Below are positions 1 to 34,766 of a stretch of 34,766 bases of DNA, piece after piece. Every line of letters starts with the position of its first letter. Positions within the stretch are counted from its first letter, which is position 1. Source of the stretch: Actinospica sp. (GTDB lineage: Bacteria; Actinomycetota; Actinomycetes; Streptomycetales; Catenulisporaceae); NCBI GenBank assembly GCA_035712985.1, contig DASTAE010000287.1, forward strand, positions 1 through 34,766. The letters are read 5' to 3'. The notes beneath the pieces are model-generated. The model was not told the origin of the DNA. It did no database searches and saw nothing but the letters and a program-made list of their open reading frames with translations. Both the position numbers and the translations under genes were made by a program.

Positions 1-45
1 TGGGCTCCTGACCCCGCGCCGCGCCCCGCGCGCGGCAAGCCTTTC

Positions 46-78
46 GGTGGCGCACTGGATTCGCTCCGGTGCGCCACC
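46..78. other. Perfect 10-bp inverted repeat (GGTGGCGCAC, 13-nt loop, GTGCGCCACC). Possible terminator of an upstream gene outside the window, or a regulatory hairpin.
   Basis: Read directly: ggtggcgcac at 46-55 and gtgcgccacc at 69-78. There is no U-tract, but actinobacterial terminators often lack one. Confidence 0.3.
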
Positions 79-325
79 TCCGCTTCCCCGCGCCCCTTTC
101 CAGTGACTCAGCCCCCGCATGCCGCTTTGCCGAGCGGATAATCGGGGTATGTAGCTGATGCGAGGTCTACTCGGCCGAGGAGCACCACGTATCGCGTGTT
201 GCTGACGTAGATCTGTTCCCTCTTCGTTCGAAGGTAAGGCCTCTGGCATTCCCTCTCGCGCCACGTCGGCTGCAGGCTGCAGGCAACCGGCGTTTCTACG
301 CGACCCGAGGGGAGCGAATCGAACC

Positions 326-1096
326 ATGTCCTCCACTGAGGAACACGACGCGCCCGACCTCCTTCGCCGCATGCTGTCGGCAAGGAACGGAGCATTGATC
401 TTCCTGGCTTTCGCGCTCGCGACCACGGTCGTCAGCGTGGGCATCACCGCCGTCTTGGCCAGCGTGTTCGGTCAGAATCTGGGCGACCGGATGGGCACGC
501 TCGGCCAGATCTTCGAATCGGTGAACGCTGCCTTCTCCGGCCTGGCATTCATCGCCCTCGTCGTCACCTTCAGACTCCAGTACGACGAGCTGAAATTGCA
601 GCGCGCCGAGTTGCAGAATCAGCACTTGGCCATGGATAAGAGCCAGGGCGAGCTTCACCGGAGCGCCGAGGCGGATATCCGCACGCTGCACATGCGATTG
701 ATTCAGATGTCGATGGACGACGAAGACCTGGCCGCCGTCTGGCCGCAGTACCAGGGTCCTGTTTCGCCGGTCCGCGCCAGGCAGCATAACTACTCGAACT
801 TAATCATCCAACATCAACGCATGTTGTACGAGCTCGGATATCTCGACCGGGAGGACGTTCTCGGAGTCCTGCGCTATCTGTTCACCAGCGCGCTCATGCG
901 GAGTTTCTGGGAAGGCCAGATGGTGGCGAGGCAGGTGATCAGGCTCGACGCGCGGGACGCCGCGTTCTACGAGATCGCCGACACCGCATTCCGTGACTCG
1001 GCGCCCCCCGAGCCCCCGACGCCGCCCCGCGGCAAGCGCGGGGCGGACGTGATCGACCTCGAGGTCCGCAGGAACTCCGGCTCAGACGCCGCGTGA
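326..1096 (+). CDS. Hypothetical membrane protein with two predicted TM helices near the N-terminus, then a coiled-coil-like Gln/Leu-rich segment and a cytoplasmic domain.
   Basis: 256-aa ORF. Hydrophobic stretches ALIFLAFALATTVVSVGITAVLASVF and AAFSGLAFIALVVTFRL. GAGGGGA Shine-Dalgarno about 12 nt upstream of the ATG. No recognisable catalytic motif. Confidence 0.55.
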   Translation: MSSTEEHDAPDLLRRMLSARNGALIFLAFALATTVVSVGITAVLASVFGQNLGDRMGTLGQIFESVNAAFSGLAFIALVVTFRLQYDELKLQRAELQNQHLAMDKSQGELHRSAEADIRTLHMRLIQMSMDDEDLAAVWPQYQGPVSPVRARQHNYSNLIIQHQRMLYELGYLDREDVLGVLRYLFTSALMRSFWEGQMVARQVIRLDARDAAFYEIADTAFRDSAPPEPPTPPRGKRGADVIDLEVRRNSGSDAA

Positions 1097-1342
1097 GAAG
1101 TGATCGATGGCGGAGAGCATGACGGCACGCGGGATCAGGACGAGTCGCTCGCTCGGCGAGTGTCCCGCGTCCGGCGGCAGGGCCATCACGCCGGTCACGT
1201 CCTGTCCGATAATCGCGAAATCTCCCGTATTCGTCTCGAACACGTCGGGGCAGTTCACGGAGTCGCCGCATCCACGCTCCGCGGGTGCCGTCCCCAAGCG
1301 CCGCGTAATCGCAGGCCCGGCCCCGTGTCGGGAGATTTCCAT
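1082..1342 (-). CDS. Small hypothetical protein (86 aa), no confident family assignment.
   Basis: ATG at 1342 preceded by GAGGAA 8 nt upstream, with an in-frame stop immediately 5' of that. Lies 94 nt downstream of the last ABC ATPase gene on the same strand. Its 3' end overlaps the convergent ORF 326-1096 by 15 nt. Confidence 0.45.
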   Translation of the reverse strand: MEISRHGAGPAITRRLGTAPAERGCGDSVNCPDVFETNTGDFAIIGQDVTGVMALPPDAGHSPSERLVLIPRAVMLSAIDHFSRGV

Positions 1343-1436
1343 CGGATAGTTTCCTCGTCTCTAGTGCAGGAAGTGACCGCAGAGATCGTACACAGTGGAC
1401 GGTGCGGGTTCGCAGCGACACGGCCCAACTGTGGCG

Positions 1437-2126
1437 CTACGACAACCCTTCCGTGAGCAAGCCGTCCGAGATCGTCAGGACTCGGTCGGCGATCTCCATG
1501 AGGGCTCGGTCGTGGGTGGCGATGAGGGCGGTGACGCCTTCGGAGTGGACGAGGGTGCGGAGCAGGAGCATGATCTGGGCGCCGGTCTGGGAGTCGAGTT
1601 GGCCGGTGGGCTCGTCGGCCAGCAGGAGGGTGGGCTTGGTGGCCAGGGCGCGGGCTATCGCCACGCGTTGCTGTTGGCCGCCGGAGAGCTCGTGGGCGCG
1701 CTGCTGCATGTGCTCGCCCAGGCCCACCAGGCGCAGCAGCGTCTTGGCGCGCTCCTCGCGTTGAGCGGAGGGGACCTTGAGGAGGCGGAGGGGGACGCCT
1801 ACGTTCTCGGTGGCGCTGAGGATGGGGATCAGGCCGAAGGATTGGAAGATGAAGGAGACCTTCTCGCGCCGCAGCTCCAGCAGTTGGGGCTGGGAGATCT
1901 TGTCCAGCTGCCTGCCCGCCACGGTGACGGTGCCCGCGGTGGGGCGGTCCAGGCCGCCCAGCAGGTTCAGCAGGGTGGTCTTGCCGGAGCCGGATCTGCC
2001 GCGCAGGACCACCAGTTCTCCGGCGCCGATCGTGAAGCTGACGCCGCGTAGGGCCTCGACCTTCGCGGTTCCGGTGCCGAAGCTGCGGCGCAGGTCGTCT
2101 GCGCGGACGATGGTGGTCTCGCTCAT
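1437..2126 (-). CDS. ABC transporter ATP-binding protein (MacB/LolD/FtsE-like, 229 aa).
   Basis: Walker A GRSGSGKTT, ABC signature LSGGQQQRVAIARAL, Walker B LLLADEPTGQLD, H-loop ATHD. GAGGAG Shine-Dalgarno 8 nt upstream. The ATG overlaps the stop of the upstream gene (ATGA at 2123-2126). Confidence 0.9.
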   Translation of the reverse strand: MSETTIVRADDLRRSFGTGTAKVEALRGVSFTIGAGELVVLRGRSGSGKTTLLNLLGGLDRPTAGTVTVAGRQLDKISQPQLLELRREKVSFIFQSFGLIPILSATENVGVPLRLLKVPSAQREERAKTLLRLVGLGEHMQQRAHELSGGQQQRVAIARALATKPTLLLADEPTGQLDSQTGAQIMLLLRTLVHSEGVTALIATHDRALMEIADRVLTISDGLLTEGLS

Positions 2127-3073
2127 CTCGTCGGCTCCTCGCGGTCCGCGCGTACGGTGATCTGTTCGGGTTCGAGGCCGAGGCGCACGCGGTCACGCAG
2201 GTCGAGTGCGGCGACGTATTCGGCGGGGAGTTGGATTCGGCCGGCGCGGTCCAGCAGCGCGTACTCCTGCGCGTTGGCCCGCTCGCCGAACTCGGTGCGC
2301 AGGACCTCGCTGCTGGTGCGGCCGTCGCGGATCTGGACGGTGCGCGGGACCTGGCTGGAGACGTTCTCGTCGTGGGTGACGATCAGGACCGCGACGCCGA
2401 GTTGCTCGTTGGCGGTGCGCAGGGCCTGGAAGACCGTGTCGGCCGACGCGGTGTCGAGTTCGCCGGTGGGTTCGTCGGCCAGGACCACCTTGGGGCGGTT
2501 CGCCAGGGCCACGCCGATGGCCACCCGCTGCTGCTCGCCGCCGGAGAGCTGGCCGGGGCGGCGGTCGGCGCAGTAGCCGATGCCGAGGAGTTCCAACAGC
2601 TCGTGGGCGCGCTTGCGGCGGGTGCCGCGGTTGACGCCGGCCAGGCGGAGCGGGGTCTCGATGTTCTCCCGGGCGTCCAGGTAGGGGAGCAGGTTGCGGC
2701 CGGTCTGCTGCCAGATGAAGCCGACGGTCTCGCGGCGATAGCGCAGGCGTTCGCGGCCCTTCATCGTGAGCAGGTCGTGGTCGGCGACCCGGGCCCTGCC
2801 CGCGGTGGGCCGGTCCAGGCCGGAGAGGATGTTGAGCAGGGTCGACTTGCCGGAACCCGAGGCGCCCACGATCGCGGTCAGCTCGCCGGGGCGGATGACG
2901 AGGTCCAGGCCCTGGAGCGCCTGCACCTCGACTCCGTCCGCCGCGTAGACGCGGACCAGCCGGTCGCACAGGATCAGCGCGTCGGCGCCGTACGCCGCGT
3001 GCGCCCGGGCCGCGGCCTCGGCCTCGAATTCCAGGCCGGCCAGGTCGGCGGCCGGTGCCTTCGCGTCGCTCAT
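2123..3073 (-). CDS. ABC transporter ATP-binding protein with a ~90-aa C-terminal extension (316 aa).
   Basis: Walker A GASGSGKST, signature LSGGEQQRVAIGVAL, Walker B VVLADEPTGELD, H-loop VTHD. The ATG at 3073 overlaps the stop of the upstream permease (ATGA). The N-terminal 270 aa of the 585-aa track ORF is Arg/Gly/Pro-rich out-of-gene read-through and is not called. Confidence 0.85.
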   Translation of the reverse strand: MSDAKAPAADLAGLEFEAEAAARAHAAYGADALILCDRLVRVYAADGVEVQALQGLDLVIRPGELTAIVGASGSGKSTLLNILSGLDRPTAGRARVADHDLLTMKGRERLRYRRETVGFIWQQTGRNLLPYLDARENIETPLRLAGVNRGTRRKRAHELLELLGIGYCADRRPGQLSGGEQQRVAIGVALANRPKVVLADEPTGELDTASADTVFQALRTANEQLGVAVLIVTHDENVSSQVPRTVQIRDGRTSSEVLRTEFGERANAQEYALLDRAGRIQLPAEYVAALDLRDRVRLGLEPEQITVRADREEPTR

Positions 3074-5685
3074 GCGTCCTCTCCCATCCTCAACTGCGCG
3101 GGAACACTGCGCCGCCGGGCGATCGCGGCCTGCAGCAGCACGCCGCAGCAGGTCAGCGCCAGGGCCGCGGCGGCGGTCAGCAGCGGGGTCACGGCGTCGA
3201 GCCGAAGGCCGGTCTCGGTGGCCAGGCCCGTGAACACGGTCAGATTCAGTGCGCTGCCGAAGACCGCGGGCAGCACGAGCGCGGCGAGCAGCCCGCCGAG
3301 GGTCGTGGCCGCGGCCAGCGGCGCGGTCTCGGCGAGCGCGATCCCGCGCGCCTGGCGCGGGCTCAGTCCCAAGGTGCCGAGCAGGGTCAGTCGGCGCGTT
3401 CGCGGAGCCGCGGTCAGCGCGAGGGCGAGCAGGATTCCGCAGATCCCGAAGCAGCCGGCCGCCGCGAGTCCGAGGACGTACCCGAACGCGGCCAGTCCGG
3501 CCAGCGGCTGCTTGGTGAGCCGGTCGAGGGCGTCGCCGCGGTACACGACGTGGTTCTGGCCGGGCACCGTGGCCGCCAGCGCCGCGTTCACCTTGGCCGG
3601 GTCGATTCCGTTGCCGGACACCAGGATCTCGGACACCAGCCAGAACTGCGCGGAGGATGCGACGGCCCACGTGGGGATGAGGACGAAGGGCTGGCCGGGA
3701 CCGTAGGCGGGCCGGGCCGGGCTCTGCGCTTGAACGGCCACGACCTTCGCCTCGAACGCGGGCGCCGCGCTCGGGGTGAGCTGGAAGGTCGAGCCGAGGG
3801 TGTATCCGCTGTCCGCGGAGGCGACCACCGGGACCGGGCCCGACACGCTCCGGGCGGGCAGCGCACCGGCGAGCGGCCACGGCGTGTCGGCCGAGACGCC
3901 GTCATATGTGCTCGGATCCACCGCGTACGCCGAGGCCTCGATGCCGGTGCCGTTGATCGACTGCGAGGCGACGGCCGTCGACGCGGTGACGCCCGGGACC
4001 CTGTCGAGCGCGGCGACCGCCTTTGCCGCGGCCGACGGCGCGGTGCCCGTGCTCAGCGCGATGGAGACGTCGGTTCCGGTCTGCAGCCAGGACTCCGTCT
4101 CGCGGCCGGACTCGATGTTGCGGTAGGCGAGTCCGCCGAGCGCGGCGAGCGTGAGCGCCAGGACGATCGCGAAGGTCGGCAGCGCGAGGTTGAGCGAGGA
4201 GCGGACCGCGCCGGACAGGCCGAGGAACGCGGTCGCGCCCTTGCGGCGTCGTGCGGCTCGCACGGCCGGGGCCAGTAGGAGCGGGGCGAAGCGCACGGCG
4301 ACAGCGGTGGTCACCGCGGCGACCAGGATCGGGGCCAGGGCGCCGAGCAGGTTCGAGCCCTGGCCGGTGCCTCCCAGGCCGCTCTGCCGCAGCAGGGCGA
4401 TGGTTCCGGCCGCCAGCAGGACGAGGATGAGCTCGAAGACGCGGCGGCGGGCCTTCGGGCGGCGGCGGATGTGGTCGTCGTCCCCGCGGAGGCGGGCGGC
4501 GCCGCGGTGTTCGAGGACTGCGAGCAGCGGGGGACCGCCGAGGACGATCAGCGCGACGCCGCCGTAGAGGGCCGCGGATTCCGTGTTCGCGCCCCGTGCG
4601 GCGACCGTGGCGACGGCGCCCGCCGCGACGAGGGCGATGAGCGTGAGCGGACCGAGCTCGCGGAGCACCTGGAGGGCCAGCTGCGTCAGCGACTGGCCGC
4701 GGGCTCGGAGCAGGGTGAAGTGGCCGCGGCGCCGGCTGACGACCAGGCGGGCGCAGAGCAGGATCGTCGCGCAGCCGACCGTCGCGACGCCGACCATGAT
4801 CAGGCTGAGGACGGAGTCGACCGCCGTGCGCTGCGACTGGAAGGTGTTGAGCGTGCTGGACGGCCCGGCCGTGACCTGCAGCATGAGTTGGGCGGCGGTG
4901 GTGCCGGAGCCGAACGCGGTCATCGCGTTCAGCAAGGAGCCGACGTCCGCCGCGGTGTAGGCGGCGGTGTCCAGCGGGACGCAGTAGACGGACAGGTCCG
5001 TGTCCGGGGTCCCGTTGGGGTTCTGCACCTCCGCGAGTTCCGACAGCTCGTCGGGGCCGACGAGCGCCGTGGTCGTCCAGAGGGTGCTTCCGTCCGGCTG
5101 GACGATCGGGGAGGGGGCCGCGAGGTCCGCGTCGTAGTTCCAGAACGCCGAGGCCGGATCGGTCGGCTCGACGATCCCGGTGACGTGGAACTGATAGTCC
5201 GCGGTGGAGATCACGGTGCCGACCCGCGCGCCGTAGAACTTCGCGTCGGTGGCGCTGAGCGCGATGTCGAAGGAGCCGGCGCCGGCCGAGTCGGGCAGCT
5301 TGCCGGCCAGCAGCTTCAAGTGCGAGCTCGGCGCGTCGCGGTACGCCAGGATCATCGCCGCCGTGAAGTTGTACGCGCCGACGACGGGCAGCCGCTTGCC
5401 GAGGCGGGCGCCGCCCCACGCCTGGCCGGTCAGCGGACGGGTCGCGGCGGGAGCCGCGTGCGCGAAGACGCCCAGCCCGCCGGACACCTCGGCGGCGGTC
5501 GACAGCTCAGGGCCCTGCGCGGTGAGCGCCAGGTCGACCGGGCCGGTGGCGCCCAGGGTCTGCTGGAGGGACTTCGTCAGCTGGTGTTGCACCAGGTCGG
5601 GCACGCCGGCCGCGAACAGCGCCGTCAGGAAGCTGAGGACGACCAGGAGGGTCAGGCCCGGGTAGCGGGAGCGTCGCTGCTTCAT
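3070..5685 (-). CDS. ABC transporter permease, FtsX/MacB family, with a duplicated FtsX-type 4-TM module and two large extracytoplasmic loops (871 aa).
   Basis: N-terminal TM helix, a ~250-aa loop and a 3-TM bundle, and this block occurs twice. Typical size and architecture for a YbbP-like double-FtsX permease. Its ATG at 5685 overlaps the stop of the upstream permease gene (ATGA). Confidence 0.85.
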   Translation of the reverse strand: MKQRRSRYPGLTLLVVLSFLTALFAAGVPDLVQHQLTKSLQQTLGATGPVDLALTAQGPELSTAAEVSGGLGVFAHAAPAATRPLTGQAWGGARLGKRLPVVGAYNFTAAMILAYRDAPSSHLKLLAGKLPDSAGAGSFDIALSATDAKFYGARVGTVISTADYQFHVTGIVEPTDPASAFWNYDADLAAPSPIVQPDGSTLWTTTALVGPDELSELAEVQNPNGTPDTDLSVYCVPLDTAAYTAADVGSLLNAMTAFGSGTTAAQLMLQVTAGPSSTLNTFQSQRTAVDSVLSLIMVGVATVGCATILLCARLVVSRRRGHFTLLRARGQSLTQLALQVLRELGPLTLIALVAAGAVATVAARGANTESAALYGGVALIVLGGPPLLAVLEHRGAARLRGDDDHIRRRPKARRRVFELILVLLAAGTIALLRQSGLGGTGQGSNLLGALAPILVAAVTTAVAVRFAPLLLAPAVRAARRRKGATAFLGLSGAVRSSLNLALPTFAIVLALTLAALGGLAYRNIESGRETESWLQTGTDVSIALSTGTAPSAAAKAVAALDRVPGVTASTAVASQSINGTGIEASAYAVDPSTYDGVSADTPWPLAGALPARSVSGPVPVVASADSGYTLGSTFQLTPSAAPAFEAKVVAVQAQSPARPAYGPGQPFVLIPTWAVASSAQFWLVSEILVSGNGIDPAKVNAALAATVPGQNHVVYRGDALDRLTKQPLAGLAAFGYVLGLAAAGCFGICGILLALALTAAPRTRRLTLLGTLGLSPRQARGIALAETAPLAAATTLGGLLAALVLPAVFGSALNLTVFTGLATETGLRLDAVTPLLTAAAALALTCCGVLLQAAIARRRSVPAQLRMGEDA

Positions 5686-8348
5686 CGGCCCGACTCCTCA
5701 CGCAGCACGGCGGCGGTCTCTCTGCGGCGCGCCCCGGCGAACGCGAAGGTGATCAGCGGCACGGCCAGCAGCGCCGCCACGCCGATCAGCACCTGCGGCC
5801 AGGGGGTCAGCACCGTGACCGGCGGCTGCGGTTCGGCCGCGGCCGAGGTCAGTGTGGCCACCGGGATCACCACCCTTCCGAGCAGGAGCCCGAGCGCGAC
5901 TCCGGCGAGCGCCCCGGGCCCGGCGAGCAGCGACTGTTCGAGGCAGAGCGTGCCGATCTTGCCGCGCCGGGAGAATCCGAGCGCGTCCAGCAGCGCGAAC
6001 TCCGCCGAGCGTTCGGACCCGGCGCTCAGGACGCTGACGATCAATCCGCACAGCGCGAGCAGGGTCGTCGCCAGGGCGACGGCGAGCAGCGCGCGCAGCG
6101 GCTCCTCGGCCAGGGGCGCCGTGCGCAGTTGCTGCTGGAGCTGCGAGCGGAAGGTCACGACGGCGCCGGACGGCAGGCCGCTGGGCGGCGCCGTCGAGGA
6201 GTCGGCGAGCCACGCCTCGTTCGTCGGCAGCTTCGCCGCGGCGTTGCTGACGATCAATCCGCCGCCCGGGGTCGAGACCGTCGGGAAGTCGGAGACGACG
6301 GCCACGATCTTGACGTTGAGCTGGCCCGCGCCGAGGGAGACGGTGGTCACCGCGCCGACGCCCAGGCTGAGCGTGTGCGCGAACGTCTGAGTCGCGATTG
6401 CGGGGATCGCGCCTCCGGAGTCCGGCGCGGCGGCCACCTCGCCCATCAGGGTGCTGAGCGGCACGGGGGAGAGGTCCGGGCGCAGGGTCACGGTGCGCGC
6501 GGCGCCCGCCGGGTCGACGGCCAGCAGCGTGGACTGCAGCGAACCGCTGGCCGAGATGAACGTGGACCGTGACAGCGATGTCACCGCGTGCACGCCCGGC
6601 GAAGCGGCCATCGCGGCCAGGCCGGGGGCGGTGAGGCTGCCCGCGGGGACGCGGACGTCGGCGTCGGCGCCGACCGTGAACGAGGCCTGATCCGCGGCGG
6701 AGCGCTCGGCGCTCGCGTACTCGCTGAGCGACAGGACGCCGGTGGCCACGGCCAGGGTGGTGAGCAGGACGGGGCCCGCGAGCTTCAGCGGCCTGCGTCC
6801 GGTCTGCCAGAACGCCAGCGGCAGCGCGAGGGAGCGGAAGCCGCGGGTCAGCTTGTCGCCGAGGCGCGCGGCCAGCGGCAGCAGGCGCAGGGCGAGGGCC
6901 GCGCCCGCCGCGAGGGCCAGCGCGGGCGCGGCGATCGCGACCGGGTCGTAGGTCGAGTCGCCGGACTGGTCGGTGCCGACGATCGAGTTCGAGGAGAACA
7001 TCTGCCAGCAGGCGAAGGCGGCCAGCGCGAGCAGCGCGACGTCGAATCCGGCGCGGCCCACGGCGGTGAGCGCCGCCTGCCTGCTGCGCCGCGTGCGCAG
7101 CGCGATCGGCGAGACCGCCGAGGTGAAGGCGGGGGCCAGGATCACCGCGATCGCGGCGATCGCGCAGCCGACGACCCCGGCCCACGCCGCGACCGGGACC
7201 CCCGTTCCGGTCGACAGGCCGCTCCGGCCGCTGATCGTGCCGGCCAGGGGGCTGGCGATGAAGGGGGCTGCGACGACGGCGGGCGCGGCGAGCATGACGG
7301 ATTCCATCGCGCGCGAGCGGACCAGTTGCGGGCCGGTGCCGCCGCGGGCCCAGAGCAGCGCCGCCTCGGTCTCGCGCGCGTCGGCCAGCAGCCGCACGAC
7401 GATCAGGAGCGCGGCGATCGCGACGACGAGCAGTTCGAGCAGTTCGGCGTAGACGAGCGACTGCGCGACCAGCGTCGCGGGCGCGAGGTTCGAGAGCAGT
7501 TCGGGCAGTTCGGTGGTCGCGCCGGGGTGGCCGAGCTCGTCGTCGGTGCCGAGGCCGGAGAGCACGGTGCGCAGCGCGTTCGCGTGCGTGGCCAGGTCGG
7601 TGTCGCCGATCGCGTCCGTGTCCGGGACGGCCACCCACTCCATCTGCTCGGCCGTCAGCGTTCCCTGCGCGAGATACGAGGCGTCGGTGAAGAAGGGGCC
7701 GACCATGGTCAGGCCGGTGCTCTGCTGGCTGCCCGCTCCGGCCAGCGGATCGAGCGCCCAGTACGAACCGGTCGGGTCGGTCGGGGTGAAGACGCCGCTG
7801 AGGACGAACGACGCGGTGGCGTTGTTGTCGGTCGTGCCGCTGATCCGGGCTCCGGGGGCGAGGCCGAGGGCCGTGGCCGCGGCCTGGTTCAGGGCGATCG
7901 GCACGGCACCGTCGACCATGCTCGTGCCCGGCCACGCGCCGGCGACGAGCTTCCCGTGCGTCGCGAGATCCTGGGGCGCGAGGAGCGTCGCCGACTTGTT
8001 GTTCGCCTGCGTCGATCCCGGCAGCGTCAGGTCGATCGCGGGTGCCGCGAACATTGTTACACGGGTGTTGCCCAAGGCACTGCTGAGTCGCCCGCGCACC
8101 TGTGCGGTCGCCTGGTCCGCGGGCATCGAAGGCGCCGCGCCGGACAGGGATATCGACGTGCCGCTCGCGGCCCGCAGCGCGCTGTGGATCGCGGCGTTCC
8201 CGGCCCGGCTGCTGTAGGTGAGCAGCGCGGCGGCGAACGCGGTCGTGAGCGCCACGGTCAGGACGACAGCGGCCAGCACGGTGCGGTGCAGCGCCATCCG
8301 GCGTAGCGCCAGCGGTACGCGTGACCGGCGCGCCGTGTGCACGCCCAT
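5682..8348 (-). CDS. Second ABC transporter permease, FtsX/MacB family, double-FtsX architecture (888 aa). First gene of the operon.
   Basis: Same architecture as 3070-5685. GGGAGGG Shine-Dalgarno immediately upstream of the ATG at 8348. A 120-bp divergent promoter region follows. Confidence 0.85.
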   Translation of the reverse strand: MGVHTARRSRVPLALRRMALHRTVLAAVVLTVALTTAFAAALLTYSSRAGNAAIHSALRAASGTSISLSGAAPSMPADQATAQVRGRLSSALGNTRVTMFAAPAIDLTLPGSTQANNKSATLLAPQDLATHGKLVAGAWPGTSMVDGAVPIALNQAAATALGLAPGARISGTTDNNATASFVLSGVFTPTDPTGSYWALDPLAGAGSQQSTGLTMVGPFFTDASYLAQGTLTAEQMEWVAVPDTDAIGDTDLATHANALRTVLSGLGTDDELGHPGATTELPELLSNLAPATLVAQSLVYAELLELLVVAIAALLIVVRLLADARETEAALLWARGGTGPQLVRSRAMESVMLAAPAVVAAPFIASPLAGTISGRSGLSTGTGVPVAAWAGVVGCAIAAIAVILAPAFTSAVSPIALRTRRSRQAALTAVGRAGFDVALLALAAFACWQMFSSNSIVGTDQSGDSTYDPVAIAAPALALAAGAALALRLLPLAARLGDKLTRGFRSLALPLAFWQTGRRPLKLAGPVLLTTLAVATGVLSLSEYASAERSAADQASFTVGADADVRVPAGSLTAPGLAAMAASPGVHAVTSLSRSTFISASGSLQSTLLAVDPAGAARTVTLRPDLSPVPLSTLMGEVAAAPDSGGAIPAIATQTFAHTLSLGVGAVTTVSLGAGQLNVKIVAVVSDFPTVSTPGGGLIVSNAAAKLPTNEAWLADSSTAPPSGLPSGAVVTFRSQLQQQLRTAPLAEEPLRALLAVALATTLLALCGLIVSVLSAGSERSAEFALLDALGFSRRGKIGTLCLEQSLLAGPGALAGVALGLLLGRVVIPVATLTSAAAEPQPPVTVLTPWPQVLIGVAALLAVPLITFAFAGARRRETAAVLREESGR

Positions 8349-8468
8349 ATGACCCTCCCGTGATTCAGCACCCGTAATGCACGACCTTCAGCCGGGCACC
8401 GTACACCGGAACCAGGGACTGTGCAGCATCCTATTCCGGCGCGGTAAGAGCCGCCGTCGGGGCATGGG

Positions 8469-9881
8469 ATGCTACCCGGCATGCGATTGAGCGCGCGGCC
8501 GACCGGCGGCGAACCGGGAGACCTCTCGCGGCCGACGGCGCTGCTGGTGGCCGGGGCCATGTTCATGGAACTGCTCGACGGCACGGCGCTGACCACGGCC
8601 GCGCCGCGGGTCGCCGCTGCCTTCGGCGTGGCGTCGGCCGCGATCGCCGTGCCGATCAGCGCGTACCTGATCACCGTCGCCGCGTTCATCCCGCTCGGCG
8701 GCTGGGCGGTGGACCGCTTCGGCGGGCGGCGGACGTTCGCGGCGGCGGTCACCCTGTTCACCGTGGCCTCGGCGCTGTGCGCGCTGGCGCCCGATCTGCC
8801 GCTGCTCGACCTGGCGCGGATCGCGCAGGGGGTCGGCGGCGCGATGATGGTCCCGGTCGGACGCCTCGTGGTGCTGCGCGGAATCCGGCGCGAGGAGGTG
8901 ATCCGCGCGGTCGCCTTCCTCACCTGGCCGGCGCTCGCGGCGCCGCTGCTGGGGCCGGTGCTCGGCGGACTGCTGGCCACGTACGCGTCCTGGCGCTGGA
9001 TCTTCCTGCTCAACGTCCCGCTCGGAGTGATCGCGCTCTGCCTCGTCCGCGCGATCCCCGCCGAGCGCGGCCCGGTCCGCCGCCTCGACGTGCCCGGCTG
9101 GTGGTGGACCGCCGTATGCCTCGGCAGCCTCACGGCGGGCGCGTCGATCGAGGCGATCCCCGGAGCCAGCGCCGCGGCCGCCGTCAGCTGCCTGATCATC
9201 GCCGTCGTCACCGGGGTCCTCGCCGTGCGACGGCTGCGGACGGCGCGGGAACCGCTGCTGCGCCTGGAGCCGCTGCGGATCCGCACCTTCCGCTTCGCCA
9301 ACGCGGGCGGCTCCGTCTTCCGCGTCGCCATCAACGCCGTGGCGTTCCTCGTGCCGCTGCTCTTCGTCGACTCCTTCGGCTGGACTCCTGCGCACGCGGG
9401 CGCGGCCTTCATCGCCCTCTACGCGGGGAACCTCGGCATCAAGCCGGCCACCACGCCGCTGCTCAAGCGCTTCGGCTTCCGCACGGTGGTAATAGGCGCG
9501 GTGCTGGGAGCCGTCGTCACCACCGCCCTCATCGCCACCCTGAGCGGGCGTACCCCGATTCTGCTGACGCTCGCGCTGCTGACGGCCAGCGGCTCCTTCC
9601 GCTCGATCGGCTTCACCGCCTACAACACCGTGACCTATGCCGACGTCCCGTCCGCCGACCTCAACGACGCCAACACCCTGTCGTCGGCGATCCAGCAGGT
9701 GGCCGTGGGCCTGGGAGCGGCGGCCGGGGCCCTGGCCATCCGCGCCTGCCTGGCGCTGGGAGTCCGCGACCCGTACCAGGGCGCCTTCCTCGTGGTGGCC
9801 GCCGCGCTCCTGATCCCCGCCCTCGAAGCGGCCCTCCTCCCACGCGACGTCGGCAGCGCGCTGACCGCCGCCTCGACCTGA
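8469..9881 (+). CDS. MFS transporter, DHA2 (EmrB/QacA-like, 14-TM) drug:H+ antiporter family.
   Basis: 470 aa. Multiple hydrophobic helices and the MFS motif G(x)3DRFGGRR after TM2. Divergent from the ABC operon. The start could alternatively be the ATG at 8481. Confidence 0.8.
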   Translation: MLPGMRLSARPTGGEPGDLSRPTALLVAGAMFMELLDGTALTTAAPRVAAAFGVASAAIAVPISAYLITVAAFIPLGGWAVDRFGGRRTFAAAVTLFTVASALCALAPDLPLLDLARIAQGVGGAMMVPVGRLVVLRGIRREEVIRAVAFLTWPALAAPLLGPVLGGLLATYASWRWIFLLNVPLGVIALCLVRAIPAERGPVRRLDVPGWWWTAVCLGSLTAGASIEAIPGASAAAAVSCLIIAVVTGVLAVRRLRTAREPLLRLEPLRIRTFRFANAGGSVFRVAINAVAFLVPLLFVDSFGWTPAHAGAAFIALYAGNLGIKPATTPLLKRFGFRTVVIGAVLGAVVTTALIATLSGRTPILLTLALLTASGSFRSIGFTAYNTVTYADVPSADLNDANTLSSAIQQVAVGLGAAAGALAIRACLALGVRDPYQGAFLVVAAALLIPALEAALLPRDVGSALTAAST

Positions 9882-9997
9882 GGTACTTGTATCTTCGGGA
9901 CAAACGATCTGTACTTCTGCGCCCTACCAGTGAAGTCAGCTGCCTGCTAAAGTCGCCGCGCGAACAACTGTGCGGTGTACAAGGTGGGGAGCGGAGC

Positions 9998-12400
9998 ATG
10001 TCGGGATCGGAATCCGCGGGTGGGCACGTGGAGGATCCTCCGGAGGAAGTGGGCGCGCCGGAACCCGAGGACGAGGCTCCGGAGCGGACCGTCGAGCAGA
10101 CCGCCGAGGTCGAGGAGACGACCGAGGCCGAAGCCGATGCGGGCGAAGAGGAAGAGGCAGCCGACCCGGAGGCGACGGTGCAGGCCCCGGCCGATCTCGC
10201 TCCGACGGTCGAGGCCCCGGCCGACCCGGCTGCCACCGTCGAGGCTCCGGCTGATCTGGCGCCGACCGAGGTGACGGCGCTGGCGACGAGCGGGCCGGCG
10301 ACGCAGCCGGTGGTTCCGCAGCAGCCGCAGCCGCAACCGCAGCAGGGCTTTGCGCCGCCTTCGATGCTGCCGGCGCAGCAAGCGCAGGCTCAGTTCCCGA
10401 TGCAGGCGCAGCAGCCTCAGCAGTTCCCGCAGCAGCCGCAGCCCCAGTACCCGGGCCAGCCGATGCCGATGCCGCAGCCGCCGCAGCAGCAGGCGCCCTA
10501 TGGCTACCCGGCGTACGGGCAGATGCCCGCTCAGTACCAGTCGATGCCGCTGCCCCTGATGAACGCGCCGGTGGATGCGGCGGTCGCGAAGCGGAAGCAG
10601 CGGCGGCGGTTCATGGTGGTGGGCGCGGTCGTGGTGCTCGCGCTCGTCGGGACCGGGATGTACGTGCTGCTGTCCGGCCGCAGCGGCGACTCCGTGGTCT
10701 CGCAGGTCACGTGCCGGCCGGCCAACCTCTCCTCGTGCCTGATCAAGGCGCCCAGCGGCGCCGTTCAGCTGGCCGCCGCCGGCAGTGACAACTGGCCTTC
10801 GCTGACCACGGCCACCCCGGATCAGTACGCTGCGGACTTCGTGACCGGCGTCCAGGGCGTCGGGGAGGAGACGCAGGGGCTGCTCGCGCAGGACGAGCTC
10901 AAGTCGATCGTGCACAACGACTGGAACGCCGTCGACGGGAACAACGTCGACATCGTGCTCCTCGAGTTCGACACCCAGAAGGGCGCCCAGGACTGGAACG
11001 CCACGCGGGCGGCCGAGATTCTCGCCGAGTATCCGGGTACGAACACGCCGATTCCGGGCGACGCGACCGGCGCGGCGCACGCCGCGGTGAAGGCGGATTC
11101 GAAGGGGAACTTCGACGCCGCGTACACGGCCGTGGTCGGGCGGATGGTGCTCGACGTCGCCTACTCGAGTCCGAGCCAGCTGAGCACGCCGGACCTGCGG
11201 AACTGGGCCGGGACCGAGCTCGCCTCGCTGAAGACCGAGCCGGCTCCCGCGACCGACCCGGCGCCCAAGGCCCCGGGAACGCAGCAGGTGGCGTGCAACT
11301 CGGGCCTGCAGTCCTGCCTGATGTCGGTGCCGGGGGACGGTTCGGCGTGGACCAGCCCGTCGGATTCGAAGTGGGTCTCCGGCGCCTCGCTGACCACCTC
11401 TCAGTTCGTCAGCCTGTTCTGGGAGAACGAGTCCGCCTCGCAGCAACAGCAGGTGCTCTCGAACTTCACCGCGGACGGCGTGACCGGGATCGCGCACGAG
11501 GACTGGACCGTCAACAGCGGCTACGAGCAGGCCGACATCTACCTCATCCAGACCATCACGGCCGCCGGCGCCTCGGCGCTGGACACCAGCAACTTCGGCG
11601 AGCCGCAGTGGGGTGGCGGGCTCAGCGGCGTGAGTTACAACGTGCCGAACGCGTCGGGGACCCAGGCCTGGTACACGAACAAGCAGGACTCGAACGGCTT
11701 CACCGACTTCGCGTACACCACGAACGTCGGCAACGTGATCGTGATGGGCTGGTTCTACTACTACGGGTCCTTCGACTCGGGCACCACGAACAGCTGGGTG
11801 ACCCCGGAGCTCGACCGCGTCCAAGCCAGCGAGCAGACACTTCCGCTGGGGCTTCTGCCGCTGAACAAGCCCACGCTGCCGGCCGCGAGCCAGGGGACGT
11901 GCTCGGGCGACTGCCTGATCGGGCTGCCGGGGAACACCACGGACACGACCTCCTCCTCGTACCAGACCACCAAGGCCCTGACCGCCGCCGGATACGCGGA
12001 CCGGTATGAGACCACTGCGAGCGCCGACGTGAACACGTGGCTCATGTCGGACGGGTTCGTCTCCGGCGAGCACCGTTCGTGGTCGGCCTCGGGCGGCGCC
12101 ACGGCCGACGCGGTGCTGCTGAAGTACGGCACGCCGGCCCAGGCGCAGGCGGCGACGCTGTTCGACTACGGCGCCAACGCGGCGAACAACCGCGTGTGCA
12201 CCGATACCGCGGTTCCGGGGTCGTACTGCCTGGCCGCACCGGTCAGCGCCGACGACATGCTGCAGAAGGAGACCGTCCGCGTGTTGGCGTGGAAGGGCGA
12301 CTACGAGGTCAGCGTCAGTGTGACGACCTCCAACTCGGCCGACCTGGCGCAGGCCTACGGCTGGGCGCAGCAGCAGCTGAACAAGCTGCCCGCCAACTGA
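9998..12400 (+). CDS. Large membrane-anchored protein (800 aa). It has an acidic disordered N-terminus with 3x10-aa tandem repeats, a Pro/Gln-rich tract and a single TM helix, followed by three divergent tandem copies of an unrecognised ~190-aa extracytoplasmic module.
   Basis: ATG at 9998 with a GGTGGGGA RBS 8-16 nt upstream. TM segment FMVVGAVVVLALVGTGMYVLL. The repeats start with C-x(6,7)-[SD]CL (TCRPANLSSCL, ACNSGLQSCL, TCSGDCL) and share an H-x-[DS]-W...[DA][IV]-x-L[LI] core. The upstream 407 codons of the 1207-aa track ORF overlap the MFS gene in another frame and are not called. Confidence 0.7.
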   Translation: MSGSESAGGHVEDPPEEVGAPEPEDEAPERTVEQTAEVEETTEAEADAGEEEEAADPEATVQAPADLAPTVEAPADPAATVEAPADLAPTEVTALATSGPATQPVVPQQPQPQPQQGFAPPSMLPAQQAQAQFPMQAQQPQQFPQQPQPQYPGQPMPMPQPPQQQAPYGYPAYGQMPAQYQSMPLPLMNAPVDAAVAKRKQRRRFMVVGAVVVLALVGTGMYVLLSGRSGDSVVSQVTCRPANLSSCLIKAPSGAVQLAAAGSDNWPSLTTATPDQYAADFVTGVQGVGEETQGLLAQDELKSIVHNDWNAVDGNNVDIVLLEFDTQKGAQDWNATRAAEILAEYPGTNTPIPGDATGAAHAAVKADSKGNFDAAYTAVVGRMVLDVAYSSPSQLSTPDLRNWAGTELASLKTEPAPATDPAPKAPGTQQVACNSGLQSCLMSVPGDGSAWTSPSDSKWVSGASLTTSQFVSLFWENESASQQQQVLSNFTADGVTGIAHEDWTVNSGYEQADIYLIQTITAAGASALDTSNFGEPQWGGGLSGVSYNVPNASGTQAWYTNKQDSNGFTDFAYTTNVGNVIVMGWFYYYGSFDSGTTNSWVTPELDRVQASEQTLPLGLLPLNKPTLPAASQGTCSGDCLIGLPGNTTDTTSSSYQTTKALTAAGYADRYETTASADVNTWLMSDGFVSGEHRSWSASGGATADAVLLKYGTPAQAQAATLFDYGANAANNRVCTDTAVPGSYCLAAPVSADDMLQKETVRVLAWKGDYEVSVSVTTSNSADLAQAYGWAQQQLNKLPAN
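10175..10264 (+). repeat. Three imperfect 30-bp tandem DNA repeats encoding T-V-[QE]-A-P-A-D-[LP]-A-[PA].
   Basis: Units at 10175-10204, 10205-10234 and 10235-10264, read directly. They lie inside the acidic N-terminal region of the 9998-12400 gene. Confidence 0.7.
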
Positions 12401-12419
12401 CGCAGGCGGCAAGACAGGC

Positions 12420-12902
12420 TCACGACTCGCTCACCTTCATCGGGGTGAGCGAGTCGCGTGTCAGGGGCTTGCGGCAGTGCGCGCAGCTCAGCTCCACGGC
12501 GACCGGCTCGCCGCAGTCATGCCGGAACTGCACGGCGGGCGCATCCACCGCCCACTTCTCTCCCCAGGTCAGCAGGCTGATCATCGCCGGGAACAGCTCG
12601 CGTCCGGCTTCCGTCAGGTGGTACTCGTACCGCGGCGGGTGCTCGCTGTAGAGGCGCCGCTCGATGATCCCGGCCGCCTCCAGCTTCCGTAGCCGGTCGG
12701 TGAGCACGTCGCGCGGCGCGCCCGTGTAGCCGACGATCCTCGCGAAGCGGTGCACCCCGTACCCCAACTCGCGCAGCGCGAGCAGCGACCACTTCTCGCC
12801 GACGATCTCCAGCGCCGCCGCCATCGTGCACGGACGGACCGCGAGGGGGGATTCGGCCAGGTCGAAGGGCTGATACCGGGGGGCTGCCCGCTGCGCGCTC
12901 AT
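12420..12902 (-). CDS. HxlR-family winged-helix transcriptional regulator (160 aa) with a Cys-containing C-terminal tail.
   Basis: Core ALEIVGEKWSLLALRELGYGVHRFARI...EYHLTEAGREL matches the HxlR-type HTH. The 3' part of the 634-aa track ORF. An internal ATG (MAAALEIV) is an alternative start. Confidence 0.8.
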   Translation of the reverse strand: MSAQRAAPRYQPFDLAESPLAVRPCTMAAALEIVGEKWSLLALRELGYGVHRFARIVGYTGAPRDVLTDRLRKLEAAGIIERRLYSEHPPRYEYHLTEAGRELFPAMISLLTWGEKWAVDAPAVQFRHDCGEPVAVELSCAHCRKPLTRDSLTPMKVSES

Positions 12903-12920
12903 GCGATCCAGCCTAGACCC

Positions 12921-12945
12921 AGTCGGTTGTCTTTTCCAACCGTCT
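12921..12945. promoter_or_regulatory. Inverted repeat AGTCGGTTG-N7-CAACCGTCT in the HxlR/MFS divergent intergenic region, a candidate operator.
   Basis: Read directly, one mismatch between the arms. A second weaker palindrome AGTTTGG-AATA-CCAACT lies at about 12963-12979. Confidence 0.4.
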
Positions 12946-12995
12946 CGGCTAGCCTCGCAGTAAGTTTGGAATACCAACTCACGTGAGGGTGGCCC

Positions 12996-14417
12996 ATGTC
13001 CCTGCCGCAGACCCAGGTGAAGCCGGCCGCCGCCGTGCCGCGCGACCATCCGCACGCCCTGCGCACCCTCGCGCTCGGCAGCCTCGGCGCCTTCGTCGTG
13101 TTCCTGGACACCACGATCGTGAACGTCGCCTTCGAGGCGATCAGCCACAGCTTCCACAGCACGACCGACCGGCTCGCCTGGGTGCTCAACGCCTACAGCC
13201 TGGTCTTCGCCGCCGCGCTGATCCCGGCCGGGCGGCTGGCCGACCGCTACGGCCGCAAGCGGCTGTTCCTGGTCGGCATGGGCGGATTCGCGCTGATGAG
13301 CGCGCTGTGCGGACTCGCCCCGAACGCCGAGGTGCTGATCGGCGGGCGCGCGCTGCAGGCCGCCTTCGCGGCGCTGATCACCCCGACCTCGCTCGCGCTG
13401 ATCCTGCCGGAGTTCCCGCCGGAGCGCCGTCCCTTCGCCATCGGCACCTGGGGCTCGATGAGCGCCGTGGCCGCCGCGCTCGGCCCGACGATCGGCGCGC
13501 TGCTCACGCAGTACGCGTCCTGGCGCTGGATCTTCCTGATCAATGTGCCGATCTGCGCGGCCGTCGTCCTCATCGGCCTGCGCACGCTGCGCGAGGGCCG
13601 CGATCCGCACGCCGAGGGCCTGCCGGACCCGCTCGGCGTGCTGCTGATCGCCGCCGTGCCGGCCGCGCTCAGCTTCTCGATCATCGAGGGGCCGCGCTGG
13701 GGGTGGACCGACGGCCGGGTCGTCGGCGGGTTCGTCGCCGCGGCCGTGCTGCTGCCGCTGTTCCTGCTGCGCAGCCGCGCCGCCCGCTTCCCGGCGATCG
13801 ACCTGAGCCTGTTCCGGGTCCGGCAGTTCACCGTCGTGAACGCCGCGACGCTGGTGTTCGCGGCGGCCTTCTACGGGACTCTGCTCTCGAACATCATCTT
13901 CCTGCAGACGGTCTGGCACTACAGCGTCCTGCGCGCCGCGCTCGCCAGCTCGCCGGGCCCGCTGGTCGTCGCGGTCGTGGCGCGGCAGTCCACGAAGCTG
14001 GCCCACCGCTTCGGACCGCGGATCGTGCTCACGATCGGCGCCGCCTGCTACGCCGCGGCCCTCGCCCTGTTCGCGGGCTCCATCGGCGCGCACTCGGAAT
14101 GGCTCGCGCACTGGCTGCCCATCTCGATGCTGATGGGCGTGGGCATCGGCATGACGCTGCCGGTCCAGTCGGGCGCCGCGGTGCAGACCCTGCCGCCCGC
14201 GCGCTTCGGGCTCGGCTCCGCGGTGAACGCGAGCTTCCGCCAGCTCGGCGCCGTGCTCGGGATCAGCCTGTTCGTCGCGGTCGTCGGCTCGCCGGGCCCG
14301 GCCGCCGCGGTCGACGCCTTCCACCGCACCTGGTGGCTGTTCGCGGCCTTCGGGGTCTTCAGCGGCCTGGTCTCCTGGACGCCGCGGCTGCGCGGCCGGG
14401 CTACGGCACGACCGTGA
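12996..14417 (+). CDS. MFS transporter, DHA2 drug-efflux family (473 aa).
   Basis: 14-TM pattern and the motif LADRYGRKRLF after TM2. GAGGGTGG RBS. Divergent from the HxlR regulator, the usual regulator-efflux arrangement. Confidence 0.9.
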   Translation: MSLPQTQVKPAAAVPRDHPHALRTLALGSLGAFVVFLDTTIVNVAFEAISHSFHSTTDRLAWVLNAYSLVFAAALIPAGRLADRYGRKRLFLVGMGGFALMSALCGLAPNAEVLIGGRALQAAFAALITPTSLALILPEFPPERRPFAIGTWGSMSAVAAALGPTIGALLTQYASWRWIFLINVPICAAVVLIGLRTLREGRDPHAEGLPDPLGVLLIAAVPAALSFSIIEGPRWGWTDGRVVGGFVAAAVLLPLFLLRSRAARFPAIDLSLFRVRQFTVVNAATLVFAAAFYGTLLSNIIFLQTVWHYSVLRAALASSPGPLVVAVVARQSTKLAHRFGPRIVLTIGAACYAAALALFAGSIGAHSEWLAHWLPISMLMGVGIGMTLPVQSGAAVQTLPPARFGLGSAVNASFRQLGAVLGISLFVAVVGSPGPAAAVDAFHRTWWLFAAFGVFSGLVSWTPRLRGRATARP

Positions 14418-14844
14418 CCGGCCAGCGGCCCGACTTCACCAGCCGCACCCCGACCGAGCCGAGGATGCGGTGCCCCGCCTGCTCGGAGGCGCCGATCACC
14501 AGCGCCTCCGCGCGGACCTCCTCGGCCGTCTTGACCAGTCCGCCGTAGGGGTCGCCCGGGCGGGTGCGGAACTCCCAGCTCGGCGCCGCGTCCGCGGGCA
14601 GCCGGTCCAGCGCCTCGTGGATCTGGGCCCTGATGTCGTCGGCGATCCCGCGCCCGGCCGCCGCGATCTCCGCCGCCGCCTGCGGGACCGCCCCCGCCCC
14701 GACCGGCTGGATATAGGCGATGACCAGCAGCGACCGCTGCCGCCGGGCGAGCCCGGCGGCGTACGCCCCGGCCCGCAGCGAGGAGCGGGAGCCGTCGATC
14801 CCCACCAGGATCACGCTCGGTCCGTCGCTGCCGAGTTCGAACAT
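14401..14844 (-). CDS. Universal stress protein (UspA family, 147 aa).
   Basis: ILVGIDGS...ATP-binding-type motif region GSVGVRLVKSGRWPVTVVP. AAGGAG RBS 6 nt upstream of the ATG at 14844. The upstream part of the 220-aa track ORF lacks an RBS and is not called. Confidence 0.85.
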   Translation of the reverse strand: MFELGSDGPSVILVGIDGSRSSLRAGAYAAGLARRQRSLLVIAYIQPVGAGAVPQAAAEIAAAGRGIADDIRAQIHEALDRLPADAAPSWEFRTRPGDPYGGLVKTAEEVRAEALVIGASEQAGHRILGSVGVRLVKSGRWPVTVVP

Positions 14845-15265
14845 GGATGCTCCTTCGGGGGGTCCGCGCTTCGTCCTCGATCCTTCCGCATCGCCGCGCC
14901 GGACGCCATCGAACCGGCCCTGCCGCGTCCCGGAAGGTGGTGCCGACGAAGGAGTCGACGGTGCCTGAGCGCCGGCGGGTCGGGTTCTCGTTGCCCGCCC
15001 ACTCGTAGTCCCATTGCCCGGCCGGCCCAGCGACACGGGAGGGACCGGCGTCTCTCGGAGCACTGCGAATCAGGGGACTCACCTCGGGAGATGTGGGAGG
15101 CCGCCGAGTTCACCCTGGAACCTCAGCGCGCTCCCCGCGTGACGTCCCCCGAACGGCGTAGCGCGCACGGCCTCCCGGGACGCCGTGCGCCGGGCCCGAA
15201 CCTAGGGTGGGGAGCGCTCGCACCCCCGCCGCAGGGCGGGGAATCCCAGTCGAGGAGGTTCACCC

Positions 15266-16084
15266 ATGAGCGCACCGACGACGACAGCCCACCGCCCCCC
15301 GCAGGTCGACGCGCGGCCCCCGCGTCCCTCGCTGCTCAGCAACGTGGAGAACGGCTGGTCGGCGCTGGCCGCCGAGTTCTTCGGCACCGCGATCCTGGTC
15401 TTCTTCGCGGTCGGCACCGCCGTGTACGCCGACGCCGCGGCGGGCGTGGTCGGCATCGCCCTGGCCTTCGGCTTCGTGCTCATCGCGCTCGTCTACACGA
15501 TCGGCGCGGTCTCCGGCTGCCACGTCAACCCGGCCGTCACGCTCGGCATGGTGCTCTCCGGCCGGATGAACGCGATCTGCGGCGCGCTGTACGCGATCGC
15601 GCAGTTCTGCGGCGGCATCATCGGAGCCCTGCTGCTCTACTGGGTCTCGCACTCGGTGCTCGCCCGCGCCGGCGGACCGTTCAGCCGGAACTCCTTCGGC
15701 GCCAACGGATACGGCGCCAACTCGGACCTGCACATCAGCACCGGCGGCGCGTTCCTGGTCGAGATCATCCTGACCGCGCTGCTGATCGTCGTCGTGCTCG
15801 GCGTCACCACGGGACCCGGCGTCAAGGGCCTCGAGGGCGTCGCCATCGGCACCGCGCTGACCGCGATCCACCTGGTCGGCATCCCGCTGACCGGCACCTC
15901 GGTCAACCCGGCCCGTTCGCTCGGCCCGGCGATCTTCGCGGACGACAACGCGATGAGCCAGGTGTGGCTGTTCATCGTCGCCCCGCTCTGCGGCGCGGTG
16001 GCCGGCGTCCTGATCCACACCGCGATCCGCGGCTACCGGGACCAGGTCGCCGAGGAGGCGGAGAAGGCGCGTCGCGCGTCCTGA
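15266..16084 (+). CDS. aqpZ: Aquaporin Z / MIP-family channel.
   Basis: Two NPA boxes (HVNPAVT, SVNPARS) and the six-TM MIP pattern. GAGGAGG RBS. Confidence 0.9.
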   Translation: MSAPTTTAHRPPQVDARPPRPSLLSNVENGWSALAAEFFGTAILVFFAVGTAVYADAAAGVVGIALAFGFVLIALVYTIGAVSGCHVNPAVTLGMVLSGRMNAICGALYAIAQFCGGIIGALLLYWVSHSVLARAGGPFSRNSFGANGYGANSDLHISTGGAFLVEIILTALLIVVVLGVTTGPGVKGLEGVAIGTALTAIHLVGIPLTGTSVNPARSLGPAIFADDNAMSQVWLFIVAPLCGAVAGVLIHTAIRGYRDQVAEEAEKARRAS

Positions 16085-16108
16085 TCCCCGCCCTCCCGGT
16101 TCGCCGGC

Positions 16109-16909
16109 TCAGCCCAATGCGACGGCGGCCTCGGCGGTCTGCGCGATGAAGGTCAGCGACTCCTGGAAGTACAGCCGCACGGTCTCCGCGTCGTGCGTCA
16201 GGTAGCCGATGGAGACGTCCTGGCCGAGGTGCAGCTCGAAGTCGCCGCCGCGGGTGCTGACCAGCAGGCCGGCGTCGATCGCGGGAGCCCAGACGATCTC
16301 GCCGCCGTCGCCGAGCATGCGGGTCAGGTGCTCGCGGATCGGGTAGCCGTGGTCGCTGGTCTCGGCCACGGCCGTGTATCCGTCGGCGGACAGCAGCAGG
16401 CTGTAGGGCCCTGCGACACCGGCGAGGCGCAGCGCGGTGAGCGCCTTCGCGAGGGCCGTCGGATACTCGCGGGGGTCCTCGGGAACGGTGATCGCCGCGT
16501 TCGATGCGGCCTGCCGGATGCCGGTGATCCCGGCCGCGGCGAAGCCGTCCACGATCGCGCGGTCCTCGGCGAAGGCCAGCTGCTTGGCGGCGTCCTTCAC
16601 CGGCTGCCAGTCCGCGTCCTTGGCGCCGCGCGCGACCGCGTCCACCGCGGACCGTCGCACGGTGAACGGCACCCGGAACCGCACGACGTTCGCCACCTCG
16701 TAGCAGCCCGCCTCCACGCCCGCGCTCGGCGCGTCCAGCGCGCGCAGATGCCCGGTGCCCACCGCCGCGAGGGTGAGCCCGGCCGGCCCGATCACGTCCA
16801 CGGCGCGGCGCGCGGCCACGTGCAGCTCGAAGGTGCGGCGCGCCTCGGCCTCGATGTCCGCCCAGGCCTCGTCGGCGATCGGGGCGAGTTCACGATGCAG
16901 GTTGTTCAC
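16109..16909 (-). CDS. enc: Family 1 encapsulin nanocompartment shell protein (linocin M18-like, HK97 fold), 266 aa.
   Basis: N-terminus MNNLHRELAPIADEAWADIEAEARRTF and overall length match family-1 encapsulins. The GTG start overlaps the stop of the upstream DyP gene (GTGA at 16906-16909). Confidence 0.9.
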   Translation of the reverse strand: MNNLHRELAPIADEAWADIEAEARRTFELHVAARRAVDVIGPAGLTLAAVGTGHLRALDAPSAGVEAGCYEVANVVRFRVPFTVRRSAVDAVARGAKDADWQPVKDAAKQLAFAEDRAIVDGFAAAGITGIRQAASNAAITVPEDPREYPTALAKALTALRLAGVAGPYSLLLSADGYTAVAETSDHGYPIREHLTRMLGDGGEIVWAPAIDAGLLVSTRGGDFELHLGQDVSIGYLTHDAETVRLYFQESLTFIAQTAEAAVALG

Positions 16910-17940
16910 GATGCCAGGCTCCTTCGCAGGCTTCCGATACCGAGCGAGCCGTCGTCGACGGTCGCGCTTTCGATCACGCTCACGGTTGCGTCTTCGGTGA
17001 TCGATTCCGGCGGATCCTCGAGGAATTCGGCGCTCGGGCAGAAGAACAGCGCGCCGGTCACGGCCGTCGAGAACTCGAGGATCCGATCCGTCCGGCCCGG
17101 CACGTCTCCGAGGAACATCCGCCGCAGCATCCGCTCGGTCACCTCGGGGCTCGCCGCGTAGCCGATGAAGTAGGTGCCGAACTCGCCCGAGCCGACCCGG
17201 CCGAAGGGCATGTTGTCGCGCACGATCTGCCGCTCGGTGCCGTCCTCGTCCACGATCGTGTTCAGCGCGACGTGCGAGTCGGCGGGCTTGACCGTGTCGT
17301 CGAGCTCGATGTCGTCCAGCTTCGTGCGCCCGATGATCCGCTCCTGCTGCTCGACCGGGAGCCGGTTCCAGGACTCCAGGTCGTGCAGGTACTTCTGCAC
17401 GATCACGTAGCTGCCGCCGGCGAAATCAGCGTCCAGCTCCGGGGTGACCAGCGCCGCCGCGAGCGCGGCCGGTCCCGTCGGATTCTCCGTCCCGTCCACG
17501 AACCCGAGCAGGTCCCGCTCGTCGAAGTACTTGAAGCCGTGCACCTCGTCGACCACCAGGACCGCCGGGCCCAGCTTCCGCACGAGCTGCCCGGCGAGCT
17601 CGAAGCACAGGTCCATCCGCCGCGCCCGGAGATGCAGGAGCAGGTCGCCGGGCGTGGCCGGAGCCGTGTGCCGCGGCCCCTCCAGCCGCTCGAAGGGATG
17701 CAGTTCGGCCGGACGCGCCCCCGGGAACAGCCGGTCCCAGGCGGCCGATCCGATCCCGGCGACGGCCGTCAGCCCGCCGTCCGGGATCCGGAAGCCGACC
17801 GAACGGACCAGCCCGGCCAGGTCGGCGAGCGTGTCCCGGACGGCGTCCTCGCCGCCCGGCTCGATCGTGGCCACCAGGAAGATCGCCGCCGCCGTGAGCG
17901 GGGTCAGCACCGGTTGCGGCTCGGGTGGGGTGGTCGCCAT
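16906..17940 (-). CDS. dyp: Dye-decolorizing (DyP-type) peroxidase with a C-terminal encapsulin targeting peptide, i.e. a cargo protein.
   Basis: DyP-type core (FGFVDGTENP, heme-binding region) and C-terminal ...DDGSLGIGSLRRSLAS matching the SxGIGSL[KR] encapsulin cargo-loading peptide. Translationally coupled to enc. Confidence 0.9.
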   Translation of the reverse strand: MATTPPEPQPVLTPLTAAAIFLVATIEPGGEDAVRDTLADLAGLVRSVGFRIPDGGLTAVAGIGSAAWDRLFPGARPAELHPFERLEGPRHTAPATPGDLLLHLRARRMDLCFELAGQLVRKLGPAVLVVDEVHGFKYFDERDLLGFVDGTENPTGPAALAAALVTPELDADFAGGSYVIVQKYLHDLESWNRLPVEQQERIIGRTKLDDIELDDTVKPADSHVALNTIVDEDGTERQIVRDNMPFGRVGSGEFGTYFIGYAASPEVTERMLRRMFLGDVPGRTDRILEFSTAVTGALFFCPSAEFLEDPPESITEDATVSVIESATVDDGSLGIGSLRRSLAS

Positions 17941-18038
17941 GAGTCCAAACTTAGGCGCCTCCGAGGGTGCGCGCGCTGTCCCGCGCGTATTCGGGTGAGC
18001 GAGAATGTGATCGGGCTGCCCGCGATTTGGAGGCTGGC

Positions 18039-19127
18039 GTGACGGTGAACCGGATCGGCCTGGTCGTGCACGGCGGGCGCGCCGAGGCCGCGGAGGCGAC
18101 CAAGCGGGTGCGCGCGTGGTGCGCCGAACGCGGCGTGGACTGCGTCGACATCGACGTCTGGGACGAGCATCGCCGGCTGAACGCGCACGAGGAGATGGCG
18201 GCGGCCGGCGACCCGGACCTGATCGTCACCCTCGGCGGCGACGGTACCTTCCTGCGCGGCGCACGGCTGGCCGCGGCGAACGACGCGCTGCTGCTCGGCG
18301 TGGACCTCGGGCGCGTCGGCTTCCTGACCGAGGTGCCCGCCGCGTCCGTGCTCAAGGCGCTCGACGCGGTGCACGGGGACTCCTACCAGATCGACAGCCG
18401 CATGCTGCTGACCGTGCGCGTCTCCCGCCGCCTCGAGGTGCCGCGGGACATGGAGAGCTGGGTCTCGACCTACGGCCGCGGGCCGCTGCTGCCCTCGCCC
18501 AAGGTCCGCGCGGACGGCGAGGCCGGCGACGAGTGGGGCATCCCGCTCAACGTCAGCGCGGTCAACGACGTGGTGCTGGAGAAGCTCTCGCGCGACCGGC
18601 AGGTCTCGGTCGGCGTCTACGTCTCCGGCAGGCTGCTCGCCTCGTACTCCGCCGACGCGCTGCTGGTCGCCACCCCGACCGGATCGACCGCGTACAGCTT
18701 CGCCGCGGGCGGCCCCGTCGTCTCCCCGCGCGCCGAGGCCCTGGTCTTCACCCCGGTGGCCCCGCACATGACCTTCAACCGCTCGGTCGTCACGGCCCCC
18801 GACGACGCCGTCGGCCTGCGCGTCCTCGAACGTTCCGGCCGGGCCGCCGTCAGCATCGACGGCCAACTGCGCGGACTGCTGGAGCCGGGGGACTGGATCG
18901 GCGTCTACGCCGCCCAGCGCCGGCTGCGCGCCGTCCGCCTCGGCCCGAACGACTTCTACGGCCGGCTGCGCGAGCGGATGAACCTGACCGACGCCCCGGC
19001 CGCCGTCGCCGACGGCTACGCCGCGCCCTTCTGGTCCTTCACCTCCCCGCCCCCGGCCGACCTCGCGCACCTGCAGCTGGAGACCGGCCCCGATGCGGTC
19101 GTCGACCCGCCGTCCGACACGCCGTGA
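18039..19127 (+). CDS. ppnK: NAD+ kinase.
   Basis: GGDGT motif (TLGGDGTFL), NDVV region, ATPTGSTAYSFAAGGP. The start is taken as the GTG at 18039 with GGAGG 5 nt upstream, which is in frame with the longer track ORF. There is an Ala/Pro-rich C-terminal extension. Confidence 0.8.
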   Translation: MTVNRIGLVVHGGRAEAAEATKRVRAWCAERGVDCVDIDVWDEHRRLNAHEEMAAAGDPDLIVTLGGDGTFLRGARLAAANDALLLGVDLGRVGFLTEVPAASVLKALDAVHGDSYQIDSRMLLTVRVSRRLEVPRDMESWVSTYGRGPLLPSPKVRADGEAGDEWGIPLNVSAVNDVVLEKLSRDRQVSVGVYVSGRLLASYSADALLVATPTGSTAYSFAAGGPVVSPRAEALVFTPVAPHMTFNRSVVTAPDDAVGLRVLERSGRAAVSIDGQLRGLLEPGDWIGVYAAQRRLRAVRLGPNDFYGRLRERMNLTDAPAAVADGYAAPFWSFTSPPPADLAHLQLETGPDAVVDPPSDTP

Positions 19128-19228
19128 CCGAACCGATCAGGAATCGAGAAGCCGCTCCGCCGCGGGCCACGTAGCGTGAACAGTGCGCCGGGAGGTCCGG
19201 CGCAGCGATCCGGAGGAGTGCAGCGACC

Positions 19229-19576
19229 ATGGCCGACAACTTCAAGGCCGTCATCTACCCGGTCCGGGACCTGGAGAAGGCCAAGGCCCTGTTCACCGCG
19301 CTGCTCGGCGCGCCGCCCGAGCAGGACGCCCCGTATTACGTCGGATGGAGCATCGACGGCCAGAACATCGGCCTCAACCCGCACGGCTTCGATCAGGGCA
19401 TGACGGGCCCCGTCCCGTACGTGGACGTCGACGAGATCCGGGGCCGCGTCGCCGCGCTGGAGGCAGCGGGCGCAACCGTGCTCCAGCAGCCCGCCGACGT
19501 GGGCGGCGGCCTGCACATCGCCACCCTCAAGGACGCCGACGGCAACGTCATCGGCCTGCGCGGAAAGGCGGCCTGA
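19229..19576 (+). CDS. Glyoxalase/bleomycin-resistance/VOC-family protein (115 aa).
   Basis: Single VOC-type beta-alpha-beta-beta-beta module. GGAGGAG RBS 12 nt upstream. Confidence 0.75.
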   Translation: MADNFKAVIYPVRDLEKAKALFTALLGAPPEQDAPYYVGWSIDGQNIGLNPHGFDQGMTGPVPYVDVDEIRGRVAALEAAGATVLQQPADVGGGLHIATLKDADGNVIGLRGKAA

Positions 19577-19581
19577 GCCCG

Positions 19582-20049
19582 ATGCCGACGTACACGGTCG
19601 ACTACCAGAACGTCTCCACCGAGGGCCTGGAGTCCTCCCCGGTCGCGGACGCGCTGGCCGGACTGCGCGCCAACGAGGCCCGCTACTACCGCAACAAGTA
19701 CGACCATGTGTTCACCGTGAGCCCCGTGGCCGAGGCGCCGGAGGTGCTCGAGTACATCAACCGGGTGCTGTCCGAGGAGCGCGACATCGTCATCGCGTCC
19801 AAGCCTCTCGAGGTGACCGAGTTCGAGGTCGAGGGCCTGCGGATGTCCTACGTGTTCTACGAATCCGGCCTGTCGATCAACGTCATGTACGCCCTCGACC
19901 CCGCGGGCAAGCGCGCGGTCGGCTTCAAGCTCTCCGAGGGCATGGACGTGCCCGAGGAACTCGCCGAGCGCTTCAAGTTCGCCCGCCAGAAGTCCAAGCT
20001 CGCGGGCGTGATCCGCGGCAGCTTCTTCGTCATCAAGGGCGAATACTGA
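19582..20049 (+). CDS. Hypothetical protein (155 aa), probably co-transcribed with the VOC-family gene.
   Basis: ATG 5 nt after the upstream stop. It is the in-frame 3' part of a 288-aa track ORF whose 5' part is an alternative frame of the VOC gene. No recognisable motif. Confidence 0.5.
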   Translation: MPTYTVDYQNVSTEGLESSPVADALAGLRANEARYYRNKYDHVFTVSPVAEAPEVLEYINRVLSEERDIVIASKPLEVTEFEVEGLRMSYVFYESGLSINVMYALDPAGKRAVGFKLSEGMDVPEELAERFKFARQKSKLAGVIRGSFFVIKGEY

Positions 20050-20254
20050 GCCCGTCGACGAAGACGGCCACCTTCTCGTTGTAGAACGCGATCAGCCCGG
20101 CGATGGGCGTCAGGGCCCTGGTGGGGAAGTCACAGGCCCACGCCACGTCGTCGTACGTGGTCCCGTTGACGAGGGCCGACCAGTACCCGCTGGTCCGGCC
20201 CTTGTACGGGCACGCGGTGACGGTCGCCGAGGGGGACAGGCTCGCGAAGTCCAC
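20033..20254 (-). pseudogene. DUF427-domain gene remnant, apparently 5'-truncated. It has only a GTG start and lacks the N-terminal part of the domain.
   Basis: The translation CYFNRTEVDFASLSPSATVTACPYKGRTSGYWSALVNGTTYDDVAWACDFP...IAFYNEKVAVFVDG matches the DUF427 C-terminal half. The same frame stays open for 50 codons upstream (to 20404) without any ATG/GTG/TTG. Confidence 0.45.
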
Positions 20255-20393
20255 CTCGGTCCGGTTGAAGTAGCAGCGGGTGGGCAGCCCCGCTCGCAGC
20301 GCGTCCGCACGCGGGGTCCACCCGAGAGGTCGCCGGGCACGGTTCGCTGGGGCAAGAGGAGCTAAGCGGCGGGACGGCGTGGGCGGGCTGCGG

Positions 20394-21344
20394 CTAAGAC
20401 TGCGTCAGGTAGTCCAGGATGCCGTCGGCTATCGCCTTGGCGAAGCGGGCGCGGCCGGAGGTCGACTCCATCAGTGCGATGTCGCCGGGGTTTTTCATGT
20501 TCCCCAGTTCGACGAGGACCTTGGGCACCGTGGAGAGGTTCAGGCCTGCCAGGTCGCTGCGGGTCTCGTAGCCGTTGTCGCCTATATAGGTGGCGGCCGT
20601 CAGGCCGGACTCCGACACGAACGTCGCGTGCAGGGCCCGCGAGAGCTCGTTGGAGCGGGCGTCGTTGGTGACGCCGCCTTCGGAGCGGGTGGCCTGGATG
20701 ATCTGGAAGCCGTGGCCGGAGGCGCCGAAGCCGTCTCCATGGATGGATATCGCGGCGTCGGCGTGGGCGTCGTTGCCGATGGCGGCGCGCTGGTTGACGC
20801 AGGGGCCGACGCCGTCGTTCGTCGTTCGGGTCATGACGACCTTGATGCCACGCTGTTCGAGGAGCTGCGCGACGAGGTCCGATACGGAGAGGGTGAAGGC
20901 GTACTCCGGGTAGCCGTCGTCGCCGTCGGTGCCGGTGGTGTCGCAGGTCTTGTACTGGCCGAAGCCCATCGGGACGAGCTTCGCGATCTCGGCGGCGTGC
21001 GAGGCGTTGCCGCCGTTGTGGCCGGGGTCGATGACGACGACCTTGCCGGTGAGGGAGGCCGCCGACGCCTGGGCGGCCGACGCGCCGGCCGGCGTGCTCG
21101 CCGGAGCGGCGGGCGTCGTAGAGGTCGTAGACGTCGCCCGCGTGGCCTGCGTGTTCGCCGCGTCCGACGGCATGCCGAGCGCCGGGAGCGGGGAGACCTG
21201 GCTGACCGGGGCGGCGGTGGCGGTGCACGCGGTGGCGGTCAGGGCGCACGTGGCGAGCGCGGCCGCCAGGGCTGAACATCTACGTCGGTTGCGGTTAAGC
21301 ACGCGCCCACCCTGCCATGCCTCCACGTACTGAGCGCAAGTCAT
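20394..21344 (-). CDS. Secreted N-acetylmuramoyl-L-alanine amidase (Amidase_3 family), possibly a lipoprotein.
   Basis: VVIDPGHNGG and downstream Zn-ligand-type motifs. Signal peptide with RNRRR n-region and a TATAC lipobox-like segment. An alternative GTG start lies at 21302. Confidence 0.8.
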   Translation of the reverse strand: MTCAQYVEAWQGGRVLNRNRRRCSALAAALATCALTATACTATAAPVSQVSPLPALGMPSDAANTQATRATSTTSTTPAAPASTPAGASAAQASAASLTGKVVVIDPGHNGGNASHAAEIAKLVPMGFGQYKTCDTTGTDGDDGYPEYAFTLSVSDLVAQLLEQRGIKVVMTRTTNDGVGPCVNQRAAIGNDAHADAAISIHGDGFGASGHGFQIIQATRSEGGVTNDARSNELSRALHATFVSESGLTAATYIGDNGYETRSDLAGLNLSTVPKVLVELGNMKNPGDIALMESTSGRARFAKAIADGILDYLTQS

Positions 21345-21381
21345 GGTCGGCCCTTCGGTCGTCCGCCCCGCGCAACGGCAG

Positions 21382-21413
21382 GTAGAGCCCCCTCCGTGAG
21401 TAGGGGGCTCTAC
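21382..21413. terminator. Perfect 12-bp stem-loop (GTAGAGCCCCCT / AGGGGGCTCTAC, 8-nt loop). Candidate factor-independent terminator for the beta-propeller gene, and/or a leader structure of the amidase gene.
   Basis: Read directly. It sits between convergent/tandem minus-strand genes. No U-tract. Confidence 0.35.
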
Positions 21414-21656
21414 ACGCGCCGAGAGACCTTGTGTGTGGGGCGGTCAGTGGTTGGTCGGCGCGGCCTTCTCATGGGTCGCGTGTCGTGACGGTCTCCTTCC
21501 TGTGGGCGGGAGTGCGGTACCGCCTGAGTTCACGGTGCCGCGAGGGGAGAGCCCGGGGTGGCGGTGGGTGCCGTGGGTACTGCGACGCGGAAGACGTGGG
21601 CGGATCCGCGCGCGGGTGGGTCGTGGGTGCGTGGGCCGCGTCCGCGGGACGGGAGG

Positions 21657-22850
21657 TCAGCCGCGGACCGGGCCCAGCAGGCTCAGGGAGTTGCTGATGT
21701 CGTCGACGTAGTACACCCACCTGCCGTCGAAGCTCGGGGCGAGGCCGAACAGGGCGCCCGCGCCGGCCATGGAACCGGTCACCGCGGTGGTGTCCACCGC
21801 CTTGACCAGGGCGGTCGCGCCGCGCGGGGTGATCGCGACGATGTTGCCGTTGTTGCCGTTGGCGGTCAGCAGCACGCCGTGCGGCAGTGCGATCAGGCCC
21901 AGCGGGCCCTGGATCAGGCCGCCCTCGGCGATGGTCTGGCCGAGGCCGTCGCTGTTCCACCGGGTGGTGGCGAAGGGGATCGCCGCGATGCGGTTGCCGA
22001 GCGTGTCGGCGATGAACAGCGTGTTGCCGATCACGGCGACGCCGGTCGGGCCCTGGATCAGGCTCGCGGTGCTGGTCATCTCGGGCAGGCCGGAGGCGAC
22101 GACGGCGGCGCTCAGCAGCTGGAAGTGCTGCCGGGTCACGGCGAGGTCGATCCGGACCACGGTGCCCTTGTTCACCTGCCTGCCCATGCCCATCCCGCCG
22201 GAGATGCCGTTGAGCACGTTGGCGACGAACAGCTTCACCGAGTTGCCGTTGTCCACGGCCGTCATGTCCCAGGGGCCGTTGATGCCGTGGCCGGTGATGA
22301 CCGCCCTGGCCTGGCCGCGGCTGTTGATCAGGATCAGGCAGCCGGAGCGCAGGGTGTTCGGGGTGCCGTCCGTGGTCGGCGTGCTGCCGACGATCACCCA
22401 GCCGTCGCGCAGCACGACCAGTGCCGTGGTCAGCCCGATGCCGCCGGGGCAGGTCGAGGGCAGGGTGGACGGCGTGAGCGTGGCGAAGACGATGCGCCCG
22501 CCGGTCGCCGGGTTCACCTCGATGATGGTGGTCCCGGTGCCGCCGGTGTTCGCCTTGTTGTTGAAGTTGCTGACCAGCACGTCGCCACGGACCAGTTTCC
22601 CGATCCCGTACGGCACGACCGCGACCCCGTACGGGTTCAGGTCTCCGTTCATCGGGATCGTGGAGGACAGCATCTTGGACGCCGTCGAGCCGCTGGTCAC
22701 ATCGGCCGACAGCACCGTCTGCCTATGCGACTGGGAGGTGTTGCGTTCGTGCTCCCAGGGCGAGGCATAGGCGGCGGTCGCCGCGCCCGCGCCGAGCAGC
22801 AGCGCCAGCGCGGCGCCGATCCCGACGCGGAACTTGGTTCTCCTCAACAT
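21657..22850 (-). CDS. Secreted repeat protein, probably a beta-propeller (NHL/SGL-like). Function unknown.
   Basis: 398 aa from the ATG at 22850, with AAGGAG 10 nt upstream. Signal peptide MLRRTKFRVGIGAALALLLGAGAATAAYA. Gly/Thr/Asn-rich repeated blade-like segments. The upstream 59 codons of the track ORF lack an RBS. Confidence 0.65.
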   Translation of the reverse strand: MLRRTKFRVGIGAALALLLGAGAATAAYASPWEHERNTSQSHRQTVLSADVTSGSTASKMLSSTIPMNGDLNPYGVAVVPYGIGKLVRGDVLVSNFNNKANTGGTGTTIIEVNPATGGRIVFATLTPSTLPSTCPGGIGLTTALVVLRDGWVIVGSTPTTDGTPNTLRSGCLILINSRGQARAVITGHGINGPWDMTAVDNGNSVKLFVANVLNGISGGMGMGRQVNKGTVVRIDLAVTRQHFQLLSAAVVASGLPEMTSTASLIQGPTGVAVIGNTLFIADTLGNRIAAIPFATTRWNSDGLGQTIAEGGLIQGPLGLIALPHGVLLTANGNNGNIVAITPRGATALVKAVDTTAVTGSMAGAGALFGLAPSFDGRWVYYVDDISNSLSLLGPVRG

Positions 22851-22942
22851 GATGGACACGCTCCTTAGAGGTTGTAACGCGCGAGCCGAGGCGGATCGCG
22901 AGCCCAGCTGTGTCATCGCTCCCAGACGGAGCAATCGCCGCC

Positions 22943-23025
22943 GCGGTTCAACCGAATTTTGAGCGCATCGGTGTATGAGTTCTGCCACGCAGGTCACAGG
23001 CGATTTTCGAATTCCGTTGAACCGC
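22943..23025. repeat. 83-bp element bounded by 16-bp inverted repeats (GCGGTTCAACCGAATT ... AATTCCGTTGAACCGC, 1 mismatch) in an unusually AT-rich divergent intergenic region.
   Basis: Read directly. Arms at 22943-22958 and 23010-23025. Local GC is clearly below the window average. Confidence 0.45.
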
Positions 23026-23113
23026 AACGCTTTCGACGCCGTGCCTTACGAGCGCACACGCCGAGTCGGACCGGCCCGGCGCTCGAACACGATACGTAAG
23101 GGCGTGATGAGCT

Positions 23114-23908
23114 GTGCGTCATCCTGTAGCCCACGCAGGAAAGTCCCTGCTTCCGGCTTCGTTGTTCACGGTGCTCGCGATCACGGCCGCCACGCTGTTC
23201 TCCTCGGCGGGTCCGGCCTCCGCGGGCAGCGGGTACGGCCAGCTGATCGTGAACCCGGGCACGGCCTCGCCGGGACAGACGGTCTCGATCCTGGGCGTCT
23301 GCCCGAGGAACGGCTCCACGCTGAGCGGTGTCACCTCGACGGCGTTCGCCGGCGGCTCGGCCTCGATCTCGCTCGGCTCGGAGAACTTCACCGGGAACGC
23401 GACGATCGGGTCGGTCTCACCGGGCACCTACCTCGTCACGGCGAACTGCGGATCCGGAAGCCCCTCGGTGGACATCACGGTGTCCTCGGGCGGCACGGTG
23501 AGCACGACCGCGCCGACCACGATGCCCGCCACGACCATGCCCGCCCAGACGTCGCCGACGGTCACCCATTCTTCGGCGCCGCCGATGACCAGCGCACCCG
23601 CCCCCGCCGGCAGCACCGCGGCGATGGGCGGCTCCTCCACCTCCTCCGGCCGGATGACCTCGCCGACCGGAATGCCCTCGGCCTCCTCGAGCAGCTTCTC
23701 CGCGGTCGGCTTCCCGGCCGCGAGCTCGTCGACCGGGGCGCCGGCCGTGACCAGCACGGGCGTGATCAGGGTCGGCCTGGCCGGGCAGAGCAGCCAGCTG
23801 ACGACCGTGCTCGCCCCCGCGCTGCTGGCCGGGCTCTTCGTGACCGTGTTCGCGGTCGGCTTCCTGCTGCACCGCCGACGCCGCGCCTCCGCCGGTTCCC
23901 ACAACTAG
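23114..23908 (+). CDS. Secreted protein with signal peptide, a ~100-aa Cys-containing domain, a Ser/Thr/Pro-rich linker, and a C-terminal hydrophobic anchor plus basic tail (264 aa).
   Basis: GTG start at 23114 directly after an in-frame TGA, with AAGGG upstream. Signal peptide ...AGPASAGSG. C-terminus LAPALLAGLFVTVFAVGFLLHRRRRAS. No LPXTG/LAXTG motif. Confidence 0.6.
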   Translation: MRHPVAHAGKSLLPASLFTVLAITAATLFSSAGPASAGSGYGQLIVNPGTASPGQTVSILGVCPRNGSTLSGVTSTAFAGGSASISLGSENFTGNATIGSVSPGTYLVTANCGSGSPSVDITVSSGGTVSTTAPTTMPATTMPAQTSPTVTHSSAPPMTSAPAPAGSTAAMGGSSTSSGRMTSPTGMPSASSSSFSAVGFPAASSSTGAPAVTSTGVIRVGLAGQSSQLTTVLAPALLAGLFVTVFAVGFLLHRRRRASAGSHN

Positions 23909-23917
23909 GAGCACTTC

Positions 23918-25897
23918 ATGACTTCATCGAGTTCGCACAGGGATGAGGGCCGGCGGGCCCGGCCCGAGCCGCTGCGCCGGCAGACCCGCGCCGAGCAGGC
24001 CGAGGCCAAGCGGCAGTTGCGCTCCTGGCGCAAACGGAAACTCGGCGTGATCCTCGCGGGGCTGCCGATCGCGGCGATCGGCCTGGCCGGATACGCCCTC
24101 GCCGCGCCCGGCCGGCATCACCACCATCAGCCGCCGGCCGCCTGCTCGACGGTCTCGGCGACCGCGGCGCAGTCGGGCACGGCGATGAACCCGACGACGG
24201 GTGCGGCCGCCGCCTCGTCGACGGGCGCCGCGATGGGCGGCGCGACCTCCGCCGCCGCCTCGGCCGCCGGAACCGGCGCGGCGACCGGCATGGCCGGCAC
24301 CGGCATGAACGGCACCGGGAACGGCATGACCGGGACCGGAACCGGTATGAACGGAACCGGGACCGGCACGGCGACCACCGGCATGACGACGGGCGGCGCG
24401 GCGTCGACCACGACGGCGGCGACCGCTGCGTCCACGACGGCAGCCGGTGCCGCGAGCACGTCGGCCGCGGCCACCACCCCGGTGACCGCCACGACGTCCT
24501 GTGCCGGCGCGACGGCCACGGCGTCCGCGAGCACGACGGCCTCGGCGTCGGCGACGGCCGTGGCCGCCGCGACGCCCAACCCGAACTGCACGCTGATCGT
24601 GCCCGCCAACCCGCTCAGCGCCCAGGGCCTGGCGACGCCGTACCAGTTCGTCGCCACCAACGCCGCGATGGGCCCGTGCCACGAGGCGAACATCAACCAG
24701 AGCGCCTTCGTGCAGGCCACCGTCTACGACCCGGCCACCGGCGCGCTCAGCGTCTACGATCCGCTGGTGATCGACCAGGGCACGACGCCCGCCGCCGCGC
24801 CGGTCGTGCCGACGCTCCCGGCCAACGCCGTCGTCGGCATCTGGTTCGGCTTCAACGCCACGAACCTGACGCTGCAGGACTCCGGCGGCAGCCTGGCCGC
24901 GGGCAACTGCGTCAACGGCCTCGGCACCTCGGTCTTCGGCCAGTTCGCGTACTGCGACGCCCCGGCGTTCTTCACCGCGGTCAACCAGGGCATCGCGAAC
25001 GGGATGGTCACCGTGCCGAGCCCGGGCACCGCGGTCGACGGCCAGCCCTGTCTGACCACGCGCAACTTCGGGCTGATCGACCAGGACCAGAGCGACAACG
25101 TGACCACGTCCTACCTCGCCACCGCGAACGGCCAGACCGCGCAGAACAACGCGGCCAACATGGGCGCGCTGGCCGGGGCGACCACCCTGGCGAACCCGAG
25201 CGACAACGCCCTGCTGGACGTCTTCGTCGACCCCGCGCTGCACTGCACGCCGTGGACGGCGCCGAACCTCGGCAACAACGGCACCCCGGCCACCTCGCTC
25301 GGCCTCGACGAGATCCAGGCCAACGCCTTCCCGGCGAACCCGACCGCGCTGGTTCCGCAGAACGACCCGATGACCCTGGTCAACGGCAACTTCAGCCAGC
25401 AGAAGACGAACATGTACCGCGCGGGCGTGGACCAGAGCCAGCTGCCCGCGGGCACCACGCCGGCGGTCTACTGCGGGGACATGGACAGCATCCAGTCGGT
25501 CCGGCTCCAGCAGGACGTCAACCTGCTGATCAACCAGACCACCCCGTCGGCGGCCGCGGCCAGCAACCTGTTCACCTTCCTGGCGATGCGGTTGCAGCAG
25601 TCCTTCACCAACCTCAACTGCCAGAACTTCGGCCTGACCAACCCGGTCTCCTCCCTCGCCACCAACGGCAACGGAGTCGTGGTCGGCGCCGTCTTCGCCC
25701 AGCAGGTGAACGCGGTGACGGCCGGAGCCGGCAACCCGGCGGAGAAGTGCGTGACCATGGCCAACGCGACGGCGCAGACTGCCTGCGCCCTGGCCGCGGT
25801 CGGCGGAACCACCGCCTCCGCCTCACCGACGCCGACCATGACCGCCTCACCGCGACCGAGTGGCGACATGCATCGGCACAGCGGCCACCACTGGTGA
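23918..25897 (+). CDS. Membrane-anchored protein (659 aa). It has a basic cytoplasmic N-terminus, one TM helix, a (GMNGTGx)n / Ala-Thr-rich low-complexity stalk, and a ~430-aa Cys-containing extracytoplasmic domain of unknown family.
   Basis: AGGAG RBS 7 nt upstream, overlapping the stop of 23114-23908 (operon). TM segment LGVILAGLPIAAIGLAGYALAA. About 10 Cys in the C-terminal domain. Confidence 0.7.
   Translation: MTSSSSHRDEGRRARPEPLRRQTRAEQAEAKRQLRSWRKRKLGVILAGLPIAAIGLAGYALAAPGRHHHHQPPAACSTVSATAAQSGTAMNPTTGAAAASSTGAAMGGATSAAASAAGTGAATGMAGTGMNGTGNGMTGTGTGMNGTGTGTATTGMTTGGAASTTTAATAASTTAAGAASTSAAATTPVTATTSCAGATATASASTTASASATAVAAATPNPNCTLIVPANPLSAQGLATPYQFVATNAAMGPCHEANINQSAFVQATVYDPATGALSVYDPLVIDQGTTPAAAPVVPTLPANAVVGIWFGFNATNLTLQDSGGSLAAGNCVNGLGTSVFGQFAYCDAPAFFTAVNQGIANGMVTVPSPGTAVDGQPCLTTRNFGLIDQDQSDNVTTSYLATANGQTAQNNAANMGALAGATTLANPSDNALLDVFVDPALHCTPWTAPNLGNNGTPATSLGLDEIQANAFPANPTALVPQNDPMTLVNGNFSQQKTNMYRAGVDQSQLPAGTTPAVYCGDMDSIQSVRLQQDVNLLINQTTPSAAAASNLFTFLAMRLQQSFTNLNCQNFGLTNPVSSLATNGNGVVVGAVFAQQVNAVTAGAGNPAEKCVTMANATAQTACALAAVGGTTASASPTPTMTASPRPSGDMHRHSGHHW
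24287..24395 (+). repeat. Approximately 21-bp tandem repeats encoding GMNGTGN / GMTGTGT heptads.
   Basis: Read directly in the coding sequence of 23918-25897. Confidence 0.6.
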
Positions 25898-25932
25898 TCG
25901 GGCCGCTGTAGGTAGATAGGAAGAAGAGGTGT

Positions 25933-25971
25933 CGCCCCCGCGCCGCAGCCCGGGGGCGGCACCGCCTTTCC
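25933..25971 (+). terminator. Candidate terminator: stem CGCCCCCG ... CGGGGGCG followed by a CCTTTCC tract.
   Basis: Read directly, 36 nt after the stop at 25897. Confidence 0.35.
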
Positions 25972-26017
25972 GCGTATCCGGATGCGTGCGCGCCCGCGGT
26001 CAGGGGAAGAGAACGGC

Positions 26018-26770
26018 ATGCTCTGGTTGCCGCACCGCAGTCCGGTTCCGCCGCGTGAGCAGGCGTGGATCGAGAAGATGCTGGGCTGGTGCGTCGAGCG
26101 GATCGGCGAGCCGGCGCTGCGCGGGCCGGTCGTCGAGCCGACCGCCGCGTTCTTCCCGGAGCCGTACACCGGATCGCCGGCCGACGCCCTGCGGGTCGTC
26201 GATCGCGTCAGGGCGCTCATGGGCATCGGCGCGGACCGGGTCGAGGTGGAGCTGACCGTGGACGGCATGTCCTGCGACCTCGCCGGGATGCCGCCGCACC
26301 GGACGCGCCGCGCCATCGTCGCCGGGCACTACGAGCGGCGCGGTGATCGCGGACTGATCCGCATCGATCCCGCCCAGGCCCGCGACGCCCCGCGGCTGGT
26401 CGCCGTCGCGGCCCACGAGCTCTGCCACGAGCTGCTGCTCGGCCGCGGCGGACTGCCCGGCGCGGACGGCGAGGACCACGAACCGCTCACCGACCTGCTC
26501 ACGGTCTACACCGGCTTCGGCATCTTCACCGCGAACGCTGCCTTCCGCTTCGAGTCCTACCGCGCGGGCGGCTGGCGCACCAGGACGCTCGGCTACCTCA
26601 ACGCCCCGATGTTCGGCTACGCGCTCGCCTGCTACGCGTGGCTGCGCGGCGAGCGGAGGTCGCCCGAGTGGGCCGGATATCTCGACGCCAATCCGCAGGG
26701 ATACATGAGACAGGGCGCGCGATATCTCGCGGCTAACGGCCCGTCGCCCGCTCTGGCGTCGAAAAGATGA
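26018..26770 (+). CDS. Hypothetical cytoplasmic protein with an HExxH motif (HELCHELL) and a downstream Glu (EDHEP), a possible zinc metallopeptidase-like protein (250 aa).
   Basis: ATG at 26018 with an AGGGGAAGA RBS. The first 12 codons of the track ORF lack an RBS. No signal peptide or TM segment. Confidence 0.6.
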   Translation: MLWLPHRSPVPPREQAWIEKMLGWCVERIGEPALRGPVVEPTAAFFPEPYTGSPADALRVVDRVRALMGIGADRVEVELTVDGMSCDLAGMPPHRTRRAIVAGHYERRGDRGLIRIDPAQARDAPRLVAVAAHELCHELLLGRGGLPGADGEDHEPLTDLLTVYTGFGIFTANAAFRFESYRAGGWRTRTLGYLNAPMFGYALACYAWLRGERRSPEWAGYLDANPQGYMRQGARYLAANGPSPALASKR

Positions 26771-26776
26771 TCCCCG

Positions 26777-26816
26777 GTAATCCCTCCATTCGAAACAGGG
26801 GGATTACTTTCTTTTC
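26777..26816 (+). terminator. Canonical intrinsic terminator. Stem GGTAATCCCTC/GGGGGATTAC (10 bp with one GU pair) with an 11-nt loop, followed by TTTCTTTTCC.
   Basis: Read directly, immediately after the TGA at 26768-26770. Confidence 0.6.
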
Positions 26817-26873
26817 CGATCAACGGACGGCGGTCACGGAAAAGGTGGGTAGGCCTTACCATTCCCGTATCGC

Positions 26874-29555
26874 GTGCCGGTGGTGGGCCACCGCGAAGCT
26901 TTTCGCGTGCGGGAGTGTGTCGTGGAATCGGTGTACCGGTGGCCGCTCACGGCTCGGGCTGCCGAGCTGGAGGCGTTCGGCAGGGTCTGGAGCACCCCGC
27001 GCTGCCGTTCCGTGGTGGTGTTCGGATCTGCCGGGGTGGGCAAGTCCCGGCTGGCCGAGGAGTACTTCGCCCAGGCCGCGCGGTCCGGCGCGGTGCTCGG
27101 ACGGGCCACGGCCTCCCGGGCGGCGGCCGCGGTGCCGCTGGGCGCGATCGCGCATCTGATCCCGGCCGGCGTGGACCTCGCCGACCCGGTCCGCGGATTC
27201 GCGCAGGTCGCGACCGCGCTCGCCGGGGCCGGCCCGGGCAGGGCGGTGCTGGTCGACGACCTGCAATGGCTGGACGCCGCCTCGGCGGTGCTGCTGCGGC
27301 AGCTGATCGACGCCGGTTCGATCCGGCTGATCGGCACGGTGCGCGGCGGGGAGCCGGTCGGCGAGGCGGTCGAGGCGCTGTGCCGCGACGACACGGCGTG
27401 CCGCGTCGACCTGGCGGCGTTCGACGTGCGGCAGGTGGAGCAGGTGCTGCGCGCGGCCCTGGGCGGCCCGGTGAGTCGGCGCACCGTGCACCGGCTGCAC
27501 GACTCGAGCGGCGGCAACGCCCTCTATCTGCGCGAACTGGCCTCCGGCGCGCTGAAGGAGGGGGCGCTGGCGCACGACGGCGAGATCTGGGAGCTGGCCG
27601 AGGGCCGCACCGCGGGGACGCCGCGGCTGGCCGAGCTCATCAGCGCCCGCCTGGAATCCGCGGGGCGCGAGGGCCGCGCGGTGCTGGAACTGCTCGCCCT
27701 GTGCGAACCGGTCCCGCTGGCCGACGCCGAGGCGCTCGCCGCGATGGACGTGCTCGTCGAACTGGAGGCGGCCGGGCTCATCAGAACCCGGACCGACCAG
27801 AGCAAGACGTCCGTCTCCCTGGCGCACCCGCTGTACGCGGAGGTGCTGCGCTCCGGGCTGACCCCGCTGCGCCGCCGCCGACTGCTGCTCGATCAGGTCG
27901 AGCGAGCGAAGGCGGCCGCGGACTCCTACGCGGTCGATACGCGCCGGATCGCCGCGTGGCAGCTGGAGGCGACCGGCACCGCCGAGCCCGCGCTGCTGAT
28001 CGAGGCCGCAGCCCTCGCCCGCCACGCGCACGACTACATACAGGCCAAGCACCTGCTCGAGGCGCTGAGCGAGCGCGACTTCACCACGGCCGCGCGGCTG
28101 CTGTACGGGGACGTGCTCTGGCACACCGGCGAGCCCGCGCGCGCCGACGAGGTCCTCGCCGCCGCCGGGCGCACCGCCGAGGGCGAGCGGCAGTTCCTCT
28201 CCGTCATCATCGCCCACGCGCTCAACCGCTCCTGGGGCGAGGGCGACTACGCGGGCACGATCGACCTGCTCGCCTCGGCCCGCAAGGGCCGCACGAGCCC
28301 CGAAGTCATCAATGCCCTGCGGCACTTCGAGGGCGCGGTGCGCATCAACGCGGGCCAGACCGAGCGCGGGGCGGCCCTGCTCGACGACCTCCCGGAGGAG
28401 CCGGACGAGGCCGCCGACCGGGCCGCGTGGCTGCACGCCGCCACGATGAAGCCGGTCGGCCTGAGCTACACCGGCCGGACCGCGCGGGCCGTCGCGTGGG
28501 CCGAGAACGCCCACCGGCTGCGGCTGGGCATCGAGGAGCAGGTGCTGTTCCCGCACCCGGCGTTCCACCTGATCTCGGCGGTCGTCGCGCACAGCGCGGC
28601 GGGAGGCTTCGCCCGGGGCCGCGAGCTGGGGCACGAGACCGTCGACCGGCTGACGAAGGCCCGCGCGCCGGGGATCCGGATGTGGATGTCCGTGCACGTC
28701 GGCTACCTCGAACTGATGGCCGGTCACCTCTCGGACGCGCGGCGCTGGTTCGCGGAGGCGGCCGCGGTCGGGCGCGCGCTGCGCCGCGGCGTGGCGGTCA
28801 GCACCGCGCAGACGGGGGTCGCCGTCTGCGCGGCCCTGCTCGGCGACCTCGACGCGGCCGAGCAGGCGCGCACCGAGGCCGACAAGTACCCGGTGCTCGG
28901 CACGCACGGCCACTGGGTCACCCTGGCGGACGCCTGGATCCGCGTAGCCCGCGGCGCGACGTCCCGGGACGTGCAGGCCGGCCTGATCGAGGCCGCCGAA
29001 CAGGCCCGCGCCGCGGGCAACCTGCTCGGCGAGGCGCTGCTGCTCGCCGACCTGGCCCGCCTCGGCGCCGCCGCGCCCGCCGCCGCGCGGCTCTGCGAGA
29101 TCGCGGCGGACTTCGACGGCGGGCTCGTCCCCGCCCTGGCCCGCCTCGCCGGCGCCCTGGCTGCGGACGAGCCCGCGCGCCTGGTCGAGGCGGCCGAGGA
29201 GCTCGCGGCGGTCGGCGCCGACCTGATGGCGGCCGAGGCGGTCTCCGCGGCCTCCGCCGGGTACACCCGGGCGGGCGACGTCCGCCGCGCGACGCTCGCG
29301 GCCCACGACGTGCGACGGCACCTCGACACGTGCGGCGAGCGCCCGCACACCCCGCTGCTCAGGGACCCCAGGAGCACCGCGTCGCTCACCGAACGCGAGC
29401 GCGAGATCGCCGTCATGGCGGCGCACGGCATCCCCAGCCGGGAGATCGCGGAGACGCTGCGGGTCTCGGTGCGCACCGTCCAGAACCACCTGCAGCGCGC
29501 CTACGCCAAACTGGGCGTCACCAAGAGGTCGGAGCTGCGCCGCGTCCTCGGCTAG
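26874..29555 (+). CDS. LuxR-family transcriptional regulator of the large ATP-binding (LAL / MalT-like) type. It has an N-terminal AAA/NTPase domain, TPR-like middle region and a C-terminal LuxR HTH.
   Basis: Walker A GSAGVGKS, Walker B VLVDDLQWLD, C-terminal ERERE...RTVQNHLQRAYAKLGV HTH. GTG start at 26874. The exact start is uncertain (alternative in-frame GTGs at 26880-26922) and no strong RBS was seen. Confidence 0.8.
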   Translation: MPVVGHREAFRVRECVVESVYRWPLTARAAELEAFGRVWSTPRCRSVVVFGSAGVGKSRLAEEYFAQAARSGAVLGRATASRAAAAVPLGAIAHLIPAGVDLADPVRGFAQVATALAGAGPGRAVLVDDLQWLDAASAVLLRQLIDAGSIRLIGTVRGGEPVGEAVEALCRDDTACRVDLAAFDVRQVEQVLRAALGGPVSRRTVHRLHDSSGGNALYLRELASGALKEGALAHDGEIWELAEGRTAGTPRLAELISARLESAGREGRAVLELLALCEPVPLADAEALAAMDVLVELEAAGLIRTRTDQSKTSVSLAHPLYAEVLRSGLTPLRRRRLLLDQVERAKAAADSYAVDTRRIAAWQLEATGTAEPALLIEAAALARHAHDYIQAKHLLEALSERDFTTAARLLYGDVLWHTGEPARADEVLAAAGRTAEGERQFLSVIIAHALNRSWGEGDYAGTIDLLASARKGRTSPEVINALRHFEGAVRINAGQTERGAALLDDLPEEPDEAADRAAWLHAATMKPVGLSYTGRTARAVAWAENAHRLRLGIEEQVLFPHPAFHLISAVVAHSAAGGFARGRELGHETVDRLTKARAPGIRMWMSVHVGYLELMAGHLSDARRWFAEAAAVGRALRRGVAVSTAQTGVAVCAALLGDLDAAEQARTEADKYPVLGTHGHWVTLADAWIRVARGATSRDVQAGLIEAAEQARAAGNLLGEALLLADLARLGAAAPAAARLCEIAADFDGGLVPALARLAGALAADEPARLVEAAEELAAVGADLMAAEAVSAASAGYTRAGDVRRATLAAHDVRRHLDTCGERPHTPLLRDPRSTASLTEREREIAVMAAHGIPSREIAETLRVSVRTVQNHLQRAYAKLGVTKRSELRRVLG

Positions 29556-29624
29556 CAGGCATCGAACTCGGCGGGCCGGTGTGGACTGTGGCGCACCGGT
29601 AAGGCATGCAATAGGCTCCGGGCC

Positions 29625-31067
29625 ATGACTGAATGGGATGCTGCCGACGCCGCCGTGGCGGCGGCGGTGGCTGCGGGGGCGACGTACGCCGATGCCAGGG
29701 TGATGCACCGACGGTTCGAGTCCATGTCGGCGCGCAACGGGGATGTGGAGGATCTGACGCAGCGGGAGACCGCCGGGATCGGGGTCCGGGCGCTGGTCGG
29801 CGGGTGCTGGGGGTTCTTCGCCCTCCCGGACCTGGACGACGCGGTGGCCCGGCGGGCGGGGGCGGAGGCGGCCCGGATCGCGGCGGCCTCGGCCACCGTG
29901 CCGAACAGCGCCCGGCGGGAGGCGATGATTCCCTCGGAGCCCGAGGTCGGGTCCTGGGCCAGCGAGTGCGAGATCGATCCGCTCTCGGTCTCGCTGGCGC
30001 GGAAGGGGGACCTGCTGACCTCGGCCACGGCCGAGATGGCGAGGCAGGGGGCGGACATCGCCACCGGCTCCTACGACATCTGGGACACCGCCAAGTGGTT
30101 CGTCTCGTCCGAGGGGCACCGGATCGACCAGCATGTGCGCGAGTGCGGGGCCGCGATCAGCTCCACCGTGATCGGGGACGGGGAGACGCAGGTCCGGTCC
30201 TATCCCTCGCGGCGCGGGCAGTTCGGGACCCGGGGATGGGAGCTGGTTCAGGAGGCTGATCTGGCGGCGCACGCGGCCCGGATCGCCGACGAGGCGCGGG
30301 CGCTGACCCGGGCGCCGCAGTGCCCGGCGGGGGAGACCACCGTCATCATCGGCGGGGAGCAGATGGCGCTGCAGATCCACGAGTCCGTGGGGCACGCGAT
30401 CGAGCTCGACCGGATCCTGGGCTGGGAGGCCGCGTACGCGGGGACGTCCTGGCTGGATCTCGCGCAGCTCGGCAGCCTCAAGTACGGGTCCGAGCTGATG
30501 AACATCGTGATCGACCCGACCTATCCGGGCGCGCTCGGCTCCTTCGGGTGGGACGACGAGGGGACGCGGGCGCGCAAGCGCGACGCCGTCCGCAACGGGA
30601 TCTGGACCGGGGTGCTCGCGGGGCGGGAGAGCGCGGCCGTCGCCGGGCTCGACTACGCCGGGAGCGTGCGGTCCGACGGCTGGGCGCGGCTGCCGATGGT
30701 GCGGATGACGAACGTCGGGCTCGAGCCCGGGCCGCACACGCTCGAGGAGATGATCGCGGCCACCGAAGACGGGATCTACATGGACATGAACCGGTCCTGG
30801 TCGATCGACGACCGCCGGCTCAACTTCCAGTTCGGCTGCGAGATCGCCTACGAGATCAAGAACGGCAAGCTCGGCAGGATGCTGAAGAACCCCACCTACA
30901 CCGGCATCGGCCCGCGGTTCTGGGCTTCGATGGACATGCTCTCCTCGGAGATCGTCGCCTGGGGCACGCCCAACTGCGGCAAGGGCCAGCCGGGGCAGAC
31001 CGGGCACACCGGCCACCCCGCCGCTCCGGCCCGGTTCACCAACGTCCGAGTGGGGGTGCGCGGATGA
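29625..31067 (+). CDS. tldD: TldD-family metallopeptidase.
   Basis: HESVGHAIELD (HExxxH) motif, length 480 aa, conserved C-terminal GxC...G region. Confidence 0.9.
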   Translation: MTEWDAADAAVAAAVAAGATYADARVMHRRFESMSARNGDVEDLTQRETAGIGVRALVGGCWGFFALPDLDDAVARRAGAEAARIAAASATVPNSARREAMIPSEPEVGSWASECEIDPLSVSLARKGDLLTSATAEMARQGADIATGSYDIWDTAKWFVSSEGHRIDQHVRECGAAISSTVIGDGETQVRSYPSRRGQFGTRGWELVQEADLAAHAARIADEARALTRAPQCPAGETTVIIGGEQMALQIHESVGHAIELDRILGWEAAYAGTSWLDLAQLGSLKYGSELMNIVIDPTYPGALGSFGWDDEGTRARKRDAVRNGIWTGVLAGRESAAVAGLDYAGSVRSDGWARLPMVRMTNVGLEPGPHTLEEMIAATEDGIYMDMNRSWSIDDRRLNFQFGCEIAYEIKNGKLGRMLKNPTYTGIGPRFWASMDMLSSEIVAWGTPNCGKGQPGQTGHTGHPAAPARFTNVRVGVRG

Positions 31068-32461
31068 GCGCGAAGGTCGAGACCGAGCTCGAACTCGCCG
31101 CGCGTGTGCTGGAGCTCGCGCGCGCCGCCGCGGGGCCGTCCGCGGACGTGGACGTGTCGGTCGGCCGCGTGGCCCTGGGGCTGACGCGCTTCGCCAACTC
31201 GTACATCCACCAGAACGTCGCCGACGTCACCACCGAGGTGCAGCTGCGCATCCACAGCGACGGCCGCACGACGACGGTGTCCTCGACGCTGGTCGGCGCG
31301 GACGCGCTGCGGGAGATGGTGGACCGGACCGTCGGAGCCGCCAAGGTCTCGCCGCCGGATCCGGGCTGGCCGGGGCTCATCGGGCCGACGCCCGTGCTGC
31401 CGAGCCACGACGTCGACGAGGCGATCATCGGGGCCACGCCGGACGACCGGGCCGCGCGCGTGCGCGATTTCGTCGAGGCCGTCGGGGACCTGACGGCGGC
31501 CGGTTACTTCCGGACCCGGCACTGGAGCACCGCCTACGCGAACTCCGCGGGTCAGGCGGTGTCGGGGGAGTGCACGGAGGCCTCGATCGACGGGATCGCG
31601 AAGACCGCGTCGCTCTCCGACGGCGTCGCGCGCCAGGCCTCGCGGCGGATCGCCGACATCGACGCCGCGGTGCACGGCGCGCGGGCCGCGGCGAAGGCCC
31701 GCGCGTGGGACGGCGCGGTCGAGATCGAGCCGGGCACCTACGAGGTCGTACTCGAGCCGACCGCGGTCGCGGACGTGCTGTTCTGCCTGGCGAACTACGG
31801 CTTCAACGGCAAGTTCGTCAACGAGCGCCGCTCCTTCCTGGAATTCGGCCGCGCGCAGTTCGACGCCTCGGTCACCCTGGTCGACGACGGCGTCTCGGCC
31901 TTCGCGGCCGGCCTCCCGTTCGACAGCGAGGGCACGCCGCGCGGCCGCCTGGTCCTGGTCGAGAACGGGGTCAGCCGCAGCGTGTCCTACGACCGGCGTT
32001 CGGCGGCCGAGGCCGGCGTCGCCAGCAACGGCTACGCCGAGCCCGACAGCGCGGTGTTCGGCACGGCCCCGAACAACATCCGCCTCGAGCCCGCGGCCGG
32101 CCCCGCGCCGGCCGAGGTCGACGGGCCGATGGCGGACTCCTCGGTACGGGACCTCGTCTCCGGGGTGCGGCGCGGCCTGCTCGTGACCGACCACTTCTAC
32201 ACGCGCTGCCTCGACCCGCGCCGCGTGCTGATGACGGGTCTGACCCGCAACGGCACCTGGCTGATCGAGGACGGCGAGCTCGTGCGGCCGGTCAAGAACC
32301 TGCGGTTCACCCAGTCGTACGCGGAGGCGCTCGGCCCCGGCAACGTCCTCGGTGTCGGCGCCCACGCGATCGCGCTGCCCTACACCTACGGCCCCAACTC
32401 GGCGACGGCGCCCGCCCTGCGCCTCGGGGCCTGGCAGTTCACCGGCGGCGCCTCGGGCTGA
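31064..32461 (+). CDS. pmbA: TldE/PmbA-family protein, partner of TldD (465 aa).
   Basis: The ATG at 31064 overlaps the tldD stop (ATGA). PmbA-like length and glycine-rich C-terminal region. The 5' 248 codons of the 713-aa track ORF are an alternative frame of tldD. Confidence 0.85.
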   Translation: MSAKVETELELAARVLELARAAAGPSADVDVSVGRVALGLTRFANSYIHQNVADVTTEVQLRIHSDGRTTTVSSTLVGADALREMVDRTVGAAKVSPPDPGWPGLIGPTPVLPSHDVDEAIIGATPDDRAARVRDFVEAVGDLTAAGYFRTRHWSTAYANSAGQAVSGECTEASIDGIAKTASLSDGVARQASRRIADIDAAVHGARAAAKARAWDGAVEIEPGTYEVVLEPTAVADVLFCLANYGFNGKFVNERRSFLEFGRAQFDASVTLVDDGVSAFAAGLPFDSEGTPRGRLVLVENGVSRSVSYDRRSAAEAGVASNGYAEPDSAVFGTAPNNIRLEPAAGPAPAEVDGPMADSSVRDLVSGVRRGLLVTDHFYTRCLDPRRVLMTGLTRNGTWLIEDGELVRPVKNLRFTQSYAEALGPGNVLGVGAHAIALPYTYGPNSATAPALRLGAWQFTGGASG

Positions 32462-32512
32462 GCATCCGGCTGGCCCGCCCCGTGGCAGACCAACGTGCCG
32501 CACTCGTACCGC

Positions 32513-32554
32513 GCGGCGGCCTCGGCCGGGGCCGCCGCCCCTGAGGCGGCGGCC
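32513..32554. terminator. Overlapping GC-rich hairpins (GGCGGCC-N8-GGCCGCC and GCCGCC-N6-GGCGGC) between the convergent pmbA and flavin reductase genes, a likely bidirectional terminator region.
   Basis: Read directly. Confidence 0.3.
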
Positions 32555-33069
32555 TACCAGGCGTCCGGTCCGTCCATCAGCGACCAGTCCAGCCGCCGCC
32601 CGAAGTACACCAGCGGCTCGCCCGGACCGAGCCGGCAGTCCGCCACCTCGCCGATGACGACCGAGTGGTCGCCGTGCCCGAACATCCGGCCCACCGAGCA
32701 GCGCAGGTACACCGGGACGTCCGCGAGCCGCGGCACCGCGCCGTCCCAGGTCCAGTCCAGGCCGTGGAACTTGTCCTGGCCCTGGCCCGCGAAGGCCTCG
32801 GCGGCCGGGCCGCCGGCGCTGCTGAGCAGGTGCACGGAGAACTCCCCGGTCATCGAGAGCGCGGCGGCGGTGCGCGAGCCGTGCGCGACGGCCATCAGGA
32901 TCGACGGCGGCCGGACGCTGTACGAGCACAGCGACGTGACCAGCATCCCGCACGGCTTGCCGTCCGGACCCTGCGCGCCGACCACCGCGACGCCCGAGAC
33001 CAGCCGGGACATCGCCTCGGTGAACGCCGCGCCCAGGCCGGTGACGACGGCCGTCTCCTCCACTGACAT
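32554..33069 (-). CDS. Flavin reductase-like (NAD(P)H:flavin oxidoreductase, HpaC-type) protein (171 aa).
   Basis: Flavin_Reduct-like pattern (GVAVVGA..G.P.GM.VTS..SVS..PP). The start is taken at the ATG at 33069, with GAGGGGA 11-17 nt upstream. A GTG at 33087 is an alternative. Confidence 0.75.
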   Translation of the reverse strand: MSVEETAVVTGLGAAFTEAMSRLVSGVAVVGAQGPDGKPCGMLVTSLCSYSVRPPSILMAVAHGSRTAAALSMTGEFSVHLLSSAGGPAAEAFAGQGQDKFHGLDWTWDGAVPRLADVPVYLRCSVGRMFGHGDHSVVIGEVADCRLGPGEPLVYFGRRLDWSLMDGPDAW

Positions 33070-33230
33070 GGTGAAAAATCCCCTCACACCCCGAGTCGCG
33101 CGGTCGCGCGCAGGCAGAAGTCCCCGCGTGCCGCCGCGTCCTCATCCCCGTTTCGCGTAGCGACGTCATTGTAGTCCGCGGCGGCCTCGCTGAGGCGGCC
33201 CGCCGGGGCGATTTGACCGTTCCGTCCCTG

Positions 33231-33268
33231 GTGTATACCAATTGGTCTGTACCAATTTGCCGAATGGT
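33231..33268 (+). promoter_or_regulatory. Two direct-repeat DasR-responsive-element-like sites (ATTGGTCTGTACCAAT and AATGGTCTTGACCAAT). The second overlaps a TTGACC -35 box, with TACAAC 17 nt downstream.
   Basis: Each site differs from the dre consensus ACTGGTCTAGACCACT at 3-4 positions. They lie 100-140 nt upstream of a GH18 chitinase gene, the known arrangement of Streptomyces chi promoters. Confidence 0.55.
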
Positions 33269-33370
33269 CTTGACCAATTCCCCCGCCGCACGTACAACAT
33301 GCTCACCGCGCCGCACCACCGACGCGGCGAGGTGCGCAATCCCACTGCTCCTCTCTCCCTTGGAGGGTTC

Positions 33371-34669
33371 ATGCGCTTCGGAAACAGAGTTCTGCACACA
33401 GCGATCGCGACCGGTTCGGCGGTCGGGCTGGCCGCCGGCGGTGCGGTCCTGGCGATCGCCTCGGCGCCCGCCGCGCAGGCGGCCAGCACGTGCGCGGCGG
33501 CGTGGAGCTCGAGCGCCGTCTACACCGCCGGCATGCAGGCCAGCGAGAACGGGATCAACTACACCGCGAACTGGTGGACCCAGGGCAACGACCCGGCCAC
33601 CAACAACGGCGGCAGCGGCTCCGGCCAGCCGTGGACCTCCAACGGCTCCTGTACCGGCGGCTCGACCGGCGGCGGGGGAGGCGGCGGGGGAGGCGGCGGC
33701 ACCGGTGGCGGAACGGGTTCGGCGAGCGGCCTGCTCTTCAGCCCGTACAAGGACGTCACCATCAACATGAACTGGAACACCGACCAGATGCAGTCGGCCG
33801 TGGAAGGCTCCGCCATCCCGGTCGTCGGCTCCGGCAGCCTGGTCTCGCAGTACGTGCCGAAGCTGCCCGCGCTCACCCTCGCCTTCGCCACCGGCTCCTG
33901 CGGCAGCGAGACCTGGGGCGGCGTCTCGGGTGCCGGCTTCGCCGCGGAGAACGTGCCGCAGCTCCAGTCCGCGGGGCTCGACTACGTGGTGTCGACCGGC
34001 GGTGCGGCCGGAACCTTCACCTGCGGCTCGACGTCAGGCATGGAGTCCTTCATCGCCCGCTATGCCGGCCCGCACCTGGTCGGCATCGACTTCGACATCG
34101 AAGGCGGTCAGAGCCAGTCGGACATCCAGAGCCTCGTCGCCGCGGCGGCGGGAGCCCAGGCGCAGTACCCGAACCTGCAGTTCTCGTTCACCCTCGCCAC
34201 GCTGGCCGCGTCCGACGGCAGCTACGGCGGCGTGAACTCGCTCGGCGACGAGGTCGTCCGGGCGGTGCTCGGCTCCGGCCTCAGCAAGTACGTCATCAAC
34301 CTGATGACGATGGACTACGGCAGCGCGTCCAGCAGCGTGTGCGTCGTGTCCGGCGGCAGCTGCGAGATGGCGCAGTCGGCGATCCAGGCCGTGAAGAACC
34401 TCGAGCACACCTACGGGGTCCCCGCGGGCAAGATCGCCGTCACCCCGATGATCGGCATGAACGACGCCACCAGCGAGATCTTCACCGCCGGCGACGTGGA
34501 CACGCTGAGCTCGTACGCGACCGGCAACGGCCTCGCCGGGCTGCACTTCTGGTCGCTGGACCGGGACACCCCCTGCTCCGACGACTACGCGTCCCCCACC
34601 TGCAACTCGATCTCCAGCACCTCGGCGCTGGAGTACACCAAGAAGTTCCTGAGCGACCTCGGGTACTGA
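33371..34669 (+). CDS. Secreted family-18 chitinase with an N-terminal CBM5/12 chitin-binding domain and a Gly-rich linker (432 aa).
   Basis: Signal peptide ...SAPAAQAAS. CBM5/12 signature AAWSSSAVYTAGMQASENGINYTANWWTQGNDP. GH18 catalytic motif LVGIDFDIEGG (DxDxE variant). GGAGGG RBS. The 5' 43 codons of the track ORF run through the promoter and are not called. Confidence 0.85.
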   Translation: MRFGNRVLHTAIATGSAVGLAAGGAVLAIASAPAAQAASTCAAAWSSSAVYTAGMQASENGINYTANWWTQGNDPATNNGGSGSGQPWTSNGSCTGGSTGGGGGGGGGGGTGGGTGSASGLLFSPYKDVTINMNWNTDQMQSAVEGSAIPVVGSGSLVSQYVPKLPALTLAFATGSCGSETWGGVSGAGFAAENVPQLQSAGLDYVVSTGGAAGTFTCGSTSGMESFIARYAGPHLVGIDFDIEGGQSQSDIQSLVAAAAGAQAQYPNLQFSFTLATLAASDGSYGGVNSLGDEVVRAVLGSGLSKYVINLMTMDYGSASSSVCVVSGGSCEMAQSAIQAVKNLEHTYGVPAGKIAVTPMIGMNDATSEIFTAGDVDTLSSYATGNGLAGLHFWSLDRDTPCSDDYASPTCNSISSTSALEYTKKFLSDLGY

Positions 34670-34732
34670 TTTCGGGTACTGACTCGGGCGGTACCGACGA
34701 AGAACCCGTAATAGCCGGAAAGTAGGCGAAGG

Positions 34733-34766
34733 CGTGGCCGCGCACAGCTCACCGTGCGCGGCCACG
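34733..34766 (+). terminator. Perfect 13-bp hairpin (CGTGGCCGCGCAC-AGCTCACC-GTGCGCGGCCACG) 63 nt after the chitinase stop, reaching the window end.
   Basis: Read directly. The downstream tract is not visible. Confidence 0.4.

Follow-up and report, generated by a model that had tools for sequence, protein, structure and literature searches.

Type VII ABC systems (MacB, LolCDE, FtsEX, BceAB, and YbbAP) drive key envelope processes and antibiotic tolerance. Very few of them are known to have been studied in Actinomycetota. The task of LolCDE is extraction from the outer leaflet, and the complex consists of one heterodimer of LolC and LolE, each with four transmembrane (TM) helices, and a LolD homodimer. 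BceAB (PDB 7TCG and 8G3A) combines a 10-TM FtsX-type permease, which has one large outside domain at TM7-8, with a homodimeric BceA and has BceRS encoded next to it. The Escherichia coli YbbAP complex is composed of two YbbA and one YbbP and has 10 TM helices and two coupling helices (PMC12646458); structures of YbbAP(-TesA) are found in PDB 9GE6-9GE8.

The locus described here lies in a 34,766-nucleotide stretch of contig DASTAE010000287.1 of an Actinospica species, which was analysed as a whole and is called the window. Its four ORFs are as follows.

5682-8348, minus strand: P1, a YbbP-like permease of 888 aa (ORF, translation, Pfam FtsX, TM scan, and AF2)
3070-5685, minus strand: P2, a second double-FtsX permease of 871 aa with 10 predicted TM helices (ORF and TM scan)
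2123-3073, minus strand: A1, an ABC ATPase of 316 aa in the MacB/LolD/FtsE group (ABC_tran and canonical motifs)
1437-2126, minus strand: A2, an ABC ATPase of minimal length, 229 aa (ABC_tran and canonical motifs)

The initial annotation had described a translationally coupled four-gene operon. Its coordinates were confirmed on the sequence, as were the ATGA start/stop overlaps at all three internal junctions (P1/P2, P2/A1, and A1/A2), and a GGAG-type ribosome-binding site precedes each of them; the translational coupling of the four genes is supported. Since GC3 is 0.92-0.94 for P1, P2, A1, and A2, all four are clearly coding. An ATGA overlap is the usual operon junction in high-GC actinobacteria, and thus the overlaps are unremarkable in themselves. 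They are nevertheless kept in relatives. P1-P2-A1-A2 is a real four-gene operon encoding an ABC machine of the MacB/FtsX type (type VII).

Do the permeases resemble YbbP? A hydropathy scan predicted about 10 hydrophobic TM helices for each of P1 and P2, with two large outside loops per permease, at TM1-2 and TM7-8. P1 matches Pfam FtsX (PF02687; cut-off, 25.5 bits) in two stretches with 45.4 bits. P2 scores 20.4 bits, below the cut-off, while its orthologues carry recorded FtsX matches. The earlier description of two giant double-FtsX permeases is thus borne out, and both proteins are assigned to the type VII (MacB/FtsX, ABC3) permeases, P1 from its score and P2 from its orthologues and its 10-TM pattern. 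That the two permeases are paralogous is also real, but the resemblance is uneven, with 28% identity across only 252 aa (E 1e-8), all within the first outside domain. The AF2 model of P1 (pLDDT 85 and pTM 0.80) has E. coli YbbP (9ge7_A) as its top PDB match in Foldseek (E 9e-18; TM 0.53/0.57), and this match spans the full length; BceB, LolC/E, and MacB come next. The outside domains of the P1 model, around residues 45-300 and 545-750, match the periplasmic domains of LolC/LolE (5udf and 6f49; TMt 0.51-0.58), and the first outside domain of P2 has a weak match to MacB_PCD (E 0.03). On the P1 model and this weak P2 match, the large outside domains are of the Porter/Sabre type. The full YbbAP-type arrangement of 10 TM helices, outside domains at TM1-2 and TM7-8, and a TM5-6 linker is present, as judged from the hydropathy of P1 and P2, the secondary structure of the P1 model, and the 9ge7_A match. 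The link of P1 to YbbP and LolC/E came only from the profile and fold searches; phmmer found no match to P1 among PDB sequences. NCBIfam has no model for P1 or P2. P1 is 100% identical to an NCBI protein from an Actinospica sp. MAG, and an exact-sequence look-up of P1 gave no match.

A coupling motif, R-x-x-x-x-x-LL-x-x-x-G, was read directly from the translations in all four FtsX halves (LLWARGG and LLDALGF in P1; LLRARGQ and LLGTLGL in P2). Each 10-TM permease is a pseudo-dimer whose halves both keep this motif, so the single complex of two permeases and two ATPases that had been suggested earlier is unlikely. Rather, by analogy with YbbA2-YbbP1, each permease should bind two ATPase domains (PMC12646458). 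The locus shares with YbbAP the 10-TM pseudo-symmetric permease, the Porter/Sabre domains at TM1-2 and TM7-8, the two coupling helices, and an ATPase of the MacB/LolD type. In contrast to YbbAP, which has one permease and a homodimer of one ATPase, it has two permeases that have diverged and two different ATPases, which occur as a fusion in relatives; the sequence identity to YbbAP is only about 15%, and the host is a Gram-positive actinobacterium. A TesA-like (SGNH) hydrolase gene was found neither in the window nor as a conserved neighbour in related loci, although such a partner may be encoded at another place in the genome. BceAB, the second-best structural match, is similar in its 10-TM FtsX-type permease, its two ATPase domains (predicted here), and its Gram-positive host. 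However, the single outside domain, the homodimeric ATPase, and the adjacent BceRS were not found here; each permease has two outside domains, and no gene for a histidine kinase or response regulator was found in the window. Like LolCDE, the locus has two different FtsX-type permease subunits and MacB-family ATPases, and the LolC/LolE outside domains match the P1 model. Unlike LolC and LolE, each permease here is a fused pseudo-dimer, and the ATPase pair is predicted to be heteromeric.

A1 and A2 both match Pfam ABC_tran, have canonical Walker A/B, Q-loop, signature, and H-loop motifs, and are 45% identical to each other (E 1e-49). Their best NCBIfam matches (E 1e-48 to 1e-65) are MacB, LolD, DevA, YbbA, and FtsE, none of which reaches its equivalog cut-off. 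When the unrelated Opp/Dpp ATPases are set aside, the best PDB sequence matches of A1 are MacB and LolD, with YbbA, BceA, and FtsE lower. By these motifs and matches, A1 and A2 belong to the MacB/LolD/FtsE subgroup of type VII ATPases, in agreement with the earlier claim of two paralogous ABC ATPases. On the other hand, the C-terminal extension of about 90 aa that had been ascribed to the first ATPase is really split. Residues 33-251 of A1 align with residues 6-222 of A2, and A1 is longer by about 27 aa at its N-terminal end and by about 58-65 aa (roughly 60) at its C-terminal end. In the Q-loop/groove region, A1 has a conserved two-residue insertion (WQQxxRNLLPYL vs FQSFGLIPIL in A2), which suggests that A1 and A2 read different coupling helices.

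The C-terminal part of the extra length is the following feature.

2126-2320, minus strand: C-terminal extension of A1 (residues ~252-316), a putative MraZ/AbrB-like half-domain with the motif LDRAGRIQLP...RVRL

The motif is present in 117 of the 120 best A1 homologues. A1 itself is 88-93% identical within Actinospica and 61-64% identical in Streptosporangiaceae and Streptomyces, extension included. Against Pfam MraZ (cut-off, 23 bits), the A1 of the window scores 16.9 bits (E 0.006), below the cut-off, while two family members score 26.5 bits (P0149, above it) and 21.5 bits (P0151). A profile of the extension aligns in register with the PDB MraZ 1n0e (E 0.08), and an hhalign comparison to hand-entered MraZ and AbrB sequences likewise gave an in-register alignment (pairwise E ~0.002, low probability). 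Several family fragments are labelled as MraZ by JGI. The AF2 model of a fused homologue has pLDDT below 50 for this region (residues 263-323). Among known domains, the swapped-hairpin domains of MraZ, AbrB, and MazE (SpoVT-AbrB) come closest; aligned to MraZ and AbrB, the extension shows a putative signature of the form phi-D-x-x-G-R-phi-x-phi-P ... phi-x-phi at the corresponding positions. The tail may be regarded as a conserved half-domain with a putative MraZ/AbrB-like fold. In contrast to those free-standing DNA-binding regulators and antitoxins, it is a single repeat attached to a membrane-associated ABC ATPase, and YbbA lacks such a tail.

The initial annotation considered the layout uncommon. 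To the contrary, about 12 independent loci with unrelated flanks show the order P1-P2-A1-A2, and they are distributed over Actinospica, Streptosporangiaceae, Streptomyces (without A2), other actinobacterial MAGs, and Anaerolineales-like contigs of 49% GC. In every related locus, the P2 orthologue follows P1. This taxonomic breadth was obtained from metagenome contexts; a contig profile scan with very specific P1 patterns recovered four Actinospica loci only. The Streptomyces loci have P1-P2-A1 and no A2 within 10 kb, so that A1 alone is perhaps a working homodimer there. Catenulispora acidiphila has an A1-A2 pair and no permease within 10 kb. These two observations speak against a single machine built from all four proteins. 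No plasmid homologue of the module was found. A characterised member was not found in the literature, where no paper came up that deals with this subtype, with guessed S. coelicolor locus tags, or with ABC ATPases bearing an AbrB tail. Conservation in at least two bacterial phyla marks the module as a widespread, so far unstudied envelope system rather than a rare pump for self-immunity.

Several lineages have A1 and A2 joined in a single protein of 520-550 aa (P0140, P0147-P0155, and P0157), and P0237 is an A1/A2 fusion in the reverse order. Natural A1-A2 fusions adjoin P1-P2 in L012 and L015/L016. These fusions, including the reversed one, favour an A1/A2 heterodimer over two separate pumps and agree with the earlier proposal of a hetero-oligomeric ATPase. 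A2 is therefore proposed, from sequence, as the heterodimer partner of A1. The AF2 model of a natural A1-A2 fusion has a pTM of 0.53, and its C-terminal domain and linker stay below a pLDDT of 50. An apparent permease-ATPase fusion (P0104) and two further candidate fusions (P0156 and P0159) proved to be frame-shifted assembly artefacts. Could the operon instead encode two independent transporters that arose by tandem duplication, in which an A1 homodimer would serve P1 and an A2 homodimer P2 (or vice versa) and the two would differ in substrate? There are two permeases and two ATPases with canonical ATPase motifs throughout, each 10-TM permease would be a complete pseudo-dimer needing only two ATPase domains, as in YbbA2-YbbP1, and the lone MraZ/AbrB-like half-domain of A1 would dimerise most simply in an A1 homodimer. 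However, A1 and A2 are fused in many lineages and in both orders beside the same P1-P2 pair, the Streptomyces loci retain both permeases with A1 alone, and the order is P1-P2-A1-A2, never P-A-P-A, in all loci seen. I consider two independent transporters unlikely.

It is somewhat more probable than the contrary that P1-P2-A1-A2 forms one self-contained type VII machine, P1·A1·A2 plus P2·A1·A2, of a conserved uncharacterised subtype. P1 and P2 would be YbbP-like pseudo-dimeric permeases, each with 10 TM helices, two outside domains of the Porter/Sabre type, and two coupling helices. A1 and A2 would form a heterodimeric ATPase with two canonical ATP sites, and one A1·A2 heterodimer may dock on each permease, giving the stoichiometry above. 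ATP binding and hydrolysis in the cytoplasm would then act on the outside domains by way of the long TM helices (mechanotransmission). By analogy with LolCDE, whose task is proposed here as well, the machine may extract hydrophobic or amphiphilic molecules from the outer leaflet or cell envelope, for example lipids, lipid-linked compounds, or membrane-active antimicrobials, and such envelope molecules are the likely substrate class. The single half-domain of the A1 tail would not be able to form a barrel alone. It may pair with that of a second A1, so that the units of P1 and P2 would be linked in a twin assembly, or it may act as a regulatory module. A bolder extension, which I regard as doubtful, is that the locus represents an undescribed type VII class. 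In it, two A1·A2-bearing permeases would be joined by a swapped-hairpin barrel of the A1 tails and would alternate or hand the substrate over to each other, or else the membrane-tethered tail, by binding DNA or a regulator, would signal the activity of the transporter to gene expression. The block defines a conserved, self-contained subtype in Actinomycetota and the Anaerolineales-like contigs, which is not covered by a curated family model or by the literature found. Its hallmarks are the two permeases, the proposed heterodimeric ATPase, and the unusual, putatively MraZ/AbrB-like tail. As a concrete target, it lends itself to structural studies and, in tractable relatives such as Streptomyces and Catenulispora, to knock-outs. 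The present evidence overturns nothing known on the superfamily.

It was also considered whether the machine is a mechanotransducer like FtsEX and not strictly a transporter, in which movement of the outside domains, driven by ATP, would signal envelope stress or activate an extracellular partner such as a cell-wall hydrolase. The two belong to the same superfamily, and the mechanotransmission principle would be common to both. On one related contig, genes for a GH25 muramidase, NamZ, GH3, and a MurR-like protein lie directly upstream, and Amidase_3 genes are found at a distance of 12 kb in the window and of 5 kb in a close relative (L007). However, a hydrolase or partner gene is never consistently adjacent in related loci, a kinase or regulator is not linked, and the permeases have YbbP/LolC-like Porter/Sabre domains and not the small FtsX extracellular domain. 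An FtsEX-like role is thus improbable.

The genes around the operon were compared next to those of related loci. An 86-aa ORF (1082-1342) starts 94 nt past A2 with a GAGGAA site upstream, the converging gene encodes a DUF6082 protein with two predicted TM helices, and the divergent gene encodes an MFS_1 protein whose best NCBIfam matches are MdtD/EmrB (DHA2), below the cut-off. NCBIfam has no model for the 86-aa ORF or the DUF6082 protein. The synteny check suggested by the initial annotation showed that these genes do not travel with the block. The 86-aa ORF and the DUF6082 gene are shared with a single close relative (L007/L010), and the MFS gene with no related locus compared. All three lie outside the module. 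PADLOC matches reflect generic ABC-ATPase similarity only, and a defence system was therefore rejected.

Pumps of the FtsX/MacB type serve lantibiotic and bacteriocin immunity in other systems. Thus, it has to be weighed whether the operon is dedicated to exporting a peptide or lipid, or to self-immunity against a natural product whose genes lie nearby. The ATPases match the NCBIfam models of bacteriocin and darobactin exporters, although below cut-off. The window, however, contains no biosynthetic genes, and no biosynthetic cluster, precursor, modification, adaptor, or regulator gene was found near the operon; the initial annotation was right that regulator and precursor genes are absent from view, here within about 10 kb. 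No two related loci share their flanks, no conserved small ORF or biosynthetic cluster accompanies the module in the approximately 12 loci examined, and the module, conserved across phyla, sits among housekeeping genes in some genomes. The suggestion of peptide export or self-immunity is therefore unsupported, and I regard such a role as very improbable. The self-contained type VII machine probably has a housekeeping envelope function and does not seem to be the export arm of a biosynthetic cluster.

One further conserved feature lies before P1.

8389-8409, minus strand: conserved element CCGGTGTACGGTGCCCGGCTG, 41-61 nt upstream of the start codon of P1

In the two intergenic regions, scans for promoters, terminators, and inverted repeats found nothing, and the element has no family match in Rfam. 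A leader peptide at this position was rejected, since the reading frames differ between relatives. The element is unique in the window (0 expected by chance), is identical in one relative (L008), and has one mismatch in another (L007) despite different upstream genes. It is probably part of a promoter or operator.

The four minus-strand genes that the initial annotation had described as a block with ATGA junctions are as follows.

5682-8348, minus strand: P1, an FtsX-type permease of 888 aa
3070-5685, minus strand: P2, a second FtsX-type permease, of 871 aa
2123-3073, minus strand: A1, an ABC ATPase of 316 aa
1437-2126, minus strand: A2, a second ABC ATPase, of 229 aa

The block was borne out by the coordinates, by an ATGA at every internal junction, by a GGAG-like ribosome-binding site before each, and by a GC3 of 0.92-0.94 in all four genes (the GC content of the window is 72%). 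Since a four-base overlap is the usual operon junction in high-GC actinobacteria, the ATGA overlaps speak for an operon and are nothing unusual.

It was found that the P1-P2-A1-A2 order is conserved in Actinospica acidithermotolerans, A. durhamensis and two Actinospica MAGs (loci L001/L009, L011, L007/L010 and L008), where the permeases are 65-72% and the ATPases 83-93% identical to those of the window. The same order is present in two more distant metagenome contigs (P1 identity, 49-58%) and in Streptosporangiaceae (a P1 of 1115 aa, 35% identity). The four-base overlaps are retained in the Actinospica-like loci and give way to 1-base overlaps or short gaps elsewhere. Streptomyces sp. NPDC093094 has P1-P2-A1 only (L003/L004, 10001-16946), and A2 was not found within 10 kb of this module. 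Its flanks are a truncated-globin gene on one side and an ABC-F (two ABC_tran and an ABC_tran_Xtn)/SSB region on the other; the latter region looks like core genome. Catenulispora acidiphila DSM 44928 (L014, CP001700 1.99-2.01 Mb, 10001-11705) has a pair of A1-like and A2-like ATPases, the former with 67% identity and the tail described below, and no FtsX permease was found within 10 kb of the pair. This pair adjoins a gene for a 252-aa soluble-looking protein, and hrdB and topoisomerase genes are near. In a contig of JGI sample 3300056388, genes for a GH25 muramidase, a GH3 protein, NamZ, a beta-lactamase-fold protein and a MurR/RpiR-like regulator lie upstream of P1; this peptidoglycan-recycling-type run is a hint, at one locus, of a cell-wall link. 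The flanking genes are different at every locus compared. A tblastn search of 72,556 plasmids gave no plasmid copy of P1. As the finding that would speak against it, the initial annotation had named wide conservation of the operon together with a known substrate; the former was seen, but not the latter. Its self-immunity proposal is not supported: the window has no biosynthetic cluster, and the loci compared have no recurrent gene beside the module for an adaptor, lipoprotein, hydrolase, regulator or biosynthetic enzyme. A cluster-linked immunity pump is the weakest of the alternatives and very improbable.

The initial annotation had also proposed HMM searches. These placed Pfam FtsX in P1 (45.4 bits, two stretches) and ABC_tran in both A1 and A2, with P2 under the FtsX cut-off at 20.4 bits. 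Neither P1 nor P2 has an NCBIfam match, and the permeases are covered by no curated family model. A hydropathy scan gave about 10 TM helices for each, with large loops at TM1-2 (~250 aa) and TM7-8 (~200 aa). The AlphaFold2 model of P1, made with 64 homologues as input, is confident (pLDDT 85, pTM 0.80), and its top match among solved structures is Escherichia coli YbbP over the full length (9ge7_A, E 9e-18, TM 0.53/0.57), followed by BceB, LolC/LolE, MacB, HrtB and YtrF. Exactly this topology is described for YbbAP, in which the 10 TM helices include a TM5-6 linker, Porter/Sabre domains lie at TM1-2 and TM7-8, and there are two coupling helices; the reported stoichiometry is two YbbA to one YbbP (PMC12646458). 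A coupling-helix motif was read from the translation in both FtsX halves of P1 (RETEAALLWARGG and ERSAEFALLDALGF) and of P2 (RRRGHFTLLRARGQ and RTRRLTLLGTLGL); since it is kept in all four halves, two ATPase domains should dock per permease. The proposed paralogy stands for the ATPases (45% identity), while the permeases are distant paralogues only (28% identity over 252 aa, E 1e-8). Long P1 orthologues of 1070-1115 aa (P0033-P0120) occur in Streptosporangiaceae, Streptomyces and Anaerolineales-like contigs. Their second outside domain is longer by 170-210 aa, inserted after residue 643 of the window P1, and the Actinospica-clade P1 proteins are without this insertion.

The Walker A/B, Q-loop, signature and H-loop motifs are canonical in both ATPases, and their top NCBIfam matches (MacB, LolD, DevA, YbbA and FtsE) are all under the equivalog thresholds. 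Some of the best A1 homologues are 517-552 aa long and have two ABC_tran domains, laid out in the alignment as A1, tail, variable linker and A2. P0237 is fused in the reverse order, with A2 first, then A1, and the tail at the very end. A fusion gene directly follows P1-P2 in three cases: in L012 (an actinobacterial MAG, 72% GC); in L015 and L016 (49% GC), whose protein clusters with P0151, a fused protein of an Anaerolineales MAG; and in L013, where P2 is apparently split. That such fusions occur independently and in both orders is classic evidence for A1 and A2 acting as one heterodimer. Past the Q-loop, the groove region of A1 contains two extra residues that are conserved (WQQxxRNLLPYL versus FQSFGLIPIL in A2), which would fit the two ATPases reading N-type and C-type coupling helices. 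Several database entries for fusions or odd-length members (P0104, P0156, P0159, P0152 and P0154) are frame-shifted assembly artefacts that contain long out-of-frame stretches rich in Arg, Pro and Gly, and they do not qualify as genuine domain fusions.

I slightly favor the reading that the module is a self-contained type VII ABC machine, in which an A1·A2 heterodimer would power each YbbP-like permease, and mechanotransmission would act on a target in the outer leaflet or the envelope. The architecture and its conservation are shown by the data; I infer this stoichiometry, what the tail does and what the substrate is. The A2-less Streptomyces module, the permease-less Catenulispora pair and an uninformative AlphaFold2 model of the fusion count against this reading or are unexplained by it. 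Two separate homodimeric pumps are unlikely. In its permease domains, outside domains and ATPases, the module has the features of the type VII ABC superfamily, together with the fused-permease fold and topology of YbbP. Unlike YbbAP, it has neither a single homodimeric ATPase nor a TesA partner, and it differs from BceAB and LolCDE in their defining features. That it is an FtsEX-like activator of an extracellular enzyme seems improbable; the defining features of FtsEX were not found in it either. By analogy with YbbAP, LolCDE, BceAB and HrtBA, the substrate of the proposed type VII machine would most likely be hydrophobic or amphiphilic. No paper describing this subtype turned up in literature searches. 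The module contradicts nothing in the current understanding of the superfamily, and its clear limits make it well suited to structural and genetic study.

The ~90-aa C-terminal extension first reported for A1 is in fact two extensions, one of ~27 residues at the N-terminus and one of ~60 at the C-terminus. The C-terminal tail has the conserved motif EYA(L/V)LDRAGR(I/L)QLP...L.(L/M)RDRVRL...P(D/E)(H/Q)I.V, shared by 117 of the 120 best A1 homologues. The window tail matches Pfam MraZ weakly (E 0.006); the homologue P0149 scores 26.5 bits, over the gathering score of 23, and P0151 scores 21.5 bits. The JGI pipeline labels several fragments of the family MraZ. A profile of the tail aligns without a register shift to MraZ 1n0e, at its second repeat, and likewise to MraZ and AbrB sequences. 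When 1.84 billion representatives were scanned in full with the tail profile (HMMER), 870 proteins passed E<=1e-3 and 433 passed E<=1e-10; many are contig-end fragments. The family is widespread without being very large. The tail segment has a pLDDT below 50 in the AlphaFold2 model of a natural A1-A2 fusion, so the predicted swapped-hairpin fold of this putative MraZ/AbrB-like domain comes from sequence comparison only. A lone MraZ/AbrB repeat cannot close a barrel. If A1 pairs with A2, the tail would have to find its partner in another complex, which suggests a possible twin assembly of a P1 unit and a P2 unit. If true, this would account for the constant retention of two permeases together.

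The features around the module and in the rest of the window are as follows.

326-1096, plus strand: DUF6082 gene, two TM helices
1082-1342, minus strand: 86-aa ORF, converging on the DUF6082 gene with a 15-bp overlap
8389-8409, minus strand: 21-nt element CCGGTGTACGGTGCCCGGCTG, 41-61 nt 5′ of the P1 start codon
8469-9881: divergent MFS gene
9998-12400, plus strand: 800-aa protein, acidic at its N-terminus, with a long P/Q-rich stretch, a single TM helix and a large outside part that contains Cys
16109-17940, minus strand: DyP-type peroxidase gene and, directly downstream and overlapping, encapsulin (Linocin_M18) gene
26.9 kb: large LuxR-type regulator

The element CCGGTGTACGGTGCCCGGCTG occurs once in the window, and it is identical in L008 and has one mismatch in L007 despite different upstream genes. 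The reading frames across it vary between relatives, which argues for a signal at the level of DNA or RNA. Another upstream element, unlike it, is common to A. acidithermotolerans and A. durhamensis. The 86-aa ORF has no match in Pfam, NCBIfam or PADLOC. It is 78% identical to its L007 homologue, and the differences (14/6/23 by codon position) are biased to third positions, indicating a real gene; a CACTGTGTA motif is conserved upstream of it. The region 326-1342 has a GC content of 0.63, versus ~0.72 elsewhere. A synteny check of whether the genes travel together had been proposed. The DUF6082 gene and the 86-aa ORF were found only in the window and L007/L010; in three other Actinospica genomes, neither lies downstream of the module. 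The MFS gene is a neighbor of the module in no relative compared. All three genes are placed outside the module. The 800-aa membrane-anchored protein has no Pfam match. A second MFS protein, an aquaporin, an NAD kinase, an amidase, a TldD/PmbA protein, a flavin reductase and a CBM5/12 protein are also encoded in the window. Encapsulin and DyP-type peroxidase are a classic nanocompartment cargo pair.

Follow-up and report, generated by a model that had tools for sequence, protein, structure and literature searches.

One gene in the stretch of Actinospica sp. DNA analysed here (34,766 nt, contig DASTAE010000287.1; hereafter the window) encodes a large membrane protein, in which an earlier note, made by reading the letters and their open reading frames alone, described three divergent tandem copies of an extracytoplasmic module that it could not recognise. 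This raises the question of what the module is, whether it truly occurs in three related copies, and what a protein of such build may do for the cell. The features on which the following argument draws are listed with their window coordinates, strand and basis:

9984..9989 (+): Shine-Dalgarno-like GGGGAG, 8 nt 5' of the ATG at 9998 (direct reading of the sequence)
9998..12400 (+): coding sequence, 800 aa plus stop (stop-free translation)
9998..10288 (+): acidic Glu/Ala/Pro-rich, probably disordered cytoplasmic segment, residues 1-97 (composition)
10160..10266 (+): 30-bp tandem repeat, 3.6 copies, decapeptides of the TVEAPADLAP type (Tandem Repeats Finder)
10289..10567 (+): Pro/Gln-rich low-complexity tract, residues 98-190 (composition)
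10589..10609 (+): positively charged juxtamembrane KRKQRRR, residues 198-204 (sequence reading and positive-inside rule)
10610..10672 (+): predicted single transmembrane helix FMVVGAVVVLALVGTGMYVLL, residues 205-225 (F205-L225; Kyte-Doolittle)
10703..11245 (+): module 1 (M1), residues 236-416, with an N-terminal C239-x7-C247 loop and H306-N-D-W
11285..11833 (+): module 2 (M2), residues 430-612, with C433-x6-C440 and H500-E-D-W (hhalign against module 1; ectodomain model)
11891..12397 (+): module 3 (M3), residues 632-800, with C635-x3-C639, the extra C734/C744 and H692-R-S-W (hhalign; all four Cys in 61/61 homologues)

Three copies of one module

The self-alignment that the earlier note had proposed as a check returned an internal repeat far above chance. 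For the segments compared (M1, residues 233-428; M2, 429-628; M3, 629-800), Smith-Waterman scores were 122 for M1/M2 (z 14.5), 87 for M1/M3 (z 8.1) and 74 for M2/M3 (z 5.3), the z-scores being taken from 300 shuffles per pair with shuffled means of 34-37 and no shuffle reaching the observed score. Profile comparison by hhalign, with one profile per module built from 59-61 orthologues, gave E-values of 1.7e-16 (over 176 columns), 1.9e-10 and 3.1e-6 for the same pairs, and module 3 is the most diverged of the three copies. Identity between paralogous modules is about 20-24%, but 54-62% for any one module among the homologous proteins that were compared; as judged from these alignments, the triplication is therefore real and old. 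No further copies of the module were found elsewhere in the window.

Most of the motifs that had been read from the translation are borne out as well. The H-x-[DS]-W core occurs in all three copies and the D-[IA]-x-L-[LI] motif is present in the protein, whereas the proposed opening C-x(6,7)-C holds for M1 (x7) and M2 (x6) but not for M3, which has only C-x3-C (CSGDCL). The second Cys pair of M3 (C734, C744) is an addition to the earlier description. All eight Cys residues are present in every homologue covering the respective column, with an even number in each module, and they probably form disulfides: one CxnC loop per module and the C734/C744 pair.

Topology and the cytoplasmic tail

Kyte-Doolittle hydropathy rises above 1.6 in a single peak of the whole protein (residues 203-229, maximum 2.47), which is preceded by the KRKQRRR stretch, in line with the one transmembrane helix claimed before. 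According to the positive-inside rule, a positive juxtamembrane stretch fixes the cytoplasmic side, and because KRKQRRR precedes the sole helix, an N-in/C-out topology is predicted, which would make the protein a type II, bitopic single-pass membrane protein. An extracytoplasmic position of the modules is further suggested by their conserved Cys residues and by the lipoprotein signals of related proteins. With this, the whole architecture proposed in the beginning, a cytoplasmic tail, a single transmembrane helix and three homologous extracytoplasmic modules, is recovered.

The tail itself has the composition ascribed to it: residues 1-97, read earlier as an acidic low-complexity cytoplasmic region, contain 23% Glu and carry a net charge of -28, and residues 98-190, corresponding to the Pro/Gln-rich tract placed at about 10290-10560, consist of 30% Gln and 27% Pro. 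The 30-bp tandem repeats reported at 10175-10264 agree with the array detected by Tandem Repeats Finder (period 30, 70% matches, score 86). Among homologues the tail is hypervariable in both sequence and length (18-303 aa); tails of ~18-25 residues are annotated in some of them, some possibly with miscalled starts. Two short motifs nevertheless recur: a start of the type MS[EG][SP]E[SP] in 34 and a lone-Trp W-x-x-P-[DG] motif in 32 of the 51 homologue tails, the latter not being found in the window protein's own tail, which has the decapeptide repeat. Such recurring short motifs in the tails hint at a cytoplasmic partner.

A known fold outside the known families

AlphaFold2 modelled the 569-aa ectodomain with a pLDDT of 87.4 and a pTM of 0.80, and module 1 alone with a pLDDT of 91.1 and a pTM of 0.88. 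In each module the elements follow one another in the same order: one short helix and two further helices, then two long strands, a long helix and four strands, with a helix at the C-terminus. The structure search that had been proposed as a further check, performed by Foldseek with the whole ectodomain, gave PknH's sensor domain from Mycobacterium tuberculosis as the best match (4esq; E 1.2e-4, probability 1.00), followed by TiME (7cu8) and the Rv0999 orthologue (4tmd), and the predicted model has the twisted antiparallel sheet between helices that characterises the PknH sensor fold. Based on these models, the modules are very probably PknH-like alpha/beta sandwiches of ~180 aa within the wider Mog1/PsbP-like fold, with a structural-alignment identity to the PknH sensor (4ESQ; PknH_C, PF14032) of only 11-15%. 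The Mog1/PsbP-like envelope proteins LpqN, Mtc28, Apa, DcrB and Tsi3 resemble the modules in structure clearly less than PknH and TiME do, and show no similarity to them in sequence. From the pTM over the three-domain chain and a pLDDT of 75-84 in the inter-module linkers of the ectodomain model, we infer that the inter-domain geometry is predicted with confidence and that the three modules are packed together into a single, rather rigid body.

The similarity in fold is not accompanied by membership in a sequence family. Scanning the full protein against Pfam and NCBIfam (hmmscan, E<=10) gave no family match, the PknH_C model (PF14032) included; the sole line reported, DUF5693 at E 0.31, was dismissed as noise. 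Searching the PDB by sequence with profiles A1 and A2 yielded noise or signal-peptide matches to LpqN and nothing more. Only one of the 56 domain-only relatives reaches PknH_C at all, at E 0.047. With a PknH sensor query 100% identical to 4esq_A, 77 PF14032 proteins were gathered; hhalign comparison of the A3, M1, M2 and M3 profiles with a 70-sequence PknH-clade alignment, the diversity of which is low (Neff 3.6), gave probabilities of 0.04-0.6%, and that of the A3 profile with the 4esq sequence 0.2%.

The cysteines point in the same direction. Two conserved intramolecular disulfides are regarded as a hallmark of PknH and TiME (PMC8378821, PMC4118811), and judged by sequence pattern the two family-specific PknH_C disulfides are not reproduced in the window protein. 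In 4esq the Cys residues sit in LPDC, WKNC, GWEC and NACG, a pattern unlike that of the window modules, where M1 and M2 have one pair each, the CxnC at the extreme N-terminus, and M3 has C-x3-C together with C734/C744. What is shared with PknH_C, apart from the fold, is the extracytoplasmic location in Actinomycetota with a transmembrane or lipid anchor. On its sequence, the window protein cannot be placed in PF14032, and its modules are probably remote descendants of the PknH-type sensor fold.

The nearest curated family is the N-terminal domain of DUF7373 (DUF7373_N, PF24088), itself uncharacterised. The window protein gives no match to it, and 9 of the 56 domain-only relatives match below threshold, with a best E-value of 4.5e-4. 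One full-length relative (P0161) aligns with residues 115-237 to positions 50-169 of the 193 in the profile (E 9e-4), its 19.6 bits falling short of the gathering score, which is 27 bits. This family alone among the curated ones matches the beta-core of the module repeatedly and collinearly, though always below threshold. Matches to DUF3558 (PF12079), seen in 7 of 57 full-length relatives and covering only profile positions 1-34 or 1-51, were discarded as a signal-peptide/lipobox artefact, as they vanish once signal peptides are trimmed. The claim that the module is unrecognised is therefore to be split: no curated family in Pfam or NCBIfam and no PDB entry matches it by sequence, but its predicted fold is PknH-like and thus of a known class. 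The lack of a family match and the PknH-like fold together describe a divergent branch, so far uncatalogued, within a fold class that is known, and no new fold.

Distribution and gene neighbourhood

An exhaustive HMM search recovered 114 proteins at E<=1e-3 among 1.84 billion cluster representatives, and the module family is thus a rare one; a word-indexed search with module profile A3, which scored the 8000 candidates with the most words in common, gave at least 4 proteins. By size the homologues form three groups, with three modules in 600-975 aa, two modules in 400-500 aa and, in many proteins, a single module in ~200-260 aa. Among 60 relatives of single-module size, 40 have a lipoprotein signal peptide and eight more an N-terminal transmembrane helix or signal, some with Pro-rich tails. 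The three-module form occurs in Actinospica and Actinocrinis, single-module forms in Jatrophihabitans/Jatrophihabitantaceae, Pseudonocardiales and Kitasatospora. The gene is also found in a named species, Actinospica durhamensis, the assembly of which is deposited at NCBI; there it is locus KDL01_34070, with a true ORF of ~655 aa.

In the window, the neighbours are, in this order, two giant FtsX-type permeases, an MFS transporter upstream of the gene, a convergent HxlR regulator alongside a divergent MFS transporter, a USP gene with an aquaporin gene, and an encapsulin-DyP pair. The six homologue loci have wholly other neighbours, among them glycoside hydrolases, an RHS/WXG100 and a terpene cluster, and glycosyltransferases linked to exosortase, and no neighbour is conserved over the seven contexts formed by the window and these loci. 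Proximity to MFS and HxlR genes recurs in one close relative only. Apart from a weak hairpin where the upstream MFS gene ends, the scan for promoters and terminators gave nothing informative. The gene stands by itself, and since the neighbourhood differs in all seven contexts, it provides neither a pathway link nor a functional lead.

A proposed role in ligand binding or sensing at the cell surface

As a whole, the data are best read, with moderate confidence, as describing a protein with three PknH-like domains that acts outside the cytoplasm in ligand binding or in sensing. The role in cell-surface binding or sensing suggested by the earlier note gains support from the PknH-like fold, the eight conserved Cys and the lipoprotein signals in 40 of 60 relatives, the function itself still being deduced. 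In this reading the ectodomain (residues ~232-800) would consist of three anciently duplicated ~180-aa domains, very divergent structural relatives of the PknH sensor, and by analogy with PknH, TiME, LpqN, Apa and Mtc28 it would most likely bind a ligand other than a protein at the surface of the cell, candidates being a glycan or lipid of the envelope or a small molecule from the environment. The PknH-type fold has been described with a cleft that is large and conserved and presumably accommodates a small molecule (PMC3601408, PMC4118811), and each module, or perhaps only the best-conserved M1 with its highest number of invariant columns, might take up the ligand in the cleft typical of the fold. 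No enzymatic, kinase, DNA-binding or other output domain was found in the window protein by the Pfam and NCBIfam scans, an enzyme reading was rejected, and the two short tail motifs kept in most orthologues would be the sole means of contact with a cytoplasmic partner.

The comparison with PknH shows how far the analogy reaches. PknH carries a kinase on the cytoplasmic side, whereas the window protein has a putatively disordered tail and no kinase; the PknH sensor, present in one copy, lies C-terminal to the kinase and transmembrane helix, whereas in the window protein the tail precedes the helix and three such domains follow each other in tandem. To our knowledge, no ligand of the PknH sensor domain has been reported since its structure appeared in 2012, and because of this the analogy carries little mechanistic detail. 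The mycobacterial PknH_C lipoproteins (LpqQ, LprH, LppH, LpqA) and the Rv0999 orthologue (4TMD) belong to another sequence family, and their functions are not known.

It appears rather unlikely that the protein has any role in transmembrane signalling. A more specific version, in which it would be the sensor half of a signalling device, either an anti-sigma factor or a co-receptor passing a signal via its tail to a separately encoded kinase or other partner, has to be considered unlikely. The protein contains no domain of the zf-HC2/ASD, kinase, HAMP or any other signalling type, and genes for sigma factors, kinases or two-component systems are not conserved as neighbours in any of the seven contexts. 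The W motif is missing from the window protein, and in some homologues the tail shrinks to the short lengths given above, some of which may stem from miscalled starts. The anti-sigma factor was rejected altogether, as no cytoplasmic anti-sigma domain (zf-HC2/ASD) was found in the Pfam and NCBIfam scans of the window protein and in none of the seven neighbourhoods does the gene have a sigma-factor gene beside it. A further proposal may be derived from the build of the protein: a rigid pseudo-trimeric ectodomain and a motif-bearing disordered tail could form a kinase-independent receptor or scaffold, in which clustering driven by a ligand from outside would control recruitment of a partner by the tail. 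We regard this as quite improbable; if true, a kinase-free receptor or scaffold with a tail-recruited partner would be of a type not yet described.

Two readings do without sensing or signalling. Modules of the LpqN/LprG type could shuttle or hold lipids or glycolipids as intermediates of wall biogenesis, which is in our opinion very improbable: PknH and TiME are matched far better in structure than such proteins, and among the neighbours neither MmpL nor any other transporter is conserved. Still less can be said for a conduit of the TiME kind, in which the modules would form wall-spanning rings or tubes aiding protein export, as proposed for Rv3705c. The similarity to TiME in fold is good, and TiME, a single domain with two conserved disulfides, assembles into 7- or 8-fold rings via specific small-residue interfaces (PMC8378821). 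However, TiME/Rv3705c (7CU8, 7CU9) forms its D7/D8 rings and tubes from one domain, whereas in the window protein three modules, diverged from one another and joined covalently, are predicted to pack together, and its Cys pattern differs from that of TiME. Also, a mycomembrane is not known from Actinospica, which speaks against such a conduit.

Returning to the ligand-binding or sensing protein, what is new to the libraries and the literature searched is the sequence family, the triplication and the disordered tail in the place of a kinase, whereas the fold is known. An uncatalogued actinobacterial domain family of ~114 cluster representatives, lacking a Pfam, NCBIfam or PDB sequence match, is hereby defined. 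The PknH-like fold, as predicted, extends past mycobacterial kinases and lipoproteins to the acid-soil Actinospicaceae, where it can be triplicated and joined to a probably disordered tail. As the protein has three domains, is free of a kinase and occurs in the named A. durhamensis, it could be a convenient handle in the hunt for ligands of PknH-type domains. Otherwise it is an ordinary hypothetical envelope protein without pathway context, and specialists of the actinobacterial envelope will find little surprise in it.

Gene model and start codon

Codon-position GC in the frame 9998-12400 is 0.66/0.52/0.92, and the GC3 of 0.92 marks the ORF as a real high-GC gene. That it should be a non-functional artefact, given that many long spurious ORFs are expected in high-GC DNA and that an antisense ORF overlaps it, has next to no probability and is ruled out by codon bias and conservation (60 homologues with 50-72% identity, in which Cys residues and motifs are kept), the fold being predicted with confidence too. 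The antisense ORF, 821 aa long, and the upstream stop-to-stop extension of the gene are the usual high-GC artefacts.

A protein from an Actinospica sp. MAG (P0001), 100% identical to the window protein over the ectodomain compared, is annotated with 790 aa, its deposited GTG start at 10028 lying 10 codons past the ATG at 9998. The MSGSES N-terminus of the window protein is common to several close homologues, and because it is kept with the ATG at 9998, this start is preferred; on this evidence from the sequences, P0001 as deposited is probably too short.

Translation start and promoter region of the target gene

The deposited starts of both the target gene and its A. durhamensis homologue (locus L005, positions 2260-4227) look to have been placed too far 3'. 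For the deposited Actinospica sp. MAG protein, annotated with a length of 790 aa, the start is GTG 10028; upstream of it lies ATG 9998, which has a ribosome-binding site and opens the conserved MSGSES. For A. durhamensis, the annotation gives a protein of 591 aa as compared to 655 aa for the extended ORF, in which the cytoplasmic tail and the WASPG motif reappear, along with the Arg-rich stretch and TM helix.

The gap between the target gene and the upstream MFS gene comprises 116 nt, and a weak terminator-like hairpin (9870-9884) overlaps the stop codon of the latter, which is consistent with a promoter of the target gene's own inside this gap. The search for a promoter revealed no sigma-70-type consensus.

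Cytoplasmic tails of the family

Comparing the tail of the window protein (9998-10609) with those of the homologous proteins P0005-P0059, we observed hypervariable lengths of 18-303 aa. An N-terminal MS[EG][SP]E[SP] start is kept in 34 of the 51 family tails, and a W-x-x-P-[DG] motif with a lone tryptophan in 32 of them; the tail of the window protein contains no Trp and has three TVEAPADLAP-type repeats.

Gene neighbourhood

The following genes were considered in the window:

3070-8348, minus strand: a pair of very large neighbouring ORFs, 871 aa and 888 aa long, with FtsX-like permease domains
12420-12830, minus strand: HxlR-family regulator
12996-14417, plus strand: MFS transporter, divergent from the HxlR regulator
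16109-17940, minus strand: encapsulin shell protein and DyP-type peroxidase pair

A comparable HxlR and MFS/sugar-transporter pair is found at homologue locus L001, about 3 kb away from the homologue; its presence near the target gene in both places probably reflects residual synteny rather than a functional link. On one Actinocrinis contig (L007, 79-5583), the homologue adjoins a WXG100-like gene and a gene for a 1316-aa RHS-repeat toxin-like protein, an arrangement not observed at the other loci.

The encapsulin gene, whose product matches Linocin_M18 (E 2.4e-90), lies directly 3' of the DyP-type peroxidase gene with an overlap of 4 nt; the two form the classic operon of an encapsulin nanocompartment and its cargo. 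The FtsX-like ORF pair probably encodes an ABC-type system (MacB/DevC-like), either for efflux or of the lipoprotein-release type.
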